A DNA stretch of 64,000 nt from Deltaproteobacteria bacterium (GTDB taxonomy: Bacteria > SAR324 > NAC60-12): the NCBI GenBank assembly GCA_038150265.1, contig JAYOTF010000013.1:1-64000 (forward strand). The letters run 5' to 3'. This document shows positions 1-64,000 of this stretch, one piece after another (position 1 is the first letter of the stretch; every line of letters starts with the position of its first letter). The notes below the pieces were generated by a model. The model saw nothing but the letters and a program-made list of their open reading frames with translations. It made no database searches and was not told the DNA's origin. A program made the translations under genes and the position numbers.

Positions 1-712
1 TCTGGAAGGCTCCGAGTTCCCCACGGAGGGAGGCCACCTGCTGCACAGCAGCGTCCACGAACTGCAGGGCATCCTGAGCGCCCGCCGTCGAAGTGACATC
101 AATGTCTGCCAGTGATTCGAAACCACTGCCATTGCTAATCGCTTCCACTTCCTTGGTCACCTCTCCACCGTCACGGGTGATGGTGACATTGAAGCCCAGG
201 TTGGTGGTGGCCATGTTCGGCAGCTCAACCGAAACCGTTTGCCCGGCGTTGGCGCCCACCTGGAAGGTCAGGCTCGAGTTGCTGCCGTCCAGCAGGTTCT
301 TGCGCGCATACTGGGTGGTGTTGGCAATGCGGTCGATGGCCGAAAGGGCATTTTCAATCTCTTGCTGGGAAGCCTCACGCATGGCGTCATCGTTGACCCC
401 TTCGTTGGCGGCAGCAATGGCCTGTTGGCGGATGTCCACCAGCAGACGGGCCACTTCGTTGAGAGCGCCCTCTGCGGTTTGCACCATCGTCACACCGGCT
501 TCGTTGTTGCGAGACGCTTGCTCCAGACCAGCGATCTGAGCCCGCATGTACTCGGAAACGACGAGGGCCGCAGGACCGTCTGCCGCTTTGTTGATCTTCA
601 CTCCCGAAGACAAGCGCTCCAGGCTCTTGGACATGGCCTCAGAGTTCTTGACCAGGTTGTGGTGGGCGACGTTGGCGCTGACGTTGTTGTTGATGCGAAG
701 TGCGGAAGCCAT
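1..712 (-). CDS. fliC: Flagellin (short type), 3' end runs off window; absent from ORF track
   Basis: Manual translation from ATG at 712: MASALRINNNVSANVAHHNLVKNSEAMSKSLERLSSGVKINKAADGPAALVVSE...QTAEGALNEV...FQVGANAGQ...LRGELGAFQ; close paralog of 2868..3776; AAGAGG upstream. Confidence 0.96.
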   Translation of the reverse strand, partial: MASALRINNNVSANVAHHNLVKNSEAMSKSLERLSSGVKINKAADGPAALVVSEYMRAQIAGLEQASRNNEAGVTMVQTAEGALNEVARLLVDIRQQAIAAANEGVNDDAMREASQQEIENALSAIDRIANTTQYARKNLLDGSNSSLTFQVGANAGQTVSVELPNMATTNLGFNVTITRDGGEVTKEVEAISNGSGFESLADIDVTSTAGAQDALQFVDAAVQQVASLRGELGAFQ

Positions 713-1013
713 AATAACCTCTTGAAGTTAGATAAAAAAATTCAAAGACACGAAATGGACTCCTCCTGGAACAATCAGCATTTCCTCCGATGAAATGCGG
801 TCGAAATCGGGAACTGCGCAGGGGCAGCGGCCGCTTGAGGAGAGCCAGCAAACGCTCATCCTTCCCGGGCTGATGAAAGCAGCGGCCCATGAACGGATCT
901 GCACCGCAAGGGTCCTCAACGCGTGAGGGAGGGACCGCCTTCCATGGTAGTCCCGTAAAAGCGGGCAGATGCGTGGTTCTGTTGGAGCCAGGACCCTGAG
1001 CCCTGGCTTCCGG

Positions 1014-1367
1014 TCAGCAACGATTCGTTGCCAAAAGCTGACGGAGCGCCTGAGCCGCTTGTTCCATACGGGCGGACTCCTGGGCCTGCCGTTTCTGGAA
1101 GAAGGAACTCAGGGGAGAGAGCCCGTGCGCCGACGATTCATCGGCATGGACCTCCAGAGGACGGACCCCTCGACCCCAGGCTTGACTTCGTAGCGGCTGC
1201 GTCAACCGGAGCCGAGGCTCGGCCTCCACACAGCGGTCAATGGTTTTCAACGCGACCTGTAACGCAAACGCGTCTCCTCCGGTCGACTCTGCAGACAGGG
1301 GACGTGAGTCCACTTGTGCGGAGTCCTGTTGCTTTCCCCCTTGTAGGCTTGGGAAGTCTTGCCACAT
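1014..1367 (-). CDS. Hypothetical 117-aa protein, flagellin-linked (paralog A)
   Basis: GGAG RBS; shares MWQ start, ALxTIDR block and C-terminal EQAAQALRxLLATxRC with 4040..4375. Confidence 0.8.
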   Translation of the reverse strand: MWQDFPSLQGGKQQDSAQVDSRPLSAESTGGDAFALQVALKTIDRCVEAEPRLRLTQPLRSQAWGRGVRPLEVHADESSAHGLSPLSSFFQKRQAQESARMEQAAQALRQLLATNRC

Positions 1368-1397
1368 GGGTTCACTCCAAAAATAAGGATAAGAAGA

Positions 1398-1460
1398 GCC
1401 TCTTCTCCATGAGGTAAAGGTACCGTTCCATGGCGCGCTTGTGTTTCACAGAGAAGAGGC
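1398..1460 (-). promoter_or_regulatory. Conserved structured leader element, copy 1
   Basis: 10-bp stem 1398-1407/1451-1460 enclosing core AAGCGCGCCATGGAACGGTACCTTT (minus strand), near-identical core in copy 2. Confidence 0.6.
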
Positions 1461-2815
1461 AAAGCCTAATCAAAGACTTGACCCATTTCCGGAAGGAGTT
1501 CCTGGGCTTCCATGTCCCCACTCGATTCCAGAAAAACAATGAACCTCGGCTAAGAAGATTCATGAACATTCCAGGGACAGCTGTCCCAGAAAACCGGTGT
1601 CATCCACGACTCGGTTTCCTTGCAAAAGTTCCAGAAGACTGGAAGCTTTGCGAGAAAACGGAGAGAGAGATCTTTTCTGATTAGGCCCGAAGCTGACTGA
1701 GTGATTGAGGGAAAAAGAACCCCTGCAACCCGTCTTGAGCCATTCCTTCTGAAAAAGATCTCGCAACCAATCGGCACCGTTTTGATTCAGCACTGCCCCC
1801 CAACCTGATCATAAAATTTGGGTGGAACCCCCTCGTTTGAGGACCCGGAGTTTTCTCCTTCTTGAAGCTTGGTTCTCCATCTCATTTTTCCTGCTTGAAG
1901 AAAAGTGAAGGGTGGCCGAAGTTTCGAGGAAAAAAGCTCTTGAGAAAAGACATCTCTTTGAGAATCCAGTTCCCCCTCCAACAAGAAGGTTTCGGGCCTC
2001 CAGAGAAAGGGTTTCCCAGCGCTCCGGAGGGTTTCTCTGTGCTTGAAAGAAGGCCTGGCTCTGTGAGAATTCCACCTTGAGGAGACTTTCGGAAGCCGCC
2101 CACCTTTTCAAAGAGAAAGATGGCGATTCCCTCGGTAAAGGGCTTCCTAGTTGTTTCAGCCCACGTTCCTCTGGCTAAAGTTCCCCCTTGCTCCTTTTCC
2201 CCGGGTCGGGTGGAAGGAGTCGAGGCTCAAGCGAGTTGCTTGAGATCGAAAGGTTCCGGAACTTCCTGGAAAGCCTGAATTCAAGTCCCTCTGAAAGAAA
2301 ACCCTCGAAGAAAATCGAGCAAGCCAGAGGAAAACGATTCTGGAGCCTGGTGTCCATTGGGTTCCAGCGAACCCGTGAAACGGGACGTCCAGCAGGTCTT
2401 CATGAGAGCCGAACCGATTCCTGTGTTTCTGAGTCAACAGACTCCGGAACGGAAGGCACTCTTGAGCAGACTCTGCAGAGGCCAGCTGTGTGGCTCTGGC
2501 CCACAGAGGTCGGGCGTTGACGGTTTGAAGAACAGCGGCGAAGACCGCAGGAGTTGCTTCAGGGTGTCAGGGTTCGCGACGGCGTGAGCCCAGCCAGCAA
2601 GGGGGCTTCAGTGCTAACGGTGCATTGTCAAAGATCGGGCAGTGCGCCTTCCCCTTACCCCGGGAAGGGCGTGCAGGGCTCCCTGTGACCTGAGACCGCT
2701 TGACGGCTTCAGGGCTTGGGAGCAAGTGAGGATGGATCAGGCCTGAGGCCCGTCAGTTCCCCAATTCAGCCTCCAGAGGAAGCTGAACTGGAGGACCGCT
2801 GGGGTCACTCCGATC

Positions 2816-2853
2816 GGGGTGAGGGAAGGGCGCCAGGCGCCTCCCCTCACTCC
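2816..2853 (-). terminator. Long GC-rich stem-loop just downstream of flagellin 2
   Basis: Inverted repeat ggggtgagggaagggcgcc/ggcgcctcccctcactcc about 15 nt after the stop; no clear U-tract. Confidence 0.5.
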
Positions 2854-2867
2854 GGAGGGGCTCGGGA

Positions 2868-3776
2868 TTAGGCGTTGAGCAACCGCAGGACGTTTTGCGG
2901 AAGCGCATTGGCCTGAGCCAGCTGAGCCGTTGCCGACTGAGTCATGATCTGGTTGCGAGTGAACTGTGCCATCTCGGCCGCCATATCGGTGTCGCGGATC
3001 ACAGACTCGGAGGCTGTCAGGTTCTCCTGAGCAATGCGGAGGCTGTTGAGGTTGCTCTCCAGGGTGTTCTTCTGGAAGGCACCCAACTCACCGCGGGTCG
3101 AAGCGACCTGCTCAATGGCCGCGTCGACCATGTTGATGGTGTCTTGAGCACCCATCGTGGACGTGACGTCCACATCGGCCAGGGACACGAAGCCACTACC
3201 ATTCTGAACCGGGTTAGTGGTCTTCACCGGCTTGCCGCTGGAGCGGTCAATGGTGACGTCAAAGCCAAGCTTGGTGGTGTTCATGCTGGGCATTTCCACC
3301 GAAACGGTCTGTCCGGAGTTGGCACCGACCTGGAACACAAGCTCCGGGTTGCTGCCGTCCAGCAGGTTCTTGCGAGCGTACTGCGTGTTGGCTGAGATCC
3401 GGTCGATGGCCGCCAGGGCGTTTTCGATTTCCTGCTGGGAGGCTTCCCGCATGGCCGGATCGTTGACCCCTTCGTTGGCAGCGGCAACGGCTTGCTGGCG
3501 GATGTCCACCAACAGACGACCCACTTCGTTGAGGGCCCCTTCCGCGGTCTGCACCATGGTGACGCCGGCTTCGTTGTTCCGGGTCGCCTGCTCCAAGCCG
3601 GCAATCTGAGCCCGCATGTATTCGGAAACGACCAACGACGCAGGACCATCTGCCGCCTTGTTGATCTTCATTCCGGAAGACAAGCGCTCCAGGCTGTCGC
3701 TGGTGGCCTCGGTGTTCTTCATCAAGTTGCGGTGAGCGTTGATGGCACTGGTGTTGTTGTTGATGCGAAGAGACAT
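2868..3776 (-). CDS. fliC: Flagellin (302 aa, minimal variable region)
   Basis: MSLRINNN, LERLSSGMKINKAAD, QTAEGALNEV, RGELGAFQ, IRDTDMAAEMA, AQANALPQNVLRLL. Confidence 0.97.
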   Translation of the reverse strand: MSLRINNNTSAINAHRNLMKNTEATSDSLERLSSGMKINKAADGPASLVVSEYMRAQIAGLEQATRNNEAGVTMVQTAEGALNEVGRLLVDIRQQAVAAANEGVNDPAMREASQQEIENALAAIDRISANTQYARKNLLDGSNPELVFQVGANSGQTVSVEMPSMNTTKLGFDVTIDRSSGKPVKTTNPVQNGSGFVSLADVDVTSTMGAQDTINMVDAAIEQVASTRGELGAFQKNTLESNLNSLRIAQENLTASESVIRDTDMAAEMAQFTRNQIMTQSATAQLAQANALPQNVLRLLNA

Positions 3777-3830
3777 AGGAACCTTTTTCGAGAAAATAAA
3801 TTTTCGTCAACAATCCTTCATGGATGGAAG

Positions 3831-4000
3831 GCAACTCGGTCCATGAGTTGCTCAAGTCACGGGGACTTCGGGTGAAGTGGCCACAACCGGAGTCGGGATC
3901 AATCCATCTGACTCCGCCCCTGCATCAAAGACATGTGGCGGTACCTGAAGATGACCATCCTGGTCATCAAGGAAAGACCGTCTTCCATGACAGTCCTTCC
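3831..4000 (-). promoter_or_regulatory. Flagellin leader with four GGA-loop hairpins (putative CsrA/RsmA sites)
   Basis: Hairpins 3831-3851 (loop AUGGACC), 3889-3915 (GGAUUG), 3950-3968 (CAGGAUG), 3971-4000 (AUGGAA) on the mRNA strand. Confidence 0.65.
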
Positions 4001-4039
4001 CCTCAAAAAGCGAGAGCGTGACCGCGTCAGCGGGTCACC

Positions 4040-4375
4040 TCAGCAGCGCGTCGTTGCCAGCAGGCGCCGGAGCGCTTGAGCAGCCTGCTCCAGACGGAGC
4101 TGTTCCTGCTCTTTCTGCTCTTGAAGAAAGACTTCGAGCTCCTCTCCCACCATGGCAAGAGGAGCCACCTGGGCCTCTTGCTTCAAGCGGGTCGGTTGCT
4201 CCCGGTTCCGGCGCAAGCGTTGCGAAAGTCCGGAGCCGGTAAAACGATCAATCGTTTGAAGGGCTTCCTGAATGGCAGCAGATTCAGCATCATGAAGACT
4301 CTGAGAACTGGCTGCTTCGCCCAAGGAAGACTTCCGGAACTCCAGTTCCGACAAGTTTGGGGAGTTCTGCCACAT
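4040..4375 (-). CDS. Hypothetical 111-aa protein, flagellin-linked (paralog B)
   Basis: Strong AAAGGAG RBS; paralog of 1014..1367 in the same position relative to a flagellin. Confidence 0.82.
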   Translation of the reverse strand: MWQNSPNLSELEFRKSSLGEAASSQSLHDAESAAIQEALQTIDRFTGSGLSQRLRRNREQPTRLKQEAQVAPLAMVGEELEVFLQEQKEQEQLRLEQAAQALRRLLATTRC

Positions 4376-4399
4376 GGCGTCTCCTTTCAGGTTTCAGAA

Positions 4400-4467
4400 G
4401 CCCCTTCCCCAGGTCGCAGAAAGGTACCGGGTCCATGGCGCGCTTTGGCTTCCATGGGGAAGGGGGC
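4400..4467 (-). promoter_or_regulatory. Conserved structured leader element, copy 2
   Basis: 11-bp stem 4401-4411/4455-4465 enclosing AAGCGCGCCATGGACCCGGTACCTTT. Confidence 0.6.
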
Positions 4468-4992
4468 AAGATCAAAAACAAACGCTTGGAGGCACGCAAG
4501 CCCACAGGGTCTGCTCCAGAACAAGAGGACTCTCGCTTGGACAGAGCCAGGAAGGCCTGGCTCCCGGACGCAACAGGGCCCGGGGCGTTCTCCTTGAAAA
4601 GTCATGGAGTTCTCGCCAGCACATTTGCGGTTGAGCACAAACGAGCAGACGGACTCCTGCCGATGAGTCCCGTTTCCGTTTCCGGATTTCGGACTCCTGC
4701 CGAAGAGAACAACAGTCCTCACTCGGTCGAGAGGCAACTCCGGGAAGAGCGAGCTCTTCCTCTTTGAGTCTGCCTAGACGGCACTCGGCTCTTCGCCGAG
4801 CTGACGTCTACACAGACCAAACGACGGCCTGCAACAAGGTGCTCCCTTGATGAGGTCCCACCCCACCACGAGGCGTCTGAAGACCAGGTGGTTGGATCCA
4901 ATCCTCCCGGGTTCTGGGCTCCAGCTGAGCCGAAGCCTCCGGAGCGGAAGAACAGCTGGGCAACCAGGCCTTCTTCTCCCGGACGGGCTCCG

Positions 4993-5108
4993 AGGTCATC
5001 AGGCGCACGACGACCTGCTGGATGGATTTCATCCACGGTCGATGGCCCCTGGTTCGCCAGGTCATCAGGCGCACGACGACCTGCTGGATGGGTTTCATCC
5101 ACGGTCGA
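4993..5108. repeat. Tandem 50-bp direct repeat (66-bp period), each unit with two hairpins
   Basis: aggtcatcaggcgcacgacgacctgctggatgg(a/g)tttcatccacggtcga at 4993-5042 and 5059-5108, one mismatch. Confidence 0.9.
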
Positions 5109-5914
5109 CGCCCCCCGGAATTCCAGTGCGGCCGGTCTTGACGCCACTCGGGAGAAGGCGGCTGCGAGGAAGCCGTGAGGCTTTCCCGGTCGAGCGGCAG
5201 ATCTCCCTCCGAACTTCTGGTGAGAAGGTCGACGGGTTCCGGACGTAACGGTTCGGTTCCTCACAGCAAGACGAACCCCGGAGTGTGGAGACACGTCAGC
5301 CATGGGCAGAAGCGTTCCGGCTGTTCTGCCGTTTCGCTTGAGCGACCTGGGGAGCAAGGGCCTTGCTCTCCTGCGAGGAGATTCCGCCACCCAAACCGAG
5401 GCTTCCCTGGTTGAGCGATCTTCCGCCACCGGGATTTCTGGGAGCTGGATTGCGCCAGCCTGGTCGAAAATCCCGTGAGCGGGTGAACGCGTTCCCTGGG
5501 CATCAGCCTTCACGCAAGCCCTCAGCGGATGCTCGACGCGTAGAAATAGAGCTCCGGAGGAGAAGGCGCGTTGCCCTGGACCGGTCCCGGCAGCAAGTCT
5601 GGACGAATCCAGAGCCGGGCAAGTCCCAGAGCAGGCAACCATTCTCTTGCGGAAATGAAGGGGCATCAGCCTTCTCCAAGTCGGTGCAGCAGTCCAGATT
5701 CCGGGCAGTCCCGGAACCCTCCTCACAAAACAGGGCGCAGCGCAGCGCAAGGAACACGTCCTTCGGTGTGCGGCTCCCTGTTTCCAGAGGGGACCATCGG
5801 ATTCCATTCCGACGCCTTCAGAGCTACCTGTAGAGGGGTGGGTTCAGGAGATTCAGTTGTCAAAGAACTCATGGAATGCCTCCATTGCTGGAGTGAGAAG
5901 GTCCATGACCCTTC

Positions 5915-6931
5915 TCAGCAAGCGGAAGGGGAGCGGCAGGTAAATCCCTGCGTGGCACTCCACCGCCAGTCATGAGCGGGATGAAGGTGAACCCCACCGA
6001 TCCAGTCGTCCTGCGTGTGCACCGCCAGCCAGTCCGCCTGCTCCTGCAGCACGGACCAACCCCGTGGGGTCAGGGAGGCTTGGAACTGCTGAAACGTCTC
6101 ATCCGGAAAGGGCTCCCGGGGCACCGCATAAAACGGTTCCGGACCCGTGAGTTCCAGGAGAGGAAATTCGGCAGTTCCCAGCAGCGCAATCTGTCGCCAG
6201 AAGGACCAGTCCCCCATGAAGCGAATGGGTTCCTGGGCCTGCGTGGCCGAAAAGAGGTCCACGACCCGGCGGGTTCCCGCAGCAACCGCCTGAAGAATGA
6301 GGCGTTGCGTCTGGGAAAGCCCCGTTTGGGAATCCGGATACTCCTGCGCGAGGCGGAGCAGTCCGGTTCGCAGAAAGGGCAGAGCCGAAAGGTCCTGACG
6401 CAGAAAGCGACCGAATCGTTGAGGAGACGGTGCTGTGAAGCACCGCCAGCCTTCTTGTCCAAGAGCCTGCTGCTCCTCTGTCAGCACCTTCCGGTTCTGG
6501 AAGGCGGACTGGAGCGCGGATTGGGCGTGAGGGGCTCCGAGGTAATTGGCCACGAAGACACACGACACCCGTGTTCGGTTCAGAAGCTCGGGCCCGATTC
6601 CTGCCGGAGGCGCTGAGAGCAGATGAAGGATTTGGAGCAACTGGAGCTGGTCATAAAGCTCAAAGCTGTTCCAGAGCAACACCTCTGTCTCAGAAGCGAG
6701 GGCCTGTGCCAACGCCTGGTTCCGCAGACGGAACTGTTCCCGGGCGTTCTCCTCAGAATCCCATCCGCACGCCGCAAGAAAGCGGGCGCGAGCATCATTC
6801 AGTTGTTCCGGAGTCAAGGCTCCGGGGACGGGTCCGTCATGGAGGACGTCCCGCCAACTCAGAAAGCGCCCAGGCAACCCTGCTGCGCGTAAAACCGTTT
6901 CGGCACAATCGCCGTTGACCAGGTGCAACAT
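5915..6931 (-). CDS. DUF1835-like protein
   Basis: N-terminus MLHLVNGD...WRDVLHDGPVP, later LYDQLQ and FMGD motifs; start chosen at ATG 6931. Confidence 0.75.
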   Translation of the reverse strand: MLHLVNGDCAETVLRAAGLPGRFLSWRDVLHDGPVPGALTPEQLNDARARFLAACGWDSEENAREQFRLRNQALAQALASETEVLLWNSFELYDQLQLLQILHLLSAPPAGIGPELLNRTRVSCVFVANYLGAPHAQSALQSAFQNRKVLTEEQQALGQEGWRCFTAPSPQRFGRFLRQDLSALPFLRTGLLRLAQEYPDSQTGLSQTQRLILQAVAAGTRRVVDLFSATQAQEPIRFMGDWSFWRQIALLGTAEFPLLELTGPEPFYAVPREPFPDETFQQFQASLTPRGWSVLQEQADWLAVHTQDDWIGGVHLHPAHDWRWSATQGFTCRSPSAC

Positions 6932-7102
6932 GGACCATCTTTCGCCTGGAAAGAGGGCGTCCTTGCACGGCAGGAGGTGCCGCTCCTCCATGAGCGGCAG
7001 CGAGCGACCCGAAAGGAACCAGGTTCCGGTGTTCGGGGCACTGCGCCTGTGAGAAGGCTTCCGCGGGCGGAACACCTCCTTCCGGAGAGGCTTCTCTGGA
7101 CT

Positions 7103-8638
7103 TCAGGTGAAGCAGGAAGCACTCATGAGAGGCACCGTCTCGGGGTGCTGGACCGGGAACGGCAGGCGTTCCAGAATGTCCTGATGGAGGTCCACCCCCG
7201 GGGCCAGTTCGATCAGCTCCAGTGCTCCCGTTCCGGACGCCTCCGGCTTCAGGCGGAAGACCGCCCGCTCGGTGATGTACAGCACCGGCTGGCCCCGTTC
7301 CTGGGCGTAGGCGCCACTGAAGGTGATCTGCTCCACATGCGAGACGAGTTTGGGCGTTCCTTCCCGGACAACCCGGAGCCTTCCCGACGAGAGGTCCAGC
7401 TCCGCATGGGCCGAAAACAGCCCCACAAAGTAGAGGGCCTTGGCGTTCTGGCTGATGTTGATGAAGCCACCAGCCCCCGCCAGCTTGGGACCAAACTTGC
7501 TCACATTGACATTTCCGGAGGCATCCAGTTGAGCCATGCCGAGAAATGCCTGATCCAGTCCGCCCCCGTCGTAAAAGTCGAACTGGTACGGCTGGTCGAT
7601 GATCGACTCCGGATTCGTCACTGCTCCAAAGCTCAGCCCGGAGGCCGGCATTCCGCCAATGCCTCCCGGCTCAACTGTCATCGTGATCGTTGACAACACC
7701 CCGTTTTCTGATGCAACGGAGGCGATGCCTTCCGGCATGCCGATGCCCAGATTCACCACTGCCCCCGGACGCAGCTCCTGCGCCGCTCGGCGAGCGATGA
7801 CCTTCCGTTCATCCAGAGCCAGGGGCGGCAGCATCGTCAGCGGACGATGGACCTCGCCACAGTAGGCCGGATTGAACGGCTCCAGAAGCGTTTGGGCGTG
7901 ATACGCCAGAGGCGACTCCACCACCCAGTCCACGAGGATGCCCGGAACCTTCACCATCTGCGGAGAAAGCCGGTGCTGCTCGGTGACACGCTCCACCTGA
8001 ACGATGACCACGCCTCCGGAATTCCGGACGGCCTGCGCAATGGAAAGAGCTTCCAGCGTCAGGGCCTCGCGTTCCATCGTGATGTTTCCCGCCAGGTCCG
8101 AAGTGGTCCCTCGGATCAAGGCGACCTGGAGGGGGAAAGCTGGGTAAAACAGCCACTCCTGCCCGCGGAGCGAGACGAGTTCCACCAGGTCTTCAGTGGT
8201 ACGGCTGTTGAGCTTGCCTCCTTCCAGACGCGGGTCCACAAAGGTCCGGAGCCCCACGTGAGTGAGGACACCGGGCTTGTTGCCCGCAATGGCTCGGTAG
8301 AGGTGCGTCAGAACGCCTTGCGGCAGACAGTACGCCTCCAACTCGCCCTGTAAGGCCATCTTCCCGAGCTTGGGGACCAATCCCCAGTGTCCGCCGACCA
8401 CACGCTTCACCATGCCCGGGTGGGCAAAGTGGTTCACGCCGGCCCGGTCGCCATCCCCCTGACCCGCGGCATAGACCACGGTCAGGTTTCCGGGAGATCC
8501 GGACGCCAGGAACTGCTCCTCAAGCCCCGTCAATAGGTACTCTGGGGACCCCGTGGCCACAAAGCCACCGGTCACCACGGTGTCTCCCGGACGGATGTGC
8601 GCAAGCGCTTCTTCCCGGGAAACAATCTTGGATTTCAT
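7103..8638 (-). CDS. Acyl-CoA:acetate/propionate CoA-transferase (YdiF/Pct family)
   Basis: [60 protein letters not shown]. Confidence 0.92.
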
Positions 8639-9095
8639 GGTTCCTTTCTCAGAAGGCGGGATTCCATGAAAAATATATTTTCTGGAAACATTCCCAGCAC
8701 ACCTGGGAACCTTCCTTCTCCTGAAGGAAGTCCAGAAGCTCCACCGCTTGAGGGTGGACCGCTTCGTCGTCCGGATCGGTTGACGTCCGGATGATTCTCG
8801 TGTCGGCGCTTCCCAGGCTGAGGGAGGCGCATGAAGCTTTTCGAGCCTCTCCCTTTCTGGCGACCGGCTTGCGCGAGTCGTCCGGAGGGCTTCCCAACAA
8901 CGGTCACTCCCACGAAACCGGGAGCCGGATTGTCTCAGGCGCGGTGAGTTCCGAGGGAACCACAGACCGAGCCGCTTTCAGACGAGGGCCCTGTTGCCAG
9001 ACCTCCCCCCTGCCTAAAAGACAGGTGGACCCGGGGAGGTCTCGAAGAATGAGTGAGGCGTTTGGCCCCGCCTCGGTTTACGTCAATCGGGCCAC

Positions 9096-9719
9096 TCAGG
9101 CCTCTTCGCCATGGTACTTCCAGAGGTACCAGCTCGCGATCGTCCGCCACGGCTGCCACGCCTCTGCAATCTCACGCGCAGGTTCCTGCCAGCCCTGTTC
9201 CGGAAGGCCGTAAAGGCGCCGGAGCGCAGCTCCAATGGCCGCATCTCCGAGTGGCAGCACATCCGGACGGTTGAGGGCAAAGATCAGGTACATCTCAGCC
9301 GTCCAGCGTCCAATCCCCTTGATCGTCGTCAAGGCGGTCACCAGGGCCTCATCGTCCAAGCGATGCAGTTCCTCCGTCCTGAGGACTCCGGAGGAGAAGG
9401 CGTCTGCCAGAGCCCGGAGGTAACGGGTCTTGGCGCCCGAGAGCCCCATGCCCCGCAATGCCTCGTCGCTCAGCGTCAGAAGCCACTCTGGACGGGGCAA
9501 CTCCTGGGGAAAGAGGGCCCGGAAGCGAGTCCGGAGCACCTGGGCCACTTTGTTGGACAACTGCTGCCCAATAATGGAATCGGCCAAAGTGGCAAACCCG
9601 CCGACTCCGGGTTCCAGCTGACACGGCCCATGGCGCTGAATGATGGCGCCCAGGCGGTCATCCTGTTGCTGCAGATACGCCGTGGCAACTGCCCAGCGTT
9701 CTGCGAGTGGATCGGTCAT
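9096..9719 (-). CDS. DNA-3-methyladenine glycosylase II (AlkA-type HhH-GPD)
   Basis: IIGQQLS, LTTIKGIGRWTAEMYLIFALNRPDVLPLGD, WQPWRTIASWYLW. Confidence 0.92.
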   Translation of the reverse strand: MTDPLAERWAVATAYLQQQDDRLGAIIQRHGPCQLEPGVGGFATLADSIIGQQLSNKVAQVLRTRFRALFPQELPRPEWLLTLSDEALRGMGLSGAKTRYLRALADAFSSGVLRTEELHRLDDEALVTALTTIKGIGRWTAEMYLIFALNRPDVLPLGDAAIGAALRRLYGLPEQGWQEPAREIAEAWQPWRTIASWYLWKYHGEEA

Positions 9720-9753
9720 GCCCTCCTTCTGCGAGGTGGGTGGTCAGGAGCGA

Positions 9754-10467
9754 TCAAAAGTTGTAGCCCACGGCGAGTTGCAAGATGGTCGCATTGAGCT
9801 GGTACGACTCCGAATAGGTTTCAGCCTCTGCCTCCAGGTCAGCAGCGGTGACGGTCGACTCGCTTGAAGTCACGGTCACCGACCCCGAGGGTTCATAGCT
9901 GGAGCTGGACCACGGCATCAGCGTTGCGAGCCCGAGGGACAGCCCATTGCGGGCCTGCCAGTTGACCCCGAGGCCGTACATCGGGATCGAGATCGGATCG
10001 CGGGAGATCTTCACGGTCATGTCCGCCGTGTAGGTCCCGTTGCCGATGGTGCGGCTCCGCTTGTCAAAACGCAGGGTCTCCGTGACCGCTGTGTTGGTGT
10101 CGAGCTTCCCGAAGGACACAAAGAACGGCCCCCAAAAGCTGAGGCGGATCTCGGTCAGGGTCCGGGCCTGCTCTTCATAAAGGTCATACTCCAACCCGTC
10201 AGGAACGGGATCGGTGTAGTGCTTCAGACTGGTCCGGGAGTTGGCGACGGCCTTCTCGGAGTACGCGTTGAGCGAACTGATTCCGAGGTAGATGGTATCG
10301 GTAAAGTGATACCCCAGGGAAACGCCACCACCGGCCTGGGTCAGCAACTGCAGCTGAATGTTGCGCTTCTCCCGTAGCGGGGCCTGAGACCCCCGGTCTT
10401 CCTGAGCCTGAGCCCAGGTCCCGAGGCACAGCATCCCCAGGAGGAGCGCCCAACGTAATCGAGGCAT
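9754..10467 (-). CDS. Exported protein, probable outer-membrane beta-barrel
   Basis: Signal peptide (…TWAQA), amphipathic strands, C-terminal AVGYNF barrel signal. Confidence 0.65.
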   Translation of the reverse strand: MPRLRWALLLGMLCLGTWAQAQEDRGSQAPLREKRNIQLQLLTQAGGGVSLGYHFTDTIYLGISSLNAYSEKAVANSRTSLKHYTDPVPDGLEYDLYEEQARTLTEIRLSFWGPFFVSFGKLDTNTAVTETLRFDKRSRTIGNGTYTADMTVKISRDPISIPMYGLGVNWQARNGLSLGLATLMPWSSSSYEPSGSVTVTSSESTVTAADLEAEAETYSESYQLNATILQLAVGYNF

Positions 10468-10512
10468 GAGCCTCCTTCCTCAAAAAATGGCATTCCGAGC
10501 GACAGCATCCCT

Positions 10513-12117
10513 TCAAGCACGGATCACCGTTTGTGATGAAACTCCCTTTTCCCGGAGTTTCGCCTTTTGCACCTTGCTGGTGGGGGTCTTGGGTAAAGAC
10601 TCGGCCCACTCCAGGTAGCGTGGCTGCATGAAACGGGGCAGGTGCTGCTCACAGAAATTCCAGATCGACTCCGGATGGGGAGCCACTTCTGGCTGGAGCA
10701 CGATCACCAGCTTGATTTCATCCTCTCCTCCCCGAATGGAGGAAGGCACGGCCACTGCTGCGACTTCCGCCACATCCGGATGCTCCAACAGAACTGCTTC
10801 CACTTCATGCGAGGAGATGTTTTCTCCCCGGCGACGGATGCAGTCCTTGAGGCGATCCTGGAAGTAAAAGTACCCCTCGGCATCGCACCACCCGGCATCT
10901 CCAGTGTGGAACCAGAAGTTGCGCCACGCTTCCACGGTCTTTTCCGGTTGCGCGTGGTACCCCATCATGAAGCCAAAGGGCTGCTTGGGGCGCACACAGA
11001 TTTCCCCGACGGCTCCGGGCGGAAGCGGTTCATCGGTCTCCGGGTGCCGGATGGTCACCTCGAAGTACGCTTCCCACGGTTTGCCACAGCTGCCCGGACG
11101 CGGAGCCTCCAGCGGGCTGTAGAGCGGAATGTTGACCTCGGTCATGCCATAGAGCTCCAGAACCGAGGGCACCCCAAAACGCTGCTGGAAGGGCTCCACC
11201 TGTTCCGCCGGAAGCGGGGCCGAGGTCAGGACCCGCAGCTGGTGCTCCTGGTCGTGCGGCGTGGAAGGCTGCCGGAGAAGGAACTCCACCATCACCCCCA
11301 GCGCATTGGACACGGTACAGCCGTGAGTCCGGATGTCTGCGAGCCACTCCGAGGCGCTGAAGCGTTCTCGGATGACAGCCGTTGCTCCTCGGATCAGCAC
11401 GGCATAGACCTGCATGAAGAGGGCATTCGCATGAAACAGAGGCAGGCAGACGTAGTAACAGTCGTCTTCCTGAAGCCTCAGGTTTTCAATGGTGCCCAGG
11501 CCAAACAGGTAGGTATGCGCATGCGGCATCAGCACCCCCTTGGACGGGCCCGTGGTTCCGGAGGTGTAGAGGATCGACGCGGTGTCGCGGTACGTCACCG
11601 GAGGGTCCTCTTCCAGCGGAAGGCCGGCCATGAGGGTGGAGAAGGGCTGCCAGGGCTTGAGTGGATCCGGAGGACGAGCACGTGGAGGAACTCCTGGTGC
11701 CGCCTCATCCGTGACCACCACCCACTCCAGATCGGGCAAGGTGTCAGAAATTTCGTTTAGTTTGTCCAAGAACTCGGGAGCCGTGACCAGCACCCTGGCC
11801 TGACTGTCTGTCAGGACGTGCTGGAGGAAGCTCCCCTGGTATTCGAGATTGACCGCAACGTGAATGGCTCCCCGAAAGGCACATCCCAACCAGGTCAACA
11901 GGTGGGAGGAATTGTTGGGCAGCCAAACGGCAACTCGGTCTCCGAAACCGACGCCCAGGCGCTTCAAGCCAGCTGCGACCTGATGTGCCTGTGCGTCCGC
12001 CTCGGAATACGTCAGCGAGGGGCCTGTCAGAAAACGCACCCACGTCTGGTCCGGACGTTCCTGAGCCTGACGGGTGAGTTGATGCGTGAGCACCCAGTTT
12101 TCGACAGAGCGATCCAT
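10513..12117 (-). CDS. AMP-dependent acyl-CoA ligase (CaiC crotonobetaine/carnitine-CoA ligase-like)
   Basis: YTSGTTGPSKG, YGMTE, WFHTGD, DRLKDCIRRRGENISS, LPKTPTSKVQK; start at ATG 12117 with GGAG. Confidence 0.9.
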   Translation of the reverse strand: MDRSVENWVLTHQLTRQAQERPDQTWVRFLTGPSLTYSEADAQAHQVAAGLKRLGVGFGDRVAVWLPNNSSHLLTWLGCAFRGAIHVAVNLEYQGSFLQHVLTDSQARVLVTAPEFLDKLNEISDTLPDLEWVVVTDEAAPGVPPRARPPDPLKPWQPFSTLMAGLPLEEDPPVTYRDTASILYTSGTTGPSKGVLMPHAHTYLFGLGTIENLRLQEDDCYYVCLPLFHANALFMQVYAVLIRGATAVIRERFSASEWLADIRTHGCTVSNALGVMVEFLLRQPSTPHDQEHQLRVLTSAPLPAEQVEPFQQRFGVPSVLELYGMTEVNIPLYSPLEAPRPGSCGKPWEAYFEVTIRHPETDEPLPPGAVGEICVRPKQPFGFMMGYHAQPEKTVEAWRNFWFHTGDAGWCDAEGYFYFQDRLKDCIRRRGENISSHEVEAVLLEHPDVAEVAAVAVPSSIRGGEDEIKLVIVLQPEVAPHPESIWNFCEQHLPRFMQPRYLEWAESLPKTPTSKVQKAKLREKGVSSQTVIRA

Positions 12118-12412
12118 GCTCTTCTCCCCTGGAGGGGGTTGATGAGTGCCCGCCTTCCCGTCGCGCACTGACGACAAGGCGGACTCCTCCCTGGAAAAAT
12201 GCACCCCGCATTTTTCCTGAAAATAATATCTACCTGACAATTTCGGCAGAGGTTCTGTGCAAAAAGCCGTTGGGAGCGACTTTTCCTACGGAAACTCCGC
12301 GGGTGGATGAAGCCATGCCTCCGAAAAAGAAGGAGGCCTGGTGGTGTTGGTGAAGGCGCGTTGAGAGCCTTCAGGAGGTCAGGAGCCGAGGCCCCGGACC
12401 TCCGGAGTCAGT

Positions 12413-12856
12413 TTAACCTTGAGCGCGGAAGGTGCCTCGCTCGGCAGCTGCCTGGACAGCGGCTTTTTGCTTCTGGGCGGCATTCTGCTGACGCAGCTGG
12501 TTCCAGCCCTGCCGAAGGGTTTCGGCGACTTTGATGAGTTCCCGGATCACTTCCGGGTCCTTGCGCAGGTTGGCTTCCACGATGCGGCGGAACATGTACA
12601 GGTACAGCTCCCGCAGGTTTTTGCCAATCTCGCCGGTGTTCTCCACCCGGAGGGTCGAGAGCAACTCGTTGACGATGTCCTTGCTTCGCATCAGGTAGTT
12701 GTGCGTGCCTTCGATGTCGTTGGCTTCTGCACGAGACTCCGCTTTGCGAAGGAAGCGGACCATGCCGTCGTAGAGCATGATGATCAGGGTCAGCTGATCA
12801 GAGGTTTGGACGTTCGTTTGATAGTACGCCCGATAAGACTGGTTTGGGGTGCGCAT
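12413..12856 (-). CDS. fliS: Flagellin export chaperone FliS (paralog 2)
   Basis: LIIMLYDG, IVNELLSTL, GEIGKNLRELYLYM, LRQGW. Confidence 0.92.
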   Translation of the reverse strand: MRTPNQSYRAYYQTNVQTSDQLTLIIMLYDGMVRFLRKAESRAEANDIEGTHNYLMRSKDIVNELLSTLRVENTGEIGKNLRELYLYMFRRIVEANLRKDPEVIRELIKVAETLRQGWNQLRQQNAAQKQKAAVQAAAERGTFRAQG

Positions 12857-12870
12857 TAATCCCTCCTGGA

Positions 12871-13326
12871 TTACCCTCTTAAATTAAGACGTTTGTCAAC
12901 AGACGCGTTCGGAGTGGGGCGAACGGAGGCCTTGCCGGGGGTGACGGCTTTTTGGGGCGTTCCGATGTGGACCCACGCTTCACGCAGCTCCTTGAGCAGA
13001 CCAAGAACCACCTTGGCCGGCTCCGGATTCTTTTGCACATTGGCTTCAATGAGCTGGCTGAACATAAAGCTGTAGAGGCTTTGGAGGTTCTTGGCGATCT
13101 CGCCCCCCTTTTCGAGGTTCAGAGACGACATCAGCTCAGCCACAATGTTCTTGGACTTCACCAAGGCATTGTGCGTGCGTTCGATCTCCTTCTTCTGCAT
13201 GGACTCAATGGCGAACGCTGTGTTCTTGATTGCTCCGTCGTAGAGCATGACAATCAGCTTGTTCTGATCAAGCGTGTTGACCGCTGCACGTTTGTAGGCG
13301 CTTTGATAACCGCTGTACGGATTCAT
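12871..13326 (-). CDS. fliS: Flagellin export chaperone FliS (paralog 1)
   Basis: LIVMLYDGA, ELMSSLNLEKGGEIAKNLQSLYSFM, ELREAW. Confidence 0.94.
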   Translation of the reverse strand: MNPYSGYQSAYKRAAVNTLDQNKLIVMLYDGAIKNTAFAIESMQKKEIERTHNALVKSKNIVAELMSSLNLEKGGEIAKNLQSLYSFMFSQLIEANVQKNPEPAKVVLGLLKELREAWVHIGTPQKAVTPGKASVRPTPNASVDKRLNLRG

Positions 13327-13371
13327 GAACTTCTCTTCGCTGAGTTACAAAAAAAGGGTTACTCACCTAGG

Positions 13372-16300
13372 TCAGCCGTCCTTCTTCTGGCCGCCTCCGC
13401 CCAGGGCAGAGAGCTGCTGACTGACGTAGTTCTGCTGAGACCGTAACCGGCCCATGGTGCTATCGAGTTTGGCGAATTTGAGCTGAAGCTGCTGGTGCTT
13501 CGAGTCAATCCGCTCATTCATGCGCTTGAGCTGCTCATCGTAGCTGCTCATCTGTTCGCTCAGGTCCTGGGTGACCTTCTTGTACTTGCCGTTGATCGGG
13601 CTGTTGATTTCGTCCAGCTTCTCCTGGAGCTTGACGGCCACGCCCTTGGTCACGGTGACGCTGGCCTCCGGACCTTCCTTGAGCTCCTTCTCATTCAGGG
13701 TCACGTACACCCGCAGGCCATCAGCGCTTGAGCCATCCGGACCCAGCAGGAGCTGCCCCCGTCCGGGAGCTTCCACCCCATCGATGGTGCCTTCGACATC
13801 CTGACCATTGGTCTGGGTCGCAGAAGAGAGCCCCAGGGCATCAAGGTTCTTGTCTTCTCCAGGTTCGACCTCCACTGAGGAGTTCTTGCCGTAGGAGCCC
13901 GACACAAACCGCAGCCCTCCCTGGAAGGCCTCGACCTGAATGCCACGCCGTCCCAGAACCTTGTCCTCATTGAGGCTCTTCTGGATCGACTTGGCCAGGC
14001 TGGAGACGGTATAGACGTCCTTGCGTAGCTCAATCGGGTCCGAGGCCCGACCGTTGTTCCGGACAACGAGCACGTTGTTCGTGTCATCAATCCGGACCAT
14101 GCCTCCCGGAATGGCTTCTCCCAGCAGGGTGCCCTTCTTGGCCACCTGGGTGACATCGACCTTGTACCCTTCCGGGCTGATCTTGGTCTTGTCGCCCAGT
14201 CCCACAAAGGAGACTCCGGGGTTGTCGGATTCGCCGTTGCTGCGGAACAGGTTGGCGACCGACACAAAATCGTTCTCAATCTTCTCACTGAGCTTCTTGT
14301 CGTCCAACGACATGGTGCCCTTGTCGTTGATGCGCAACCCGATGGAGAAGAGCATGTTGGTCGCCGGAGGCAACCCCGCCACGGTGGCAATGGTCGTCGT
14401 CGCAATGTCGTTGGTGATCTGCGTGAGGTTGCGATCACTCAACAGCGGCGCGGCCGTGTTCGTGGCCTTGTCAAACTTCGACAGCTCCTTGGCCGTGGCC
14501 TGATAGGTGTTGTACGCGTCCACAAAATCCTGAACCCGTTCCCGGGCCTTGTCCGTGTCGCCAATCACCGAAACGGTCACCAGGTCCTTGCTTGGAGAGA
14601 GGAACTCCAGGTCCAGGCCGGGAATGATGTCGTTGGCCTTGTTCTCCGACCGGCGGACTTCGAGGCCGCCCCCCTGATCCGACGCCCCAAGGCGCAGGAC
14701 CAGATCCTTTGCCTGCCGCACCGTTGAGGTGTAGGTCCGGATCTGGAAGCGATCTCCTTCGTACAGGTCTCCGGGGCCAAGCGCGACATTCAGGCCACTG
14801 TCAAAGGGAACCGGTGTCCCCGGGCGGTAGCCTTCGCCCATGTTGATGACCCCTTTGTTGCCCTGGTCATCTTCCCAGTCGACCAGCAGGGCTCGGGTGA
14901 TGCCCACGCCGCCTCGACGCCGCACCGAAAAGGTGTACGTCTTGGCCAGGTCCTGATCGAAGGAGCCGGTGACGCGGATTTCCGCGGTGCTGACGTTGCC
15001 TCCGTATTCCGGAAGCCCATCTTCCACTTTCGGACGGTTGGCATCCCGAACTTCAGGATCCTGGTCCTCGTAAGGGCTCCACTCGGCCACCTCATCGACC
15101 TTCCCGGTCACGCCCCGAACCTCGTCAGGGAGCCACCACCAGCTTTCGGAGGTGGGAGCCTTGAGGTCGATCTCGGCGGTGTCTCCGTCTTGCAGCACAC
15201 CGGGGGGAACCTCAATGAACAGCCCGTTCCCGATGGGCAGCGACGTGGGCCCTGCCTGGGCGCCGTCTTCGCCGTTGAACTTCAGGTCAAACAGCGCTTC
15301 GCCGTCTTTCGAGTCGTAAGCGGTCGCCGTTGCCGGATCACGCTGGTCCACCGACTCGGACTGATACGGGTAGCTGAGGCTCAGCTCGCCCTTTTCCCCA
15401 GTCTCCGTGAACTCGTAGTGCAGCACCAGGGGCGTCTTGCCGCCGACCTGACCACTGCCCTGAACGCGGAAGATGACCTGCTGGTCGTCTTCGCCTTCGT
15501 ACTGCCCGGTGACGTGAATGCCCCCCTTCTCCCCCTTCAGTCCCCAATCGCTGGGCGAGTAGACCTTGGAGGCGCGGTCGGCGTCACTGAGCCACCACAG
15601 CATGTCGGAGCGGGCGGCTCGGGCCTTGACCTTGAAGCTGTCGCCACTGACGATCTCACCGTCACTGAAGCGCAGCTGGATGCCATCAACCACGTCCACA
15701 GGGGTGCCTGGGGAGTAGTTGTATTCATTGATCTCAATCTGCCCCTCACGGCCCTGGCTGTCGGACCAGCCGAGGACCACGCCTTCAGGCGATGGGACCA
15801 TTCCGGCTTTCAAGACCCGGAAGGTGAGCTCAATGTCTTCCTCCCCGGTGTAGTTGCCGGTGGAGTCGATGATCGGTGTGGAGGCTCCTGCGCCTCCTCG
15901 CTCAATCGGCTTGGGCGGAGCGACCTCCAGTCCTTCCCAGCTGGCCGTCTCGTCGTGCCGGTTCCGGAAGTCGGGGGCATTGTCGGCGCCCTGGAGGTTG
16001 ACGGAAATGTTGATCCGTCCCTCTTCCCCCGTCCGTTTGCTGGTCAGCAGCAAGCGGTAGGGCTGATCGCCATGGGTGCGGGCAATGAAGGCCTCCACCT
16101 CGGCTTCCGACTCGTTGATGGTCCGTCGGAGGCCTTCCAGCGTGTTGTTGTCGTCGTCAATGGTCAGCGTGACTGGAGAATCCTCCTCGTTGTTGCCGAC
16201 CTTGATGCTGATGGAGCCGGTGCCAATGCGGGTGTCTTCCGAGTCAAAGCCCTGCGAAGCAATCTGGTGCGAGAGGGCGACGGAATCGACCGCAATGACG

Positions 16301-16596
16301 GTCTTGCCGGGCTTTGCATCCCGACGGGCTCGGGCCACCACGACTTCCGGGTGACTGGACTCGACGCTGCGAGCCTCCCAGATGTCGGTGCTGTCAAGCG
16401 AGGTGACGACGTCCTGCAGCTTGTCGAGCTCTGCTTTGACAATGCTCCAGGATTCAATCTCCTTGAGCTTCTCATCCTTGCGTTGCTGGATGGGCTCAAG
16501 CTTCCGTTTTTCGATTTTGACGAAGCGGTCAACAATCTCCTGGGTGTTCATCTTGGAACCCAGACCGGTTACCGCATTCGGATTCAGTTCCGCCAA
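13372..16596 (-). CDS. fliD: Flagellar filament cap FliD, enlarged (1074 aa)
   Basis: N-terminal TGLGSKMNTQEIVD; FVDAYN; C-terminal LQLKFAKLDSTMGRLRSQQNYV; lies between flagellin and fliS. Confidence 0.92.
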   Translation of the reverse strand: MAELNPNAVTGLGSKMNTQEIVDRFVKIEKRKLEPIQQRKDEKLKEIESWSIVKAELDKLQDVVTSLDSTDIWEARSVESSHPEVVVARARRDAKPGKTVIAVDSVALSHQIASQGFDSEDTRIGTGSISIKVGNNEEDSPVTLTIDDDNNTLEGLRRTINESEAEVEAFIARTHGDQPYRLLLTSKRTGEEGRINISVNLQGADNAPDFRNRHDETASWEGLEVAPPKPIERGGAGASTPIIDSTGNYTGEEDIELTFRVLKAGMVPSPEGVVLGWSDSQGREGQIEINEYNYSPGTPVDVVDGIQLRFSDGEIVSGDSFKVKARAARSDMLWWLSDADRASKVYSPSDWGLKGEKGGIHVTGQYEGEDDQQVIFRVQGSGQVGGKTPLVLHYEFTETGEKGELSLSYPYQSESVDQRDPATATAYDSKDGEALFDLKFNGEDGAQAGPTSLPIGNGLFIEVPPGVLQDGDTAEIDLKAPTSESWWWLPDEVRGVTGKVDEVAEWSPYEDQDPEVRDANRPKVEDGLPEYGGNVSTAEIRVTGSFDQDLAKTYTFSVRRRGGVGITRALLVDWEDDQGNKGVINMGEGYRPGTPVPFDSGLNVALGPGDLYEGDRFQIRTYTSTVRQAKDLVLRLGASDQGGGLEVRRSENKANDIIPGLDLEFLSPSKDLVTVSVIGDTDKARERVQDFVDAYNTYQATAKELSKFDKATNTAAPLLSDRNLTQITNDIATTTIATVAGLPPATNMLFSIGLRINDKGTMSLDDKKLSEKIENDFVSVANLFRSNGESDNPGVSFVGLGDKTKISPEGYKVDVTQVAKKGTLLGEAIPGGMVRIDDTNNVLVVRNNGRASDPIELRKDVYTVSSLAKSIQKSLNEDKVLGRRGIQVEAFQGGLRFVSGSYGKNSSVEVEPGEDKNLDALGLSSATQTNGQDVEGTIDGVEAPGRGQLLLGPDGSSADGLRVYVTLNEKELKEGPEASVTVTKGVAVKLQEKLDEINSPINGKYKKVTQDLSEQMSSYDEQLKRMNERIDSKHQQLQLKFAKLDSTMGRLRSQQNYVSQQLSALGGGGQKKDG

Positions 16597-16752
16597 GGCA
16601 GATTTCGCTTCTCAGACGTGTAAGTTTGCCGCTACCTAGGAAGAAATTGCCTTGGCAGCTTAAACGCAAACCTCTGAAATGATTGGCCATCCTCTGAATC
16701 GTCAAAAAGACGGAGAGGGGGCACTCAGAGGCTTCAAGAAGCGTTCCAGCGC

Positions 16753-18510
16753 TTAGTTGCCCACGTTCAGCAGTTGCAGGACGGAGCGAGGAACCTGGTT
16801 GGCCTGGGCCAGCATGGCGGTTCCGGAGGAGAGCAGGATCTGGTTCTTGACCAGGTGGCTCATCTCTTCGGCCATGTCGGTGTCAGCCAGCTGCGATTCG
16901 GAAGACGTCAGGTTCTCACGAGCAACCCGCAGGTTGTTGAGGTTGGTCTCCAGAGAGTTCTTCTGGAAGGACCCCAGACGTCCCCGCAGGGAGGAAACAT
17001 CGCCGATGGCCGCATCGACCACCAGCAGCGCGTCCTGAGCGAGATCCGCTCCTCGGACGTCGATGTCTGCCAGGCTGCGGAAGCCACTTCCGTTTTCGAC
17101 GTTGGTGGCCAGGAATTCCGGATTGATGCTCCGGACCGAAATCTTTCCCTGTTGGCCGTAGTTGGGGCCAATCTGGAAGTTCAGGGAGTTCTGAGTGACG
17201 TGGACGTAGCCGTCAATGGGCTCGCCGACGAGCAGGTCGTTTCCGTTCTCCTGCTTGAAGAGTCCCGCCACTCGGTTGTCAATGCGGTTGAAGACTTCGT
17301 AGATGACGTCGTCTGTGGTGTTGGAGTACCGAACCTTGACGCCTTCTGCCGGAGTTCCGGGAGCGCCGGTGAGGTACTGGCCTTCTCCGAGGGCTGGCTC
17401 GCCAACACCAGTCTCCGGGTTCCCGCCGATCGAGCCTTCCACATCCCGTCCGGGGATGGAGAAGATGGCTTCGTTGGCCGGTGTGTCTTCCTGGAAGAAG
17501 TAATCCAGGGTCGTGGAGACGGTAAAGTTGGGCGCGCTGCCGAAGTCTCGGTGGCGGATGACGATCACCTCTTCATCGCCCACCAGGTCCTTGATTTCCC
17601 CCGGGTACTCGGCGAGCTTGCGCAGCGCGTCGTCCAGGGTGTTGAAGTCGGAGATGTATTCGCCCAGTCGCTCGGAGGGGCGGTAGACCATCACTTCCAC
17701 GTTCATGCCGGCGTCATCCACCTGCCGCTGCATCTCACTGACGATGAGCTGCTGAACCGCTCGCTCAGCCCGGTAGATGGCATCCGGGGAGCCGTCGCGC
17801 AGAGCGGCGCTGGCCAGCTTTTCGATCTGGCTGTTCAGCTCCTTGTTCTTGTTGAGGTCAATGCCAACGGTGCGTTTGCCTTCGTTGATCACAAAGGACA
17901 CGACCTTGTTCGGGTCGGAAGAGACCACGTCTTCCAGGTGCAGGGCACGGGTCGCGACCAGGAAGGACCGGGTGGCGACCTGGGTGATGTCCACCTTGTA
18001 GCCTTCAGCAGGAGACGACTTGCTGACCTCCGTGGCGCCGATGAAGTCCAGTCCGTTGCCGACGGCAACACCGGTTGCGGCATTGCTGCCGTCCAGCAGC
18101 GTTTGGGTGCCGAACTGCGTGTTCTTGGCAATGTTCCGGATGGTCGCCAGCAGGTTCTCAATTTCGATCTGGTCCGCCTCGAGCATCTTCTCATCGTTGG
18201 CCCCTTCGTTGGCCGCGTGCACCGCCAGCTGGCGGAGGTTGATGAGGATGTTGCTGACCTCGCTCAGGGCGCTTTCCGTGGTTTGAATCATGGAGATCGA
18301 CGTCTCCGAGTTCTGAACGGCTTGCCCAAGCGACTCAATCTGAGACTTCATTTGCTCGGAAATCACCAGGGAGGCGGGTCCGTCGGCGGCGCGATTCAAG
18401 CGTCGTCCCGAGGAGAGCCGCTCCAGGTTGCCCGTGAGTTCTCGCTCCGTGCGGTTCAGTTGCCGCAGAGCGTTGAGGGCTGCTATGTTGGAGTTGACCC
18501 GAAGTGCCAT
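16753..18510 (-). CDS. fliC: Flagellin (long type, 585 aa)
   Basis: MALRVNSNIAALNA, LERLSSGRRLNRAAD, RGRLGSFQKN, DTDMAEEM, AQANQVPRSVLQLL. Confidence 0.96.
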   Translation of the reverse strand: MALRVNSNIAALNALRQLNRTERELTGNLERLSSGRRLNRAADGPASLVISEQMKSQIESLGQAVQNSETSISMIQTTESALSEVSNILINLRQLAVHAANEGANDEKMLEADQIEIENLLATIRNIAKNTQFGTQTLLDGSNAATGVAVGNGLDFIGATEVSKSSPAEGYKVDITQVATRSFLVATRALHLEDVVSSDPNKVVSFVINEGKRTVGIDLNKNKELNSQIEKLASAALRDGSPDAIYRAERAVQQLIVSEMQRQVDDAGMNVEVMVYRPSERLGEYISDFNTLDDALRKLAEYPGEIKDLVGDEEVIVIRHRDFGSAPNFTVSTTLDYFFQEDTPANEAIFSIPGRDVEGSIGGNPETGVGEPALGEGQYLTGAPGTPAEGVKVRYSNTTDDVIYEVFNRIDNRVAGLFKQENGNDLLVGEPIDGYVHVTQNSLNFQIGPNYGQQGKISVRSINPEFLATNVENGSGFRSLADIDVRGADLAQDALLVVDAAIGDVSSLRGRLGSFQKNSLETNLNNLRVARENLTSSESQLADTDMAEEMSHLVKNQILLSSGTAMLAQANQVPRSVLQLLNVGN

Positions 18511-18550
18511 TGGTGGTTCCGAGAGTTGAAGTTAACTGTTCCTGAATGCC

Positions 18551-18577
18551 TTATCGGTGTCTGAGCAGAATTCTTTA
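18551..18577 (-). promoter_or_regulatory. sigma28 (FliA) promoter, proximal
   Basis: TAAA-N15-ACCGATAA on the minus strand, 40 nt upstream of the flagellin start. Confidence 0.85.
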
Positions 18578-18642
18578 GCGATCAGATGAATTTTTTTTTC
18601 ATCCGTCGCTGTTCCGTTCTGCCGAACCGCGACCTGTGTTCC

Positions 18643-18669
18643 TTATCGGACGCTCCGTCCAAGACTTTA
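18643..18669 (-). promoter_or_regulatory. sigma28 (FliA) promoter, distal
   Basis: TAAA-N15-TCCGATAA on the minus strand. Confidence 0.8.
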
Positions 18670-18676
18670 ATAAAAA

Positions 18677-19741
<1,065 letters not shown>

Positions 19742-19833
19742 CGCTTTTTTCTTGCATTTCCCCAGCGTCCATGGATTCATGAGGGACCGCCGTCGTGGCG
19801 GGGATCCTTCAAAACCTCAGTAAGGAGTGGCTA

Positions 19834-20118
19834 ATGAAGAAACTCGCTTGTGTCTTCGTAGGTGGCTTGATGCTTGCCGGAACCGCTTGGGCCGGCTGCT
19901 CGGGGCACTCGAACCTGACCATGGCCAAGATGTCCAAAGGGCAGGAAGTCATCATGGTTGTGGAAGTCAACGGCATGCAACTGGAAGAGGTTCGTGGAAC
20001 CTCGGAAGCACCCGTCTACAACGTCAAGAGCACCCTGGGACAGGTGGTGGCCAAGGAAATTTCCAAGGACCAACTCTCCACTCAGTTCCCTGAGCTTCAC
20101 AAGGCCCTCGCTGGCTAA
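19834..20118 (+). CDS. Small exported hypothetical protein
   Basis: TAAGGAG RBS, signal peptide MKKLACVFVGGLMLAGTAWA, coding-like codon use. Confidence 0.8.
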   Translation: MKKLACVFVGGLMLAGTAWAGCSGHSNLTMAKMSKGQEVIMVVEVNGMQLEEVRGTSEAPVYNVKSTLGQVVAKEISKDQLSTQFPELHKALAG

Positions 20119-20126
20119 GTCCTGCC

Positions 20127-20146
20127 TGCGCCCGAATTCGGGCGCA
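20127..20146. terminator. Palindromic hairpin between convergent genes
   Basis: Perfect palindrome tgcgcccgaattcgggcgca followed by a pyrimidine-rich tract. Confidence 0.65.
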
Positions 20147-20169
20147 TTTGCCTTCCTGTTCCGCTTTCC

Positions 20170-20367
20170 CTAGACGAACTCTCCGTCCAACTCGGCTTCC
20201 CAGTCCGAGTCTTCCAGGTTCAGCATGCCGCCGCCCAGATTGACCCGCCGACGGGTGTCTTCGGAGTTGGTGGAGTCCAAACGCGTGATGGTGCCTCCGC
20301 GCTGAAGGAATTCAGCCACGGCCTGGTCCAATTCGTTTCGGGTGATTTCGGGTTCGCGCTGTTGCAT
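20170..20367 (-). CDS. Small protein with SutA-like RNAP-binding motif
   Basis: RNELDQAVAEFLQRGGTITRL resembles the xxEFLxRGGxI core of SutA; acidic tail. Confidence 0.7.
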   Translation of the reverse strand: MQQREPEITRNELDQAVAEFLQRGGTITRLDSTNSEDTRRRVNLGGGMLNLEDSDWEAELDGEFV

Positions 20368-20487
20368 GCGAGCAAACTGAGGAGAGGGAAGTGGTTTCAC
20401 GAGAAGACCTTGAATGAGGAAAACCAAAAATTATCGGATGACTTGATGGAGGTGTCAACCTAAATTCAAGGGCTCTCGTGAAAATTC

Positions 20488-21543
20488 TCAGGACCGGTCC
20501 AGGGGGTGCCGGAAGTGAGCAGGCGGGAATTCCTCCAGTCCGGAGATGTTGGGGTACTCCTTCTCGACCCACTCAAGGGGGTAGCCGTGCTTGAGGCGTC
20601 CCACTTCATCCAGGCGTTCCCAGTGTTCCTGAGGCAGGTTCCACTCGGCGACAGCCAGGGAGTCCTGCACATGCTCCACCGTCCGGGGGCCAATGATCAC
20701 GGAGCTGATGCGCTTGTCGCCAAAGAGCCACGCCAGCGCCACCTGTCCGGGGGTCTTCCCCACGGCCTCGGCGACCTCCTTGAGGGCCTCGACGATGTCA
20801 AACGCCTGGTCGCTGTAGTAGCGGGGAATGTCCACGTTCTTGCGGAACGAGATGCGCGAGCCTTCCGGGGGCTCGGCGTTGCGTTCGTACTTGCCACTGA
20901 GGAAGCCACTGGCGAGCGGGCTCCAGCAGAGCATCCCCAGCCCCTGATCGGCACAGGCGGGAAGGATCTCGCGCTCAATGTCCCGGCGCACCAGGTTGTA
21001 CAGGTGCTGGGCGCTGATGAGGCGAGCCCAGCCGTAGCGCTCAGAAAGGGCGTTGGCCTTGACGATCTGCCAGCCGTAGTAGTTGCTGCACCCGATGTAG
21101 CGCACCTTCCCGGCGCGGACGAGGTCGTCGAGCGCCCGCATGGTTTCTTCCATCGGGGTGAACCAGTCCGGACCATGAATCTGGTAGAGGTCCACGTAGT
21201 CCGTGCCCAGCCGCTGCAAGCTGGCGTCCAGGGCTTCCACAAGGTGCTTGCGGGAAACGCCCTTGGCGTTGGCGCCGGAACCCATCCGAAACCACCCCTT
21301 GGTGGCCACCACCAGATCGTCTCGTTTGTGGTGCGCGATCGCCTTCCCCAGCATGGTCTCAGACATCCCGGCGCTGTACATGTCCGCTGTGTCCAGAAAG
21401 TTCCCTCCGGCTTCCACAAACTTGTCCACAATCTGAGTCGCGGCGTCCTGGTCGCATCCCCAGTTCTTCATCCCAAAGGTCATGGTGCCCAAGCAGATCC
21501 GCGAAACCAGGAGTCCTGAGCGTCCTAAGTACCGATAGTGCAT
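20488..21543 (-). CDS. Aldo/keto reductase
   Basis: LGRSGLLVSRICLGTMTFG, DTADMY, LGTDYVDLYQIH, GKVRYIGCSN, WSPLASG. Confidence 0.95.
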   Translation of the reverse strand: MHYRYLGRSGLLVSRICLGTMTFGMKNWGCDQDAATQIVDKFVEAGGNFLDTADMYSAGMSETMLGKAIAHHKRDDLVVATKGWFRMGSGANAKGVSRKHLVEALDASLQRLGTDYVDLYQIHGPDWFTPMEETMRALDDLVRAGKVRYIGCSNYYGWQIVKANALSERYGWARLISAQHLYNLVRRDIEREILPACADQGLGMLCWSPLASGFLSGKYERNAEPPEGSRISFRKNVDIPRYYSDQAFDIVEALKEVAEAVGKTPGQVALAWLFGDKRISSVIIGPRTVEHVQDSLAVAEWNLPQEHWERLDEVGRLKHGYPLEWVEKEYPNISGLEEFPPAHFRHPLDRS

Positions 21544-21766
21544 GTGTGGCCTTCTCTTCCATCGTTAAAGGGTGATTCAGCAACGGTGCTGGAGTGAGTG
21601 TTTGCGTAGCATGACCGAGAGTGCACCGGAGGTCAATCTTTCATTTGGGCCCGGAATTTTGGGAAAAACGGTTTTTCCACAATCCACCGGAGCTGGGCAC
21701 TTGATCTTTTCCTGAAAAGGATCCAGATTTCCTCAAATCGGAAAGACCCCCTGATGGTGAAGCCTC

Positions 21767-23296
21767 ATGTCTCCAACACCGACCGCTGCTCCAGCCTCCA
21801 CAAATGACTTCATTGGCGCCGAGATCTCCAGGCTCGGGAAGAGCAAACCCTCGCTGAAGGCGCTCTTTTCGCTGGTGGAATTTTCGGGCACGCCGGTCAT
21901 GATCACCCGCCTGAGTGACGGAGAGGTGCTGTATGCGAATACGGCCATGGAGGAGCTGGCGCAGACGACGCGGACGGAGCTGATTGGGCGCATGGCCCCC
22001 AGCCTGTACCAGCGGGAAGAAGACCGCGCCCCCCTTGTGGAAAAGCTCTATGCGGAAGGACGGGTCCGGAACTACCGAATTGATGTGCGAGGGGTCCAGG
22101 GGCGGGAGTTCACGGTGCTGTGCAACGCGGAAATAGTGGACTACCTTGGCGAGCAGGCCATCCTCAACACGTACCTGGACGTGACGGAGGTCCAGCGTGA
22201 GCTGCTCCGCCAGCAGCAGTTTCACCTCCTGACGGCGTCGTTTTTGGGCGTTGGGTACGGAACCTACCACCTCGAAACGGGGACCATGACGGTGGATGCC
22301 AGCGTTCAGGAACTGCTGGAGCTGGGGCCCGAGGAGTCGTTTTCGCTGCCGTGCTTCCTGAAGCGCATTCCGGAGGCAAACCGGGAGTTTGTGACCCAGC
22401 GGGTGGAGCAGGCCTTTGAGCAGCTCAAGTCTGGAACGCGTACCCAGGAGGAGTACCTCCTGCACCTGCCCAGCGGTCAACAGCGCATTGTCCGCATCAG
22501 CTCCCTGCCCTTCCAGGATTCCGAAAAATGGGTGGTGCACTTCTTCCAGGACATCACGGAGCGGGAGCTGCTGCGTCGCAAGTCTCGGCAGCAGGAGCGG
22601 CTTTCCTCACTGGGGCAGCTCACCGCTGAAATCGTTCACGACCTGCGCTCTCCGCTGGCTTCCATTGCGCTCAACACCGAGGCCCTGTACCGTCTGGCCC
22701 GTCAGGCCTCGCCGGCCAAGGCCCAGTGGCTTTATGAAAACTCGATGCAGTCCGTCCAGCGGGCATCAGACCTGATGAACCGGACCCTGGAGCAGACACG
22801 CCAGGGCGAGGTCAAGGTGGCGGTGAAGTTGAGTCAGGAAGTGAAGCGGGTCCTGGAGTCCCTCCAGACCTTTTTGCTGAAGCGCCGGATTTCAGTCAGC
22901 ACTCAGCTGGTGGGCATGACAGAAGAGACGGAGCCGGAACTGGAGGTCAACCCGTTGTTGCTACAGCAGTGTCTGCAGAACCTCATCACGAACGCGGTGC
23001 AGGCGACGGTCCCCGTCATCAACACGGGAATTCCTCCGGCGCAGGTGCCCATTGAGCTGCTCCTGAGTCCGCACAAGGGGTTCATGAAGCTGGAGGTTCT
23101 GGATTGCGGAGTGGGCATTCCAAAGGCGGATTTGCCTCACATCTTTGATGAGTTCTTCACCACTCAAGAAGGCGGAAACGGCATTGGCCTGGCGCTGTCT
23201 CGGAGGATTGCTGAAGAACACGGTGGGCACCTCGATGCGCTCAATCGCAGCGACCGCACCGGCGCCCGGTTGGTCCTGCAGCTTCCTCTCGCCTAG
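21767..23296 (+). CDS. Soluble PAS-domain sensor histidine kinase
   Basis: H-box EIVHDLRSPL, N-box NLITNA, DCGVGI, FFTT, GIGL; N-terminal PAS-like segments, no TM helix. Confidence 0.9.
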   Translation: MSPTPTAAPASTNDFIGAEISRLGKSKPSLKALFSLVEFSGTPVMITRLSDGEVLYANTAMEELAQTTRTELIGRMAPSLYQREEDRAPLVEKLYAEGRVRNYRIDVRGVQGREFTVLCNAEIVDYLGEQAILNTYLDVTEVQRELLRQQQFHLLTASFLGVGYGTYHLETGTMTVDASVQELLELGPEESFSLPCFLKRIPEANREFVTQRVEQAFEQLKSGTRTQEEYLLHLPSGQQRIVRISSLPFQDSEKWVVHFFQDITERELLRRKSRQQERLSSLGQLTAEIVHDLRSPLASIALNTEALYRLARQASPAKAQWLYENSMQSVQRASDLMNRTLEQTRQGEVKVAVKLSQEVKRVLESLQTFLLKRRISVSTQLVGMTEETEPELEVNPLLLQQCLQNLITNAVQATVPVINTGIPPAQVPIELLLSPHKGFMKLEVLDCGVGIPKADLPHIFDEFFTTQEGGNGIGLALSRRIAEEHGGHLDALNRSDRTGARLVLQLPLA

Positions 23297-23330
23297 ACGC
23301 TCCGGCCCCCTGCCCCTGGACCCGGAAGCC

Positions 23331-24182
23331 CTAACCTTCAGCGACAAAACGCTGAAAGGCTTCGGCATAGTCCGGATGCCAGCGAGAAAGCGGAGGCCGG
23401 TTTTCGATCAGATCCCCCATTGCCCACGCCATCCGCTTTTCATCCAATTCCCGAGTCACGTCATTGTCCGGACAGAGGATGTAGAAGTCCCCGGCTTCCA
23501 GGCGTGCCATGAGGAAGTCTGCCGTTTGTTCCGGAGTCCAGGCGCCCGCCGGTTTTTCGGTGCGGCCGTTTCGCGTGAGGTCGGTGAAGACAAACCCGGG
23601 AATGAGCAGGTGCGCCGTCAGCTGGTGCCGGGCGGTGTTGCGGAGTTCATGAGCAAGGGCCTCGGTGAAGGTCTTCACTCCGCTCTTGCTGACGTTGTAG
23701 GCGGGGTCTCCGGGAGGAGTCGTGATGCCTTGCTTGGAGCCCGTATTGATGATGAGGCCCGGGCGTGCCCGCTCAATCATGCGGGGCAGGAAGACCTGAG
23801 TGCCATGGACCACGCCGCCCAGGTTGACTCCAAGGATGCGGAGCCAGTTTTCCGGATCTTCGAGGAGGGTGCTGCCAGGCTGGGTCCCGGCGTTGTTCAT
23901 GAGGACATCGGTGCCTCCCCAGCGGTCGGCGATTTCGACTTCCAGATCAATCAAGGCGTGCCGGTTGGAAACGTCCACCGTCCGGGTCAGCACTTCTGAG
24001 GCGCCTGCTTGCCGGACCTGTTCGGCGGCGTTTTCCAGCTGCGGCGCCCGGAGGTCCACCAGCACGATCTTCATGCCAAAGGCCGCGAATTTCCGGGCGG
24101 CAGCGAGTCCAATTCCAGCGGCGCCTCCGGTGACAACAGCAACGGAATGCTCCGTAAAGGCGGGGTGCGTCATGAGTTCCAT
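23331..24182 (-). CDS. Short-chain dehydrogenase/reductase
   Basis: TGGAAGIG, NNAG, YNVSK. Confidence 0.92.
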   Translation of the reverse strand: MELMTHPAFTEHSVAVVTGGAAGIGLAAARKFAAFGMKIVLVDLRAPQLENAAEQVRQAGASEVLTRTVDVSNRHALIDLEVEIADRWGGTDVLMNNAGTQPGSTLLEDPENWLRILGVNLGGVVHGTQVFLPRMIERARPGLIINTGSKQGITTPPGDPAYNVSKSGVKTFTEALAHELRNTARHQLTAHLLIPGFVFTDLTRNGRTEKPAGAWTPEQTADFLMARLEAGDFYILCPDNDVTRELDEKRMAWAMGDLIENRPPLSRWHPDYAEAFQRFVAEG

Positions 24183-24234
24183 CTCCTAGGGGGTGAGCAA
24201 GGGAGCCGAGGCCCAGCGGCTGGCTCGGGGGCCG

Positions 24235-24846
24235 TCAGAGGGTCCGTAAGCAGTAGACCACCCGGCCAATGACCGAAATTGAGGTGGTGGTGGACGCGTC
24301 AAAGACCATCTCCTGGTAAGCCGGATTTTCGGAAATCACCCGCAGGGTCTGGGTGTCGGCCTTCCACTGGGTCTTTTTGAAGAAGACCATCCCCTCCACA
24401 TTGAGGACGTAGTAGCCGTCCCCGGGCTTCTGCTTGGTCCGGTCCAGAATGATCAGGTCGCCGGAGCGGGCAACGGGCTCCATGGAGTCCCCTTCGATGC
24501 GCAGGCCCGAGAGCGAGTGGGGCGCCACCCGCAGCTTTTGCTCAATCCAGGCGCTTGGAAGCGGAACCTGCTCCACGACGGCGCACTCGTCCAGGCTGAA
24601 GGCGCCACTTCCAGCAGAGGCCGCGACATCGTAAATCGGGATCATCCGAATGGACGCGGACTCTTCGGCCCGTTGCTCCGGACCATAGAGCAGTTGCTCC
24701 AGCAGCAGGGAGGTCGCCTTGTCAATGGGGGCCCGCCCATTCATCCAACGGCTGATCGTGACCCGGTTCCGTCCGATGCGTTGAGCCAGCTCATCCTGAG
24801 TCCAACTGAGTTCAATCAGGCGTTTCTTGATCTGTTCCGGACGCAT
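24235..24846 (-). CDS. XRE/Cro-CI HTH repressor with S24 peptidase domain
   Basis: WTQDELAQRIGRNRVTISRW HTH; ASAG cleavage site; GDSMEP serine; FFKK lysine; ISENPAY. Confidence 0.92.
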   Translation of the reverse strand: MRPEQIKKRLIELSWTQDELAQRIGRNRVTISRWMNGRAPIDKATSLLLEQLLYGPEQRAEESASIRMIPIYDVAASAGSGAFSLDECAVVEQVPLPSAWIEQKLRVAPHSLSGLRIEGDSMEPVARSGDLIILDRTKQKPGDGYYVLNVEGMVFFKKTQWKADTQTLRVISENPAYQEMVFDASTTTSISVIGRVVYCLRTL

Positions 24847-24867
24847 GGCGGCTTCGTAAATTATCGT

Positions 24868-24897
24868 ATTGACTCAATGTTAACTTAAAGCTACAGT
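24868..24897 (+). promoter_or_regulatory. sigma70-type promoter overlapped by a palindromic operator candidate
   Basis: TTGACT-N17-TACAGT (24869-24897); palindrome ATTGACTCAAT 24868-24878 on the -35. Confidence 0.7.
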
Positions 24898-25046
24898 GGC
24901 GTCGCTTTTTGTTTCATGGCTGTTCAATCTAGCACAGATCCACAGGAGTACAAGGAGCAACGTGGGCCCTAGGTCCCGATGAATAAACCGGCCGTTTGGG
25001 CCTAGTTGGAAACCGTTTCGTGGAAGACTCGACCAGAAAGGATCCG

Positions 25047-25196
25047 ATGATTCGAAGTGAAGTCATTTTAAGGGCGCTCCGAGAAAGCCGCAACCAGCGC
25101 AACCAGCTGGCTGAGATCGGCCGAGCAACCGGACTGAAGGGCTGGTGGCTGCGCCTGGTCCACTCACGCCGCCTGAGCACCTCTGATTTTTCCTGA
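25047..25196 (+). CDS. Small basic 49-aa protein divergent from the repressor
   Basis: AAAGGA RBS before ATG 25047; MIRSEVILRALRESRNQRNQLAEIGRATGLKGWWLRLVHSRRLSTSDFS. Confidence 0.55.
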   Translation: MIRSEVILRALRESRNQRNQLAEIGRATGLKGWWLRLVHSRRLSTSDFS

Positions 25197-25431
25197 GGCT
25201 CCTCCTCCTCCTTGAGGACGGGTCGGGCCACGGTTGTGGCAAGGCTGGTCCTCGACCCTACAGGGGCTTGTTCTCCGGGCTCCTCAATTCCTGAGTTCTT
25301 GCTTTCGCATGGGCCTCTTCCGGAAAACCTGCTAAGCTGTTGGGCTTGGCAGAAACCGTTGATCATGCCCTCCCGTCAAGCGCTTGCCCCTTCCGGGAAG
25401 CCAGAGCAGGGCAGCACCTGAAGAGAAACCT

Positions 25432-26274
25432 GTGTCAGAAGCAATCGATCTTTTTTGGGCCGAACACTCAGCCACACTGATGAGTGTCGGGTACAAGGCG
25501 TTCCTCAGCCTCATCATCCTGGTGGTGAGCCTGTTGGTGGGCAGAGGCGTGAAGCAGTTCATCCGAGGCGCCAACCATGGCCTGGCGCGGGTGGACGCCA
25601 CGCTGGTTCCTGTGCTGGGAACCACGGCCGCCTACGCGGTTTACACGATCGGGGCCGTGTTCATCCTCGACATCTTTGGGGTGAACACTGCCAGCCTGAT
25701 TACCCTGCTGGGGGCTGCAGGGCTGGCGATTGGGCTCGCCTTGAAGGACACCCTGAGCAACATTGCAGCCGGCATCATGCTGCTGGTGCTCCGTCCCTTC
25801 CGGACGGGGGATTTTGTGGAATGCGGGTCCCTTACGGGCTCGGTCAAGGAGATCAACCTGTTCACGACTGTTCTGGAAACAGCAGATGGGCTCTATGTGG
25901 CCTCGCCCAACAGCCTGGTCTGGGGCAGCACCATCACCAACTTTACCCGGAACGGCAAGCGCCGCATGGACCTGGTGGTGGGCATTGCGTACTCCGATTC
26001 CATTGAGGCCGGCCTTCAGGTGCTTCAGCACATTGCCGACACGGAGCCACGTTTCCTCCAGGACCCACTGCCTCAGGTGATGGTGCAGTCGCTTGGAGAC
26101 AGCTCCGTGAATCTGCAGCTCCGGGGGTGGGCGTCAACGGAGGATTACTGGAAGGCGTGGTGGGACCTGAACCGGAGGGTCAAGGAAGAAATTGAGCAGG
26201 CCGGCCTGACGATTCCCTTTCCGCAGCGAGAGTTGCACCTGCCGGCAGGCTGGAATCCGGGAGCACCTCAGTAA
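25432..26274 (+). CDS. mscS: Small-conductance mechanosensitive channel
   Basis: GAAGLAIGLALKDTLSNIAAG, PFRTGD, IPFPQRELH; GTG start at 25432. Confidence 0.93.
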   Translation: MSEAIDLFWAEHSATLMSVGYKAFLSLIILVVSLLVGRGVKQFIRGANHGLARVDATLVPVLGTTAAYAVYTIGAVFILDIFGVNTASLITLLGAAGLAIGLALKDTLSNIAAGIMLLVLRPFRTGDFVECGSLTGSVKEINLFTTVLETADGLYVASPNSLVWGSTITNFTRNGKRRMDLVVGIAYSDSIEAGLQVLQHIADTEPRFLQDPLPQVMVQSLGDSSVNLQLRGWASTEDYWKAWWDLNRRVKEEIEQAGLTIPFPQRELHLPAGWNPGAPQ

Positions 26275-26287
26275 CCGGGCGCTCCGG

Positions 26288-27637
26288 TTACGCGCGAGAG
26301 GTCTGTTCCGGAAGGATGCCCCGGGGACGGAAGCGCAGAACCAGCAGCAGCAGCAGGCCCATGACGACCATCCGCATGTGGGGGGCTGCCTCGAGGAGGT
26401 GCTGGCGCAGGGGGCTGCTTTCTTCCAGGGTGCTGGCAATGCCTCCCATCGCCCAGAGGCCAACGGGCTCGGCTTCGACCCAGAAGAACCAGGTGATGAA
26501 GCCTCCGATGACGGCTCCCAGGTTGGAGCCACTGCCCCCAATGATCACCATCACCCAAATCAGGAAGGTGTAGCGAAGCGGGTTGTATCCTCCGGGGGTG
26601 AACTGTCCATCCAGTGTGGTGAGCATGGCCCCGGCAATGCCAATGACGGCTGAGCCGATGATGAACACTTCACGGTGCCGGCGGACCACATCCTTGCCCA
26701 TGGCGGACGCGGCGACTTCGTTGTCTCGAATGGCCCGCATCATCCGGCCCCAGGGCGAGTTGAGCGCCTGAACCGCCAGCCCGAGGATGACGAGCAGCAC
26801 AACCAGGAACAGCCCGGAGTAGCACAGCTTCACAAACACGCCGGAGGCGGTGACCAGCGCTTCCGAGAGCGCTTCCGGATCCTCGATTCCCTGCCACCAC
26901 GACACCAGCGACGCAAACCACTCGGCCTGCTGCAGGTCCAGTTCGTAGGGGACGGGCCGGTCCAGTCCGGAAACGTTCTTCACCCCTCGGGTCAGCCAGT
27001 CCTCGTTTTTCAGCACCGAGATGACAATTTCAGAAATGCCAAGGGTGGCAATCGCAAAGTAATCCGAGCGGAGGCCCAGGGCAATGCGTCCCACCAGCCA
27101 GGCCAGTGCAGCGGCAACGAGTCCCCCAGCCAGCCACGACGTGAGGATCGGGAGGCCCAGGCCACCGAGGAAGCCGGTTTTTCCCGGGTCCACGCGCTCA
27201 ATGGCACGGACCGCTTCATCAAAGAAACTGCGGATGAACCAAAGCCCAAGGAGCAGAACCACGGTGACCCCCAGGTTCCGGACCCGACCGGCTGGAATCT
27301 GACGACGCACCAGCCAGACGCCGAAAAGGGTCGCCAGCACCCCCACCACGCTGAGGACCAATCCGGTGGCTCCCACGGACCACGCCTCACCGACCGGAGA
27401 GTAGGAAACCAACACGGCGGTGGCGCCTCCCACTGCAGTTGAGGCCATGACTCCGGCGTTGAAGAGCCCGGCATAGCCCCACTGAATGTTGAGTCCAAGC
27501 GCCGTGAGCGCCGAGATGAAGCAGAGGTTGAGGATGGCCAGGGCCACGTTCCACGACTGGGCCATGCCCACCCAAACCAGCAGCAGGCCCATCAGGGTGA
27601 AGCTGACCCAGGCGCGGGCGCGGTCATGCCTCATCAT
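26288..27637 (-). CDS. livM: Branched-chain amino acid ABC permease LivM
   Basis: GLNIQWGYAGLFN, LRSDYFAIATLG, WGRMMRAIRDNE, IIGGSG; start overlaps the livH stop. Confidence 0.9.
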   Translation of the reverse strand: MMRHDRARAWVSFTLMGLLLVWVGMAQSWNVALAILNLCFISALTALGLNIQWGYAGLFNAGVMASTAVGGATAVLVSYSPVGEAWSVGATGLVLSVVGVLATLFGVWLVRRQIPAGRVRNLGVTVVLLLGLWFIRSFFDEAVRAIERVDPGKTGFLGGLGLPILTSWLAGGLVAAALAWLVGRIALGLRSDYFAIATLGISEIVISVLKNEDWLTRGVKNVSGLDRPVPYELDLQQAEWFASLVSWWQGIEDPEALSEALVTASGVFVKLCYSGLFLVVLLVILGLAVQALNSPWGRMMRAIRDNEVAASAMGKDVVRRHREVFIIGSAVIGIAGAMLTTLDGQFTPGGYNPLRYTFLIWVMVIIGGSGSNLGAVIGGFITWFFWVEAEPVGLWAMGGIASTLEESSPLRQHLLEAAPHMRMVVMGLLLLLVLRFRPRGILPEQTSRA

Positions 27638-28644
27638 AAGACCCTCCCCCGCAGCAGTCCGGTGGGACGGATCAGCAGCACCACGACCAGGATGATGAAG
27701 GAGACGGCAAACTTGTACTCGGTGGACAGAAACTGAACGAGCCCCTCCGGCGCCCATGCTTCCGGCACCAGGTACCCGAGGAACTTCTTGTAGGCGTAGG
27801 TGGCCATCACTTCGGAGAAGGCGACAACGAAGCCGCCGAGGATGGCCCCGATGGGCTCTCCGATGCCTCCGACAATGGCGGCGGCAAAGATGGGCAGGAG
27901 GAGGTGGAAGTAGACGAGTGGCTTGTAGCTCTTGTCGAGTCCGTAGAGGACCGCAGCGAGGGTGGCCAGCACGGAGGCAATGGCCCACGCCGTCATGACG
28001 ACGCGCTCCGGATTGATTCCCGACAGCAGGGCCAGGTCTTCATTGTCTGAAAAGGCTCGCATGGCCTGCCCCATCCGCGTCTTCTGCAAAAACCAGAACA
28101 GCGCCAGCACCGCGACCAGGGCCAGGAGGACGGTCAGGACCTGGTTCTGCTTGATCACCAGAGCCTCGCCGAGGCCAGTCATCTGCTTGAACTCCCGGGC
28201 CTTGATGAGGAACTTGTTTCCGTCGGAAAAGACGATTTCATCGGTGCCAATGAGCAACCGGACGAGGCCGTTCATGACAAACATCACCCCGACCGAGGCG
28301 ATGACCAGAATGACCGGCTTGGCCTTGCGCTGGCGGTAAAAGCGGAACACGCCACGCTCAACCCCCAGCGAAAAGAGGATGGTGGCCACCATGCCCAGCG
28401 GAAGCGCCAGCAGGGCGGTGGGAAGGGGGTCGATGCTCAGGCCAAGGGACTGAAACCACCAGGTGACGTAGATCGTGACCATGCCCCCGAAGGCCATCAG
28501 CTCGCCGTGAGCAAAGTTGGCAAAGCGGAGGATGCCGAAAATCAGGGTGACCCCCACCGCTCCCAACGCGAGCTGAGCCCCGTAGGAGAGGGCCGGGATG
28601 AAGACAAAGTTGGCAAACAGCACCAGGGCGTTGAGCAGTTCCAT
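27634..28644 (-). CDS. livH: Branched-chain amino acid ABC permease LivH
   Basis: GVTLIFGILRFANFAHGE, TRMGQAMRA, IVGGIG, RPTGL. Confidence 0.92.
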   Translation of the reverse strand: MELLNALVLFANFVFIPALSYGAQLALGAVGVTLIFGILRFANFAHGELMAFGGMVTIYVTWWFQSLGLSIDPLPTALLALPLGMVATILFSLGVERGVFRFYRQRKAKPVILVIASVGVMFVMNGLVRLLIGTDEIVFSDGNKFLIKAREFKQMTGLGEALVIKQNQVLTVLLALVAVLALFWFLQKTRMGQAMRAFSDNEDLALLSGINPERVVMTAWAIASVLATLAAVLYGLDKSYKPLVYFHLLLPIFAAAIVGGIGEPIGAILGGFVVAFSEVMATYAYKKFLGYLVPEAWAPEGLVQFLSTEYKFAVSFIILVVVLLIRPTGLLRGRVL

Positions 28645-29348
28645 CAGCCTCCGAGAAAGGTGCGGCGGACCTCCGGGTCAGCGAGCAGCGCCGCGCCGGT
28701 GTCCGTGAAGCGGTTCTCTCCGGTGACCAGCACATACCCCCGATCAGCAATTTCCAGCGCCTGCCGAGCGTTCTGTTCCACCATGAGGACGGCAATTCCC
28801 GCTTGCTTGACCTCAAGGATGCGGTCGAAGAGTTCGTCCATGACAATCGGCGAGACGCCAGCAGTCGGTTCATCAAGCAGCAGCACCTGCGGGCGGGTCA
28901 TCAAGGCGCGCCCCACCGCCACCTGCTGACGTTGCCCGCCAGACAGCTCGCCAGCCGCCTGGTGCTGCTTTTCCCGGAGGATGGGGAAGAGCCCATAGAC
29001 CTGCTCCATGGTTTCCTCAATGCCGTCCCGACGCAGGTGGGCGCCAATCTTGAGGTTCTCCTCAACCGTCATGGAGGGGAACACGTTTTGAGTCTGTGGC
29101 ACAAAGGCCAGGCCGTGCTTGACGCGTTCCTGGGGAGACAGGCGGCTGATGTCGGTGCCGTTGAGGAGAACGCGTCCCTTGCGGAGACGGAGCAGGCCCA
29201 GCAGGGCCTTCATGGCCGTGGACTTTCCGGCACCGTTGGGGCCCACAATGACCGCGACTTCGCCCTGATCCACGCCAACGGTGCAGCCGTTGAGGATGTC
29301 GGCAGCGCCGTAGCCCCCGACCATGGCTTCTCCGACGAGGAAGCTCAT
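28644..29348 (-). CDS. livF: ABC ATPase LivF
   Basis: GPNGAGKS, LSGGQRQ, LLLDEP, VEQNA. Confidence 0.93.
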   Translation of the reverse strand: MSFLVGEAMVGGYGAADILNGCTVGVDQGEVAVIVGPNGAGKSTAMKALLGLLRLRKGRVLLNGTDISRLSPQERVKHGLAFVPQTQNVFPSMTVEENLKIGAHLRRDGIEETMEQVYGLFPILREKQHQAAGELSGGQRQQVAVGRALMTRPQVLLLDEPTAGVSPIVMDELFDRILEVKQAGIAVLMVEQNARQALEIADRGYVLVTGENRFTDTGAALLADPEVRRTFLGG

Positions 29349-30127
29349 GCGGGCTCCTTGGGTTTGTTCTTCAGCCCGGTTCCCAGGTACGCCTCAATGA
29401 CCTCTTCGTTGTTCCGGACCTCGGTTGGCGTCCCCTGCGTCAGCACCTTCCCTTCTGCCATGACGACCACGGGGTTGCAGAGCCGGCTGATGAAGTCGAT
29501 GTCGTGCTCAATCATGCAAAACGTGTAGCCCCGTTCCTGATTGAGCTTGAGGATCGCGTCTCCAATTTCGTTGAGCAGGGTCCGGTTGACCCCGGCGCCG
29601 ACTTCATCCAGCACCACCATCTTGGCATCGACCATCATGGTTCGGCCCAGCTCCAGCAGCTTTTTTTGTCCGCCCGAGAGGTTCCCGGCAAGTTCGTGGG
29701 CCACATGATTGAGGTTGAGGAACTCAATGACCTCCTCGGCGCGCTGGCGCAGCGTGGCTTCTTGCCGGGCGACGTCCTTGCGCTGAAACCAGGCGCCAAG
29801 CAGGCTTTCGCCCCGCTGTCCGGAAGGCACCATCATCAGGTTGTCGAGGACGCTGAGGCTGTGAAATTCGTGGGCAATCTGGAAGGTCCGGAGGAGGCCC
29901 TTGGAGAACAGCTGGTAGGCGGGGAGTCCGGTGACGTCTTCTCCGTCGAGGAAGATGGAGCCGCTGGTGGGCGGGGTCGCGCCGGCAATGAGGTTGAAGA
30001 GGGTGGTCTTTCCGGCACCGTTGGGACCTATGAGCCCGGTGATGCTTCCGGTCTCAATGGTGAGGGTCACCCCATTGACGGCGTGAACTCCCCCAAAGCG
30101 CTTGGTCACATTTTGGACGGAAATCAC
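29345..30127 (-). CDS. livG: ABC ATPase LivG
   Basis: GPNGAGKTT, RTFQ, IEHD, VIEAYLG. Confidence 0.93.
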   Translation of the reverse strand: MISVQNVTKRFGGVHAVNGVTLTIETGSITGLIGPNGAGKTTLFNLIAGATPPTSGSIFLDGEDVTGLPAYQLFSKGLLRTFQIAHEFHSLSVLDNLMMVPSGQRGESLLGAWFQRKDVARQEATLRQRAEEVIEFLNLNHVAHELAGNLSGGQKKLLELGRTMMVDAKMVVLDEVGAGVNRTLLNEIGDAILKLNQERGYTFCMIEHDIDFISRLCNPVVVMAEGKVLTQGTPTEVRNNEEVIEAYLGTGLKNKPKEPA

Positions 30128-30439
30128 AGGGGCAGGCGCGGGGCAGAGCGTTCAGAAAAGCGAACCGTTAGGAATTCGTCATAAAACTGAAATTTCTAAA
30201 GGAGATGGCCCCCAAAGTCAACTCATTTGCAGGTGGGAGCGGGGTCGGCGAAAGGGACCTCCTGTGACCAATTTCAGAGTTTGAGCTTGCCAAATTCTTC
30301 CTCACCTTTATAGTTTCTCGAGTTTTATCCACGGCCTTGTGGTTGCCGGTTTCGCAACAGGCCCCGAATGAAAATTCAGGAGCCTCTTCCCGCCGGACCA
30401 ACCGGGCAAGCCCTTGTTACCAAAACGCAGGTTTTCCTC

Positions 30440-31207
30440 ATGGATCATCGCCTCTCGCGCCTTCTCCTGAGCCTCGCTTTCTTCGGGGCCCTCTTCGTTG
30501 GCCTCCCCGGGGTCAGCTCTGCTCAGGTGCAGGCACCCCAGCAACCCATTGCGTTCGATCATCAGATCCACGTCACGCAAAATGGAATCTCGTGCCAGTA
30601 CTGCCACCTCTACGCCCGTCGGTCTTACTCCTCGGGTGTCCCGCCCGTCAGCACCTGCATCGGGTGTCATGGCACCAATGACATGAAAATTGTCCAGCCC
30701 CCAGCCAACTCCCCGAAGGAGTGGTTGGACGGACTCGATACCCTCCGGAACCACTGGGACGAGGGGACTCCGATTCCGTGGGTGAAGGTTCACGACATTC
30801 CGGACTTTGTTCGCTTCCCGCACAAGGAGCACATCAACGTCGACAGCAGCCGCTTTGTGGAAGAGGCGGGCCGTGGGTGTGACATGCAGGCGAACCCCCG
30901 CTCGCTGGAGTGTCGGCTGTCTCAGTTCCGGGCTGGTGGGGATCAACGCTGCCAGGCGTGCCACGGCAATGTGTCTCAGATGAAGGTTGTGGCCAAGGTG
31001 GACCAGAACTTCGGATTCATGGGGTGGTGCATGGAGTGTCACCTTCAGGTGAAGGGGGCCGTGGAGCGCAAGCGCGCCATGAGTACCCTGGACGGGTGGT
31101 TCAATGCCAAGGAGAATGACGCCAAACGCGAAGCGGCAATGCATCTCGTCGATGACAAGGGGTACCACACTCCGAACATGAACGACTGCTTCACCTGTCA
31201 CTACTGA
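30440..31207 (+). CDS. actA: Alternative complex III pentaheme cytochrome c ActA
   Basis: QPIAFDHQIH plus five CxxCH motifs (CQYCH, CIGCH, CQACH, CMECH, CFTCH); N-terminal hydrophobic signal. Confidence 0.9.
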   Translation: MDHRLSRLLLSLAFFGALFVGLPGVSSAQVQAPQQPIAFDHQIHVTQNGISCQYCHLYARRSYSSGVPPVSTCIGCHGTNDMKIVQPPANSPKEWLDGLDTLRNHWDEGTPIPWVKVHDIPDFVRFPHKEHINVDSSRFVEEAGRGCDMQANPRSLECRLSQFRAGGDQRCQACHGNVSQMKVVAKVDQNFGFMGWCMECHLQVKGAVERKRAMSTLDGWFNAKENDAKREAAMHLVDDKGYHTPNMNDCFTCHY

Positions 31208-31244
31208 ATCCCCCACCCTTTCGTCAAACACTCGGAGTTTTCTG

Positions 31245-34190
31245 ATGAGCAAAGGCCTGAGTCGAAGAAATCTATTCAAATACATGGGGGTTGCGGGCGC
31301 CACTGCAACTGCAGCTGGCTGCCAACAAAAGCCTGAGAAGCTGATTCCAATGCTGGTCCCGCCGACCAACTTCGAATACGCCCCCAGCGAAGCGTACAAC
31401 TACATGACCACCTGCCGGGAGTGCGATGCTGCCTGTGGCATGATGGTCACGGTTCGGGAGCACCGCGCCCAAAAAGCCGAAGGCAACCCCAACCACCCCC
31501 TCAACCAGGGCGCCCTGTGTGCCCGAGGTCAGGCGTCCATGCAGGCGCTCTACAATCCGGATCGCCAAGCGGCTCCTTCCAGCAAGGCCGGTGGCGCCCT
31601 TACCTGGGAACAGGGCCTTCAGGAGTTCACCCAGCGCCTCAACACCGCAGGCGGGCAGGTGGTCTACCTGGGACGTCCGGAAACCGGAACGCACAAGGCG
31701 TTTGTGGCCGAGTGGCTGCAAGCCGTTGGCGGAGGCCGCAAGGTGACCTTTGACCTGCTCAGCCGGAACGCCCTCATTGAGGCCAACCGCATTGCCTTCG
31801 GCAAGGCGATGGTCCCGGATTATGCGTTTGAGGAAGCACAGATGCTGATCAACTTCAGCAGCGACTTCCTGGAAAGCTGGGGCAACCAGGTGGAGAACAG
31901 CCGCCGGTTTGTCAACATGCATGCCTACCAGGACGGCAAGCGCCGCGAGTTTGTGCAGGTGAGCCCACAGGTGTCCCTGACCGCGTCCAAGGCCGATCGC
32001 TGGGTGGTGATCAATCCTGGAACCGAGGGCGTCATGGCCCTGGCGCTGGCCCATGTGGTCCGGAACCAGAAGGGCGGATACGACTGGCTCGAGCGCTACC
32101 TGGAGGCCTATGCTCCGGAGAAGGTCGCCGCTGTCGTGGGCGTGGAAGCTGAAAAAATTGTGGAACTGGCTGAAGCCTTCAGCAACGAGACCCCGAGTCT
32201 GGCGCTGGGAGGCGGACCTGTTGCCGCCACCGAGGCTGCGGTCGAGATGCAGGTTGCGATCAACATCCTGAACGCTGTTGCCGGCAACCTCAACCGCACC
32301 GTTGTGTTCCCGGAGTTCAGCCCTGCAGAAGACACCTCGCACCAGCAGATCGTGGACCTGATTCAGGACCTGAACGCTGGCCGTGTGAAGGTGCTGGTCG
32401 TGGACGATTCCAATCCGCTCTATGGCCTGCCCCCTGAACTGGGAATGGCCGCCGCGCTGCAGAAGGCCTACGTCGTGAGCCTCTCCTCGCTGAAGAGCGA
32501 GACCGCTGGGGCTGCCGACCTGGTGCTTCCGGCGCTCACACCTTATGAAAGCTGGGGCGATGCCGCCCCGCGTGCCGGTGTCCGGAGCCTTCAGCAACCG
32601 GTCATGGCCCCCGTCAATGTGTTTGATGCGAAGGCTCGGGAAGATGTCATGATCACCGTGGCCAAAGGCGTCCGCCGCAGTGCATTTGAGGGCATCACCA
32701 CCTACAAGGATTACCTCCAGAAGGCCTGGATGCAGGTGCAGAGTGAGACCGGACGCTCCGGGCTCTTCGACAACTTCTGGGTGTCGGTGCTTGAAGAAGG
32801 CGGGGTCTTTGGTTCGACTCCGACCACGAATGTGGAACTGGCCAACAGCGTGACACGTGTTTCGCTGCCAACTCCCGCTGCCAACGAAGGCCTGACCCTG
32901 CTGGCTTCCTCTTCTCTGCTGAAAGCAGACGGAAGTGGCGCCAACAAGCCGTGGCTGCAGGAGGTGCCGGATCCGATGTCGCAGATCGTGTGGGACTCCT
33001 GGTTGGAGATCCATCCGGACACGGCCAAGGAAATGGGCATTGACGACCGGGATGTGGTGGAAGTGACCACGTCTCAGGGAACGCTCAGCCTGATGGCCTA
33101 CTACTACTATGGCATCCACCGGAACGCGGTGGCCATTCCGATTGGTCAGGGGCACGAAGGCTCCGGAGCTGCTGCAGACGGATTTGGCGTCAACGTGATG
33201 ACGCTCCTTCCCGCCAAGCAGGATGCCTCTGGAAACCTGGTGTTCTCTGGAACAGCCGTCGAGGTCAAGGGCACGGGCAGCAAGGGCTACACCGTCAACA
33301 TGGACGGCAACCCCCGTCAGGCGGGACGCGACATTGCGGCGGCCACCACCGTGGCTGCTCTGGCTTCTGGAGAGGAAGGACACGGCGGACACAAGCGCCG
33401 GACCGAAATCTACCCGGACCGTGCAGAGACCGCCGGCTACTACAAGCCGTATCGCTGGGGCATGACGATCGACCTGGACCGCTGCACCGGATGCTCGGCC
33501 TGTGTCGTGGCGTGCTACGCCGACAACAACATCCCGGTGGTGGGAAAAGAGCGCGCCGCTGTGGGACGGGAAATGTCCTGGCTTCGCCTGGAGCGCTACT
33601 TCGAAGGCTACGGCGACGAGTTTGAAACCCGGATTGTGCCGATGATGTGTCAGCAGTGTGGCAACGCCGGTTGTGAGCCGGTGTGTCCGGTTTATGCGAC
33701 CTACCACAACCCGGAAGGCATCAATGCCATGATCTACAACCGGTGTGTGGGAACCCGCTACTGCTCGAACAACTGCGCGTACAAGGTCCGACGCTTCAAC
33801 TGGTTTAGCTACGAATTCCCGGCGCCGCTGGATCAGCAGCTCAACTCCACCATGACCACCCGTGAGAAGGGGGTGATGGAGAAGTGCAACTTCTGTGTGC
33901 CTCGTCTGACCTATGCCAAGCGGCAGGCCAAGGCGTTGGGACGAGACCTGCGGGACGGAGAGGTGATGACGGCATGTCAGCAGACCTGCCCCACCCAGGC
34001 CATTACTTTTGGGAACCTTTCAGACCCGAACAGTCGGGTTTCTCAGTTGGCCATGCGTGACGACATGGAGCAGCGTGATCGTCAGTACGAGGTCTTCCCG
34101 GAACTCAACTTCAAACCCGCTGTTACTTACCTCAAGAAGGTGAATACCCGTGAGGTGGGTGGGCACTCGGACAGTGCTGAGCACGCCTGA
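31245..34190 (+). CDS. actB: Alternative complex III ActB (molybdopterin-oxidoreductase-like domain fused to Fe-S domain)
   Basis: Tat signal SRRNLFK with AAGC; ANKPWLQE; CTGCSACVVAC, CQQCGNAGCEPVC, YNRCVGTRYCSNNC, MEKCNFC. Confidence 0.93.
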   Translation: MSKGLSRRNLFKYMGVAGATATAAGCQQKPEKLIPMLVPPTNFEYAPSEAYNYMTTCRECDAACGMMVTVREHRAQKAEGNPNHPLNQGALCARGQASMQALYNPDRQAAPSSKAGGALTWEQGLQEFTQRLNTAGGQVVYLGRPETGTHKAFVAEWLQAVGGGRKVTFDLLSRNALIEANRIAFGKAMVPDYAFEEAQMLINFSSDFLESWGNQVENSRRFVNMHAYQDGKRREFVQVSPQVSLTASKADRWVVINPGTEGVMALALAHVVRNQKGGYDWLERYLEAYAPEKVAAVVGVEAEKIVELAEAFSNETPSLALGGGPVAATEAAVEMQVAINILNAVAGNLNRTVVFPEFSPAEDTSHQQIVDLIQDLNAGRVKVLVVDDSNPLYGLPPELGMAAALQKAYVVSLSSLKSETAGAADLVLPALTPYESWGDAAPRAGVRSLQQPVMAPVNVFDAKAREDVMITVAKGVRRSAFEGITTYKDYLQKAWMQVQSETGRSGLFDNFWVSVLEEGGVFGSTPTTNVELANSVTRVSLPTPAANEGLTLLASSSLLKADGSGANKPWLQEVPDPMSQIVWDSWLEIHPDTAKEMGIDDRDVVEVTTSQGTLSLMAYYYYGIHRNAVAIPIGQGHEGSGAAADGFGVNVMTLLPAKQDASGNLVFSGTAVEVKGTGSKGYTVNMDGNPRQAGRDIAAATTVAALASGEEGHGGHKRRTEIYPDRAETAGYYKPYRWGMTIDLDRCTGCSACVVACYADNNIPVVGKERAAVGREMSWLRLERYFEGYGDEFETRIVPMMCQQCGNAGCEPVCPVYATYHNPEGINAMIYNRCVGTRYCSNNCAYKVRRFNWFSYEFPAPLDQQLNSTMTTREKGVMEKCNFCVPRLTYAKRQAKALGRDLRDGEVMTACQQTCPTQAITFGNLSDPNSRVSQLAMRDDMEQRDRQYEVFPELNFKPAVTYLKKVNTREVGGHSDSAEHA

Positions 34191-34217
34191 GCTTTTATCT
34201 AACACACGGAGAAATCC

Positions 34218-35681
34218 ATGCACGCAGCTGCGCTAAACCAATACGACGCTGACGCAGGTCGCGTTGTCATTGACGAGCATCTCGGGCACCCCGGCATTGA
34301 AGCAACGACTCTGGACTACGGACAGATCAATGACGACATGCTGGCGATGCTGGAGAAGCCGCATCCCTCTTACTTCCTGCTCCTGCTCGGCTTCCTGACC
34401 GCGCTGGTGCTGGGAGTCATCAGCCTGGCGATTCAGGTTGATGTCGGAATCGGTTATTCCGGAATCAGCCACCCGATCATGTGGGGCTTCTACATCACCA
34501 ACTTCGTCTTCTGGGTCGGAATTGGTCACGCCGGGACCCTGATTTCGGCAGTGTTCTACCTCACCCGAGCGCCCTGGCGGACGGCGATTTACCGCAGTGC
34601 CGAGGCGATGACGGTGTTTGCGGTCATGACCGCGGGCCTCTTCCCGATCCTGCACACCGGACGTCCCTGGCTCGCCTACTGGCTGATTCCCTACCCGAAC
34701 GAGCGGATGCTCTGGGTGAACTTCAAGTCTCCGCTTCTGTGGGACGTCTTTGCGGTCTCGACGTACATGACGGTTTCGATCATGTTCTTCATGCTCGGTC
34801 TGATCCCGGACATGGCGATTCTGCGAGACGAGGCCCTGCGCCGCGGACACAAGCTCAAGGCGCTCATCTACACGCCCATGGCCCTGGCCTGGAGGGGCAC
34901 CAACCACCAGTGGGTGCACTACATGCGTGGTTACCTGATCTTTGCCGCTCTGGCGACTCCGCTGGTCTTCTCGGTCCACTCGATCGTGAGCTGGGACTTT
35001 GCGATGTCTTCGGTTCCGGGCTGGCACACGACGATCTTTGCGCCTTACTTTGTGGCAGGGGCGATCTTCTCGGGACTCGCCATGGTGATGACGGTGCTGA
35101 TTCCGGTCCGGGTCGTCTTCGGGCTGGAGCAGTACATTTCCACCCACGTTGTCAACAGCGTCTGCAAGGTGATCATCTTCACCTCGATGGTGGTGGGCTA
35201 CGCCTATGCGACCGAGTTCTTCATTGCCTGGTACAGCGGCAGCCCTTATGAGCGGGCGATCTTCTACTTCCGTCCGTTCGGAGACATGACCAGCTGGACC
35301 CTGACGGGGGATCACAACATCACCTTCCCGCAGATTGCCTTCTGGCTGATGGTCTTCTGTAACGTCATTGCCCCAATTCCCCTGTGGCGCTACAAGGTCC
35401 GCCACAACCTCGTGGCCGTTTGGATCATCTGTGGCCTCATCAACGTGGGAATGTGGTTTGAGCGCTTCAACATTGTGGGAAGCTCGCTGCAGCATGAATA
35501 CGACCCGGCGTCTTGGGGTGAGTACTGGCCGACCATTGTTGAGGTGGGCATCACGGTGGGAAGCTTCGGATTCTTCTTCACCCTGTTCTCCCTCTTTGCC
35601 AAAACCCTTCCGCCGATGGCGATCATGGAGCTGAAGGAAGCGGCAAATCCTCCAATGAAACATTCTCCGAAGGAGCATTGA
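34218..35681 (+). CDS. actC: Alternative complex III ActC (NrfD-like quinol-oxidising subunit)
   Basis: NFVFWVGIGHAGTLISA, SPLLWDVFAVSTY, SVHSIVSWDFA, PGWHTTIFAPYF, GMWFERF. Confidence 0.95.
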   Translation: MHAAALNQYDADAGRVVIDEHLGHPGIEATTLDYGQINDDMLAMLEKPHPSYFLLLLGFLTALVLGVISLAIQVDVGIGYSGISHPIMWGFYITNFVFWVGIGHAGTLISAVFYLTRAPWRTAIYRSAEAMTVFAVMTAGLFPILHTGRPWLAYWLIPYPNERMLWVNFKSPLLWDVFAVSTYMTVSIMFFMLGLIPDMAILRDEALRRGHKLKALIYTPMALAWRGTNHQWVHYMRGYLIFAALATPLVFSVHSIVSWDFAMSSVPGWHTTIFAPYFVAGAIFSGLAMVMTVLIPVRVVFGLEQYISTHVVNSVCKVIIFTSMVVGYAYATEFFIAWYSGSPYERAIFYFRPFGDMTSWTLTGDHNITFPQIAFWLMVFCNVIAPIPLWRYKVRHNLVAVWIICGLINVGMWFERFNIVGSSLQHEYDPASWGEYWPTIVEVGITVGSFGFFFTLFSLFAKTLPPMAIMELKEAANPPMKHSPKEH

Positions 35682-36202
35682 TGGCTAAGTTCACCGGCGT
35701 TTGGGCCTCGTTTGCCCACTTGGATGAGACGACGGAGACCATTGAGGAGGTCCGGACCAAAGGCGTTCAGCCGACGGTGCTTTCCCCCTGCCCGCGTCAT
35801 GAAATCGACCATGCTCTGGGGGAGCCTCAGAGCATTGTTCCCTGGATTGCCCTCGCGTTTGGCGCACTGGGAACCCTCATCGGCTACAGCCTCCCGGCGT
35901 GGACGGCTTCCGACTGGGTCCTTCCGGTGAGTGGCAAACCGATTCTGGCCATTCCCCCGTTTACGGTGATTGGGTTTGAGCTGACGATCCTGATGGCCGC
36001 CTTTCACACGCTGGCCGGGCTGGCGCTGCTGGCGGTCATTGACACCCTCCGGCATCCGATGCCGGCAGGAGTCAAGAAGTACCTGCGCTTCCAACGGGAT
36101 CGGTTTGGAGTCGTGGTCCGATGTGACGAATCGCGCTTGGACGAGTTCATGGAGATCATGAAAAAGAATGGAGCAGAGGAGGTTCATGTCGAACGTACTT
36201 AA
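35678..36202 (+). CDS. actD: Alternative complex III ActD
   Basis: SPCPRHEIDHALG, VSGKP, FELTIL; two TM helices; position after actC. Confidence 0.88.
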   Translation: MMAKFTGVWASFAHLDETTETIEEVRTKGVQPTVLSPCPRHEIDHALGEPQSIVPWIALAFGALGTLIGYSLPAWTASDWVLPVSGKPILAIPPFTVIGFELTILMAAFHTLAGLALLAVIDTLRHPMPAGVKKYLRFQRDRFGVVVRCDESRLDEFMEIMKKNGAEEVHVERT

Positions 36203-36866
36203 GCGAAACTGGAAACGGGCGCTGGCCGGGTGTGTCCTCCTGGGCGTGGGCGCCTCCATGCTCTCGGCAGTCGATCGGAACCCGTACTACGATCCGAAGG
36301 AAGAGGGCTACAACATCACCAACGATGACCGTCCCTGGTTTGACGGTCAGGATTACCCCTTCTACCGAGACATGTACGACGGCAAGAGCCTGAAGCCTCA
36401 GGAAGAGGGCTCCTATCAGGAGTTTGCTGAAAACTCTGTGCCCGTCAAGGTGGTGTTGGGCAAGATCAACAAGATCTATGACCCCTTCATTCCTGCTGTG
36501 GTCGGAGACGGTTCGGGTCCGGAAGGACACCCTCGGGAGTTCTATCCGAAGAACCCCACCCGCGCAACGACGACCTCCTTGCAACGGGGTCAGGTGCTCT
36601 TCAACACCTACTGTGCTGCCTGTCATGGACAGGATGGACTGGCCAACACCGTGGCTGTTCAAAAAGGCGTACCGGCTCCGCCCATTGTAGCGATCTTCTC
36701 GATTCCTACTGCCGAATCACATCTGTACAACAAGATTAAATACGGAAGTTACTATCAGACCCCACGGGGCCTGATGCCAGCCTTTGGAGCGCAGACGTCC
36801 GTTCAGGATCGCTGGGACATGGTGAACTACATGGTGAGCGACCAGTTCGGTAAGGAGATTCAATGA
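36186..36866 (+). CDS. actE: Alternative complex III monoheme cytochrome c ActE
   Basis: RGQVLFNTYCAACHG, MPAFG, DRW; GAGGAGG RBS before ATG 36186. Confidence 0.9.
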   Translation: MSNVLKRNWKRALAGCVLLGVGASMLSAVDRNPYYDPKEEGYNITNDDRPWFDGQDYPFYRDMYDGKSLKPQEEGSYQEFAENSVPVKVVLGKINKIYDPFIPAVVGDGSGPEGHPREFYPKNPTRATTTSLQRGQVLFNTYCAACHGQDGLANTVAVQKGVPAPPIVAIFSIPTAESHLYNKIKYGSYYQTPRGLMPAFGAQTSVQDRWDMVNYMVSDQFGKEIQ

Positions 36867-38137
36867 AAGAGATTGCTGAAAAGTCATTGTTTGAGATCCC
36901 GAAAGGGATCAAGACCCTGCTTTGGGCCTTCGTGGCACTGGGCGTGGCGATGTTCGTCATCGGTCAGGTCGGAGACGAAGAAAGCGTGCTCCGGGCGTGG
37001 CAGACCTTCCTGATCAACGTCATGTTCTGGGGCGGCATTGCTCAAGCCGGGGTCATCTTTGCGGTGATCTGGCAGATCACGGATGCCAAGTGGGGGCGCC
37101 CCTTCAAGCGCCTGGCTGAGGCCTGTGCCGGGTTCTTGCCTGTTTCGTTTGCAATGTTCCTGGTGGTGTTCTTTGGCGCCACCGTGCTGTATGAGTGGAC
37201 CCACACGCCCTTCCTGCACCATGGGCATGCGGTGAAAGCTGGCTGGTTGAACCTGCCCTTCTTCATCTCCCGCAACATCTTCTGGCTGTTGCTGATGTAC
37301 GGCATTTCGTACTGGTTTGTGAAGACCTCCATCAAGCCGGACGTGGCCCTGGCCCGCAAGCTGCTCGGCAGCAAGTGGGGCGGCGCCTTTGCCGACAAGA
37401 TGCTCGACGGCTACGGCAACCATGAAGACGAAGTGATCCGCCTGGAGCAACTGTCCCGACGCCTGGCACCTGCGCTGGCCATCCTCTATGGCGTGGGCGG
37501 GTCGTTCCTGGCCTGGGACTTTGTGATGACCCTGGATCAGGAATGGTTCAGCACCCTGTTCGGGGTGTTCTTCCTGATTGGCAACATGCACGCCTTCCTC
37601 GGGCTGATGCTGGCCATCTCGGTCACCGTCCGGAACAAGTTTGGACTGGCAGACTACATTACGGTCAATCGCCTGCACGACCTGGCCAAGATGGCATTTG
37701 CCTTCTCACTGCTCTGGACGTACATGGGGTATTCGCAGTACCTGCCGATTTGGTACGCCGACCTCCCTGAGGAAACGCCGTACCTGATCGTCCGGACCAT
37801 GGAGCAGCCCTGGCAGACGGTCTTCCTCGTCGTCCTGGCCTGGGTCTTCTTCTCGGTGTTCCTCGGGCTGTTGCCGAAGACCCTGTGCCGCAACCCGGCA
37901 TACATTCGGGTGATGGGCATCTGGATCGCAGCCGGTCAGTGGCTGGCCATCTACCTGATGGTTGTCCCGTCGCTTCAGCACGAAGGGCACTACCATGTGT
38001 ATCTGGGACTGACGGAACTGCTGATCACCCTCGGCTTCCTGGGGGCGTTCTTCCTGTCCTATCTGTCGTTCCTCGGAAAACTGCCGCTGCTGCCGATTTC
38101 CGACAAGCACCTTTGCAAAACCTGGCACGGTCACTAA
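36863..38137 (+). CDS. actF: Alternative complex III ActF
   Basis: DFVMTLDQEWFSTLFG, HDLAK, WTYMGYSQYLPIWYADLPEE. Confidence 0.92.
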   Translation: MKEIAEKSLFEIPKGIKTLLWAFVALGVAMFVIGQVGDEESVLRAWQTFLINVMFWGGIAQAGVIFAVIWQITDAKWGRPFKRLAEACAGFLPVSFAMFLVVFFGATVLYEWTHTPFLHHGHAVKAGWLNLPFFISRNIFWLLLMYGISYWFVKTSIKPDVALARKLLGSKWGGAFADKMLDGYGNHEDEVIRLEQLSRRLAPALAILYGVGGSFLAWDFVMTLDQEWFSTLFGVFFLIGNMHAFLGLMLAISVTVRNKFGLADYITVNRLHDLAKMAFAFSLLWTYMGYSQYLPIWYADLPEETPYLIVRTMEQPWQTVFLVVLAWVFFSVFLGLLPKTLCRNPAYIRVMGIWIAAGQWLAIYLMVVPSLQHEGHYHVYLGLTELLITLGFLGAFFLSYLSFLGKLPLLPISDKHLCKTWHGH

Positions 38138-38153
38138 ACCGTCCACGGTCTCT

Positions 38154-38177
38154 TCCGGAGCGTTTCGGCGCTCCGGA
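38154..38177 (+). terminator. Stem-loop after actF
   Basis: tccggagcg-tttcgg-cgctccgga; no U-tract. Confidence 0.45.
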
Positions 38178-38192
38178 CTCTCCGACCTCCCC

Positions 38193-38915
38193 ATGTTCCG
38201 GACTGTTTTCCTGACCCTTGCCGGAGCACTCTCCCTGATCAGCCTCTGGGCGATCTCTCCTTCTCCGTTGTCCGCACAAGTTCTGCCCTGGGAAGATCCG
38301 TACCTGGATCCGGAGGCGGCCCAACCCGTTGGGCGACGAGCTGACAAGGACTTTGGCTTCCTGATCGGTACGGGCTACGGCCTCCACCCCATGTACCTCC
38401 CGGCGCCTCCTCTGGTCGTGGGGTGGTACCAGGACCCGTTTGTCATCAATGTGGAACGCAGTGACACCGAGCAGGCTCAGGTCCTGACCAAGGAACGTCT
38501 GGAATCCTTTGGCACCTCACGCTTTCAGAACACGGCGCTGGTGGGACGGTACTTTCTGGGACAGTCGCTCGTGGTCATGGCGACGTTGGAGGAGCGGAAG
38601 CTGGACCTGTGGAACCGGACCTTCAACCGGCAGCAAGGAGAAGCCAGCTTCGACCAGCACCTCAAGGCAACGGTTGCCACCGGAGGCGTCGGGTTCATGA
38701 GCTTCTCCAATTACTCGTTTTTTGGAGTTGATGTGCTACGATACGCGGTACCCCTGAGTGAGTCCGCCGAGGTGGTGGAGCACTACGAAACCTGGACGCT
38801 GATCAGTGGCGACCGCTCCCTGCTGGATGAAAACATCGAGGGGCGCAATGAGACCTGGCTCGATTTGCTCAAGGTGCCGTCCGGGTTCGTCATCTACTGG
38901 GGCTTGTGGTTCTAG
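38193..38915 (+). CDS. Exported hypothetical protein, possible outer-membrane protein
   Basis: Signal peptide; C-terminal YWGLWF. Confidence 0.7.
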   Translation: MFRTVFLTLAGALSLISLWAISPSPLSAQVLPWEDPYLDPEAAQPVGRRADKDFGFLIGTGYGLHPMYLPAPPLVVGWYQDPFVINVERSDTEQAQVLTKERLESFGTSRFQNTALVGRYFLGQSLVVMATLEERKLDLWNRTFNRQQGEASFDQHLKATVATGGVGFMSFSNYSFFGVDVLRYAVPLSESAEVVEHYETWTLISGDRSLLDENIEGRNETWLDLLKVPSGFVIYWGLWF

Positions 38916-38916
38916 G

Positions 38917-40122
38917 TCAGGAAGTCGCCGGGGCCGGCACCCGGATCCGGACGTACCAGAGGATCAGCCCGGCGACCCCTGCCAGCAGCGGAAGGGCCAG
39001 CAGGTTGACCCACTGCCAGCCCAAGAGGTTCAGCAGCACTCCGGCCATCAGTGATCCTGTGGCGGCAAAGGCAAACACCAGCATGTCGTTGGCGCCCTGT
39101 ACGGCCGCTCGCTCTTCCGGACGGTAGGTCTCTGTCAGAAGCGCGGTTCCGGCCACAAACATGAAGTTCCAGCCGACTCCGAGCAGCACGAGGGCCGTCC
39201 AGAAGTGCCACCAGCTTTGCCCGGTCAGGTTGATGGCGACACAAATCGCATTGAGCAGAATTCCAGTGAGGATGATCCGTAGGCTCCCGAAGCGCTGAAT
39301 GAGGTTTCCGGTGAAAAACGAAGGGGCGTACATGCCCACGACATGCCACTGGATCACCAGCGCTGCATCTGGAAAGGCGTGGTGGTGGTGCGTCATGGCC
39401 AGCGGCGTTGCGGTCATCACCAGCGCCATGACGGCATATCCGATGGCCGCGCTCACCACCGCAACGATCAGCTTCGGCTGACGGAAAATTTCAGGCAGGG
39501 GACGCTGGGAGGTGCTTTCGCCCGGAGTGCTCATGGACGGGAGCTTCAGGAAGCTGAGAATGAGCGCAATCACCGCGTACAGCGTGATGATCGCCAGGTA
39601 ACTTCCCGCAAAGGCCGCCTCTGGAATCAAGTCCCGGGCGTAAGCCGCAATGCCCGGGCCCAGCACCCCCGCGGCAATGCCTCCGGCCATGACCAGGGAG
39701 ATCGCCCGCGACCGGAATTCCGGCTCTGCGACATCAACGGCGGCAAAGCGATAGAGCTGTCCGATGCCGAGCAGCAACCCGATGCAGAAGATGGCCATGC
39801 AGAAGAGGACAAAGTTTTCCTGCATGATGGCAACCGCTGCGGTTCCGGCGCCGATGGTGCCCAGCAGCACCCCCAGCAGGAACACCGCCCGGCGTCCGTA
39901 ACGGCGCATCAGCAACGAAGCCGGCAGCCCGGCAGACATCGTCCCCAGCAAGTTGAGGGACAGCGGAAGCGTGGCCAGGGCCTTGTTTTCCGCAATGGTG
40001 TTGCCAACCAGAGACGCGGCAGCAACGTTCAGGCTGGCGGAGGTGGCCGAAAAGGCAAAGCAGACGCCCAGTAGTGAGACCTGGACCCGTGAAGACAGTG
40101 TGGGCATACCCGTGTACTCCAT
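38917..40122 (-). CDS. MFS transporter
   Basis: About 12 hydrophobic segments; RYGRR motif, YRFAAVD, QWHVVGMYAPSFFTG. Confidence 0.9.
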   Translation of the reverse strand: MEYTGMPTLSSRVQVSLLGVCFAFSATSASLNVAAASLVGNTIAENKALATLPLSLNLLGTMSAGLPASLLMRRYGRRAVFLLGVLLGTIGAGTAAVAIMQENFVLFCMAIFCIGLLLGIGQLYRFAAVDVAEPEFRSRAISLVMAGGIAAGVLGPGIAAYARDLIPEAAFAGSYLAIITLYAVIALILSFLKLPSMSTPGESTSQRPLPEIFRQPKLIVAVVSAAIGYAVMALVMTATPLAMTHHHHAFPDAALVIQWHVVGMYAPSFFTGNLIQRFGSLRIILTGILLNAICVAINLTGQSWWHFWTALVLLGVGWNFMFVAGTALLTETYRPEERAAVQGANDMLVFAFAATGSLMAGVLLNLLGWQWVNLLALPLLAGVAGLILWYVRIRVPAPATS

Positions 40123-40196
40123 ATCATGAATCTGTTTCCAAAGTGATCAAGCATAGCGATGCCTTCTGACGAAACCAAGCCCTATTCCCGGACCTG

Positions 40197-41336
40197 TTGA
40201 TGAACTGGAGTGACTACTGGACCTTTTATCATGCGTCGGTCGCGCTCTTCTTTCTGGCCGTCCTGTTTCTGCTGATCCGCTGGATCTTCCTGCGCAAGGG
40301 ATCGGGTTCCAAGGAGCCCCGCCTGCGCTTCAAGCACTGGAACCGTCAGTTTGCCCAGAGCGAGGAGCAGCTTCAGGATCTGCTCGAGGAGTTTCCTGCG
40401 TTGCCCAAGGACGCGGTGAAGCTCATCCGGAAGCGCCGCAAGCAGGACCGGAAGGCGGAGAAGCAGAAGCAGCAGGCCCGGCAAATGGAGCAGACCACTG
40501 CCATTCGGCAGGCGCTTGAAGAGGGGCAGTCGAGCAAGGAGGTGCTGCGTCAGCACTCCAACCGTGTGTATGTCCTGGACTTCAAGGGCAACGTCATGGC
40601 CAGCGAGGTGGAGCACCTGCGAGATGAAATCACCTTCCTGATTCAGGTGGCAACCCCGTCCGATGAGGTGGTTCTGCGCCTGAACAGTCCCGGCGGTGCC
40701 GTGGCCCAGTATGGCCTCGCAGGCTCTCAGGTGGCTCGGTTGCGTCAGGCCGGGCTGACCTGCGTGGTCTGTGTCGACGTGGTGGCGGCCAGCGGCGGCT
40801 ACATGATGGCAGCAGCGGCGGACCGCATTGTTGCCGCGCCCTTTGCCTTCATCGGCTCCATCGGGGTTGTGGCAGGCATGCCCAACTTTCACCGGGTTCT
40901 GCAGAAGAATGAGGTCGACTACCACCTCTTCACTGCGGGCAAGTACAAGCGCACCGTGACGCCCTTTTCGGAGGTCCGGGAGGAGCACAAGGAGAAGCTT
41001 CAGGAAAACCTGGAGGCAATCCATGAAGCCTTCAAGAATCACGTCCGTGAGGCCCGTCCGGACCTGAATCTGGACGAAGTGGCCACAGGGGAAGTGTGGC
41101 TGGGCTCGGAAGCGCTTGCGCTCAAGCTGGTGGATGAGCTGTCCACCAGTGACGACTACCTCCTCCAGAAGGCGGAAGCCGGGTGCGAGGTCATCGTCAT
41201 TTCAACAGAGACCCCCGGGTCTCCCATGGATAAAATCTTCCGTCGTGCAGAAGGGGTGCTGGGGCGGCTGTCTCCGTGGGGGCAGCGTCCGGAGTCCAGC
41301 TTCTGGGGCGGTTCTTCGTCACAGTCCCTCTCATGA
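40197..41336 (+). CDS. sohB: Protease SohB (S49)
   Basis: VLDFKG, LNSPGG, YGLAGSQ, VAASGGYMMA, TAGKYKRT, ATGEVWLG. Confidence 0.93.
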   Translation: MMNWSDYWTFYHASVALFFLAVLFLLIRWIFLRKGSGSKEPRLRFKHWNRQFAQSEEQLQDLLEEFPALPKDAVKLIRKRRKQDRKAEKQKQQARQMEQTTAIRQALEEGQSSKEVLRQHSNRVYVLDFKGNVMASEVEHLRDEITFLIQVATPSDEVVLRLNSPGGAVAQYGLAGSQVARLRQAGLTCVVCVDVVAASGGYMMAAAADRIVAAPFAFIGSIGVVAGMPNFHRVLQKNEVDYHLFTAGKYKRTVTPFSEVREEHKEKLQENLEAIHEAFKNHVREARPDLNLDEVATGEVWLGSEALALKLVDELSTSDDYLLQKAEAGCEVIVISTETPGSPMDKIFRRAEGVLGRLSPWGQRPESSFWGGSSSQSLS

Positions 41337-42001
41337 AGCAGTTCTTCCTCCTCGGGAGCGTCATGCTCCTGCTCCTCTCGGCCTGCAAGGGGCCTGCGGT
41401 CTTCAGCGAAACCAACCTCCTCCCCCACATGAAGCAGCCCACGCTGGTGCTGCTTTCAGGACGTCCGGCCCTGATTCCCCGGAATGAGTGGACCACCCTG
41501 CTGCAAGAGGTGGAGGCGGAGCTGCAGGCGATGCCGCAGTTTGGCACCCTGCTGGTGGCGGAAGCACAGCAGCAGATCTGGCAGCAGGCTCCGCACCTGA
41601 AGCCGGCTCAGGCGCAGTACCAGGCGACCCTGGCGGCCACTGGGGTCTCGGACAAGGCGCTGGCCCAGACGCTTCGGGAGGCGTATGGCACCTCCCGGTT
41701 CCTGCTCTTTCAATTTGAGTCCTACTCCTGTACCAAGGAGTGTGCTGGAACACGGCAGTGGCTCATCCGCCTGACGGTTCTCAATCCGGAATCTGGAAAA
41801 CCCGTGTACCGCATCCGGACGCAGCGCCAGTTGACGCCTGACGAGGAACAACCGGACGCGGCTCAGGCGTTGGCCCGGACCCTGATTCGGGACCTGCTTC
41901 AGCAGTTTGAAGCCGAATTCACTGTCCCCTGGCACCAGTGGCGCTTTGAGCACCTGCGGCGTCCGGAGTCTCGTATCGAACGGGCCTCCACCGGTCTTTA
42001 A
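41333..42001 (+). CDS. Putative lipoprotein
   Basis: MKQFFLLGSVMLLLLSAC lipobox; ATGA overlap with sohB. Confidence 0.8.
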   Translation: MKQFFLLGSVMLLLLSACKGPAVFSETNLLPHMKQPTLVLLSGRPALIPRNEWTTLLQEVEAELQAMPQFGTLLVAEAQQQIWQQAPHLKPAQAQYQATLAATGVSDKALAQTLREAYGTSRFLLFQFESYSCTKECAGTRQWLIRLTVLNPESGKPVYRIRTQRQLTPDEEQPDAAQALARTLIRDLLQQFEAEFTVPWHQWRFEHLRRPESRIERASTGL

Positions 42002-42019
42002 TCCTCACCTTGATTCACC

Positions 42020-42691
42020 ATGCATTACTCCGAATGGGCTTCCCGCTGGGAACAAAACCGCATCGGTTTTCATGTTCCGGAAGTGAACCCCCGCCTGATC
42101 CGTTACGCGGAAACGCTCCTGACGCCACGTCCCGACCGCATCCTGGTGCCCCTCTGTGGCAAGAGCCTGGACCTGCTCTGGCTGATGGAGCGGACCGATG
42201 AAGTGGTGGGAGTGGAGCTGATCCCGAAAGCCATCCACGACTTCTTTGACGAGCACGGCCTCGAGGCCACCGTTGAGGACGTGGGCGCACTGAAACGCCA
42301 CCGGTGCCAGAACCTCACCCTTTATGAAGGCGATGTCATGGACCTCACTCCAGAGGTCGCAGGCACCTTTGATGCGATCTACGACCGGGCGGCCCTGATT
42401 GCCCTGGACCCGGAAGAGCGGGCCAGCTACCGTCCGCACCTGCTGGACTTTCTCCGTCCGGGAGGGCACATGCTCCTCATTACGCTGGACTACCTTCCAC
42501 GGACCGGAGGGCCCCCTTACAGTGTCGGAGAAGACGAGGTCCGGAGCTTCCTGGCGCCTCATGGCGTACTCGAAGAAGTGGAACACCATGATGCCACAGA
42601 AGAAAGCACCAACCTTCGGCAGCGTGGGGTGAATCAGGTATTCGAAAATGCCTACCGCTTCATCAAGAACTCTGTGGCACCGGAGGGCTGA
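42020..42691 (+). CDS. tpm: Thiopurine S-methyltransferase
   Basis: WxxRWEQNRIGFH, LVPLCGKSLD, YDRAALIAL, GPPYSV. Confidence 0.93.
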   Translation: MHYSEWASRWEQNRIGFHVPEVNPRLIRYAETLLTPRPDRILVPLCGKSLDLLWLMERTDEVVGVELIPKAIHDFFDEHGLEATVEDVGALKRHRCQNLTLYEGDVMDLTPEVAGTFDAIYDRAALIALDPEERASYRPHLLDFLRPGGHMLLITLDYLPRTGGPPYSVGEDEVRSFLAPHGVLEEVEHHDATEESTNLRQRGVNQVFENAYRFIKNSVAPEG

Positions 42692-43425
42692 TGGGCGTCC
42701 TGGCGGTGATCCCGGCGCGCTATGCGTCCACTCGGTTTCCCGGAAAGCCCCTGGCTCCGATCCTGGGCAAGCCCATGATTCAGCACGTTTGGGAGCGGGT
42801 GCAGCAGGTTCCGTCCATTGATGAGGTGCTGGTTGCGACAGATGATGCGCGCATCGCTGAAGCGGTTCAGGCTTTCGGAGGAGCGGTGGCCCTGACGTCT
42901 GCCGACCATGAGACCGGAACCGACCGGATCGTTGAAGCCATCTCTGGGCAGACGCATGACTGGGTCCTGAATGTTCAGGGCGACGAGCCGACGCTGAGTG
43001 GTGGTGACCTGGAGACCCTCATTCAAACGGCCACAGCGCGTCCGGAGGTCTCTGTTGCGACCCTGATGCACCGCATCACGGATCCGGAGCAGCTTCAGGA
43101 CCCGAACATTGTCAAGGTCACGGTGGCGGCCAATGGGCAGGCTCTTTACTTTTCACGCTCGCTCATCCCCTTCCCGCGGCAGCCTCCGGAGTCGGGACCT
43201 GCGGCGTGGCGGCACCTGGGGGTGTACCTCTTCCGCCGGACCTTTCTCCTCGATTTTCACCGTTGGCCCCGGACACCGCTGGAGCAGTGTGAGCAGCTGG
43301 AGCAACTCCGGATTCTGGAAAATGGGCACTCGCTGCTTTGTGTGGAAGCTCAGGAAGATGGCGTGGGAGTGGACGTGCCGGAGGACATTTTGCGAGTGGA
43401 GGCGCTGCTGAAACAAGGGGGATGA
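42691..43425 (+). CDS. kdsB: 3-deoxy-manno-octulosonate cytidylyltransferase
   Basis: IPARYASTRFPGKPL, GTDR, NVQGDEP, ALYFSRS, LEQLRILE. Confidence 0.96.
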   Translation: MGVLAVIPARYASTRFPGKPLAPILGKPMIQHVWERVQQVPSIDEVLVATDDARIAEAVQAFGGAVALTSADHETGTDRIVEAISGQTHDWVLNVQGDEPTLSGGDLETLIQTATARPEVSVATLMHRITDPEQLQDPNIVKVTVAANGQALYFSRSLIPFPRQPPESGPAAWRHLGVYLFRRTFLLDFHRWPRTPLEQCEQLEQLRILENGHSLLCVEAQEDGVGVDVPEDILRVEALLKQGG

Positions 43426-43524
43426 TCCGGAAAAACCCTGCTGAGGCCGTCCGGGAAAAATCTTGCCTTGCCCAGGGAGCTGTCATAGGATGGCCGACTG
43501 TTCACTTCCACTCAATCGCTGTAG

Positions 43525-44328
43525 ATGTTGACGGAATCCACCCCCGCACCCGCCGTTCCCGCTTCTGAATCCTCCTTCGCTGATCAAGTCGATCAGGGAC
43601 GCTTGCCCCAGCACATTGGCATCATCATGGATGGCAATGGACGCTGGGCGAAGAAACGACTCTTTCCACGCTTTCAGGGGCACCGCAACGCGGTCCGAGC
43701 GGTTCGGGAAACGGTAGAAATTGCGGTTGAGCTGAAGCTCCCGGTTCTGACCCTGTACGCCTTTTCAACCGAAAACTGGTCTCGTCCCAAACGCGAGGTG
43801 ACGGTCCTCATGGACCTGTTTGCCGAGTACCTCGACAAGGAGCTGGAGACGATGCTGCAGCACGGGGTGCGCTTCCGGGTGCTGGGAGATCGAACGGGGC
43901 TCCCGGACTTTTTGCAGGAACGCCTCTCGAAGGCCCTGGCGGCAACTGCGGCGAACCCCGGGCTGCTCCTGAACCTGGCCGTCAACTACGGAGGCCGCGC
44001 CGAGCTGGTCCGAGGCATGCGCCTGATCGCCGAGCAGGTCCGCGCAGGGCAGCTGAATCCTGAAGACATCACCGAGTCACTGATTTCGGATCACACCTAC
44101 ACCGCCGGGGTGCCTGATCCGGATCTGATCATCCGAACCAGCGGGGAGCAGCGGACGTCCAATTTCCTGACGTGGCAATCCGCGTATTCGGAACTCTATT
44201 TCACGGAAACCCTCTGGCCCGACTTCACGAAGGCGGACTTTGTGGAGGCGATTCGGGTGTTTCAGTCCCGCGATCGTCGCATGGGAGGGGTTCCTTCAGC
44301 AGACCCTGAGGACCACGAGGCGTTATGA
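43525..44328 (+). CDS. uppS: Undecaprenyl diphosphate synthase
   Basis: HIGIIMDGNGRWA, AFSTENW, NYGGR, IRTSGEQRTSNF. Confidence 0.96.
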   Translation: MLTESTPAPAVPASESSFADQVDQGRLPQHIGIIMDGNGRWAKKRLFPRFQGHRNAVRAVRETVEIAVELKLPVLTLYAFSTENWSRPKREVTVLMDLFAEYLDKELETMLQHGVRFRVLGDRTGLPDFLQERLSKALAATAANPGLLLNLAVNYGGRAELVRGMRLIAEQVRAGQLNPEDITESLISDHTYTAGVPDPDLIIRTSGEQRTSNFLTWQSAYSELYFTETLWPDFTKADFVEAIRVFQSRDRRMGGVPSADPEDHEAL

Positions 44329-45146
44329 TCCCTGCGGCGTTACAAAATCCGGATGTTCTGACCCGCGTCAAGAGCGGGGTGCCGCTGGCCCTGGGGGCCA
44401 CGTTGCTGCTCGGGTATGCGCCGCTCAGTTGGGTCGCCGCCCTGGTGCTGATGATTGGCATCATTGGCGCGTGGGAGTTTCAGCAGATGTTTGCGCAGAC
44501 TCCCGGACGCCTGCCCTGGGGCCTGTTGCCCCTTGCCGCGTTCCTGTGTGGCCTCAGTGCCTGGCTGGGGGGCATTGCCGGGCTGAGCGCCGGGTTGCTG
44601 ATCAGCGTGGTGCTGTGGCTGGTGCATGAGCTCATCTACCGGCCCAAGGTGGCGCTGATGGAACTCTATGCCATGGGCATTGGCCTCTTTGGCCTGTTCT
44701 GGGTCGTCTGGTCCATTCAGCACTTCACCCTCATCCGGGCGCTTCCGGAAGGGGTGGCGTTGCTGTTCTTCCTGCTGCTGGTGATCTCCTTCAGTGACAT
44801 TGCCGCCTACTTCGGAGGCAAGCGGCTGGGGAAGACCAAGCTGGCTCCCACCATCAGCCCCAAAAAAACCTGGGAGGGCAGCGCCTGCGGCGTGCTGGTG
44901 GCTGCGCTCGTGGGACTCCTGCACGCCGGGATCTTCTTGACCTTAACCTGGCAGGAGGCTTTACTGCTGGCAGTGAGTACTGCCGTTGTGGGACAGATTG
45001 GTGACCTGGTGGAGTCGAAGATCAAGCGCTTGTGCGAGGTCAAGGACTCGGGCTCCCTGCTCCCCGGACACGGCGGCATCCTGGATCGCATCGACGGGCA
45101 CCTGCTGGCAGCCCCCTTGTTTTACTACCTCATGCTCCTCACATGA
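44325..45146 (+). CDS. cdsA: Phosphatidate cytidylyltransferase
   Basis: SDIAAYFGG, SPKKTWEG, GDLVESKIKR, KDSGSLLPGHGGILDRID. Confidence 0.95.
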   Translation: MIPAALQNPDVLTRVKSGVPLALGATLLLGYAPLSWVAALVLMIGIIGAWEFQQMFAQTPGRLPWGLLPLAAFLCGLSAWLGGIAGLSAGLLISVVLWLVHELIYRPKVALMELYAMGIGLFGLFWVVWSIQHFTLIRALPEGVALLFFLLLVISFSDIAAYFGGKRLGKTKLAPTISPKKTWEGSACGVLVAALVGLLHAGIFLTLTWQEALLLAVSTAVVGQIGDLVESKIKRLCEVKDSGSLLPGHGGILDRIDGHLLAAPLFYYLMLLT

Positions 45147-46348
45147 CTTCGGGAAAGCGTCTAGCGGTTCTGGGATCAACCGGCTCCATTGGCACCAGCA
45201 CCCTGGACATCGTCCGTCAGTTTCCGGAAGCCTTCCTCATTGATGCGCTGACCTGTCACACCTCGGTGGCGCGTCTGGCCGAACAGATTCAAGAATTTCA
45301 TCCCCGTGTCGTCTGCGTTCAAAAGGAGTCGGATGCTCAGGACCTGCGGGCCAGCTTTCCCGACCTGATCGTCGAGGTGGGTCCGGATGCGCTGTGTGAG
45401 GTCGCTGCCGCCGCCTCCGTCGATCTGGTGGTGGCCGGAATCGTCGGGGCCGCAGGGCTGGGCTCGGTCTTTGCTGCGGTGCGGGCAGGAAAGCCGGTGG
45501 CGATTGCCAATAAGGAACCACTGGTACTGGCGGGAGAGCTGCTGCTGGAGGAAGCCAAACGGACCGGCGCTGTGTTGCTCCCGACCGATAGCGAACACAA
45601 TGCCATCTTTCAGGCGCTGCAGGGCCAGCAGCAGGATCGCGTCCGGCGCTTGATCCTGACCGCGTCCGGAGGAGCCTTCCGCGACCGTCCGCTGGAAACC
45701 TTTGAGGCCATCCGTCCGGAGGAAGCCCTGGCCCACCCCAACTGGAGCATGGGGCCGAAGATTACGGTTGACTCCGCGACGATGATGAACAAGGGGCTGG
45801 AGGTGATTGAGGCCCACTGGCTGTTTCAGGTGCCAGTAGACGCGATTCAGGTGGTGCTGCATCGGCAGAGCATCGTTCACTCGCTGGTGGAATACGTTGA
45901 CGGCTCCTTCCTCGCTCAGCTGGGGCAACCGGACATGCGCATTCCGATTTCCTACTGCCTCGCCTATCCGGACCGCCTGCCCATCACGCTTCCGGAGCTG
46001 CGCATTGACGCCTTGGGCACCCTTGACTTTCAGCCCCTGGACCCCAGCCGCTACCCCTGCCTCGGTCTGGCTGGAGAAGCCGCTCAGTACGGAGGCAGCG
46101 CTCCAGCGGTGTTGAATGGCGCCAATGAAGTGGCGGTGGAGGCCTTCCTCAAGGACCGTTGCCGCTTCACCGACATTGCCACGACCCTCCGGAGGGTTCT
46201 TGACCTGTGGCACACAACCCTTCAAACTGAATCCTGCCCCGTCTTTCTTCAGGCTCTTCAATCCATCAGCGACGCAGTGGCGGCTGATGCCTGGGGACGT
46301 GCCCAAGCCGAGCAGTGGCTGGAGGCACCGGCGACGTTTGTTTCCTGA
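45143..46348 (+). CDS. dxr: 1-deoxy-D-xylulose-5-phosphate reductoisomerase
   Basis: LGSTGSIG, ANKE, DSEH, HPNWSMGPKITVDSATMMNKGLE; start ATG 45143. Confidence 0.97.
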   Translation: MTSGKRLAVLGSTGSIGTSTLDIVRQFPEAFLIDALTCHTSVARLAEQIQEFHPRVVCVQKESDAQDLRASFPDLIVEVGPDALCEVAAAASVDLVVAGIVGAAGLGSVFAAVRAGKPVAIANKEPLVLAGELLLEEAKRTGAVLLPTDSEHNAIFQALQGQQQDRVRRLILTASGGAFRDRPLETFEAIRPEEALAHPNWSMGPKITVDSATMMNKGLEVIEAHWLFQVPVDAIQVVLHRQSIVHSLVEYVDGSFLAQLGQPDMRIPISYCLAYPDRLPITLPELRIDALGTLDFQPLDPSRYPCLGLAGEAAQYGGSAPAVLNGANEVAVEAFLKDRCRFTDIATTLRRVLDLWHTTLQTESCPVFLQALQSISDAVAADAWGRAQAEQWLEAPATFVS

Positions 46349-46372
46349 GATCCCTCCGAATAAGGCACTTTT

Positions 46373-47677
46373 ATGACCACGATTGTCATTTTCCTGCTGG
46401 TTCTGAGTTTTTTGGTGTTCATCCATGAGCTGGGCCACTACCTGGCGGCCCGTCACGTTGGCGTTCGGGTGGAGTCCTTCTCCATTGGCTTCCCCCCAAA
46501 GGTGTGGGGCAAGCGCGTGGGCGATACGGAGTACATGGTCTCCGCCATTCCGCTGGGCGGCTACGTCCGGCTGTTTGGACAGAATGTGGACGATGAAGAC
46601 CCCACCGACCCGCAGAACTATGCGGCCAAGACGCGCCTGCAGCGCCTGTACATCCTGGTGGCCGGTCCGGCTGCAAACTTGCTGCTGGCTCTGATCTTCA
46701 TGCCCCTGGTGTTCTGGATGGGAACCGAGGTTCCGTCGTACCTGAAGGAGCCTGCACAAGTGAGCGCCGTTGCGGAAGGCAGTGTGGCGGCTGACCTGGG
46801 CATGCAGGCACAGGACTGGGTGGTCTCGCTGAATGGCACCCCCACCCCGACCTGGCAGGAAGTCAACGACGCCCTCAGCAAACTGGGTCCGGGAGAGACC
46901 CTGCGTGTGGAGTACGACCGAAGTGGGGAGCTGCTGGAAGGCAGCGTGCCTGCCGAGCGCTTCCACCGGGCAGGGGCATTGGGGTGGTCTCCCTTGATTC
47001 CTCCCGTGGTGGGACGTCTGGTTCCCGACTCGCCAGCGGATCAATCCGGCATCCAACCGGGAGACCGGATCCTGAGCATCAATGAGGTGGCGATTGGGGA
47101 GTGGTCGCAGATCACCCAGACCGTGATGGACCTGGAAGCCAGCTACGAGTCGCCGTTGCCCCTGACGTTGCAGCTTGACCGCAACGGAGAGGCCCTGGAG
47201 GTGCAGCTGACCCCCTACCTGGATCCGGAGTCGGATCGGCTGTTGCTCGGCATGGGCATGGCGATGGAGAACCGGAGCTTCCCGCTGGGGGAAGCCGTGA
47301 TCCGCGGGGTGGACCGGCTGGGCTTCATGATTGGAGCAACCTTTGGCTTCATCGGCCAGATGCTTTCCGGACAGGGCTCCATGGACGACCTGGGGGGGCC
47401 GGTTCGCATTGGCATGGTGGTGGGACAGGCTGCCGAAAATGGCTGGACGGAGCTGTTCTTCATGATGGCGGTGATCAGCCTGCAGCTCGGGATCTTCAAC
47501 CTCCTCCCCATTCCAGCCCTCGATGGCGGACACATCCTCATGCTGGGAGTCGAGAAGCTCAAGGGCGGCCCCCTCAGTGTCACCCTCCGGGAGCGGACCC
47601 AGATGCTTGGGTTTTCGGTGCTGCTGGCCCTGATGCTGTTTGTGACCTACAACGACCTCATCCAGGTCGTCAACTGA
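46373..47677 (+). CDS. rseP: RIP metalloprotease RseP
   Basis: HELGH, PLGGYV, two PDZ-like segments, NLLPIPALDGG. Confidence 0.95.
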   Translation: MTTIVIFLLVLSFLVFIHELGHYLAARHVGVRVESFSIGFPPKVWGKRVGDTEYMVSAIPLGGYVRLFGQNVDDEDPTDPQNYAAKTRLQRLYILVAGPAANLLLALIFMPLVFWMGTEVPSYLKEPAQVSAVAEGSVAADLGMQAQDWVVSLNGTPTPTWQEVNDALSKLGPGETLRVEYDRSGELLEGSVPAERFHRAGALGWSPLIPPVVGRLVPDSPADQSGIQPGDRILSINEVAIGEWSQITQTVMDLEASYESPLPLTLQLDRNGEALEVQLTPYLDPESDRLLLGMGMAMENRSFPLGEAVIRGVDRLGFMIGATFGFIGQMLSGQGSMDDLGGPVRIGMVVGQAAENGWTELFFMMAVISLQLGIFNLLPIPALDGGHILMLGVEKLKGGPLSVTLRERTQMLGFSVLLALMLFVTYNDLIQVVN

Positions 47678-47737
47678 TCCGTTCTGAGGGAGCGGCAATG
47701 CTCCCTCCCTTCCTCTTGTGACACGCCGGAGGCAAAG

Positions 47738-49000
47738 CTAAAGCCGCGCCTCAATCCAGTCTGCCCACGCCAGCGTTTCCGCATCCCTTCCGGGCGCGCC
47801 CAGCACCTGCACCCCGACGGGTAGCTGGTTGGGGCCCAGCCCCACCGGCAGGTGAATGCCGGGTCCACCAAGCACATGCCAGATGCGGTTGAAGAGCGGG
47901 TTGCCCGTGTTGTCAATCCCATAAGGCGCTTCGCCTCCGGCGCTCAAGCTCAGCACCACATCACACGTCTCAAAGACGTCCGGGAGGCACTGCTGGGCAG
48001 CCTGGACCGTGTTCTGGGCCTCCACCCAGGTGCTAAAGGGCCACTCAAGCGCTGGCTCGAGCAGCCCCCGGATGCGGTCACTCAGGTTTTCCGGTTGACT
48101 CGAGAGCTCCGGAAGCGCACTCCGGGCCGACTCATAAACCTGAATGGTGCTCTGAGCCTGCGTCAGCGCGTCTTCATCGACGGGTAGCTGCAGGTCCTGC
48201 ACCTGAGCTCCAGACTCCCGAAGGGTCTGGGCCGCCTGCTCCAGGGCTTTTTGCACCGAGGGGTCTGCCTTTTCCCAGTGAACCGTCCGGTGCAGGCCAA
48301 TCCGGGGGGCTTCATGGGGGGCCGGGCGCGGCGCCTCGCCCAGGAGCCCCTGCCGGACCAGCTTCAGGTCGGAGACGCAGCGGGTGAAGAACCCGAGGGT
48401 GTCGAGTGACGGGGCCATCAGCTTGGTGCCGGCAATGGGGAAGTGTCCGAAGGTGGGCTTGTACCCGACCACTCCACAGAAGGCGGCTGGACGGATGACC
48501 GAGCCTGCTGTCTGGGAGCCGACCGCTAGAGGCGTCATCAGAGAGGCCACCGCTGCGGCCGAGCCGCTGGAGGAACCACCGGGCGTGTGGTCCGGATTGA
48601 CAGGATTCCGGGTGGGCCCCGGGGAAAACATCGCAAACTCGGTGGTGACCGTCTTGCCCATCAAAACCGCTCCGGCCCGCCGCAGAGCCGCAACACAGGC
48701 GGCATCGGCTGCGGGTTGGTGTCCGGAATACGCCTTGCTGCCGTACTCGGTCGGGAAGTCGCAGGTGTCCAGCAGGTCCTTGACGCCAACCGGGATGCCA
48801 TGCAGCGGCCCGCGTCTGGGGATGCGATCCAGGATCTGTGCCTGCGCCAGGGCGACTTCGGGGGCGAGGTAAGCCCAGGCCTGCACCTCGGGTTCGCGCT
48901 GGTGCGTGTGGTTCAGGCAATCGGCCACCAGCTGTTCGCTGGTAATGTCACGGCGCTCCAGCATCCGGGACGCTTCGGTCAGGGTCAGGTCAATGAGCAT
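47738..49000 (-). CDS. Amidase-signature family amidase
   Basis: GPLHGIPVGVKD, TPGGSSSGSAAAVA, GSQTAGSVIRPAAFCG. Confidence 0.93.
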   Translation of the reverse strand: MLIDLTLTEASRMLERRDITSEQLVADCLNHTHQREPEVQAWAYLAPEVALAQAQILDRIPRRGPLHGIPVGVKDLLDTCDFPTEYGSKAYSGHQPAADAACVAALRRAGAVLMGKTVTTEFAMFSPGPTRNPVNPDHTPGGSSSGSAAAVASLMTPLAVGSQTAGSVIRPAAFCGVVGYKPTFGHFPIAGTKLMAPSLDTLGFFTRCVSDLKLVRQGLLGEAPRPAPHEAPRIGLHRTVHWEKADPSVQKALEQAAQTLRESGAQVQDLQLPVDEDALTQAQSTIQVYESARSALPELSSQPENLSDRIRGLLEPALEWPFSTWVEAQNTVQAAQQCLPDVFETCDVVLSLSAGGEAPYGIDNTGNPLFNRIWHVLGGPGIHLPVGLGPNQLPVGVQVLGAPGRDAETLAWADWIEARL

Positions 49001-49020
49001 GGTTGAAGTGAGTCAAGCAG

Positions 49021-50244
49021 TTAGGCGCCAGCGCCAGATGCGGCGGCTGGTCGGGCACGAAGGGTCCAGATCAGAGCCATCACCTGAGCCACGAGCAGTC
49101 CCCCCAGCGCGGCCTGATAGCCAGCTGGGTCATAATGTCCGGAGGCATCCACCGGCCACAGGTCGATCAACGCGCCAATTCCCCACTGGACCACAAAGGC
49201 TCCTACAAAAACCAGCAGGTTCAGCAGCGTGTTCACACGTCCGGCAAGGTGCCGGGGGAACTGCTGGGAGAGCGCTGCATAAGGAAGGATGCCGGAGGTG
49301 GCAAAGAAGCTGAACCCCAGCAGCAGGACGAAGGGCGCTGCCGTCCACTCCAGGACCATCAGCAGCTGAAAGCCCATGAAGATGATCATGGCAATCAGGG
49401 CAATTTTCAGCGGAGGGAGCCCCAGGGTTCGGGAAATCCGGGCGGTCAGGGAACCCAGCCCCATGAAGCCGGCAATCATGGCCAGCGTCATCCAGAAGAG
49501 CATCGACGCGGCCTGATCGGCCTCGAAGCCCAGCACGTCCCGCATCCACGGCTTCACCCACAGCCCCTGAATCGCCAACTGGGCCGCCTGCGACAGCATG
49601 GTCAGGGGGGCAATCCCCCAGAAGAGCGGGCTCCGCACCACGCTGAGGAGGCCCTGCCGCTGCTGCTCAAGGCTTTCGGGCTCGCCTTCCAGCGGACGTT
49701 CCGGATGGACGAGCCAGAGGAAGGCGGAGGCGACGAGGGTGGCCCCAGCGAGTCCCCAAAAAATACCGCGCCAGCTGGTGAAGTTCAGGGCCCACTGCAA
49801 AGGGGCCGTGGCGCTCAGGGCCCCAATGCCTCCGGCAACCATCTGCAGTCCGTTGATCAGCGGAAGCCGCTCTGGCGGAAACCACATCACGTACGCCTTG
49901 AACGCGGCCATCAGGCAGGCCGACACCCCAAAGCCGATCAGCAGCCGCCCGACGATCAGTCCGGAGAGGCTGTCGGCAGTGGCAAAGACCATGGCGCCTG
50001 CGGCAGCAAAGACCAGCAGCGTTCCTTCTGTCTTCCGGGTGCCAAAGCGATCAAGCAGCAGGCCCAGCGGCAGCTGAAAGGCGGCAAACGAGATGAAGTA
50101 GGCGCTGGTCAGCAGCCCCAGACTGGAGGCACTGAGGGCCAACTCGTCCACCAGGTCGGCTTCAATGATGGCATTCGCATTCCGGAAGAAGTAAGAGAGG
50201 GCATACCCCAGGGCAAGGGGCAGGTAAACCCTGAGAAACAGCAT
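49021..50244 (-). CDS. MFS transporter
   Basis: GLLLDRFG, GRLLIGFG; about 12 TM segments. Confidence 0.9.
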   Translation of the reverse strand: MLFLRVYLPLALGYALSYFFRNANAIIEADLVDELALSASSLGLLTSAYFISFAAFQLPLGLLLDRFGTRKTEGTLLVFAAAGAMVFATADSLSGLIVGRLLIGFGVSACLMAAFKAYVMWFPPERLPLINGLQMVAGGIGALSATAPLQWALNFTSWRGIFWGLAGATLVASAFLWLVHPERPLEGEPESLEQQRQGLLSVVRSPLFWGIAPLTMLSQAAQLAIQGLWVKPWMRDVLGFEADQAASMLFWMTLAMIAGFMGLGSLTARISRTLGLPPLKIALIAMIIFMGFQLLMVLEWTAAPFVLLLGFSFFATSGILPYAALSQQFPRHLAGRVNTLLNLLVFVGAFVVQWGIGALIDLWPVDASGHYDPAGYQAALGGLLVAQVMALIWTLRARPAAASGAGA

Positions 50245-50255
50245 GAGGGAGGCTC

Positions 50256-50915
50256 CTAGAATTCGATCCCGACCCGGGCACGGACTCCCTGGTCAAAGTG
50301 GTGCTTGACCTTGCGCATCTCGGTGACCACATCGGCCCGCGCCAGTACTTCCTCATGCGGGTAGCGCCCGGTGAACACCAGCTCCACCTGCTCCGGACGT
50401 CCGTCGATCACCTTGAGGACCTGCTCCAGGTTGATGAGGCCACGGTGCAAGCAGTAGTTGATTTCATCAACAATCACAAGGTCATGGGCTCCCGAATGGA
50501 CCTGCTCATAGAGGTCTTCCATTTCGGGAACCATCTCGGCCCGCATGGCATCAATGTCCTGCTTGACGTTCTTGCTGACGCACAGCGCCCAGTAGTGCGG
50601 AACGTTCCGGAAGGTGAGGTTGGGGTGAAAGCCGGGCTGGCCACAGAGCTTGAGCTCTCCCGTCTTCCAGCGGGGCTTGAGCATGCGCAGGTAGTACACC
50701 TTCAGGCCGGCTCCCAGGGCCCGGAGCATCAGGCCCAGGGACGCGGTGCTCTTGCCCTTGCCTTCGCCGGTATAGATCTGGAAGGCCCCGTGCTTCATGC
50801 GGGGGCGCTTGGTGACCTGCAGGGGGGCGCGTTCAAAGGATTCAGTCTCTTGCATCGCGTCGGGGTGGTCTTCCAACCCCTGAGAAGTCGTGGTCATGGC
50901 AACGGATTGAGTCAT
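50256..50915 (-). CDS. cobO: Cob(I)yrinate a,c-diamide adenosyltransferase (CobO/BtuR)
   Basis: YTGEGKGKSTA, DLVIVDEI, FTGR, ADVVTEM, KHHFDQGVRARVGIEF; exact start uncertain. Confidence 0.9.
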   Translation of the reverse strand: MTQSVAMTTTSQGLEDHPDAMQETESFERAPLQVTKRPRMKHGAFQIYTGEGKGKSTASLGLMLRALGAGLKVYYLRMLKPRWKTGELKLCGQPGFHPNLTFRNVPHYWALCVSKNVKQDIDAMRAEMVPEMEDLYEQVHSGAHDLVIVDEINYCLHRGLINLEQVLKVIDGRPEQVELVFTGRYPHEEVLARADVVTEMRKVKHHFDQGVRARVGIEF

Positions 50916-51056
50916 GTCAGGTGAGGATCACCCAGGACTGCGGGGTGGTCCACTTCCCTGGTCAGGAGGGGGCAATCATTGTTAGGCTCAGAGCATAGCA
51001 CAAGCAAAGTTGTCCGGAAATTGCTTTCTCCTCCTTAACCCAATTCAGGAGTCGAC

Positions 51057-51887
51057 ATGAAAGAGGATTTGCAAAGTTTTGGGGTCGCGCTCGGAGGCGG
51101 GGCCTTTCGAGGAGCGGCTCACCTGGGCGTGCTCAAGGCCCTCGAGGAAGAGGGCCTCAAGCCGGGCTTCCTTGCGGGAACCAGTGCGGGCGCCATGGTC
51201 GCCGCCTTCTACGCCTTCGGAGTCTCTCCGGAAGAGATCCGCCAGCTGGCCCGGGAGCTGAAGTGGCTCCGGGTGTCGAGCTTTACGCTCTCGAAGATGG
51301 GGCTGCTGTCGAACGCCGAGATTGGGCGCTTCATGGAGCAGCACCTGGGGAACGTCCTGCTGGAAGATGCCCCCATTCCGCTGGCCGTGGTGGCCACCAA
51401 CATCCAGACGGGAGAAAAGGTGGTCATCAAGAGCGGACCCGTGTCTCATGCCGTGATGGCCAGCACCTGCATTCCGGGGCTCTTCACGCCGGTGCAAACG
51501 GAAAGTCAGATGCTTGTGGACGGAATGCTCGTGGAGAATGTGCCCGTTTCGGTGCTCAAGGCCATGGGCGCCCCGCTTTCAGTCGCGGTGCACCTGAGCA
51601 GCGATCACTACCGCAAGCCCCAGAGCCTGGCGGAGGTCCTGCTGAACGCCCTGAGCGTTGCTGTGGACCAGACGACCCAGCGTCAACTGGCGCAGGCGGA
51701 TGTGATTGTGCATCCGAACCTGGACGGATATGGCCTGATGGACCCCGGAAACAGCGTCAAGCTCTATGCCGAAGGCTACCGGGCCGGAGTGCTGGCCGTG
51801 GAGCACATTCGGCAGGAACTGGAAAAACGCGGGCCGTCTTCATTTGAAATCCTGGAGAAGCGCTTCCGCCAGTGGCTTCATTCCTGA
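51057..51887 (+). CDS. Patatin-like phospholipase
   Basis: LGGGAFRG, GTSAG, VDGM. Confidence 0.92.
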   Translation: MKEDLQSFGVALGGGAFRGAAHLGVLKALEEEGLKPGFLAGTSAGAMVAAFYAFGVSPEEIRQLARELKWLRVSSFTLSKMGLLSNAEIGRFMEQHLGNVLLEDAPIPLAVVATNIQTGEKVVIKSGPVSHAVMASTCIPGLFTPVQTESQMLVDGMLVENVPVSVLKAMGAPLSVAVHLSSDHYRKPQSLAEVLLNALSVAVDQTTQRQLAQADVIVHPNLDGYGLMDPGNSVKLYAEGYRAGVLAVEHIRQELEKRGPSSFEILEKRFRQWLHS

Positions 51888-53464
51888 GCGCGGCGCCGGT
51901 TCCGGAGGCGGCTCAAGAGCTGCAGCAGCTGCGGATCTCGGAGCGCCAGTAGCAGGAGCGCGTAGAGGAGCCCTCCTCCTGCAAGGAGCCCAAGGAACCA
52001 CCCCCAGTTGAGCCATGCCCCCGGACCCGCAGACCAGTCATGCTGAGCGCCGGCGTAAACCACGGCGCCCATGAGCCCGGAAGCCAGCCCATAACGCAGG
52101 CCTGCTCCCCCGGCGCCCCTTCCGGGCAGGCGTCGGTGCAGCAGCGTTTGCAGAACCAGCCACTGAAAGGTGGTTCCGGCCGATAGTCCCAGCGCCAGAC
52201 CGGTCACGTTCAGAGACTGGCTCCACCACCACCCCAATCCCCCCGTTACCCCAATGCTGAGGAAGGACACCCGCACCGGCGTCCGGGCGTCTTTCAGGGC
52301 GTAAAAGGCCGATGTCTGCAGGCGGATCAGGGCGACGGCCGGAAGGCTGAGGGCAAAGGCCTGCAGCGCCTGCGCGGTCTGCTGCACGTCGTTCCACCCG
52401 TAGGCGCCATGCAGGTAGAGCATTGCGGTGATGGGCTCTGCGGCTGCCAGCAGTCCCGCTGCTGCAGGGAACACCACCAGCAGGGTGGAGGCGGTGCTGA
52501 AGCGGAGGATCGCCACGGCGTCGTCCCAGCGTTCCTGGGCCACCCGCTTGCTGAATTCCGGAAAGCTGGCGTTGGTGATGGCAAAGGCAAACACACCGAG
52601 GGTCAGCTCGGTGAGGCGGCTGGCGTTGTAGTAGTGGGTGACCTGACCTTCCGGAAGGAAGCTGGCGAGGTTCCGGAGGACAATCAGGTTGAGCTGGTAG
52701 GCCGCGACTCCGAAGAGAGACGGGCCCAGCAGCCGCAACAGCTTCCGGATGTCTGGAGCCCAGCCCTGCTGTGGCTGCCAGAAGCGCTGGGGCCGGAAGG
52801 CCTGCCCACACTGCCGCAAAGACGGAATCTGCAACAGCACCTGCATCCCGCCTCCCAGCAGCACGCCCCAGGCCACCGTTTCAATGGGGTGGTCGCTCCA
52901 CCAGGTTCCCGTCAGAGCGGCTGCAATGATGCCGAGGTTCAGCAGCACGGGCGCTGCGGCAGGGGCCGCGAAACGCCGCTCCGCGTTCAGGACACCCATT
53001 GCCCAGGCCACGATGGACACCAGCAGCAGGTAGGGGAACATCCAGCGTGTCAGGTCCACCGTCAGGGCAAACTGCTCCGGACGGTCGGCAAACCCGGCGG
53101 AAAAGAGCCAGACCAGCTGGGGACTGAAGAGGATGCCTGCAGCCACCAGGAGGCTGGTGACGGCCAGCACAAGCGCCAGGCCCTGGGCCGCAAATTGACG
53201 GGCGGCTTCCACGCCTCGCTGCTCCCGGACCTCGGTGTAGATCGGCACAAACGCGAGGTTCATCGAGCCCTCTGCGGTCAGGCGCCGGAAGATGTTGGGA
53301 ATCGTGAAGGCCTGAATGAAGGCGTCAAGGGTTCCGGACGCGCCAAAGAGGTGGGAGAGCGTCAGGTCCCGAACCGCTCCCAGGAGGCGGGAGAGCAGGG
53401 TGAAGCCCGCAATGATCCCGGAGCCTCTGAGGATGCTCCGGGAGGACGACGTGGAGGCAGACAC
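51878..53464 (-). CDS. murJ: Lipid II flippase MurJ
   Basis: TLLSRLLG, FTIPNIFRRLTAEG, AFVP, FYALKDARTPV. Confidence 0.94.
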   Translation of the reverse strand: MSASTSSSRSILRGSGIIAGFTLLSRLLGAVRDLTLSHLFGASGTLDAFIQAFTIPNIFRRLTAEGSMNLAFVPIYTEVREQRGVEAARQFAAQGLALVLAVTSLLVAAGILFSPQLVWLFSAGFADRPEQFALTVDLTRWMFPYLLLVSIVAWAMGVLNAERRFAAPAAAPVLLNLGIIAAALTGTWWSDHPIETVAWGVLLGGGMQVLLQIPSLRQCGQAFRPQRFWQPQQGWAPDIRKLLRLLGPSLFGVAAYQLNLIVLRNLASFLPEGQVTHYYNASRLTELTLGVFAFAITNASFPEFSKRVAQERWDDAVAILRFSTASTLLVVFPAAAGLLAAAEPITAMLYLHGAYGWNDVQQTAQALQAFALSLPAVALIRLQTSAFYALKDARTPVRVSFLSIGVTGGLGWWWSQSLNVTGLALGLSAGTTFQWLVLQTLLHRRLPGRGAGGAGLRYGLASGLMGAVVYAGAQHDWSAGPGAWLNWGWFLGLLAGGGLLYALLLLALRDPQLLQLLSRLRNRRRAQE

Positions 53465-53980
53465 TTAGGGGCGGGGCAGAAAACGGTAGTTCTTGGGCGC
53501 ATAGGGCGAGACGTCCTTGCGCTCCTGCCACAGGGTCTTGGCGTCATTGAGGCGCCGGTAGGCCAGGGGGTCGTTGGGCGACAGGTTCTCCAACGCCTTC
53601 TTGCGGGCCGCTGTGGTTTGCAGGCCCTGATAGTTCAGAGGCGTGTTCAGCGGAGGCGGATTGCGGTGGTACTCCTGAAGCTCTTCCACCGTGGTCCGGA
53701 GCCGGCGGTAGTTCAGCGAGCGGTTGGGGGATTCCACCGGAGGCGGATTCTTGGCTTCTCCCACGTGTTCCCGCAGCCCTCGGTAGTCCAGTGGCGGGTT
53801 CGGACTGTTGGCCGCCGTGGGGCGGAAGCGGGACTGCTGCTTGGCAACGCTCAGGATCGAGCGGGCCATGGAACCATTATCGGGAACGCGAGCAGGCTGG
53901 GTGGACTGGCTTTGGGCCAGGAGGACCACCCCTCCGGTCATCATGCCCAACAGGCTTCCCCAGATTTTCCATCGTGTCAT
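53465..53980 (-). CDS. Secreted hypothetical protein with PLxYxxL repeats
   Basis: Signal-like N-terminus from ATG 53980; stop abuts the murJ start; 4-5 degenerate repeats. Confidence 0.75.
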   Translation of the reverse strand: MTRWKIWGSLLGMMTGGVVLLAQSQSTQPARVPDNGSMARSILSVAKQQSRFRPTAANSPNPPLDYRGLREHVGEAKNPPPVESPNRSLNYRRLRTTVEELQEYHRNPPPLNTPLNYQGLQTTAARKKALENLSPNDPLAYRRLNDAKTLWQERKDVSPYAPKNYRFLPRP

Positions 53981-54079
53981 GATTGCGTGAAATGCGTGTG
54001 TTGGAAGGATGCCTCGCATCCGGATGCTTAACCTCATGCAACCTTCGGCCCCGATTGGCGCATTCGGCCTCCGGAAGCG

Positions 54080-54868
54080 TCAGAACCCGCTACAGAATGG
54101 GCTCAGCTCGCTCCGGGCGGCGCAAAGGGCCTCGGCACACCGAGCCAGCTCCACGGGCACACGTCCGGACAGGTTCTGGCGAGCAGCACTGGCGCACCGG
54201 ACCGTCCGGGCGGCTTCATCCGACACGCGTCCTGATCCGGCAGCACAGACCTCGCCAACGGCTTTCAGCTCCGACCACTCCGGAAGCGACTGCAACTCGC
54301 GCAAAACGGGTTCCCGAACCCTCCGGAGGACCCGAACCTGCTGGCGTGGATCGGTCAGCTCCGCACACGTCGGGGCACGTTTCACAACCTCGGAGGAGCG
54401 CGACGGCTGGGGGTTCCAGAGCTGCCAGAGCGCCACCATCAGGGCGAGGCCAATGAGGATGAACAGGACCGCCAGCAGGCCGGCCCAGGGAAAGCGTCGG
54501 CGCGGCTTGCCCCGGTCTCGGAAGTGCAGCTGAAACAGCTGAACCTTGCCCTGCGAGGACTCTTCGTTGAGGCCGGGCGTTTTGCCAAAGTTGAGGACGG
54601 TGCCCACCAGCTCCACCCGTTCCACCTCCGGAGCGTCCATGGCCTGGGCCACATCGGAGATGGCGATCAGCTTGCGGGTGTACTTGTCCAGAAGGCGCTG
54701 GACCTCCGGGCGTTCCTCCCAGTTGTCGCGGGTGATGTGCGGCGCGGTGATTTTGGCGAAGTCCGCCTTGCTGAAGATCTGAGCCTTGCGTCCGGCCGGA
54801 GGACCGTTGTCGCAGACCCCGATGGGGCGCCATTCGCTGAAGGGGATCTTGTCGTCCGGTGCCGGCAT
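54080..54868 (-). CDS. Single-pass membrane hypothetical protein with Cys-containing C-terminal domain
   Basis: Starts 3 nt after the exbD stop; central TM (WAGLLAVLFILIGLALMVALW); six Cys after the TM. Confidence 0.75.
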   Translation of the reverse strand: MPAPDDKIPFSEWRPIGVCDNGPPAGRKAQIFSKADFAKITAPHITRDNWEERPEVQRLLDKYTRKLIAISDVAQAMDAPEVERVELVGTVLNFGKTPGLNEESSQGKVQLFQLHFRDRGKPRRRFPWAGLLAVLFILIGLALMVALWQLWNPQPSRSSEVVKRAPTCAELTDPRQQVRVLRRVREPVLRELQSLPEWSELKAVGEVCAAGSGRVSDEAARTVRCASAARQNLSGRVPVELARCAEALCAARSELSPFCSGF

Positions 54869-54871
54869 GGC

Positions 54872-55270
54872 TTATTTCGGAGACACGCCAAAGGACACCT
54901 TCTGGAACCCGGCTTCCTGGGCAATGTCCATGAGCTCCACCACGCGTCCATGAGGAACCCGGCGGTCGATCTTCAGGGTCAGGGGGCGGTCGCCTCCGCT
55001 GGCGTGAAGGGTACGCAGGGCGCCAGGCAGCTGTTCGGGCGCAAGAGCGGTGTTGTCGAGCAGCATCTTCCCGTCGGCATTCATTTCCAGCACCAGCTCC
55101 ACCAGAACCTCTGACTGCCCCTGAGCGCTTTCCGGAAGCTGCATCCCGACGCCCAGCTCGGAGTCGAGCCGAGAGGAGACGACAAAGAAGATGATGAGCA
55201 GAAAGAGGATGTCGATCAGCGGGGTCAGTGACACGCCCGGGGTCCGCCGTTTCTTCTCAAACAGCTCCAT
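54872..55270 (-). CDS. exbD: ExbD/TolR family protein
   Basis: LTPLIDILFLLIIFFVV, LPES, vicinal VVELMD. Confidence 0.92.
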   Translation of the reverse strand: MELFEKKRRTPGVSLTPLIDILFLLIIFFVVSSRLDSELGVGMQLPESAQGQSEVLVELVLEMNADGKMLLDNTALAPEQLPGALRTLHASGGDRPLTLKIDRRVPHGRVVELMDIAQEAGFQKVSFGVSPK

Positions 55271-55920
55271 CAGCGCTTCTCCGGAGTCTTGGGCAGCAGC
55301 TTGCTGACCACGTAAAGCACCTCCTCTTCAATCCGGAGGGTGAGGGAGTCGACCTTGCGTCCGAGCAGGGTGAAGGCCATCAGGGCCGGAATGCTGACCC
55401 CAAGGCCAAAGACGGTGGTGACGAGGGCTTCGGCGATGCCACGGCTGAGGATTTCGTTACGGTCCGGACCCTCGAGGGACAGGTTTTCGAAGACGCTGAT
55501 CATGCCAATGGCGGTGCCCAGCAGGCCAAGCAGCGGGGCAACGCCGACAATCAGCTCCAGCACCGCAAATCCACGCTCCAGGGAGTGGCGCTCGCGTCGC
55601 GCCTGGTCGGCAAGAGCCTCCCGGAACTGCGAAGGCGTGCACGGCAGCGCCGTGATGGCATGCTGCAGGATGCGTCCAACCGGATGATCGGTGGCGGGCT
55701 GGAGCTTGGAGGGACGTCCGGGGTAGGTGTCCACGGCCTCCCGGAGGGCGTCCAGGGCGTCTCGGGGCAGCTGCCGCGGCGTCCGGAGGACCCAGAGCCG
55801 CTCCACAATGACCGCGACCGCGAGCAGCGAGCAAAACAGCAAGGGCCAGATCAAGGGGCCTCCTCGGTCCAGCACCAGTGTCAGGTTTGCCGAAAAGAGG
55901 GTCAGAAGGGAGTGTTCCAT
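55270..55920 (-). CDS. exbB: MotA/TolQ/ExbB proton-channel protein
   Basis: APLLGLLGTAIGMI, GIAEALVTTVFGLGVSIPA. Confidence 0.92.
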   Translation of the reverse strand: MEHSLLTLFSANLTLVLDRGGPLIWPLLFCSLLAVAVIVERLWVLRTPRQLPRDALDALREAVDTYPGRPSKLQPATDHPVGRILQHAITALPCTPSQFREALADQARRERHSLERGFAVLELIVGVAPLLGLLGTAIGMISVFENLSLEGPDRNEILSRGIAEALVTTVFGLGVSIPALMAFTLLGRKVDSLTLRIEEEVLYVVSKLLPKTPEKR

Positions 55921-55983
55921 GGGGGAATCCTAGTCAGTCATCAGTAGTAGCGGACACAACCGCCTGAAAAAATCAACCTGGGG

Positions 55984-57276
55984 TCAGCCGTCTCCCAGCA
56001 GCCCGTAGCGCTTCCGGACCTCCCGGAGCAGGTCGGCAAAGCGCTGGTGCGCGGGCTCCACCTGCACCACGCCCTTCATGGCCTTCTGGGCAAAGTTGAG
56101 GAGCGGGACCATCTGTTCGTGTGGAATGGAGGCGACGCGACGCTGCTTGTGGGTAAACAGCGCAACCTGGGCAAATTCCATCAGGATCGGGACATCCGAC
56201 TGGCTGGGCTGGCGGAGGGTGGTTCGCTTCACCGAGCGGTAGTAGGCTTCAATCACCCGGAGCAGCGTGGGACGCACCGCCTCGTCAACGGTGGTGTCGC
56301 CGCAGCGCAGACGGAGCAGGAGCATCCGGAGTGCTTCCAGCCGGGTGCGGCCTTCCATGAGGAACGGGATCGGGTTTTTGGGCTCAATCGCCTGCATCCG
56401 TTCGGCGACCCGCAGGGCGAGGGCGTGGAGCGGGTAGACCTCCTTGATGACCTCCAGCACCGCCACCACCTTCCGGCTCAGCAGCGCCTTCTTGTCGGGG
56501 ATGATCCGCGAGGAATGAATGTCTCCGAGAAACTGCCGGGCCTCGGAAGGCTTGGGGTCGTACTGGTTGAGCATCGACAGGTCGAGCGGGATGGAGAACG
56601 ACGCCTGGAGGTTCTTCATCAGGTTCCGCGAGAGGTCCATGAGCCGGACCGCACACTCGACTTCCCGGACCAGATTGGCCTCGGGGGTGCCTTCTGCCCC
56701 CTGGGTGCTCTTCATCAGGTCCTGCATGGAGATCATGTCCACGTTCACGCCCTTGAGCTGGCTGGAGCGGACGGTGAGGATCTTCTTCTTTCCGAAGGTG
56801 TAGACCATCTTCAGGTAGAGCCGGTACGCCTGCACGGCCACCTGCAGGTGCTTGGGGGTGATGTGTCCGATGTAAAGCGGCAGGCAGGCCTGAATGAGGA
56901 GGTTCCGGTAGTCCTGAAAGGTTCCCTTGTGCCGAGACGAAAGGGCCGTCAGCACCAGCTTGAGGCGCGGCTCGGTAAAGGCCGGGTCGTCTTCGAGCTG
57001 CCGGACCCAGCTTTCCGACTCCCGGGAGCCGGCTTGAAAGGGCAGCAGGTCCCGGCCGTTGAGGTGCGCAACGGTGACCTCAGCGAGCACCTCCTCTTCG
57101 CCAAAGAGGCCCCTGAGGCGGTCCACCACAGAGCGCTGGTGAAGGCGCTGGATGTCAGAGGTGATCTGGATCAGATCCGCCTGAATGGGGCCGAACTCAA
57201 GGTGCGGCATGCCCAGAGCCGGCGGTTTCCGCGACGAGGCCGCGGGAGCAGTCGGAGAGTCAGAAGCCACGGGCAT
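55984..57276 (-). CDS. Hypothetical alpha-helical cytoplasmic protein (~430 aa)
   Basis: Long ORF with coding-like codon use; ATG 57276 lies 4 nt after the upstream stop; no recognisable family. Confidence 0.75.
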   Translation of the reverse strand: MPVASDSPTAPAASSRKPPALGMPHLEFGPIQADLIQITSDIQRLHQRSVVDRLRGLFGEEEVLAEVTVAHLNGRDLLPFQAGSRESESWVRQLEDDPAFTEPRLKLVLTALSSRHKGTFQDYRNLLIQACLPLYIGHITPKHLQVAVQAYRLYLKMVYTFGKKKILTVRSSQLKGVNVDMISMQDLMKSTQGAEGTPEANLVREVECAVRLMDLSRNLMKNLQASFSIPLDLSMLNQYDPKPSEARQFLGDIHSSRIIPDKKALLSRKVVAVLEVIKEVYPLHALALRVAERMQAIEPKNPIPFLMEGRTRLEALRMLLLRLRCGDTTVDEAVRPTLLRVIEAYYRSVKRTTLRQPSQSDVPILMEFAQVALFTHKQRRVASIPHEQMVPLLNFAQKAMKGVVQVEPAHQRFADLLREVRKRYGLLGDG

Positions 57277-57280
57277 GGGG

Positions 57281-58201
57281 TTACGGGGCAAAATTCTGGA
57301 CCTGGGCCTGAACGACATAACGCTGGTAACGCGCAATGGCCTCCGGAAGCGGAGCAAAGCGCAGCGTGGCGATGCCATTCAGCACCGCATCATCAAAGTC
57401 TCCCGATCCGCTGGTGACCAGCAGCTCCGGATCGACAGCCGTGCCATCGGGCAGAATCGAGAACTGGATCATCGCGCTCAGGCCAATCGGGTAGACCTGC
57501 AGGTTGAAGGACAGGTTCCGGAGGGCCCGGGCGACTTTGGGGTTGTACTGCTCCTGAGCCACAACATACGGGTCGACTTCGGCATCCAGGGGTTCAGGCT
57601 CCTGAACCATCGGGACCTCTGTGGGAAGGTCGAGGGGCTCCGGGGCCTGCTTCTGCTGAAGCGCCGGAGCCGGCTCGGCTTGTGGAGGCGCGGGCTTCCA
57701 GCGGTCCTGAGGCGGGATGGATCCGAGCAAGGCAAGTGCCACCCGGTCCGTCATCTGCAGGAGTCCGGTGGCCTGACAGGCGTCACAGAAGCTGGTGGCC
57801 GACCGTTCGATGGTGGTGGGCTGCTTCAGGTCCACCTGCTTGAGCATGAGCTGCGAGCTGCTTCCCACCCGGACGAGTTGAGGCAAGAAGATGCTCTCGG
57901 CCTGAAGGCGGTCACGGAGGTCTTCGAGGAAGCGGGACACCTCAAGCAGGCAGCGGCGGTCGGGGCAGGCTTCCGGGTCTGCCGAGTCGTAACCGCGCTC
58001 CTGAATGCGGCGCATCTCCACGGTAGAGAGCAGGGGGCCACGGTCGTTGAGGATCTCGGCCAGGCGGTTGGCAATCAGCTGCTGTTCCGCCTCTGGAACC
58101 TGACCGACCACATGGACGGGACCCAGCGCGTTGGGGGAGGCGGCCAGGCTGAGGCTCCCGATGAGGAGGAAGATGCTGGTAATCAGAACTCGAAATCGCA
58201 T
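57281..58201 (-). CDS. Exported protein with TonB-C-terminal-like domain
   Basis: Signal peptide MRFRVLITSIFLL…; Cys-containing N-domain; Pro-rich linker; C-terminal FSILPDG…SGSGDFDDAVL…FAPLP. Confidence 0.8.
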   Translation of the reverse strand: MRFRVLITSIFLLIGSLSLAASPNALGPVHVVGQVPEAEQQLIANRLAEILNDRGPLLSTVEMRRIQERGYDSADPEACPDRRCLLEVSRFLEDLRDRLQAESIFLPQLVRVGSSSQLMLKQVDLKQPTTIERSATSFCDACQATGLLQMTDRVALALLGSIPPQDRWKPAPPQAEPAPALQQKQAPEPLDLPTEVPMVQEPEPLDAEVDPYVVAQEQYNPKVARALRNLSFNLQVYPIGLSAMIQFSILPDGTAVDPELLVTSGSGDFDDAVLNGIATLRFAPLPEAIARYQRYVVQAQVQNFAP

Positions 58202-58323
58202 GGAAACTCCGGGACATTCTAGTTGAAAACGATGGGCCAATTCGCTATAGTGCGGGTGGTTTTGCCCCAGGCCTGAGGACCAAGCCACCGGGGACTTCAA
58301 CGAACTCTAGCAAATACTGTCCC

Positions 58324-58437
58324 ATGACGGAAACGACCTGGCAATTGATCATCACCATTTTCGCCGGAGTCCTTGGACTTCCCTTTTTGTTGGGCTACCT
58401 GTACTACCTGATGGACCCGAGCCGCAAGAAGAACTAA
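58324..58437 (+). CDS. Unannotated 37-aa single-pass membrane peptide
   Basis: MTETTWQLIITIFAGVLGLPFLLGYLYYLMDPSRKKN*; followed by a hairpin at about 58445-58475; RBS weak. Confidence 0.6.
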   Translation: MTETTWQLIITIFAGVLGLPFLLGYLYYLMDPSRKKN

Positions 58438-58535
58438 CGGTGCCGAGGCCTGGGGGCCTTCGTTTCCTCAGGCCTCCCTCCTCCCCGGATCCTTCCCCTC
58501 CCTCTGCTGCTGCAACGCCCCCTGGCGATTGAGCA

Positions 58536-58563
58536 TTGACATTTCCCCCAAGCATCTTATAGT
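58536..58563 (+). promoter_or_regulatory. sigma70 promoter for ilvC
   Basis: TTGACA-N16-TATAGT, 48 nt upstream of the ilvC ATG. Confidence 0.65.
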
Positions 58564-58611
58564 TCGAAGGTTTGACCTCAGCAGTCCCTCTTACCCCTTT
58601 GGAGCATCCCA

Positions 58612-59661
58612 ATGAAGGAAATTGAAATCAACGGAATCAAAGAAACCATTATTGAGCGCTCGGATTACCCGATCGAGCAGTGCAAGGAGATCCTCTCCAA
58701 TCAGACGACCACCATCCTCGGTTACGGGCCTCAGGGGCGTGGTCAGGGGCTGAACATGCGGGACCAGGGCTTCAATGTCATTTTGGGGCTCCGCAAGGGG
58801 GGCAGCTGGGAAAAAGCGAAGGCCGACGGCTGGGTGGAAGGCGAGACGCTGTTTGAGATTGAGGAAGCCGTTCAGCGGGCGGACATTGTGCAGTTCCTGC
58901 TTTCAGATGCCGGACAGATTCAGATGTGGCCGACGGTCAAGGAAAACCTCAAGGACGGCGCGGCGCTCTACTTCTCCCATGGCTTCGGGGTCGTCTTCCA
59001 TGAAGACACCAAGATCATTCCTCCGGACAACATCGACGTCATCCTTGTGGCCCCGAAGGGCTCGGGCCTGACCGTCCGGACGCACTTCCTGGCTGGCCGT
59101 GGCATCAACTCCTCCTTTGCGATCCACCAGGATGCAACCGGCACCGCCCGCGAGCGCTGCATCGCGACCGCCTTTGCCATTGGGTCCGGACACCTGTTTG
59201 AAACGACCTTTGAGAAAGAAGTCACCAGCGACCTCACCGGAGAGCGCTGTGTGCTGATGGGCATGCTGCAGGGCGCGTTCCTGGCCCAGTACGAGGTGCT
59301 CCGTGAGCATGGGCACTCCCCCTCCGAAGCGTACAACGAAACCATTGAGGAGGCCCTGCAGAGCCTCTATCCGCTTGTGGCCGAGAAGGGCATGGACTGG
59401 ATGTATGCCAACTGCTCCACCACCGCCCAGCGCGGAGCCCTGGACTGGGCGCCACGCTTCTACAAGGCGATCAAGCCGGTTGTGGAAGAGTGCTACCAGA
59501 GCGTCCTCAGCGGCAACGAAGCCCGGATCTCCATTGAGTCCAACTCCCGTCCGGACTACCGGGTGCAGCTGGAGAAGGAGCTGGCCGAGATCGACTCGCA
59601 GGAGATGTGGCAGGCTGGAAAGCTGCTGCGTCCGCTGCGTCCGGAAAACGCGGAGCTGTAA
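58612..59661 (+). CDS. ilvC: Ketol-acid reductoisomerase
   Basis: GYGPQG, FSHGF, VAPKGSG, SDLTGER, AYNETIEE, CSTTAQRG. Confidence 0.96.
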   Translation: MKEIEINGIKETIIERSDYPIEQCKEILSNQTTTILGYGPQGRGQGLNMRDQGFNVILGLRKGGSWEKAKADGWVEGETLFEIEEAVQRADIVQFLLSDAGQIQMWPTVKENLKDGAALYFSHGFGVVFHEDTKIIPPDNIDVILVAPKGSGLTVRTHFLAGRGINSSFAIHQDATGTARERCIATAFAIGSGHLFETTFEKEVTSDLTGERCVLMGMLQGAFLAQYEVLREHGHSPSEAYNETIEEALQSLYPLVAEKGMDWMYANCSTTAQRGALDWAPRFYKAIKPVVEECYQSVLSGNEARISIESNSRPDYRVQLEKELAEIDSQEMWQAGKLLRPLRPENAEL

Positions 59662-59676
59662 GCCTTCCTTCCGTTT

Positions 59677-59699
59677 GGCGGCAGGCTCGGCTTGCCGCC
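59677..59699 (+). terminator. Stem-loop after ilvC
   Basis: ggcggcaggc-tcg-gcttgccgcc. Confidence 0.45.
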
Positions 59700-59736
59700 T
59701 CACTCACCCTCTTCCCTCCTGTCTGTTGCATCCGAA

Positions 59737-60198
59737 ATGAAGTACTGGTTGATGAAGTCGGAGCCCAACGTCTTTTCCCTCCAGGACCTCCAGCAGTGTC
59801 CGAATCAGACGGAACCGTGGGACGGCATCCGGAACTACCAGGCCCGGAACTTCATGCGGGACGAGATGCGCATCGGCGACCGGGTGCTCTTCTACCACAG
59901 CAACATCAACCCCAGCATCGTCGGAACCGCTCGCATTGCCAGCGAACCCTACCCTGACCCCACGGCGTGGGATCCGGACAGCAAGTACTTTGACCCCAAG
60001 AGTTCCCCTGAGAACCCGCGCTGGATTTTGGTGGACGTCGCGTTTGAGTCCGAATTTCCTCGACCTCTGCCGCTTGCCGAGTTGCGTGAAACGCCGGGGC
60101 TCGAAGACATGCTCCTGCTCCGCAAGGGCCAACGCCTCTCGATTCAGCCCGTCACCGAAGCCGAGTTTGAGGTGGTCCTCAAGCTGGCGTCGTCGTAA
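59737..60198 (+). CDS. EVE domain protein (Thy1-like)
   Basis: MKYWLMKSEP, WDGIRNYQARNFMR, FYHSN, RLSIQPV. Confidence 0.94.
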   Translation: MKYWLMKSEPNVFSLQDLQQCPNQTEPWDGIRNYQARNFMRDEMRIGDRVLFYHSNINPSIVGTARIASEPYPDPTAWDPDSKYFDPKSSPENPRWILVDVAFESEFPRPLPLAELRETPGLEDMLLLRKGQRLSIQPVTEAEFEVVLKLASS

Positions 60199-60453
60199 GC
60201 CTCCTCTTCTGCTGGCTCCGTCATCATTGTGAGCCACCTGCGGGTGAACCCGCTCGCGCCCCGAACGCCTCCCCTTCCCCCTTCCCCTTGCCGCCTCTGA
60301 GGAGATCCTCGGGGCGAAGAGGCTTTTTTGGCCTCGATTCGGACGAAAAACGCAACAATTCCTTCTCAAGGCCTCGTTTTTCGTTATCATGTGGAACCAG
60401 ATTACATTTCTTTGGGTTTATTTCTGTTGGATCTCATGTAAAGGAGGGGGGAC

Positions 60454-62244
60454 ATGGAGCAGCAAGTAGAGGTGAAGCACCGCAACTTGGTTGAGATGTT
60501 GGAGGAAGCGGTTCAGAAGTACCAGGACCGCCCACTGTACGGAACCAAGCGCAATGGGGTGTATGAGTGGACAACGTACCAGGAGTTCGCCCACCTGGTT
60601 GATCAGTTCCGGGGAGGCCTGGCTGCCTTGGGGGTGAAGCCCGGAGACCGGGTGGCCGTCATCAGCCGCAACACGCTCCAGTGGGCCGTGGGCGCCTATG
60701 CGGCGTATGGCCTGAAGGCGCAGTATGTGCCGATGTATGAGACCCAGCTGACCAAGGAGTGGGAGTACATTACCCGCGACTGCGGCGCCACGGTGCTGCT
60801 GGCCTCCAGCCGGAGCGTCTACGACCAGGTGGCCGACTTTCCGGAGCGGCTTCCGGAACTTCAGCACGTTGTGCTCCTGGATGAACCTGCGGCAGAGCAC
60901 ACGTGGGAGTCTCTGCTGGAAGTCGGACGTCAGCAACCGGTGCCAGCGCAGTATCCGGATTTTGAAGAGCCGATGGGGATGATCTACACCTCGGGCACCA
61001 CCGGAAATCCCAAAGGCGTGGTGCTGAGTCACCGGAACATGCTCTTTGAGATTGCCTCCGGACTGATTGTGCTCCGGCTGGGTTGGGAACCGGGGCCCAT
61101 GAAGAGCCTGTGCTTCCTCCCGTGGGCGCACGTGTTCGGGCAGGTGGTTGAGGTCCACGCCCTCATTCAGGAAGGCGGGTGTGCCGCGTTGGTGGAAGAC
61201 GTCAACACGCTGGTGGATGAGCTGGGTGTGGTGCAGCCGACGGTGTTCTTTGCGGTGCCTCGGGTGTACAACCGGATTTATGATCGCCTGCTGGGGCAGA
61301 TGCGGGAGAAGCCGGCGCCGATTCGGGCGCTGTTTCATGCCGGACTCGCCCGGGCCAAGCGAGAGCGCGAAGGGGAACCCCTCAGCGGACTCGACCGCCT
61401 CTTGTTGGGGATGGCCCGCAAGATCATCTTCAGCAAGGTCCAGAAGCGCTTTGGCGGCCAGCTGAAAATGGCCGTCAGTGGCGCCAGCGCGCTCAGTCCG
61501 GAAGTTGCGGAGTTCGTCAACGACCTCGGCATTGACGTTTACGAAGGGTATGGCCTCAGTGAAAACACGGCCGCGCTCGCCGTGAACTACAAGGGCACCC
61601 GGAAGTTTGGCACCGTCGGGAAGCCGCTCCCTGGCGTCCGGATCGAGATCGACCCCAGCGTGGAAGGCTCAGTGGAAGGTGACGGTGAGATCATCGCCTA
61701 TGGCGACAACATCATGGTGGGGTACCACAACCTTCCGGACCGGACCACTGAGGTGCTGCAGCCCGATGGCGGACTCCGGACCGGGGACCTGGGGCACTTT
61801 GATGAAGACGGCTTCCTGCGCATCACCGGACGCGTCAAGGAGCAGTTCAAGCTCGAGAATGGACGGTACGTTGCCCCGGCGCCACTCGAGGAGTCCCTGA
61901 AGCTCAGCCCCTTCATCAACCAGGCGATGATCTGTGGGCTGGGGCGTCCCTACACGGTGGTGCTGCTGGTGGTGGAGATGGGCTACGTCCGGAGCTATGC
62001 CGAGCGGCATCAGCAGTCCGGCACCGACGAGGAGCTGCTGGCGAGCGAGCTGCTGGCCAACCGCCTGAAGCGAGACATTGAACGCTATGGGGCGGACTTC
62101 AAGAATTATGAGGTGCCCAAGCGTTTCAAGCTGCTGACCGAGGAGTGGACCATTGAAAATGGCATGATCACCCCAACGTTGAAGCTGAAGCGAAACGTCG
62201 TGGAGGAGCGCTTTCAGGCCGAGATTGAGGCGCTCTATCAGTAG
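60454..62244 (+). CDS. Long-chain fatty acid-CoA ligase (FAA1/FadD15-like)
   Basis: YTSGTTGNPKG, EGYGLSE, RTGDLG, TPTLKLKR; AGGAGG RBS. Confidence 0.92.
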   Translation: MEQQVEVKHRNLVEMLEEAVQKYQDRPLYGTKRNGVYEWTTYQEFAHLVDQFRGGLAALGVKPGDRVAVISRNTLQWAVGAYAAYGLKAQYVPMYETQLTKEWEYITRDCGATVLLASSRSVYDQVADFPERLPELQHVVLLDEPAAEHTWESLLEVGRQQPVPAQYPDFEEPMGMIYTSGTTGNPKGVVLSHRNMLFEIASGLIVLRLGWEPGPMKSLCFLPWAHVFGQVVEVHALIQEGGCAALVEDVNTLVDELGVVQPTVFFAVPRVYNRIYDRLLGQMREKPAPIRALFHAGLARAKREREGEPLSGLDRLLLGMARKIIFSKVQKRFGGQLKMAVSGASALSPEVAEFVNDLGIDVYEGYGLSENTAALAVNYKGTRKFGTVGKPLPGVRIEIDPSVEGSVEGDGEIIAYGDNIMVGYHNLPDRTTEVLQPDGGLRTGDLGHFDEDGFLRITGRVKEQFKLENGRYVAPAPLEESLKLSPFINQAMICGLGRPYTVVLLVVEMGYVRSYAERHQQSGTDEELLASELLANRLKRDIERYGADFKNYEVPKRFKLLTEEWTIENGMITPTLKLKRNVVEERFQAEIEALYQ

Positions 62245-62256
62245 CCGTCAGGCGGA

Positions 62257-64000
62257 TCAGGCGGCCTGAGCCGGGTTGGCCGTGGCGCCTTCGTCATCAG
62301 GAGCCAGGAAGCCTCCGGATTGCCGTTTCCACAGGTCAGCATAGATGGTGGAGTTCTGAACCAGCTCGGTGTGGGTTCCGGACTCCACGACCACGCCCTG
62401 GTCAATGACAATCAGGCGGTCGAGCTGGGCAATGGTGGAGAGGCGGTGGGCGATGGCGATGACGGTTTTCCCTTCCATGAGCCGGAGCAGGTTTTCCTGA
62501 ATGGCCGCCTCGACCTCTGAGTCGAGCGCGGAAGTGGCTTCATCAAGCACCAGCAGCGGGGCATTCTTGAGAAAGACCCGGGCAATGGCAATGCGTTGCC
62601 GCTGGCCTCCGGAAAGCTTCACGCCCCGCTCTCCCACATGGGCATCGAGCCCCACCCGCCCCTGTGCATCTTCCAACCCCTGAATGAAGTCCCAGGCATT
62701 GGCCTGCCGGGCGGCAGACACAATGGCCTCGTCTGTTGCCTCCGGAGCCGAGTAGGCGATGTTGTCCCGGATGGAGCGGTGCAGCAGCGAGGTGTCTTGG
62801 GTGACGACGCCAATGTACGACCGGAGTTGGTCTTGTGGAACGGAAGCAATGTTCTGGCCGTCAATGCGAATCTCTCCAGACTGGAGGTCGTAGAAGCGCA
62901 GGAGGAGGTTCATCAGGGTGGTCTTTCCGGCGCCGGAGCGTCCGACCAGCCCGACCTTTTCTCCCGGACGGATGTGCAGGTTCAGGTTGCTGATGACGCC
63001 GCTGCTTTTGCCGTAGTGGAAGCTGACCCCTTCAAAGGCGATCCCGCCTTCCTGCACCTGGAGGGGCTTGGGCTGGGGGGCATCGACCACGGTGTGGGGC
63101 TTGGTCAGCATGGCCATGCCGTCGTGGACGACTCCGATGTTTTCAAAGAGGGCGGAGACCTCCCACATGATCCACTGGGACATGCCGTTGATGCGCAGAC
63201 ACAGGCCAATGGCGATGGCAATGGCTCCCACGGAAACCACCGCGTTGAGCCACAGCCAGATCGAGATGGCGGCCACGCCAAACACCACCATGGCATTGTT
63301 GAGGTAGACGCTGACCTGAAACAGCGTCACCAGCCGCATCTGCCCATGAACGGTGCCCAGGAAGCCCTCCATGCCTTCTCGGGCGTAGGCGGCTTCGCGT
63401 CCGGCATGAGAGAAGAGCTTGACGGTCGCAATGTTCGTGTAGCTGTCCACCACGCGTCCGGTCATCAGCGAACGGGCGTCGGCCTGGTTCCGGGAGACCT
63501 CCTTGAGGCGTGGGACAAAGTAGCGGATGAGGGAGACGTAAACGAAGAGCCAGAGCAGCAGGGGCAGCATCAGCTTCCAGTCTGCCGAGGCCACCAGCAC
63601 CAGCATGGAAAGGAAGTAGACCCCGACGTACACAAAGACGTCCAGCAGCTTCATCACACACTCCCGGATCGAAAGCGAGGTCTGCATGACCTTGGTGGCA
63701 ACGCGTCCGGCAAACTCGCTGGCAAAGAAGGCCATGCTCTGCCGGAGCAGCGACTGGTGCATCTGCCAGCGGGCAATCATGGGCACGTTTCCCAGCAGCG
63801 TCTGGTGGATGAGCAGGGACTGCAGGGCAACGATCAGCGGCAGCCCGACCAGCAGGACGGTGCCCATCCAGAGCAGGGTCCCTTGCTCCCGAGCGAGGAA
63901 GCCTTCCCGGTCGGCCGAGGACAGCCAGTCCACAATGTTTCCCAGAAATCCGAACAGGTACACCTCGCCTGCAGCAATGAGGGCGGTGATGATCGACATC
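62257..64000 (-). CDS. ABC exporter (fused permease/ATPase), 5' end off window
   Basis: GRSGAGKTT, LSGGQRQR, LDEATSALDSE, AHRLST; N-terminal TM domain. Confidence 0.93.
   Translation of the reverse strand, partial: MSIITALIAAGEVYLFGFLGNIVDWLSSADREGFLAREQGTLLWMGTVLLVGLPLIVALQSLLIHQTLLGNVPMIARWQMHQSLLRQSMAFFASEFAGRVATKVMQTSLSIRECVMKLLDVFVYVGVYFLSMLVLVASADWKLMLPLLLWLFVYVSLIRYFVPRLKEVSRNQADARSLMTGRVVDSYTNIATVKLFSHAGREAAYAREGMEGFLGTVHGQMRLVTLFQVSVYLNNAMVVFGVAAISIWLWLNAVVSVGAIAIAIGLCLRINGMSQWIMWEVSALFENIGVVHDGMAMLTKPHTVVDAPQPKPLQVQEGGIAFEGVSFHYGKSSGVISNLNLHIRPGEKVGLVGRSGAGKTTLMNLLLRFYDLQSGEIRIDGQNIASVPQDQLRSYIGVVTQDTSLLHRSIRDNIAYSAPEATDEAIVSAARQANAWDFIQGLEDAQGRVGLDAHVGERGVKLSGGQRQRIAIARVFLKNAPLLVLDEATSALDSEVEAAIQENLLRLMEGKTVIAIAHRLSTIAQLDRLIVIDQGVVVESGTHTELVQNSTIYADLWKRQSGGFLAPDDEGATANPAQAA

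Follow-up and report, generated by a model that had tools for sequence, protein, structure and literature searches.

The two short flagellin genes of the window (the whole analysed stretch of 64,000 nt, from genome G000) are each preceded by a small gene, sORF-A and sORF-B, belonging to an undescribed, flagellin-linked family of small proteins that stands behind leaders of an already known kind. The family comprises at least 216 unnamed proteins and, in the genomes searched, is confined to four genera within a single uncultured bacterial family, where its gene has a constant place immediately upstream of one particular flagellin locus, in the same orientation. We are highly confident that both sORFs are real protein-coding genes linked to flagellins.

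Two small genes in front of two flagellins

The genes concerned are the following:

2..712, minus strand: flagellin 1 (short type), 5' 237 codons, 3' end cut by the contig end
1014..1367, minus strand: sORF-A, 117 aa (ORF list, paralogue BLASTP, six-sequence alignment, dN/dS, RNA contigs)
2868..3776, minus strand: flagellin 2, 302 aa (Pfam Flagellin_N, E 7.8e-33; Flagellin_C, E 3.6e-22; dN/dS 0.045)
4040..4375, minus strand: sORF-B, 111 aa, paralogue of sORF-A (ORF list, BLASTP, alignment, dN/dS, RNA contigs)

The sequence-only reading had placed paralogous small ORFs with good RBSs upstream of both short flagellins on the same strand, and coordinates, gaps and BLASTP agree with it. sORF-A and sORF-B share 45/121 identical residues (37%, E 5e-14, BLASTP), the distances from their stops to the flagellin ATG are 301 nt (A) and 263 nt (B), and their RBSs (GGAG and AGGAG) lie 7-9 nt 5' of the ATG. 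Start, stop and RBS are kept across the three species of the window genus (g1, the genus of G000). The three conserved blocks read earlier are present in the alignment of the six genus sequences, in which the invariant residues are M1 and W2, A..AL..IDR, and E.A..AL..LL.T..C at the extreme C-terminus. Flagellins 1 and 2 show 79% identity over 235 aligned residues. The 3' end of flagellin 1 probably continues on contig C66 of G000, which also carries the ortholog of the 487-aa flagellin-like gene that lies downstream.

In comparison with the sister species G002, dN/dS is 0.131 for sORF-A and 0.116 for sORF-B at a dS of 0.9-1.1, and codon position 3 holds 56/85 and 47/68 of the differences, respectively; the flagellins beside them have similar dS (0.74-0.96) and dN/dS of 0.03-0.045. 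Both sORFs are thus under purifying selection (dN/dS 0.13 and 0.12), where neutrality would have counted against them. In 4 runs, salt-marsh metatranscriptome contigs extend over both sORFs and the leader of each with 0-1 mismatches (1129-1399 over the sORF-A region, 4040-4375 over sORF-B); these RNA-library contigs give neither strand nor level, and DNA carry-over is possible. No RNA contig in the libraries falls in 1741-2262, 2611-2784 or 4699-5200, an absence that is not evidence of silence. That the sORFs are no genes at all, being chance open frames over a conserved non-coding leader, might be argued from their shortness, from the many spurious ORFs of a GC-rich genome and from longer antisense frames that overlap them, but this is effectively refuted by the codon-position pattern (differences enriched at position 3, dN/dS ~0.12) and retains next to no probability, given also that start and stop are kept in four genera of widely differing GC content and that the 216 relatives are of near constant length (81/123 proteins are exactly 121 aa).

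An undescribed family tied to one flagellin locus

A search with a single sequence returned only the query itself and one 80% relative, and a scan of genome contigs found sORFs in two sister MAGs only. An exhaustive search with a profile of the six sequences from the genus returned only the family itself and P0006, a 1175-aa repeat protein with repeated ..AIQ.ILKDLDGY units, which was rejected as spurious because such units inflate the score. When the profile was rebuilt from relatives found by synteny, 216 unnamed proteins of ~121 aa were retrieved at E<=0.01, so the label 'orphan' given to these ORFs has to be dropped. The relatives carry the NCBI label 'Deltaproteobacteria bacterium'. Among 45 genomes of the bacterial family, 16 are positive with the rebuilt profile at E<=4e-4 (3/3 in g1, 3/3 in g12, 9/18 in g11 and 1/3 in g4), and the weak profile matches in other genera are all upstream of flagellins. 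Because 27/45 genomes have no match to this profile at E<=0.1 and 43/45 possess flagellin genes, the sORF protein is dispensable for flagella in general.

The sequence-only reading could not recognise the sORFs as FlaG, FlaF, FlbT, FliW or FlgM, and searches of Pfam, NCBIfam, PDB and folds bear this out, with no confident match to a known family. Neither window sORF matches FlgM (PF04316) at E<=10, and 0/32 family members match the FlgM or FlaG models at E<=1. A whole-Pfam hmmscan of the 32 members gave 20 weak matches to unrelated families, with FlaG, FliS, FliW, FlaF, FlbT, FliT and FlgN none of them, and NCBIfam likewise gave no match to named flagellar families. The best PDB profile match is a malate dehydrogenase (E 0.5), a Foldseek search of PDB returned 0 matches at E<=10, and ESM Atlas gave unnamed 121-aa clusters only, with no usable named match. 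The wide VIA-align search (best Z 5.0) returned only single long helices and coiled coils over residues 61-111, which is uninformative. A full-text search of a limited library found no description of such a gene. The proteins (~103-122 aa) are, as judged by eye, without signal peptide or membrane segment, and their predicted layout comprises a short helix in the middle, a linker that is variable and disordered, and a long amphipathic C-terminal helix ending LL.T..C; the N-terminus is conserved within genera only, and the AlphaFold model (pTM 0.26-0.27) has no compact fold.

Outside g1, a same-strand flagellin starts 200-500 nt downstream of the sORF in 11/13 loci, and in the remaining two the contig ends ~360-500 nt past the sORF; all 11 loci that extend far enough therefore have the flagellin downstream. 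Homologs unlinked to flagellins would have counted against the earlier reading; the relatives remain flagellin-linked. An M24 peptidase gene lies upstream of the sORF in 12 of these 13 loci, with a remnant in the 13th, and the order in g4 (M24 peptidase - sORF - flagellin - flagellin-like - mnmE) is the same as here. Ancestrally, a single sORF stood between one particular flagellin and the M24 peptidase gene. The duplication of sORF plus flagellin is specific to the window genus and predates the split of its three species; the earlier claim of a duplicated module thus stands in that both copies are kept, and is narrowed to this genus, with a single-copy ancestor. The genome G000 has sORFs at 2/16 of its flagellin-N loci and about 14-16 flagellin paralogues.

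The same synteny could mean that the sORF is a non-flagellar neighbour held by inherited order, for example tied to the upstream M24 (creatinase/prolidase-type) peptidase, and the presence of that gene or its remnant at all 13 loci is in keeping with this. Synteny is moreover not independent evidence here, because all carriers are related, and conserved synteny can outlast any functional link. However, the peptidase ortholog is gone from G000 and G002 (only a 30-31% paralogue exists elsewhere), and their sORF is still with a flagellin and sORF-A still under selection; in G023 the peptidase is reduced to a 19-residue remnant and the sORF is again with its flagellin. The duplication took the sORF with the flagellin and not the peptidase, the peptidase ortholog of g3 has neither sORF nor flagellin downstream, and an AUGGA hairpin is common to the sORF leader and the flagellin leader. 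We therefore consider a non-flagellar neighbour unlikely.

Several further searches around the locus were made. The ORF-less 1.5-kb spacer holds no tblastn remnant of a decayed M24 peptidase (best E 0.85). In a search of the short flagellins of genera g2 and g7, no ORF >=60 aa was found in the 900 nt upstream in G034, and the flagellin of G008 occupies another locus, next to mutY. The 487-aa flagellin-like downstream gene was rejected as sharing the sORF distribution, since it has orthologue-level matches in 11/12 genera. Two small ORFs past mnmE, taken as FlgN-like and FlaG-like, are unsupported by Pfam at E<=0.001.

Leaders with ANGGA hairpins

The leaders of the four genes are as follows:

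713..1013, minus strand: flagellin-1 leader/intergenic region; hairpin 1 at 931-954, loop AUGGAA; hairpin 2 at 778-798, loop AUCGGAG
1368..1595, minus strand: sORF-A 5' leader; stem-loop 1398-1460 around the AUGGA block 1417-1434
3777..4039, minus strand: flagellin-2 leader; hairpin 1 at 3975-3996, loop AUGGAA; hairpin 2 at 3831-3851, loop AUGGACC
4376..4561, minus strand: sORF-B 5' leader; stem-loop 4400-4467 around the AUGGA block 4421-4439

The structured leader proposed earlier is real, since each of the genus's six sORF leaders folds around an invariant block (z -1.6 to -3.6). In 6/6, a covarying outer stem of 10-15 bp, whose sequence varies between copies, encloses the block AAGCG(C/A)GCCAUGG..GG(U/C)ACCUU, and an AUGGA apical loop (AUGGG in G001-A) is formed in 5/6 minimum-energy folds. 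The SD of 5/6 genus sORFs contains GGA (GGAG, AGGAG, CAGGAG), ~50 nt from the AUGGA hairpin; a second CsrA site with GGA in the SD is the textbook arrangement. The flagellin leaders are long (200-500 nt), conserved and structured, and the six-copy alignment with its consensus fold gives two ANGGA-loop hairpins of 9 and 7 pairs with compensatory pairs changed on both sides. ANGGA presented in a hairpin loop is a criterion for CsrA targets (PMC4894983, in extract). The leaders are of the known CsrA/FliW-type design and are predicted CsrA targets, and csrA and fliW are adjacent downstream of flgL on contig C4 of G000 (CsrA 89.7 bits, FliW 129 bits). The flagellin SDs of g1 (AAGAGG, AAAAGG) have no GGA; those of g11 and g12 (AAGGAG) include it. 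In g11 and g12 the structure of the sORF leaders does not reach significance (z -2.1 to +0.2), and because the structured AUGGA leader is specific to the window genus, CsrA control of the sORF is not family-wide.

RNA contigs of two runs end at 1594 and 1595 in the sORF-A leader, a weak hint of a 5' end; others extend to 4535-4561 in the sORF-B leader, and one spans 3649-4022 in the flagellin-2 leader with 0 mismatches. Upstream of the contig ends a shared block, ACTTTT..CAAG..CCG(A/T)G, was seen by eye, and among the sigma-28, sigma-54 and ECF-type promoters sought there, no assignment is valid in all copies. A consensus scan gave no sigma-70 promoter on the gene strand, terminator-like sites are in no excess over shuffles, and Rfam has no match in the leaders (window positions 1-8000, E<=1, with 3 sub-threshold matches all outside them).

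Possible roles and known systems

Bacteria with many flagellins have to choose which of them to make and export, and at what time; the established flagellin controls are sigma-factor hierarchies, FliS, FliW/CsrA and FlaG. Our preferred reading, plausible though short of probable, is that the sORF protein is a late-flagellar accessory factor acting on the neighbouring flagellin. It may escort, hold or dose one flagellin among the ~14-16 paralogues, with a predicted contact through the one-sided conserved hydrophobic face of the C-terminal helix (A98, L102, L105/L106). In the window genus the sORF mRNA carries a putative classical two-site CsrA operator (AUGGA loop plus SD GGA), and because both leaders carry ANGGA hairpins, the FliW-CsrA checkpoint would probably free sORF and flagellin at the same time, on completion of the hook. 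A complex prediction for flagellin 2 and sORF-B, run without controls, scored 0.00 against a mark of 0.32 and is no evidence either way.

The disordered N-terminus, variable linker and conserved C-terminal helix would also fit a FlgM-like or FlaG-like checkpoint protein, exported by flagellar type III secretion or docking at the export gate, with a C-terminal helix that holds a sigma factor or competes at FlhA until completion of the hook-basal body. Such a role is consistent with the late-gene context and the CsrA-type leader, and FlaG, itself a small protein encoded next to flagellins, reportedly competes with FliS-flagellin at FlhA (PMC11536152, in extract). It is nevertheless improbable, as a bona fide FlgM exists in all three genus genomes (51-52 bits against a 25-bit cut-off; 50.5 bits at G000:C4:17415-17543), none of the 32 members matches the FlgM or FlaG models, and the N-terminus is not conserved beyond genera.

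More doubtful still is a role in translational control, in which the protein would bind RNA and act on the downstream flagellin leader in the manner of FlbT/FlaF. The length, conservation and structure of the flagellin leaders speak for it, as do the strongly basic g11 members (pI 8.9-10.3, 21-29 K+R per ~120 aa). However, members from g1 range from acidic to neutral (pI 4.9-7.9), the FlbT and FlaF models do not match, and CsrA/FliW already supply a translational layer. The family-wide pI span of 4.9 to 10.3 fits neither the stereotype of an acidic chaperone nor a constant character as a nucleic-acid binder.

We give an equally small chance to the flagellin mimic or decoy proposed from sequence alone, in which the middle helix copies the ND1 end of flagellin (EIENAL.AIDRI..TQF) and the C-terminal helix the D0 end, titrating FliW or FliS and so tuning the CsrA partner switch. 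The ND1-end motif is the only profile-profile alignment of the family with flagellins; it covers 16 columns in hhalign (probability 2.1%, E 0.023) and lengthens to 25 with the deeper family profile (probability 5.8%, E 0.0065, a single comparison), and the two blocks are ordered as in flagellin. The likeness of the middle block to a flagellin helix thus survives as the best alignment, but not a significant one; BLASTP gave nothing (E 1-2), the flagellin models PF00669 and PF00700 do not match, and the C-terminal likeness to the D0 end was recovered by neither BLASTP nor hhalign. FliS copy number (two genuine genes in the window at 12416-13326; 2 in g1, g12 and g4, 1 in G066 of g11) does not follow sORF copy number, and neither the mimic nor the dedicated per-flagellin partner of the sequence-only reading is supported. 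In its fullest and similarly remote form, the family would be a flagellin-derived mini-protein (..AL..IDR... plus a D0-like C-terminal helix) standing in for the neighbouring flagellin and occupying FliW, FliS or the docking site of FlhA, to time and order that flagellin's translation and export under the same CsrA checkpoint. If true, this would add a new protein layer to the partner switch of flagellin and provide a means of setting the order of flagellins in filaments made of several.

One flagellin locus of ~16 thus has a private, conserved small-protein gene, co-duplicated with it and, in this genus, sharing a CsrA-type signal. If the late-flagellar accessory factor that we prefer does act on the adjacent flagellin, it would count as a new flagellin-specific factor and offer a handle on filament ordering in multi-flagellin bacteria; even otherwise, a family of more than 200 unnamed proteins, now annotated 'hypothetical', is defined with a clear genomic signature. 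The candidate new flagellin-control system of the earlier reading therefore holds in part: the flagellin-linked family is undescribed, and its leader is of the known CsrA-type ANGGA hairpin kind.

Among known systems, FlaF and FlbT (110-140 aa) set flagellin translation in alpha-proteobacterial flagellin clusters, and genomes with them usually have no FliW/CsrA module; the sORF protein is similar in size and cluster position, but it differs in lineage and does not match their models. FlgM, a late-flagellar protein of ~100 aa, is largely disordered with its function in C-terminal helices, and the sORF protein resembles it in size, disorder and C-terminal helix, but matches no FlgM model and coexists with a true FlgM elsewhere in the genome. 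FlaG limits filament length, and its mechanism is reported to be competition at FlhA (PMC11536152, in extract). Like FlaG, the sORF protein is small, probably late and encoded beside flagellin genes, and it is proposed to modulate the fate of one flagellin; there is no sequence match between them, and the prediction for the sORF protein is helix or disorder. FliS and, in H. pylori, its helical co-chaperone HP1076 are, as proposed for the sORF protein, small helical proteins acting on flagellin before export, and HP1076 supplements the FliS-flagellin system in a restricted lineage (PMC7248283, in extract); the sORF protein has no match to the FliS model and no fold match, and two true FliS genes lie elsewhere in the window. 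The CsrA-FliW-flagellin switch of C. jejuni flaA and B. subtilis hag has in common with this locus the ANGGA loops, the compensatory stems and the adjacent csrA-fliW, and CsrA of C. jejuni targets further late genes, flaG among them (PMC4894983, in extract). Unlike in that switch, the flagellin SDs here have no GGA and the first hairpin lies ~200 nt 5' of the ATG, and it is a non-flagellin small gene that bears the best predicted two-site operator.

Gene layout and coding evidence

The window begins contig C13 of the source assembly (G000; 3.39 Mb in 87 contigs), and all features of the module lie on the minus strand, in the 5' to 3' order sORF-B, flagellin 2, sORF-A and flagellin 1, where sORF-A and sORF-B are the small ORFs upstream of flagellins 1 and 2.

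Features of the duplicated module, in 5' to 3' order
4375-4040, minus: sORF-B, 111 aa
263 nt: gap from sORF-B to flagellin 2
3776-2868, minus: flagellin 2, 302 aa (Flagellin_N E 7.8e-33; Flagellin_C E 3.6e-22)
1.5 kb: ORF-poor stretch from flagellin 2 to sORF-A, without credible ORFs
1367-1014, minus: sORF-A, 117 aa
301 nt: gap from sORF-A to flagellin 1
712-2, minus: flagellin 1, truncated by the contig end

The two sORFs align over their full length (37% identity, E 5e-14) and carry GGAG or AGGAG 7-9 nt ahead of the ATG, which bears out the sequence-only reading that they are paralogs with good ribosome-binding sites. Both are present at the same places in two further species of the same genus (G001 and G002). 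Against G002, dN/dS is 0.131 for sORF-A (dS 1.1) and 0.116 for sORF-B (dS 0.9), with 17/12/56 and 12/9/47 differences at codon positions 1/2/3, and the neighbouring flagellins show dS of 0.74-0.96 and dN/dS of 0.03-0.045. Because the dS of the sORFs matches that of the adjacent flagellins, the divergence time is equal and both sORFs are constrained at the protein level, more loosely than the flagellins. In four salt-marsh metatranscriptome runs, assembled contigs that match with 0-1 mismatches span 1129-1595 (sORF-A and leader), 4040-4561 (sORF-B and leader) and 3649-4022 (flagellin-2 start and almost its entire leader); such RNA-library contigs record presence, neither strand nor level, with possible DNA carry-over. 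The four runs gave no contigs over 1741-2262, 2611-2784 and 4699-5200. The leaders of sORF-A and sORF-B occupy 1368-1595 and 4376-4561, and their transcripts are predicted to begin near 1595 and 4561-4571. Each sORF is a real, selected, expressed-looking gene of an unnamed family, and the idea that the sORFs are no genes at all is extremely improbable.

Two ORF-less stretches of ~1.5 kb (1368-2867 and 4376-5914) flank the modules, the rest of the genome being compact. Alignment of G000 with G002 is confined to the sequence beside genes, namely the ~300 nt that precede sORF-A (76%), 89 nt ahead of sORF-B and 266 nt adjoining the DUF1835 gene; the middle ~900 nt are unalignable. The stretch at 1368-2867 occupies the site of the M24 peptidase gene of relatives, of which no remnant was found there. 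An RNA contig (2322-2576; 256 nt, 1 mismatch) falls within it, and there may be some transcript; its start is overlapped by a sub-threshold Rfam NiCo-AnGGAG match (2312-2383, plus strand; 26 bits where the gathering score is 64.5, E 0.033) that is probably due to chance. An imperfect tandem repeat at 4996-5110 (period ~33, 3.2 copies, 58% matches) sits within a 362-aa Arg/Pro/Gly-rich open frame (4719-5807, minus) with no Pfam hit. Elsewhere in the window, an 85-aa ORF (20173-20427) resembles the SutA RNA-polymerase-binding domain (E 1.4e-7, 31.2 bits, cut-off 29.3).

Extent of the family and its linkage to flagellin

A single-sequence search of 5.8 billion clusters matched only the query itself and one 80% relative, and a six-sequence genus profile searched against 1.84 billion representatives matched only the family itself and one repeat protein, which was spurious. 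Over 64 genomes of the order, the genus profile gave three weak matches in other genera (E 0.018-0.037), each being an ORF of 120-121 aa that immediately precedes a flagellin gene in the same orientation and terminates in ..LR.LL.T..C. Alignment A7, which joins these three ORFs to the genus sequences, opened a wider family of 216 proteins at E<=0.01, most of exactly 121 aa, none with a Pfam domain and named, if at all, only 'hypothetical protein'. The sORFs are thus not the orphans they had been taken for. Members at E<=4e-4 occur in 16 of the 45 genomes of the taxonomic family (source genus g1 3/3, g12 3/3, g11 9/18, g4 1/3); the tally at E<=0.1 is 18/45, including one contig-end fragment and one doubtful match, and across eight other genera (18 genomes) the profile search found no match. 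Because 43/45 of these genomes have flagellin genes, flagella do not in general require the sORF. Full-text literature searches turned up no account of a gene of this kind, and the family is undescribed across the databases and literature searched.

Of 13 loci surveyed, all outside genus g1, 11 have a co-oriented flagellin that starts 200-500 nt downstream, and the other two end ~360-500 nt past the sORF, so that the flagellin linkage expected in related genomes is found. An M24 (creatinase/prolidase-type) peptidase gene lies upstream in 12 of the 13, and the remaining locus, in G023, has only a 19-residue remnant. The g4 locus reads M24, sORF, 486-aa flagellin, 477-aa flagellin-like gene and mnmE, and the same order is seen in G001 and G002 (sORF-A, flagellin 1, 487-aa flagellin-like gene, mnmE); in G000 the 487-aa gene lies on contig C66. 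The ancestral unit was therefore a single sORF ahead of one particular flagellin. This unit of sORF and flagellin was duplicated in genus g1, and the sORF was kept through the duplication, as the first reading had suggested, with both copies in G000, G001 and G002; the order in G001 is sORF-B, flagellin 2, M24, sORF-A and flagellin 1. In G000 and G002 the M24 ortholog is lost with no remnant, only a 30-31% paralogue being found elsewhere, yet sORF-A is kept under selection, and in genus g3 the gene that comes after the M24 ortholog is unrelated. Thus, the sORF travels with flagellin, not with the peptidase. Alongside this retention, the view that the sORF is a functionally unrelated hitch-hiker of the locus seems unlikely. 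The sORF gene is fixed beside one flagellin locus, is co-duplicated with it and shares its RNA signal in genus g1; this signature is clean and the observation solid, and the function we infer from context only.

Beyond mnmE lie two conserved small ORFs of ~111 and ~155 aa (L010 313-1119 in G002; L011 264-1071 in G001), with no Pfam hit at E<=0.001; the shorter one, judged by eye, presumably ends like FlaG proteins.

G000 has 16 flagellin N-domain loci (tblastn E<=1e-10), including a tandem six-gene array on C6, a repertoire unusually large for a 3.4-Mb genome, and the sORF accompanies only the two short flagellins here. The loci are on C6, C20, C23, C11, C5, C66, C42 and C41 and at 16756-18510 of the window, and most of their open frames are 490-630 aa. 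In G034, of a genus without the sORF (g2), the ~900 nt from a short flagellin (L047 1441-2349, 320-aa frame) upstream to the contig end hold no ORF of >=60 aa on either strand and may be a long non-coding leader.

Predicted protein and candidate roles

No confident match to a known family emerged from Pfam, NCBIfam, a PDB sequence-profile search (best E 0.5), Foldseek against PDB or the ESM Atlas named clusters, in keeping with the first reading. AlphaFold2, with 6 or 32 sequences, modelled a long C-terminal helix with confidence (residues 73-107, pLDDT 85-96) and a middle helix (24-46, pLDDT ~75-80), the remainder being low-confidence; no compact fold was predicted (pTM 0.26-0.27), and structure comparison of the model returned generic single helices only (Z<=5.0). 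In the 32-sequence alignment A8, A38, A98, L102 and L106 are invariant and T108 is almost invariant; most members end in Cys (Ser in ~15 of ~120 family sequences), and the isoelectric point ranges from 4.9 (g1) up to 10.3 (g11). The conserved residues 98, 102 and 105/106 share one face of the C-terminal helix, a pattern that would fit packing of the predicted helix against a partner.

We tentatively favor a late-flagellar accessory that would act on the neighbouring flagellin through the C-terminal helix and be co-released with it by a FliW-CsrA checkpoint. A FlgM/FlaG-like checkpoint protein, exported or docking at the gate, is improbable, as a true FlgM is already in the genome. Less probable still is a flagellin mimic that would titrate FliW or FliS, because the number of FliS copies does not follow the sORF. 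The likeness of the middle block to the flagellin helix, noted from sequence, is reproducible, being the sole hhalign alignment of the family with flagellins (to EIENAL.AIDRI) and growing from 16 to 25 columns with a deeper profile (..AL.lIDr...dSrlg aligned to ..aL..Idris.nTqf); however, its probability is 2.1% (16 columns) or 5.8% (25 columns), and BLASTP of the sORF proteins against flagellins found nothing. We regard this apparent likeness as a lead, not a finding, and the proposed resemblance of the C-terminal block to the flagellin D0 end was not recovered. On a par with the mimic stands an RNA-binding regulator of the FlbT/FlaF kind.

FliS is present in two copies in g12 and g4 and in one in G066 (g11). 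In the window, two adjacent FliS paralogues (12416-13326; 147 and 151 aa, E 1e-35 and 2.5e-38) adjoin a FliD that is very long (1074 aa) and a flagellin of 585 aa (neighbourhood 13375-16596).

Leaders and the CsrA-type signal

An invariant block, AAGCG(C/A)GCCAUGG..GG(U/C)ACCUU, lies ~45-55 nt upstream of 6/6 genus sORF starts and is more conserved than the sORF coding sequence. All six leaders fold into a small apical hairpin whose loop displays AUGGA, atop a 10-15 bp stem (apical hairpin in 5/6 minimum-energy folds; z -1.6 to -3.6), and the stems vary in sequence among copies with complementarity kept, e.g. GCCUCUUCUC/GAGAAGAGGC versus GCCCCUUCCCC/GGGGAAGGGGC, so the structured leader proposed for the sORFs holds across the genus. 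GGA also falls within the Shine-Dalgarno (SD) sequence of 5/6 sORFs. The flagellin leaders bear one hairpin ~200-220 nt upstream of the ATG (GGGACUGCC-AUGGAC-GGCGGUCCC, 9 pairs) and a second of 7 pairs (GCAUUUC-AUCGGAG-GAAAUGC or GCAACUC-AUGGACC-GAGUUGC), with pairs altered on both sides in both; the flagellin SDs of genus g1 have no GGA. In a genome-wide search of G000, both leader motif types were confined to the module locus (2 + 2 matches).

The structured sORF leader is genus-specific, because sORF leaders in g11 and g12 show no significant structure; the flagellin leaders of these two genera have a GGA hairpin and an AAGGAG SD. The g11 sORF-flagellin spacer (~455-505 nt; L031, L032, L034, L036, L038, L039) contains conserved blocks, in order an A/T-rich stretch, a CCGGA..UCCGG hairpin, a GC-rich middle, GUAUUC-UAUUGGAAGG-GAAUAC and the AAGGAG SD, and is a long structured flagellin leader.

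On contig C4 of G000, csrA and fliW are neighbours that follow flgL, and in the accessory reading the FliW-CsrA checkpoint would release the sORF together with flagellin. In C. jejuni, CsrA binds ANGGA in the loops of stem-loops in the flaA leader, with FliW as the antagonist of CsrA and with further late genes regulated alongside (PMC4894983). The ANGGA-in-loop hairpins of the sORF and flagellin leaders here look like these CsrA sites by analogy; the leader is a known design, and the sORF itself would belong among the small lineage-specific flagellin accessory genes.
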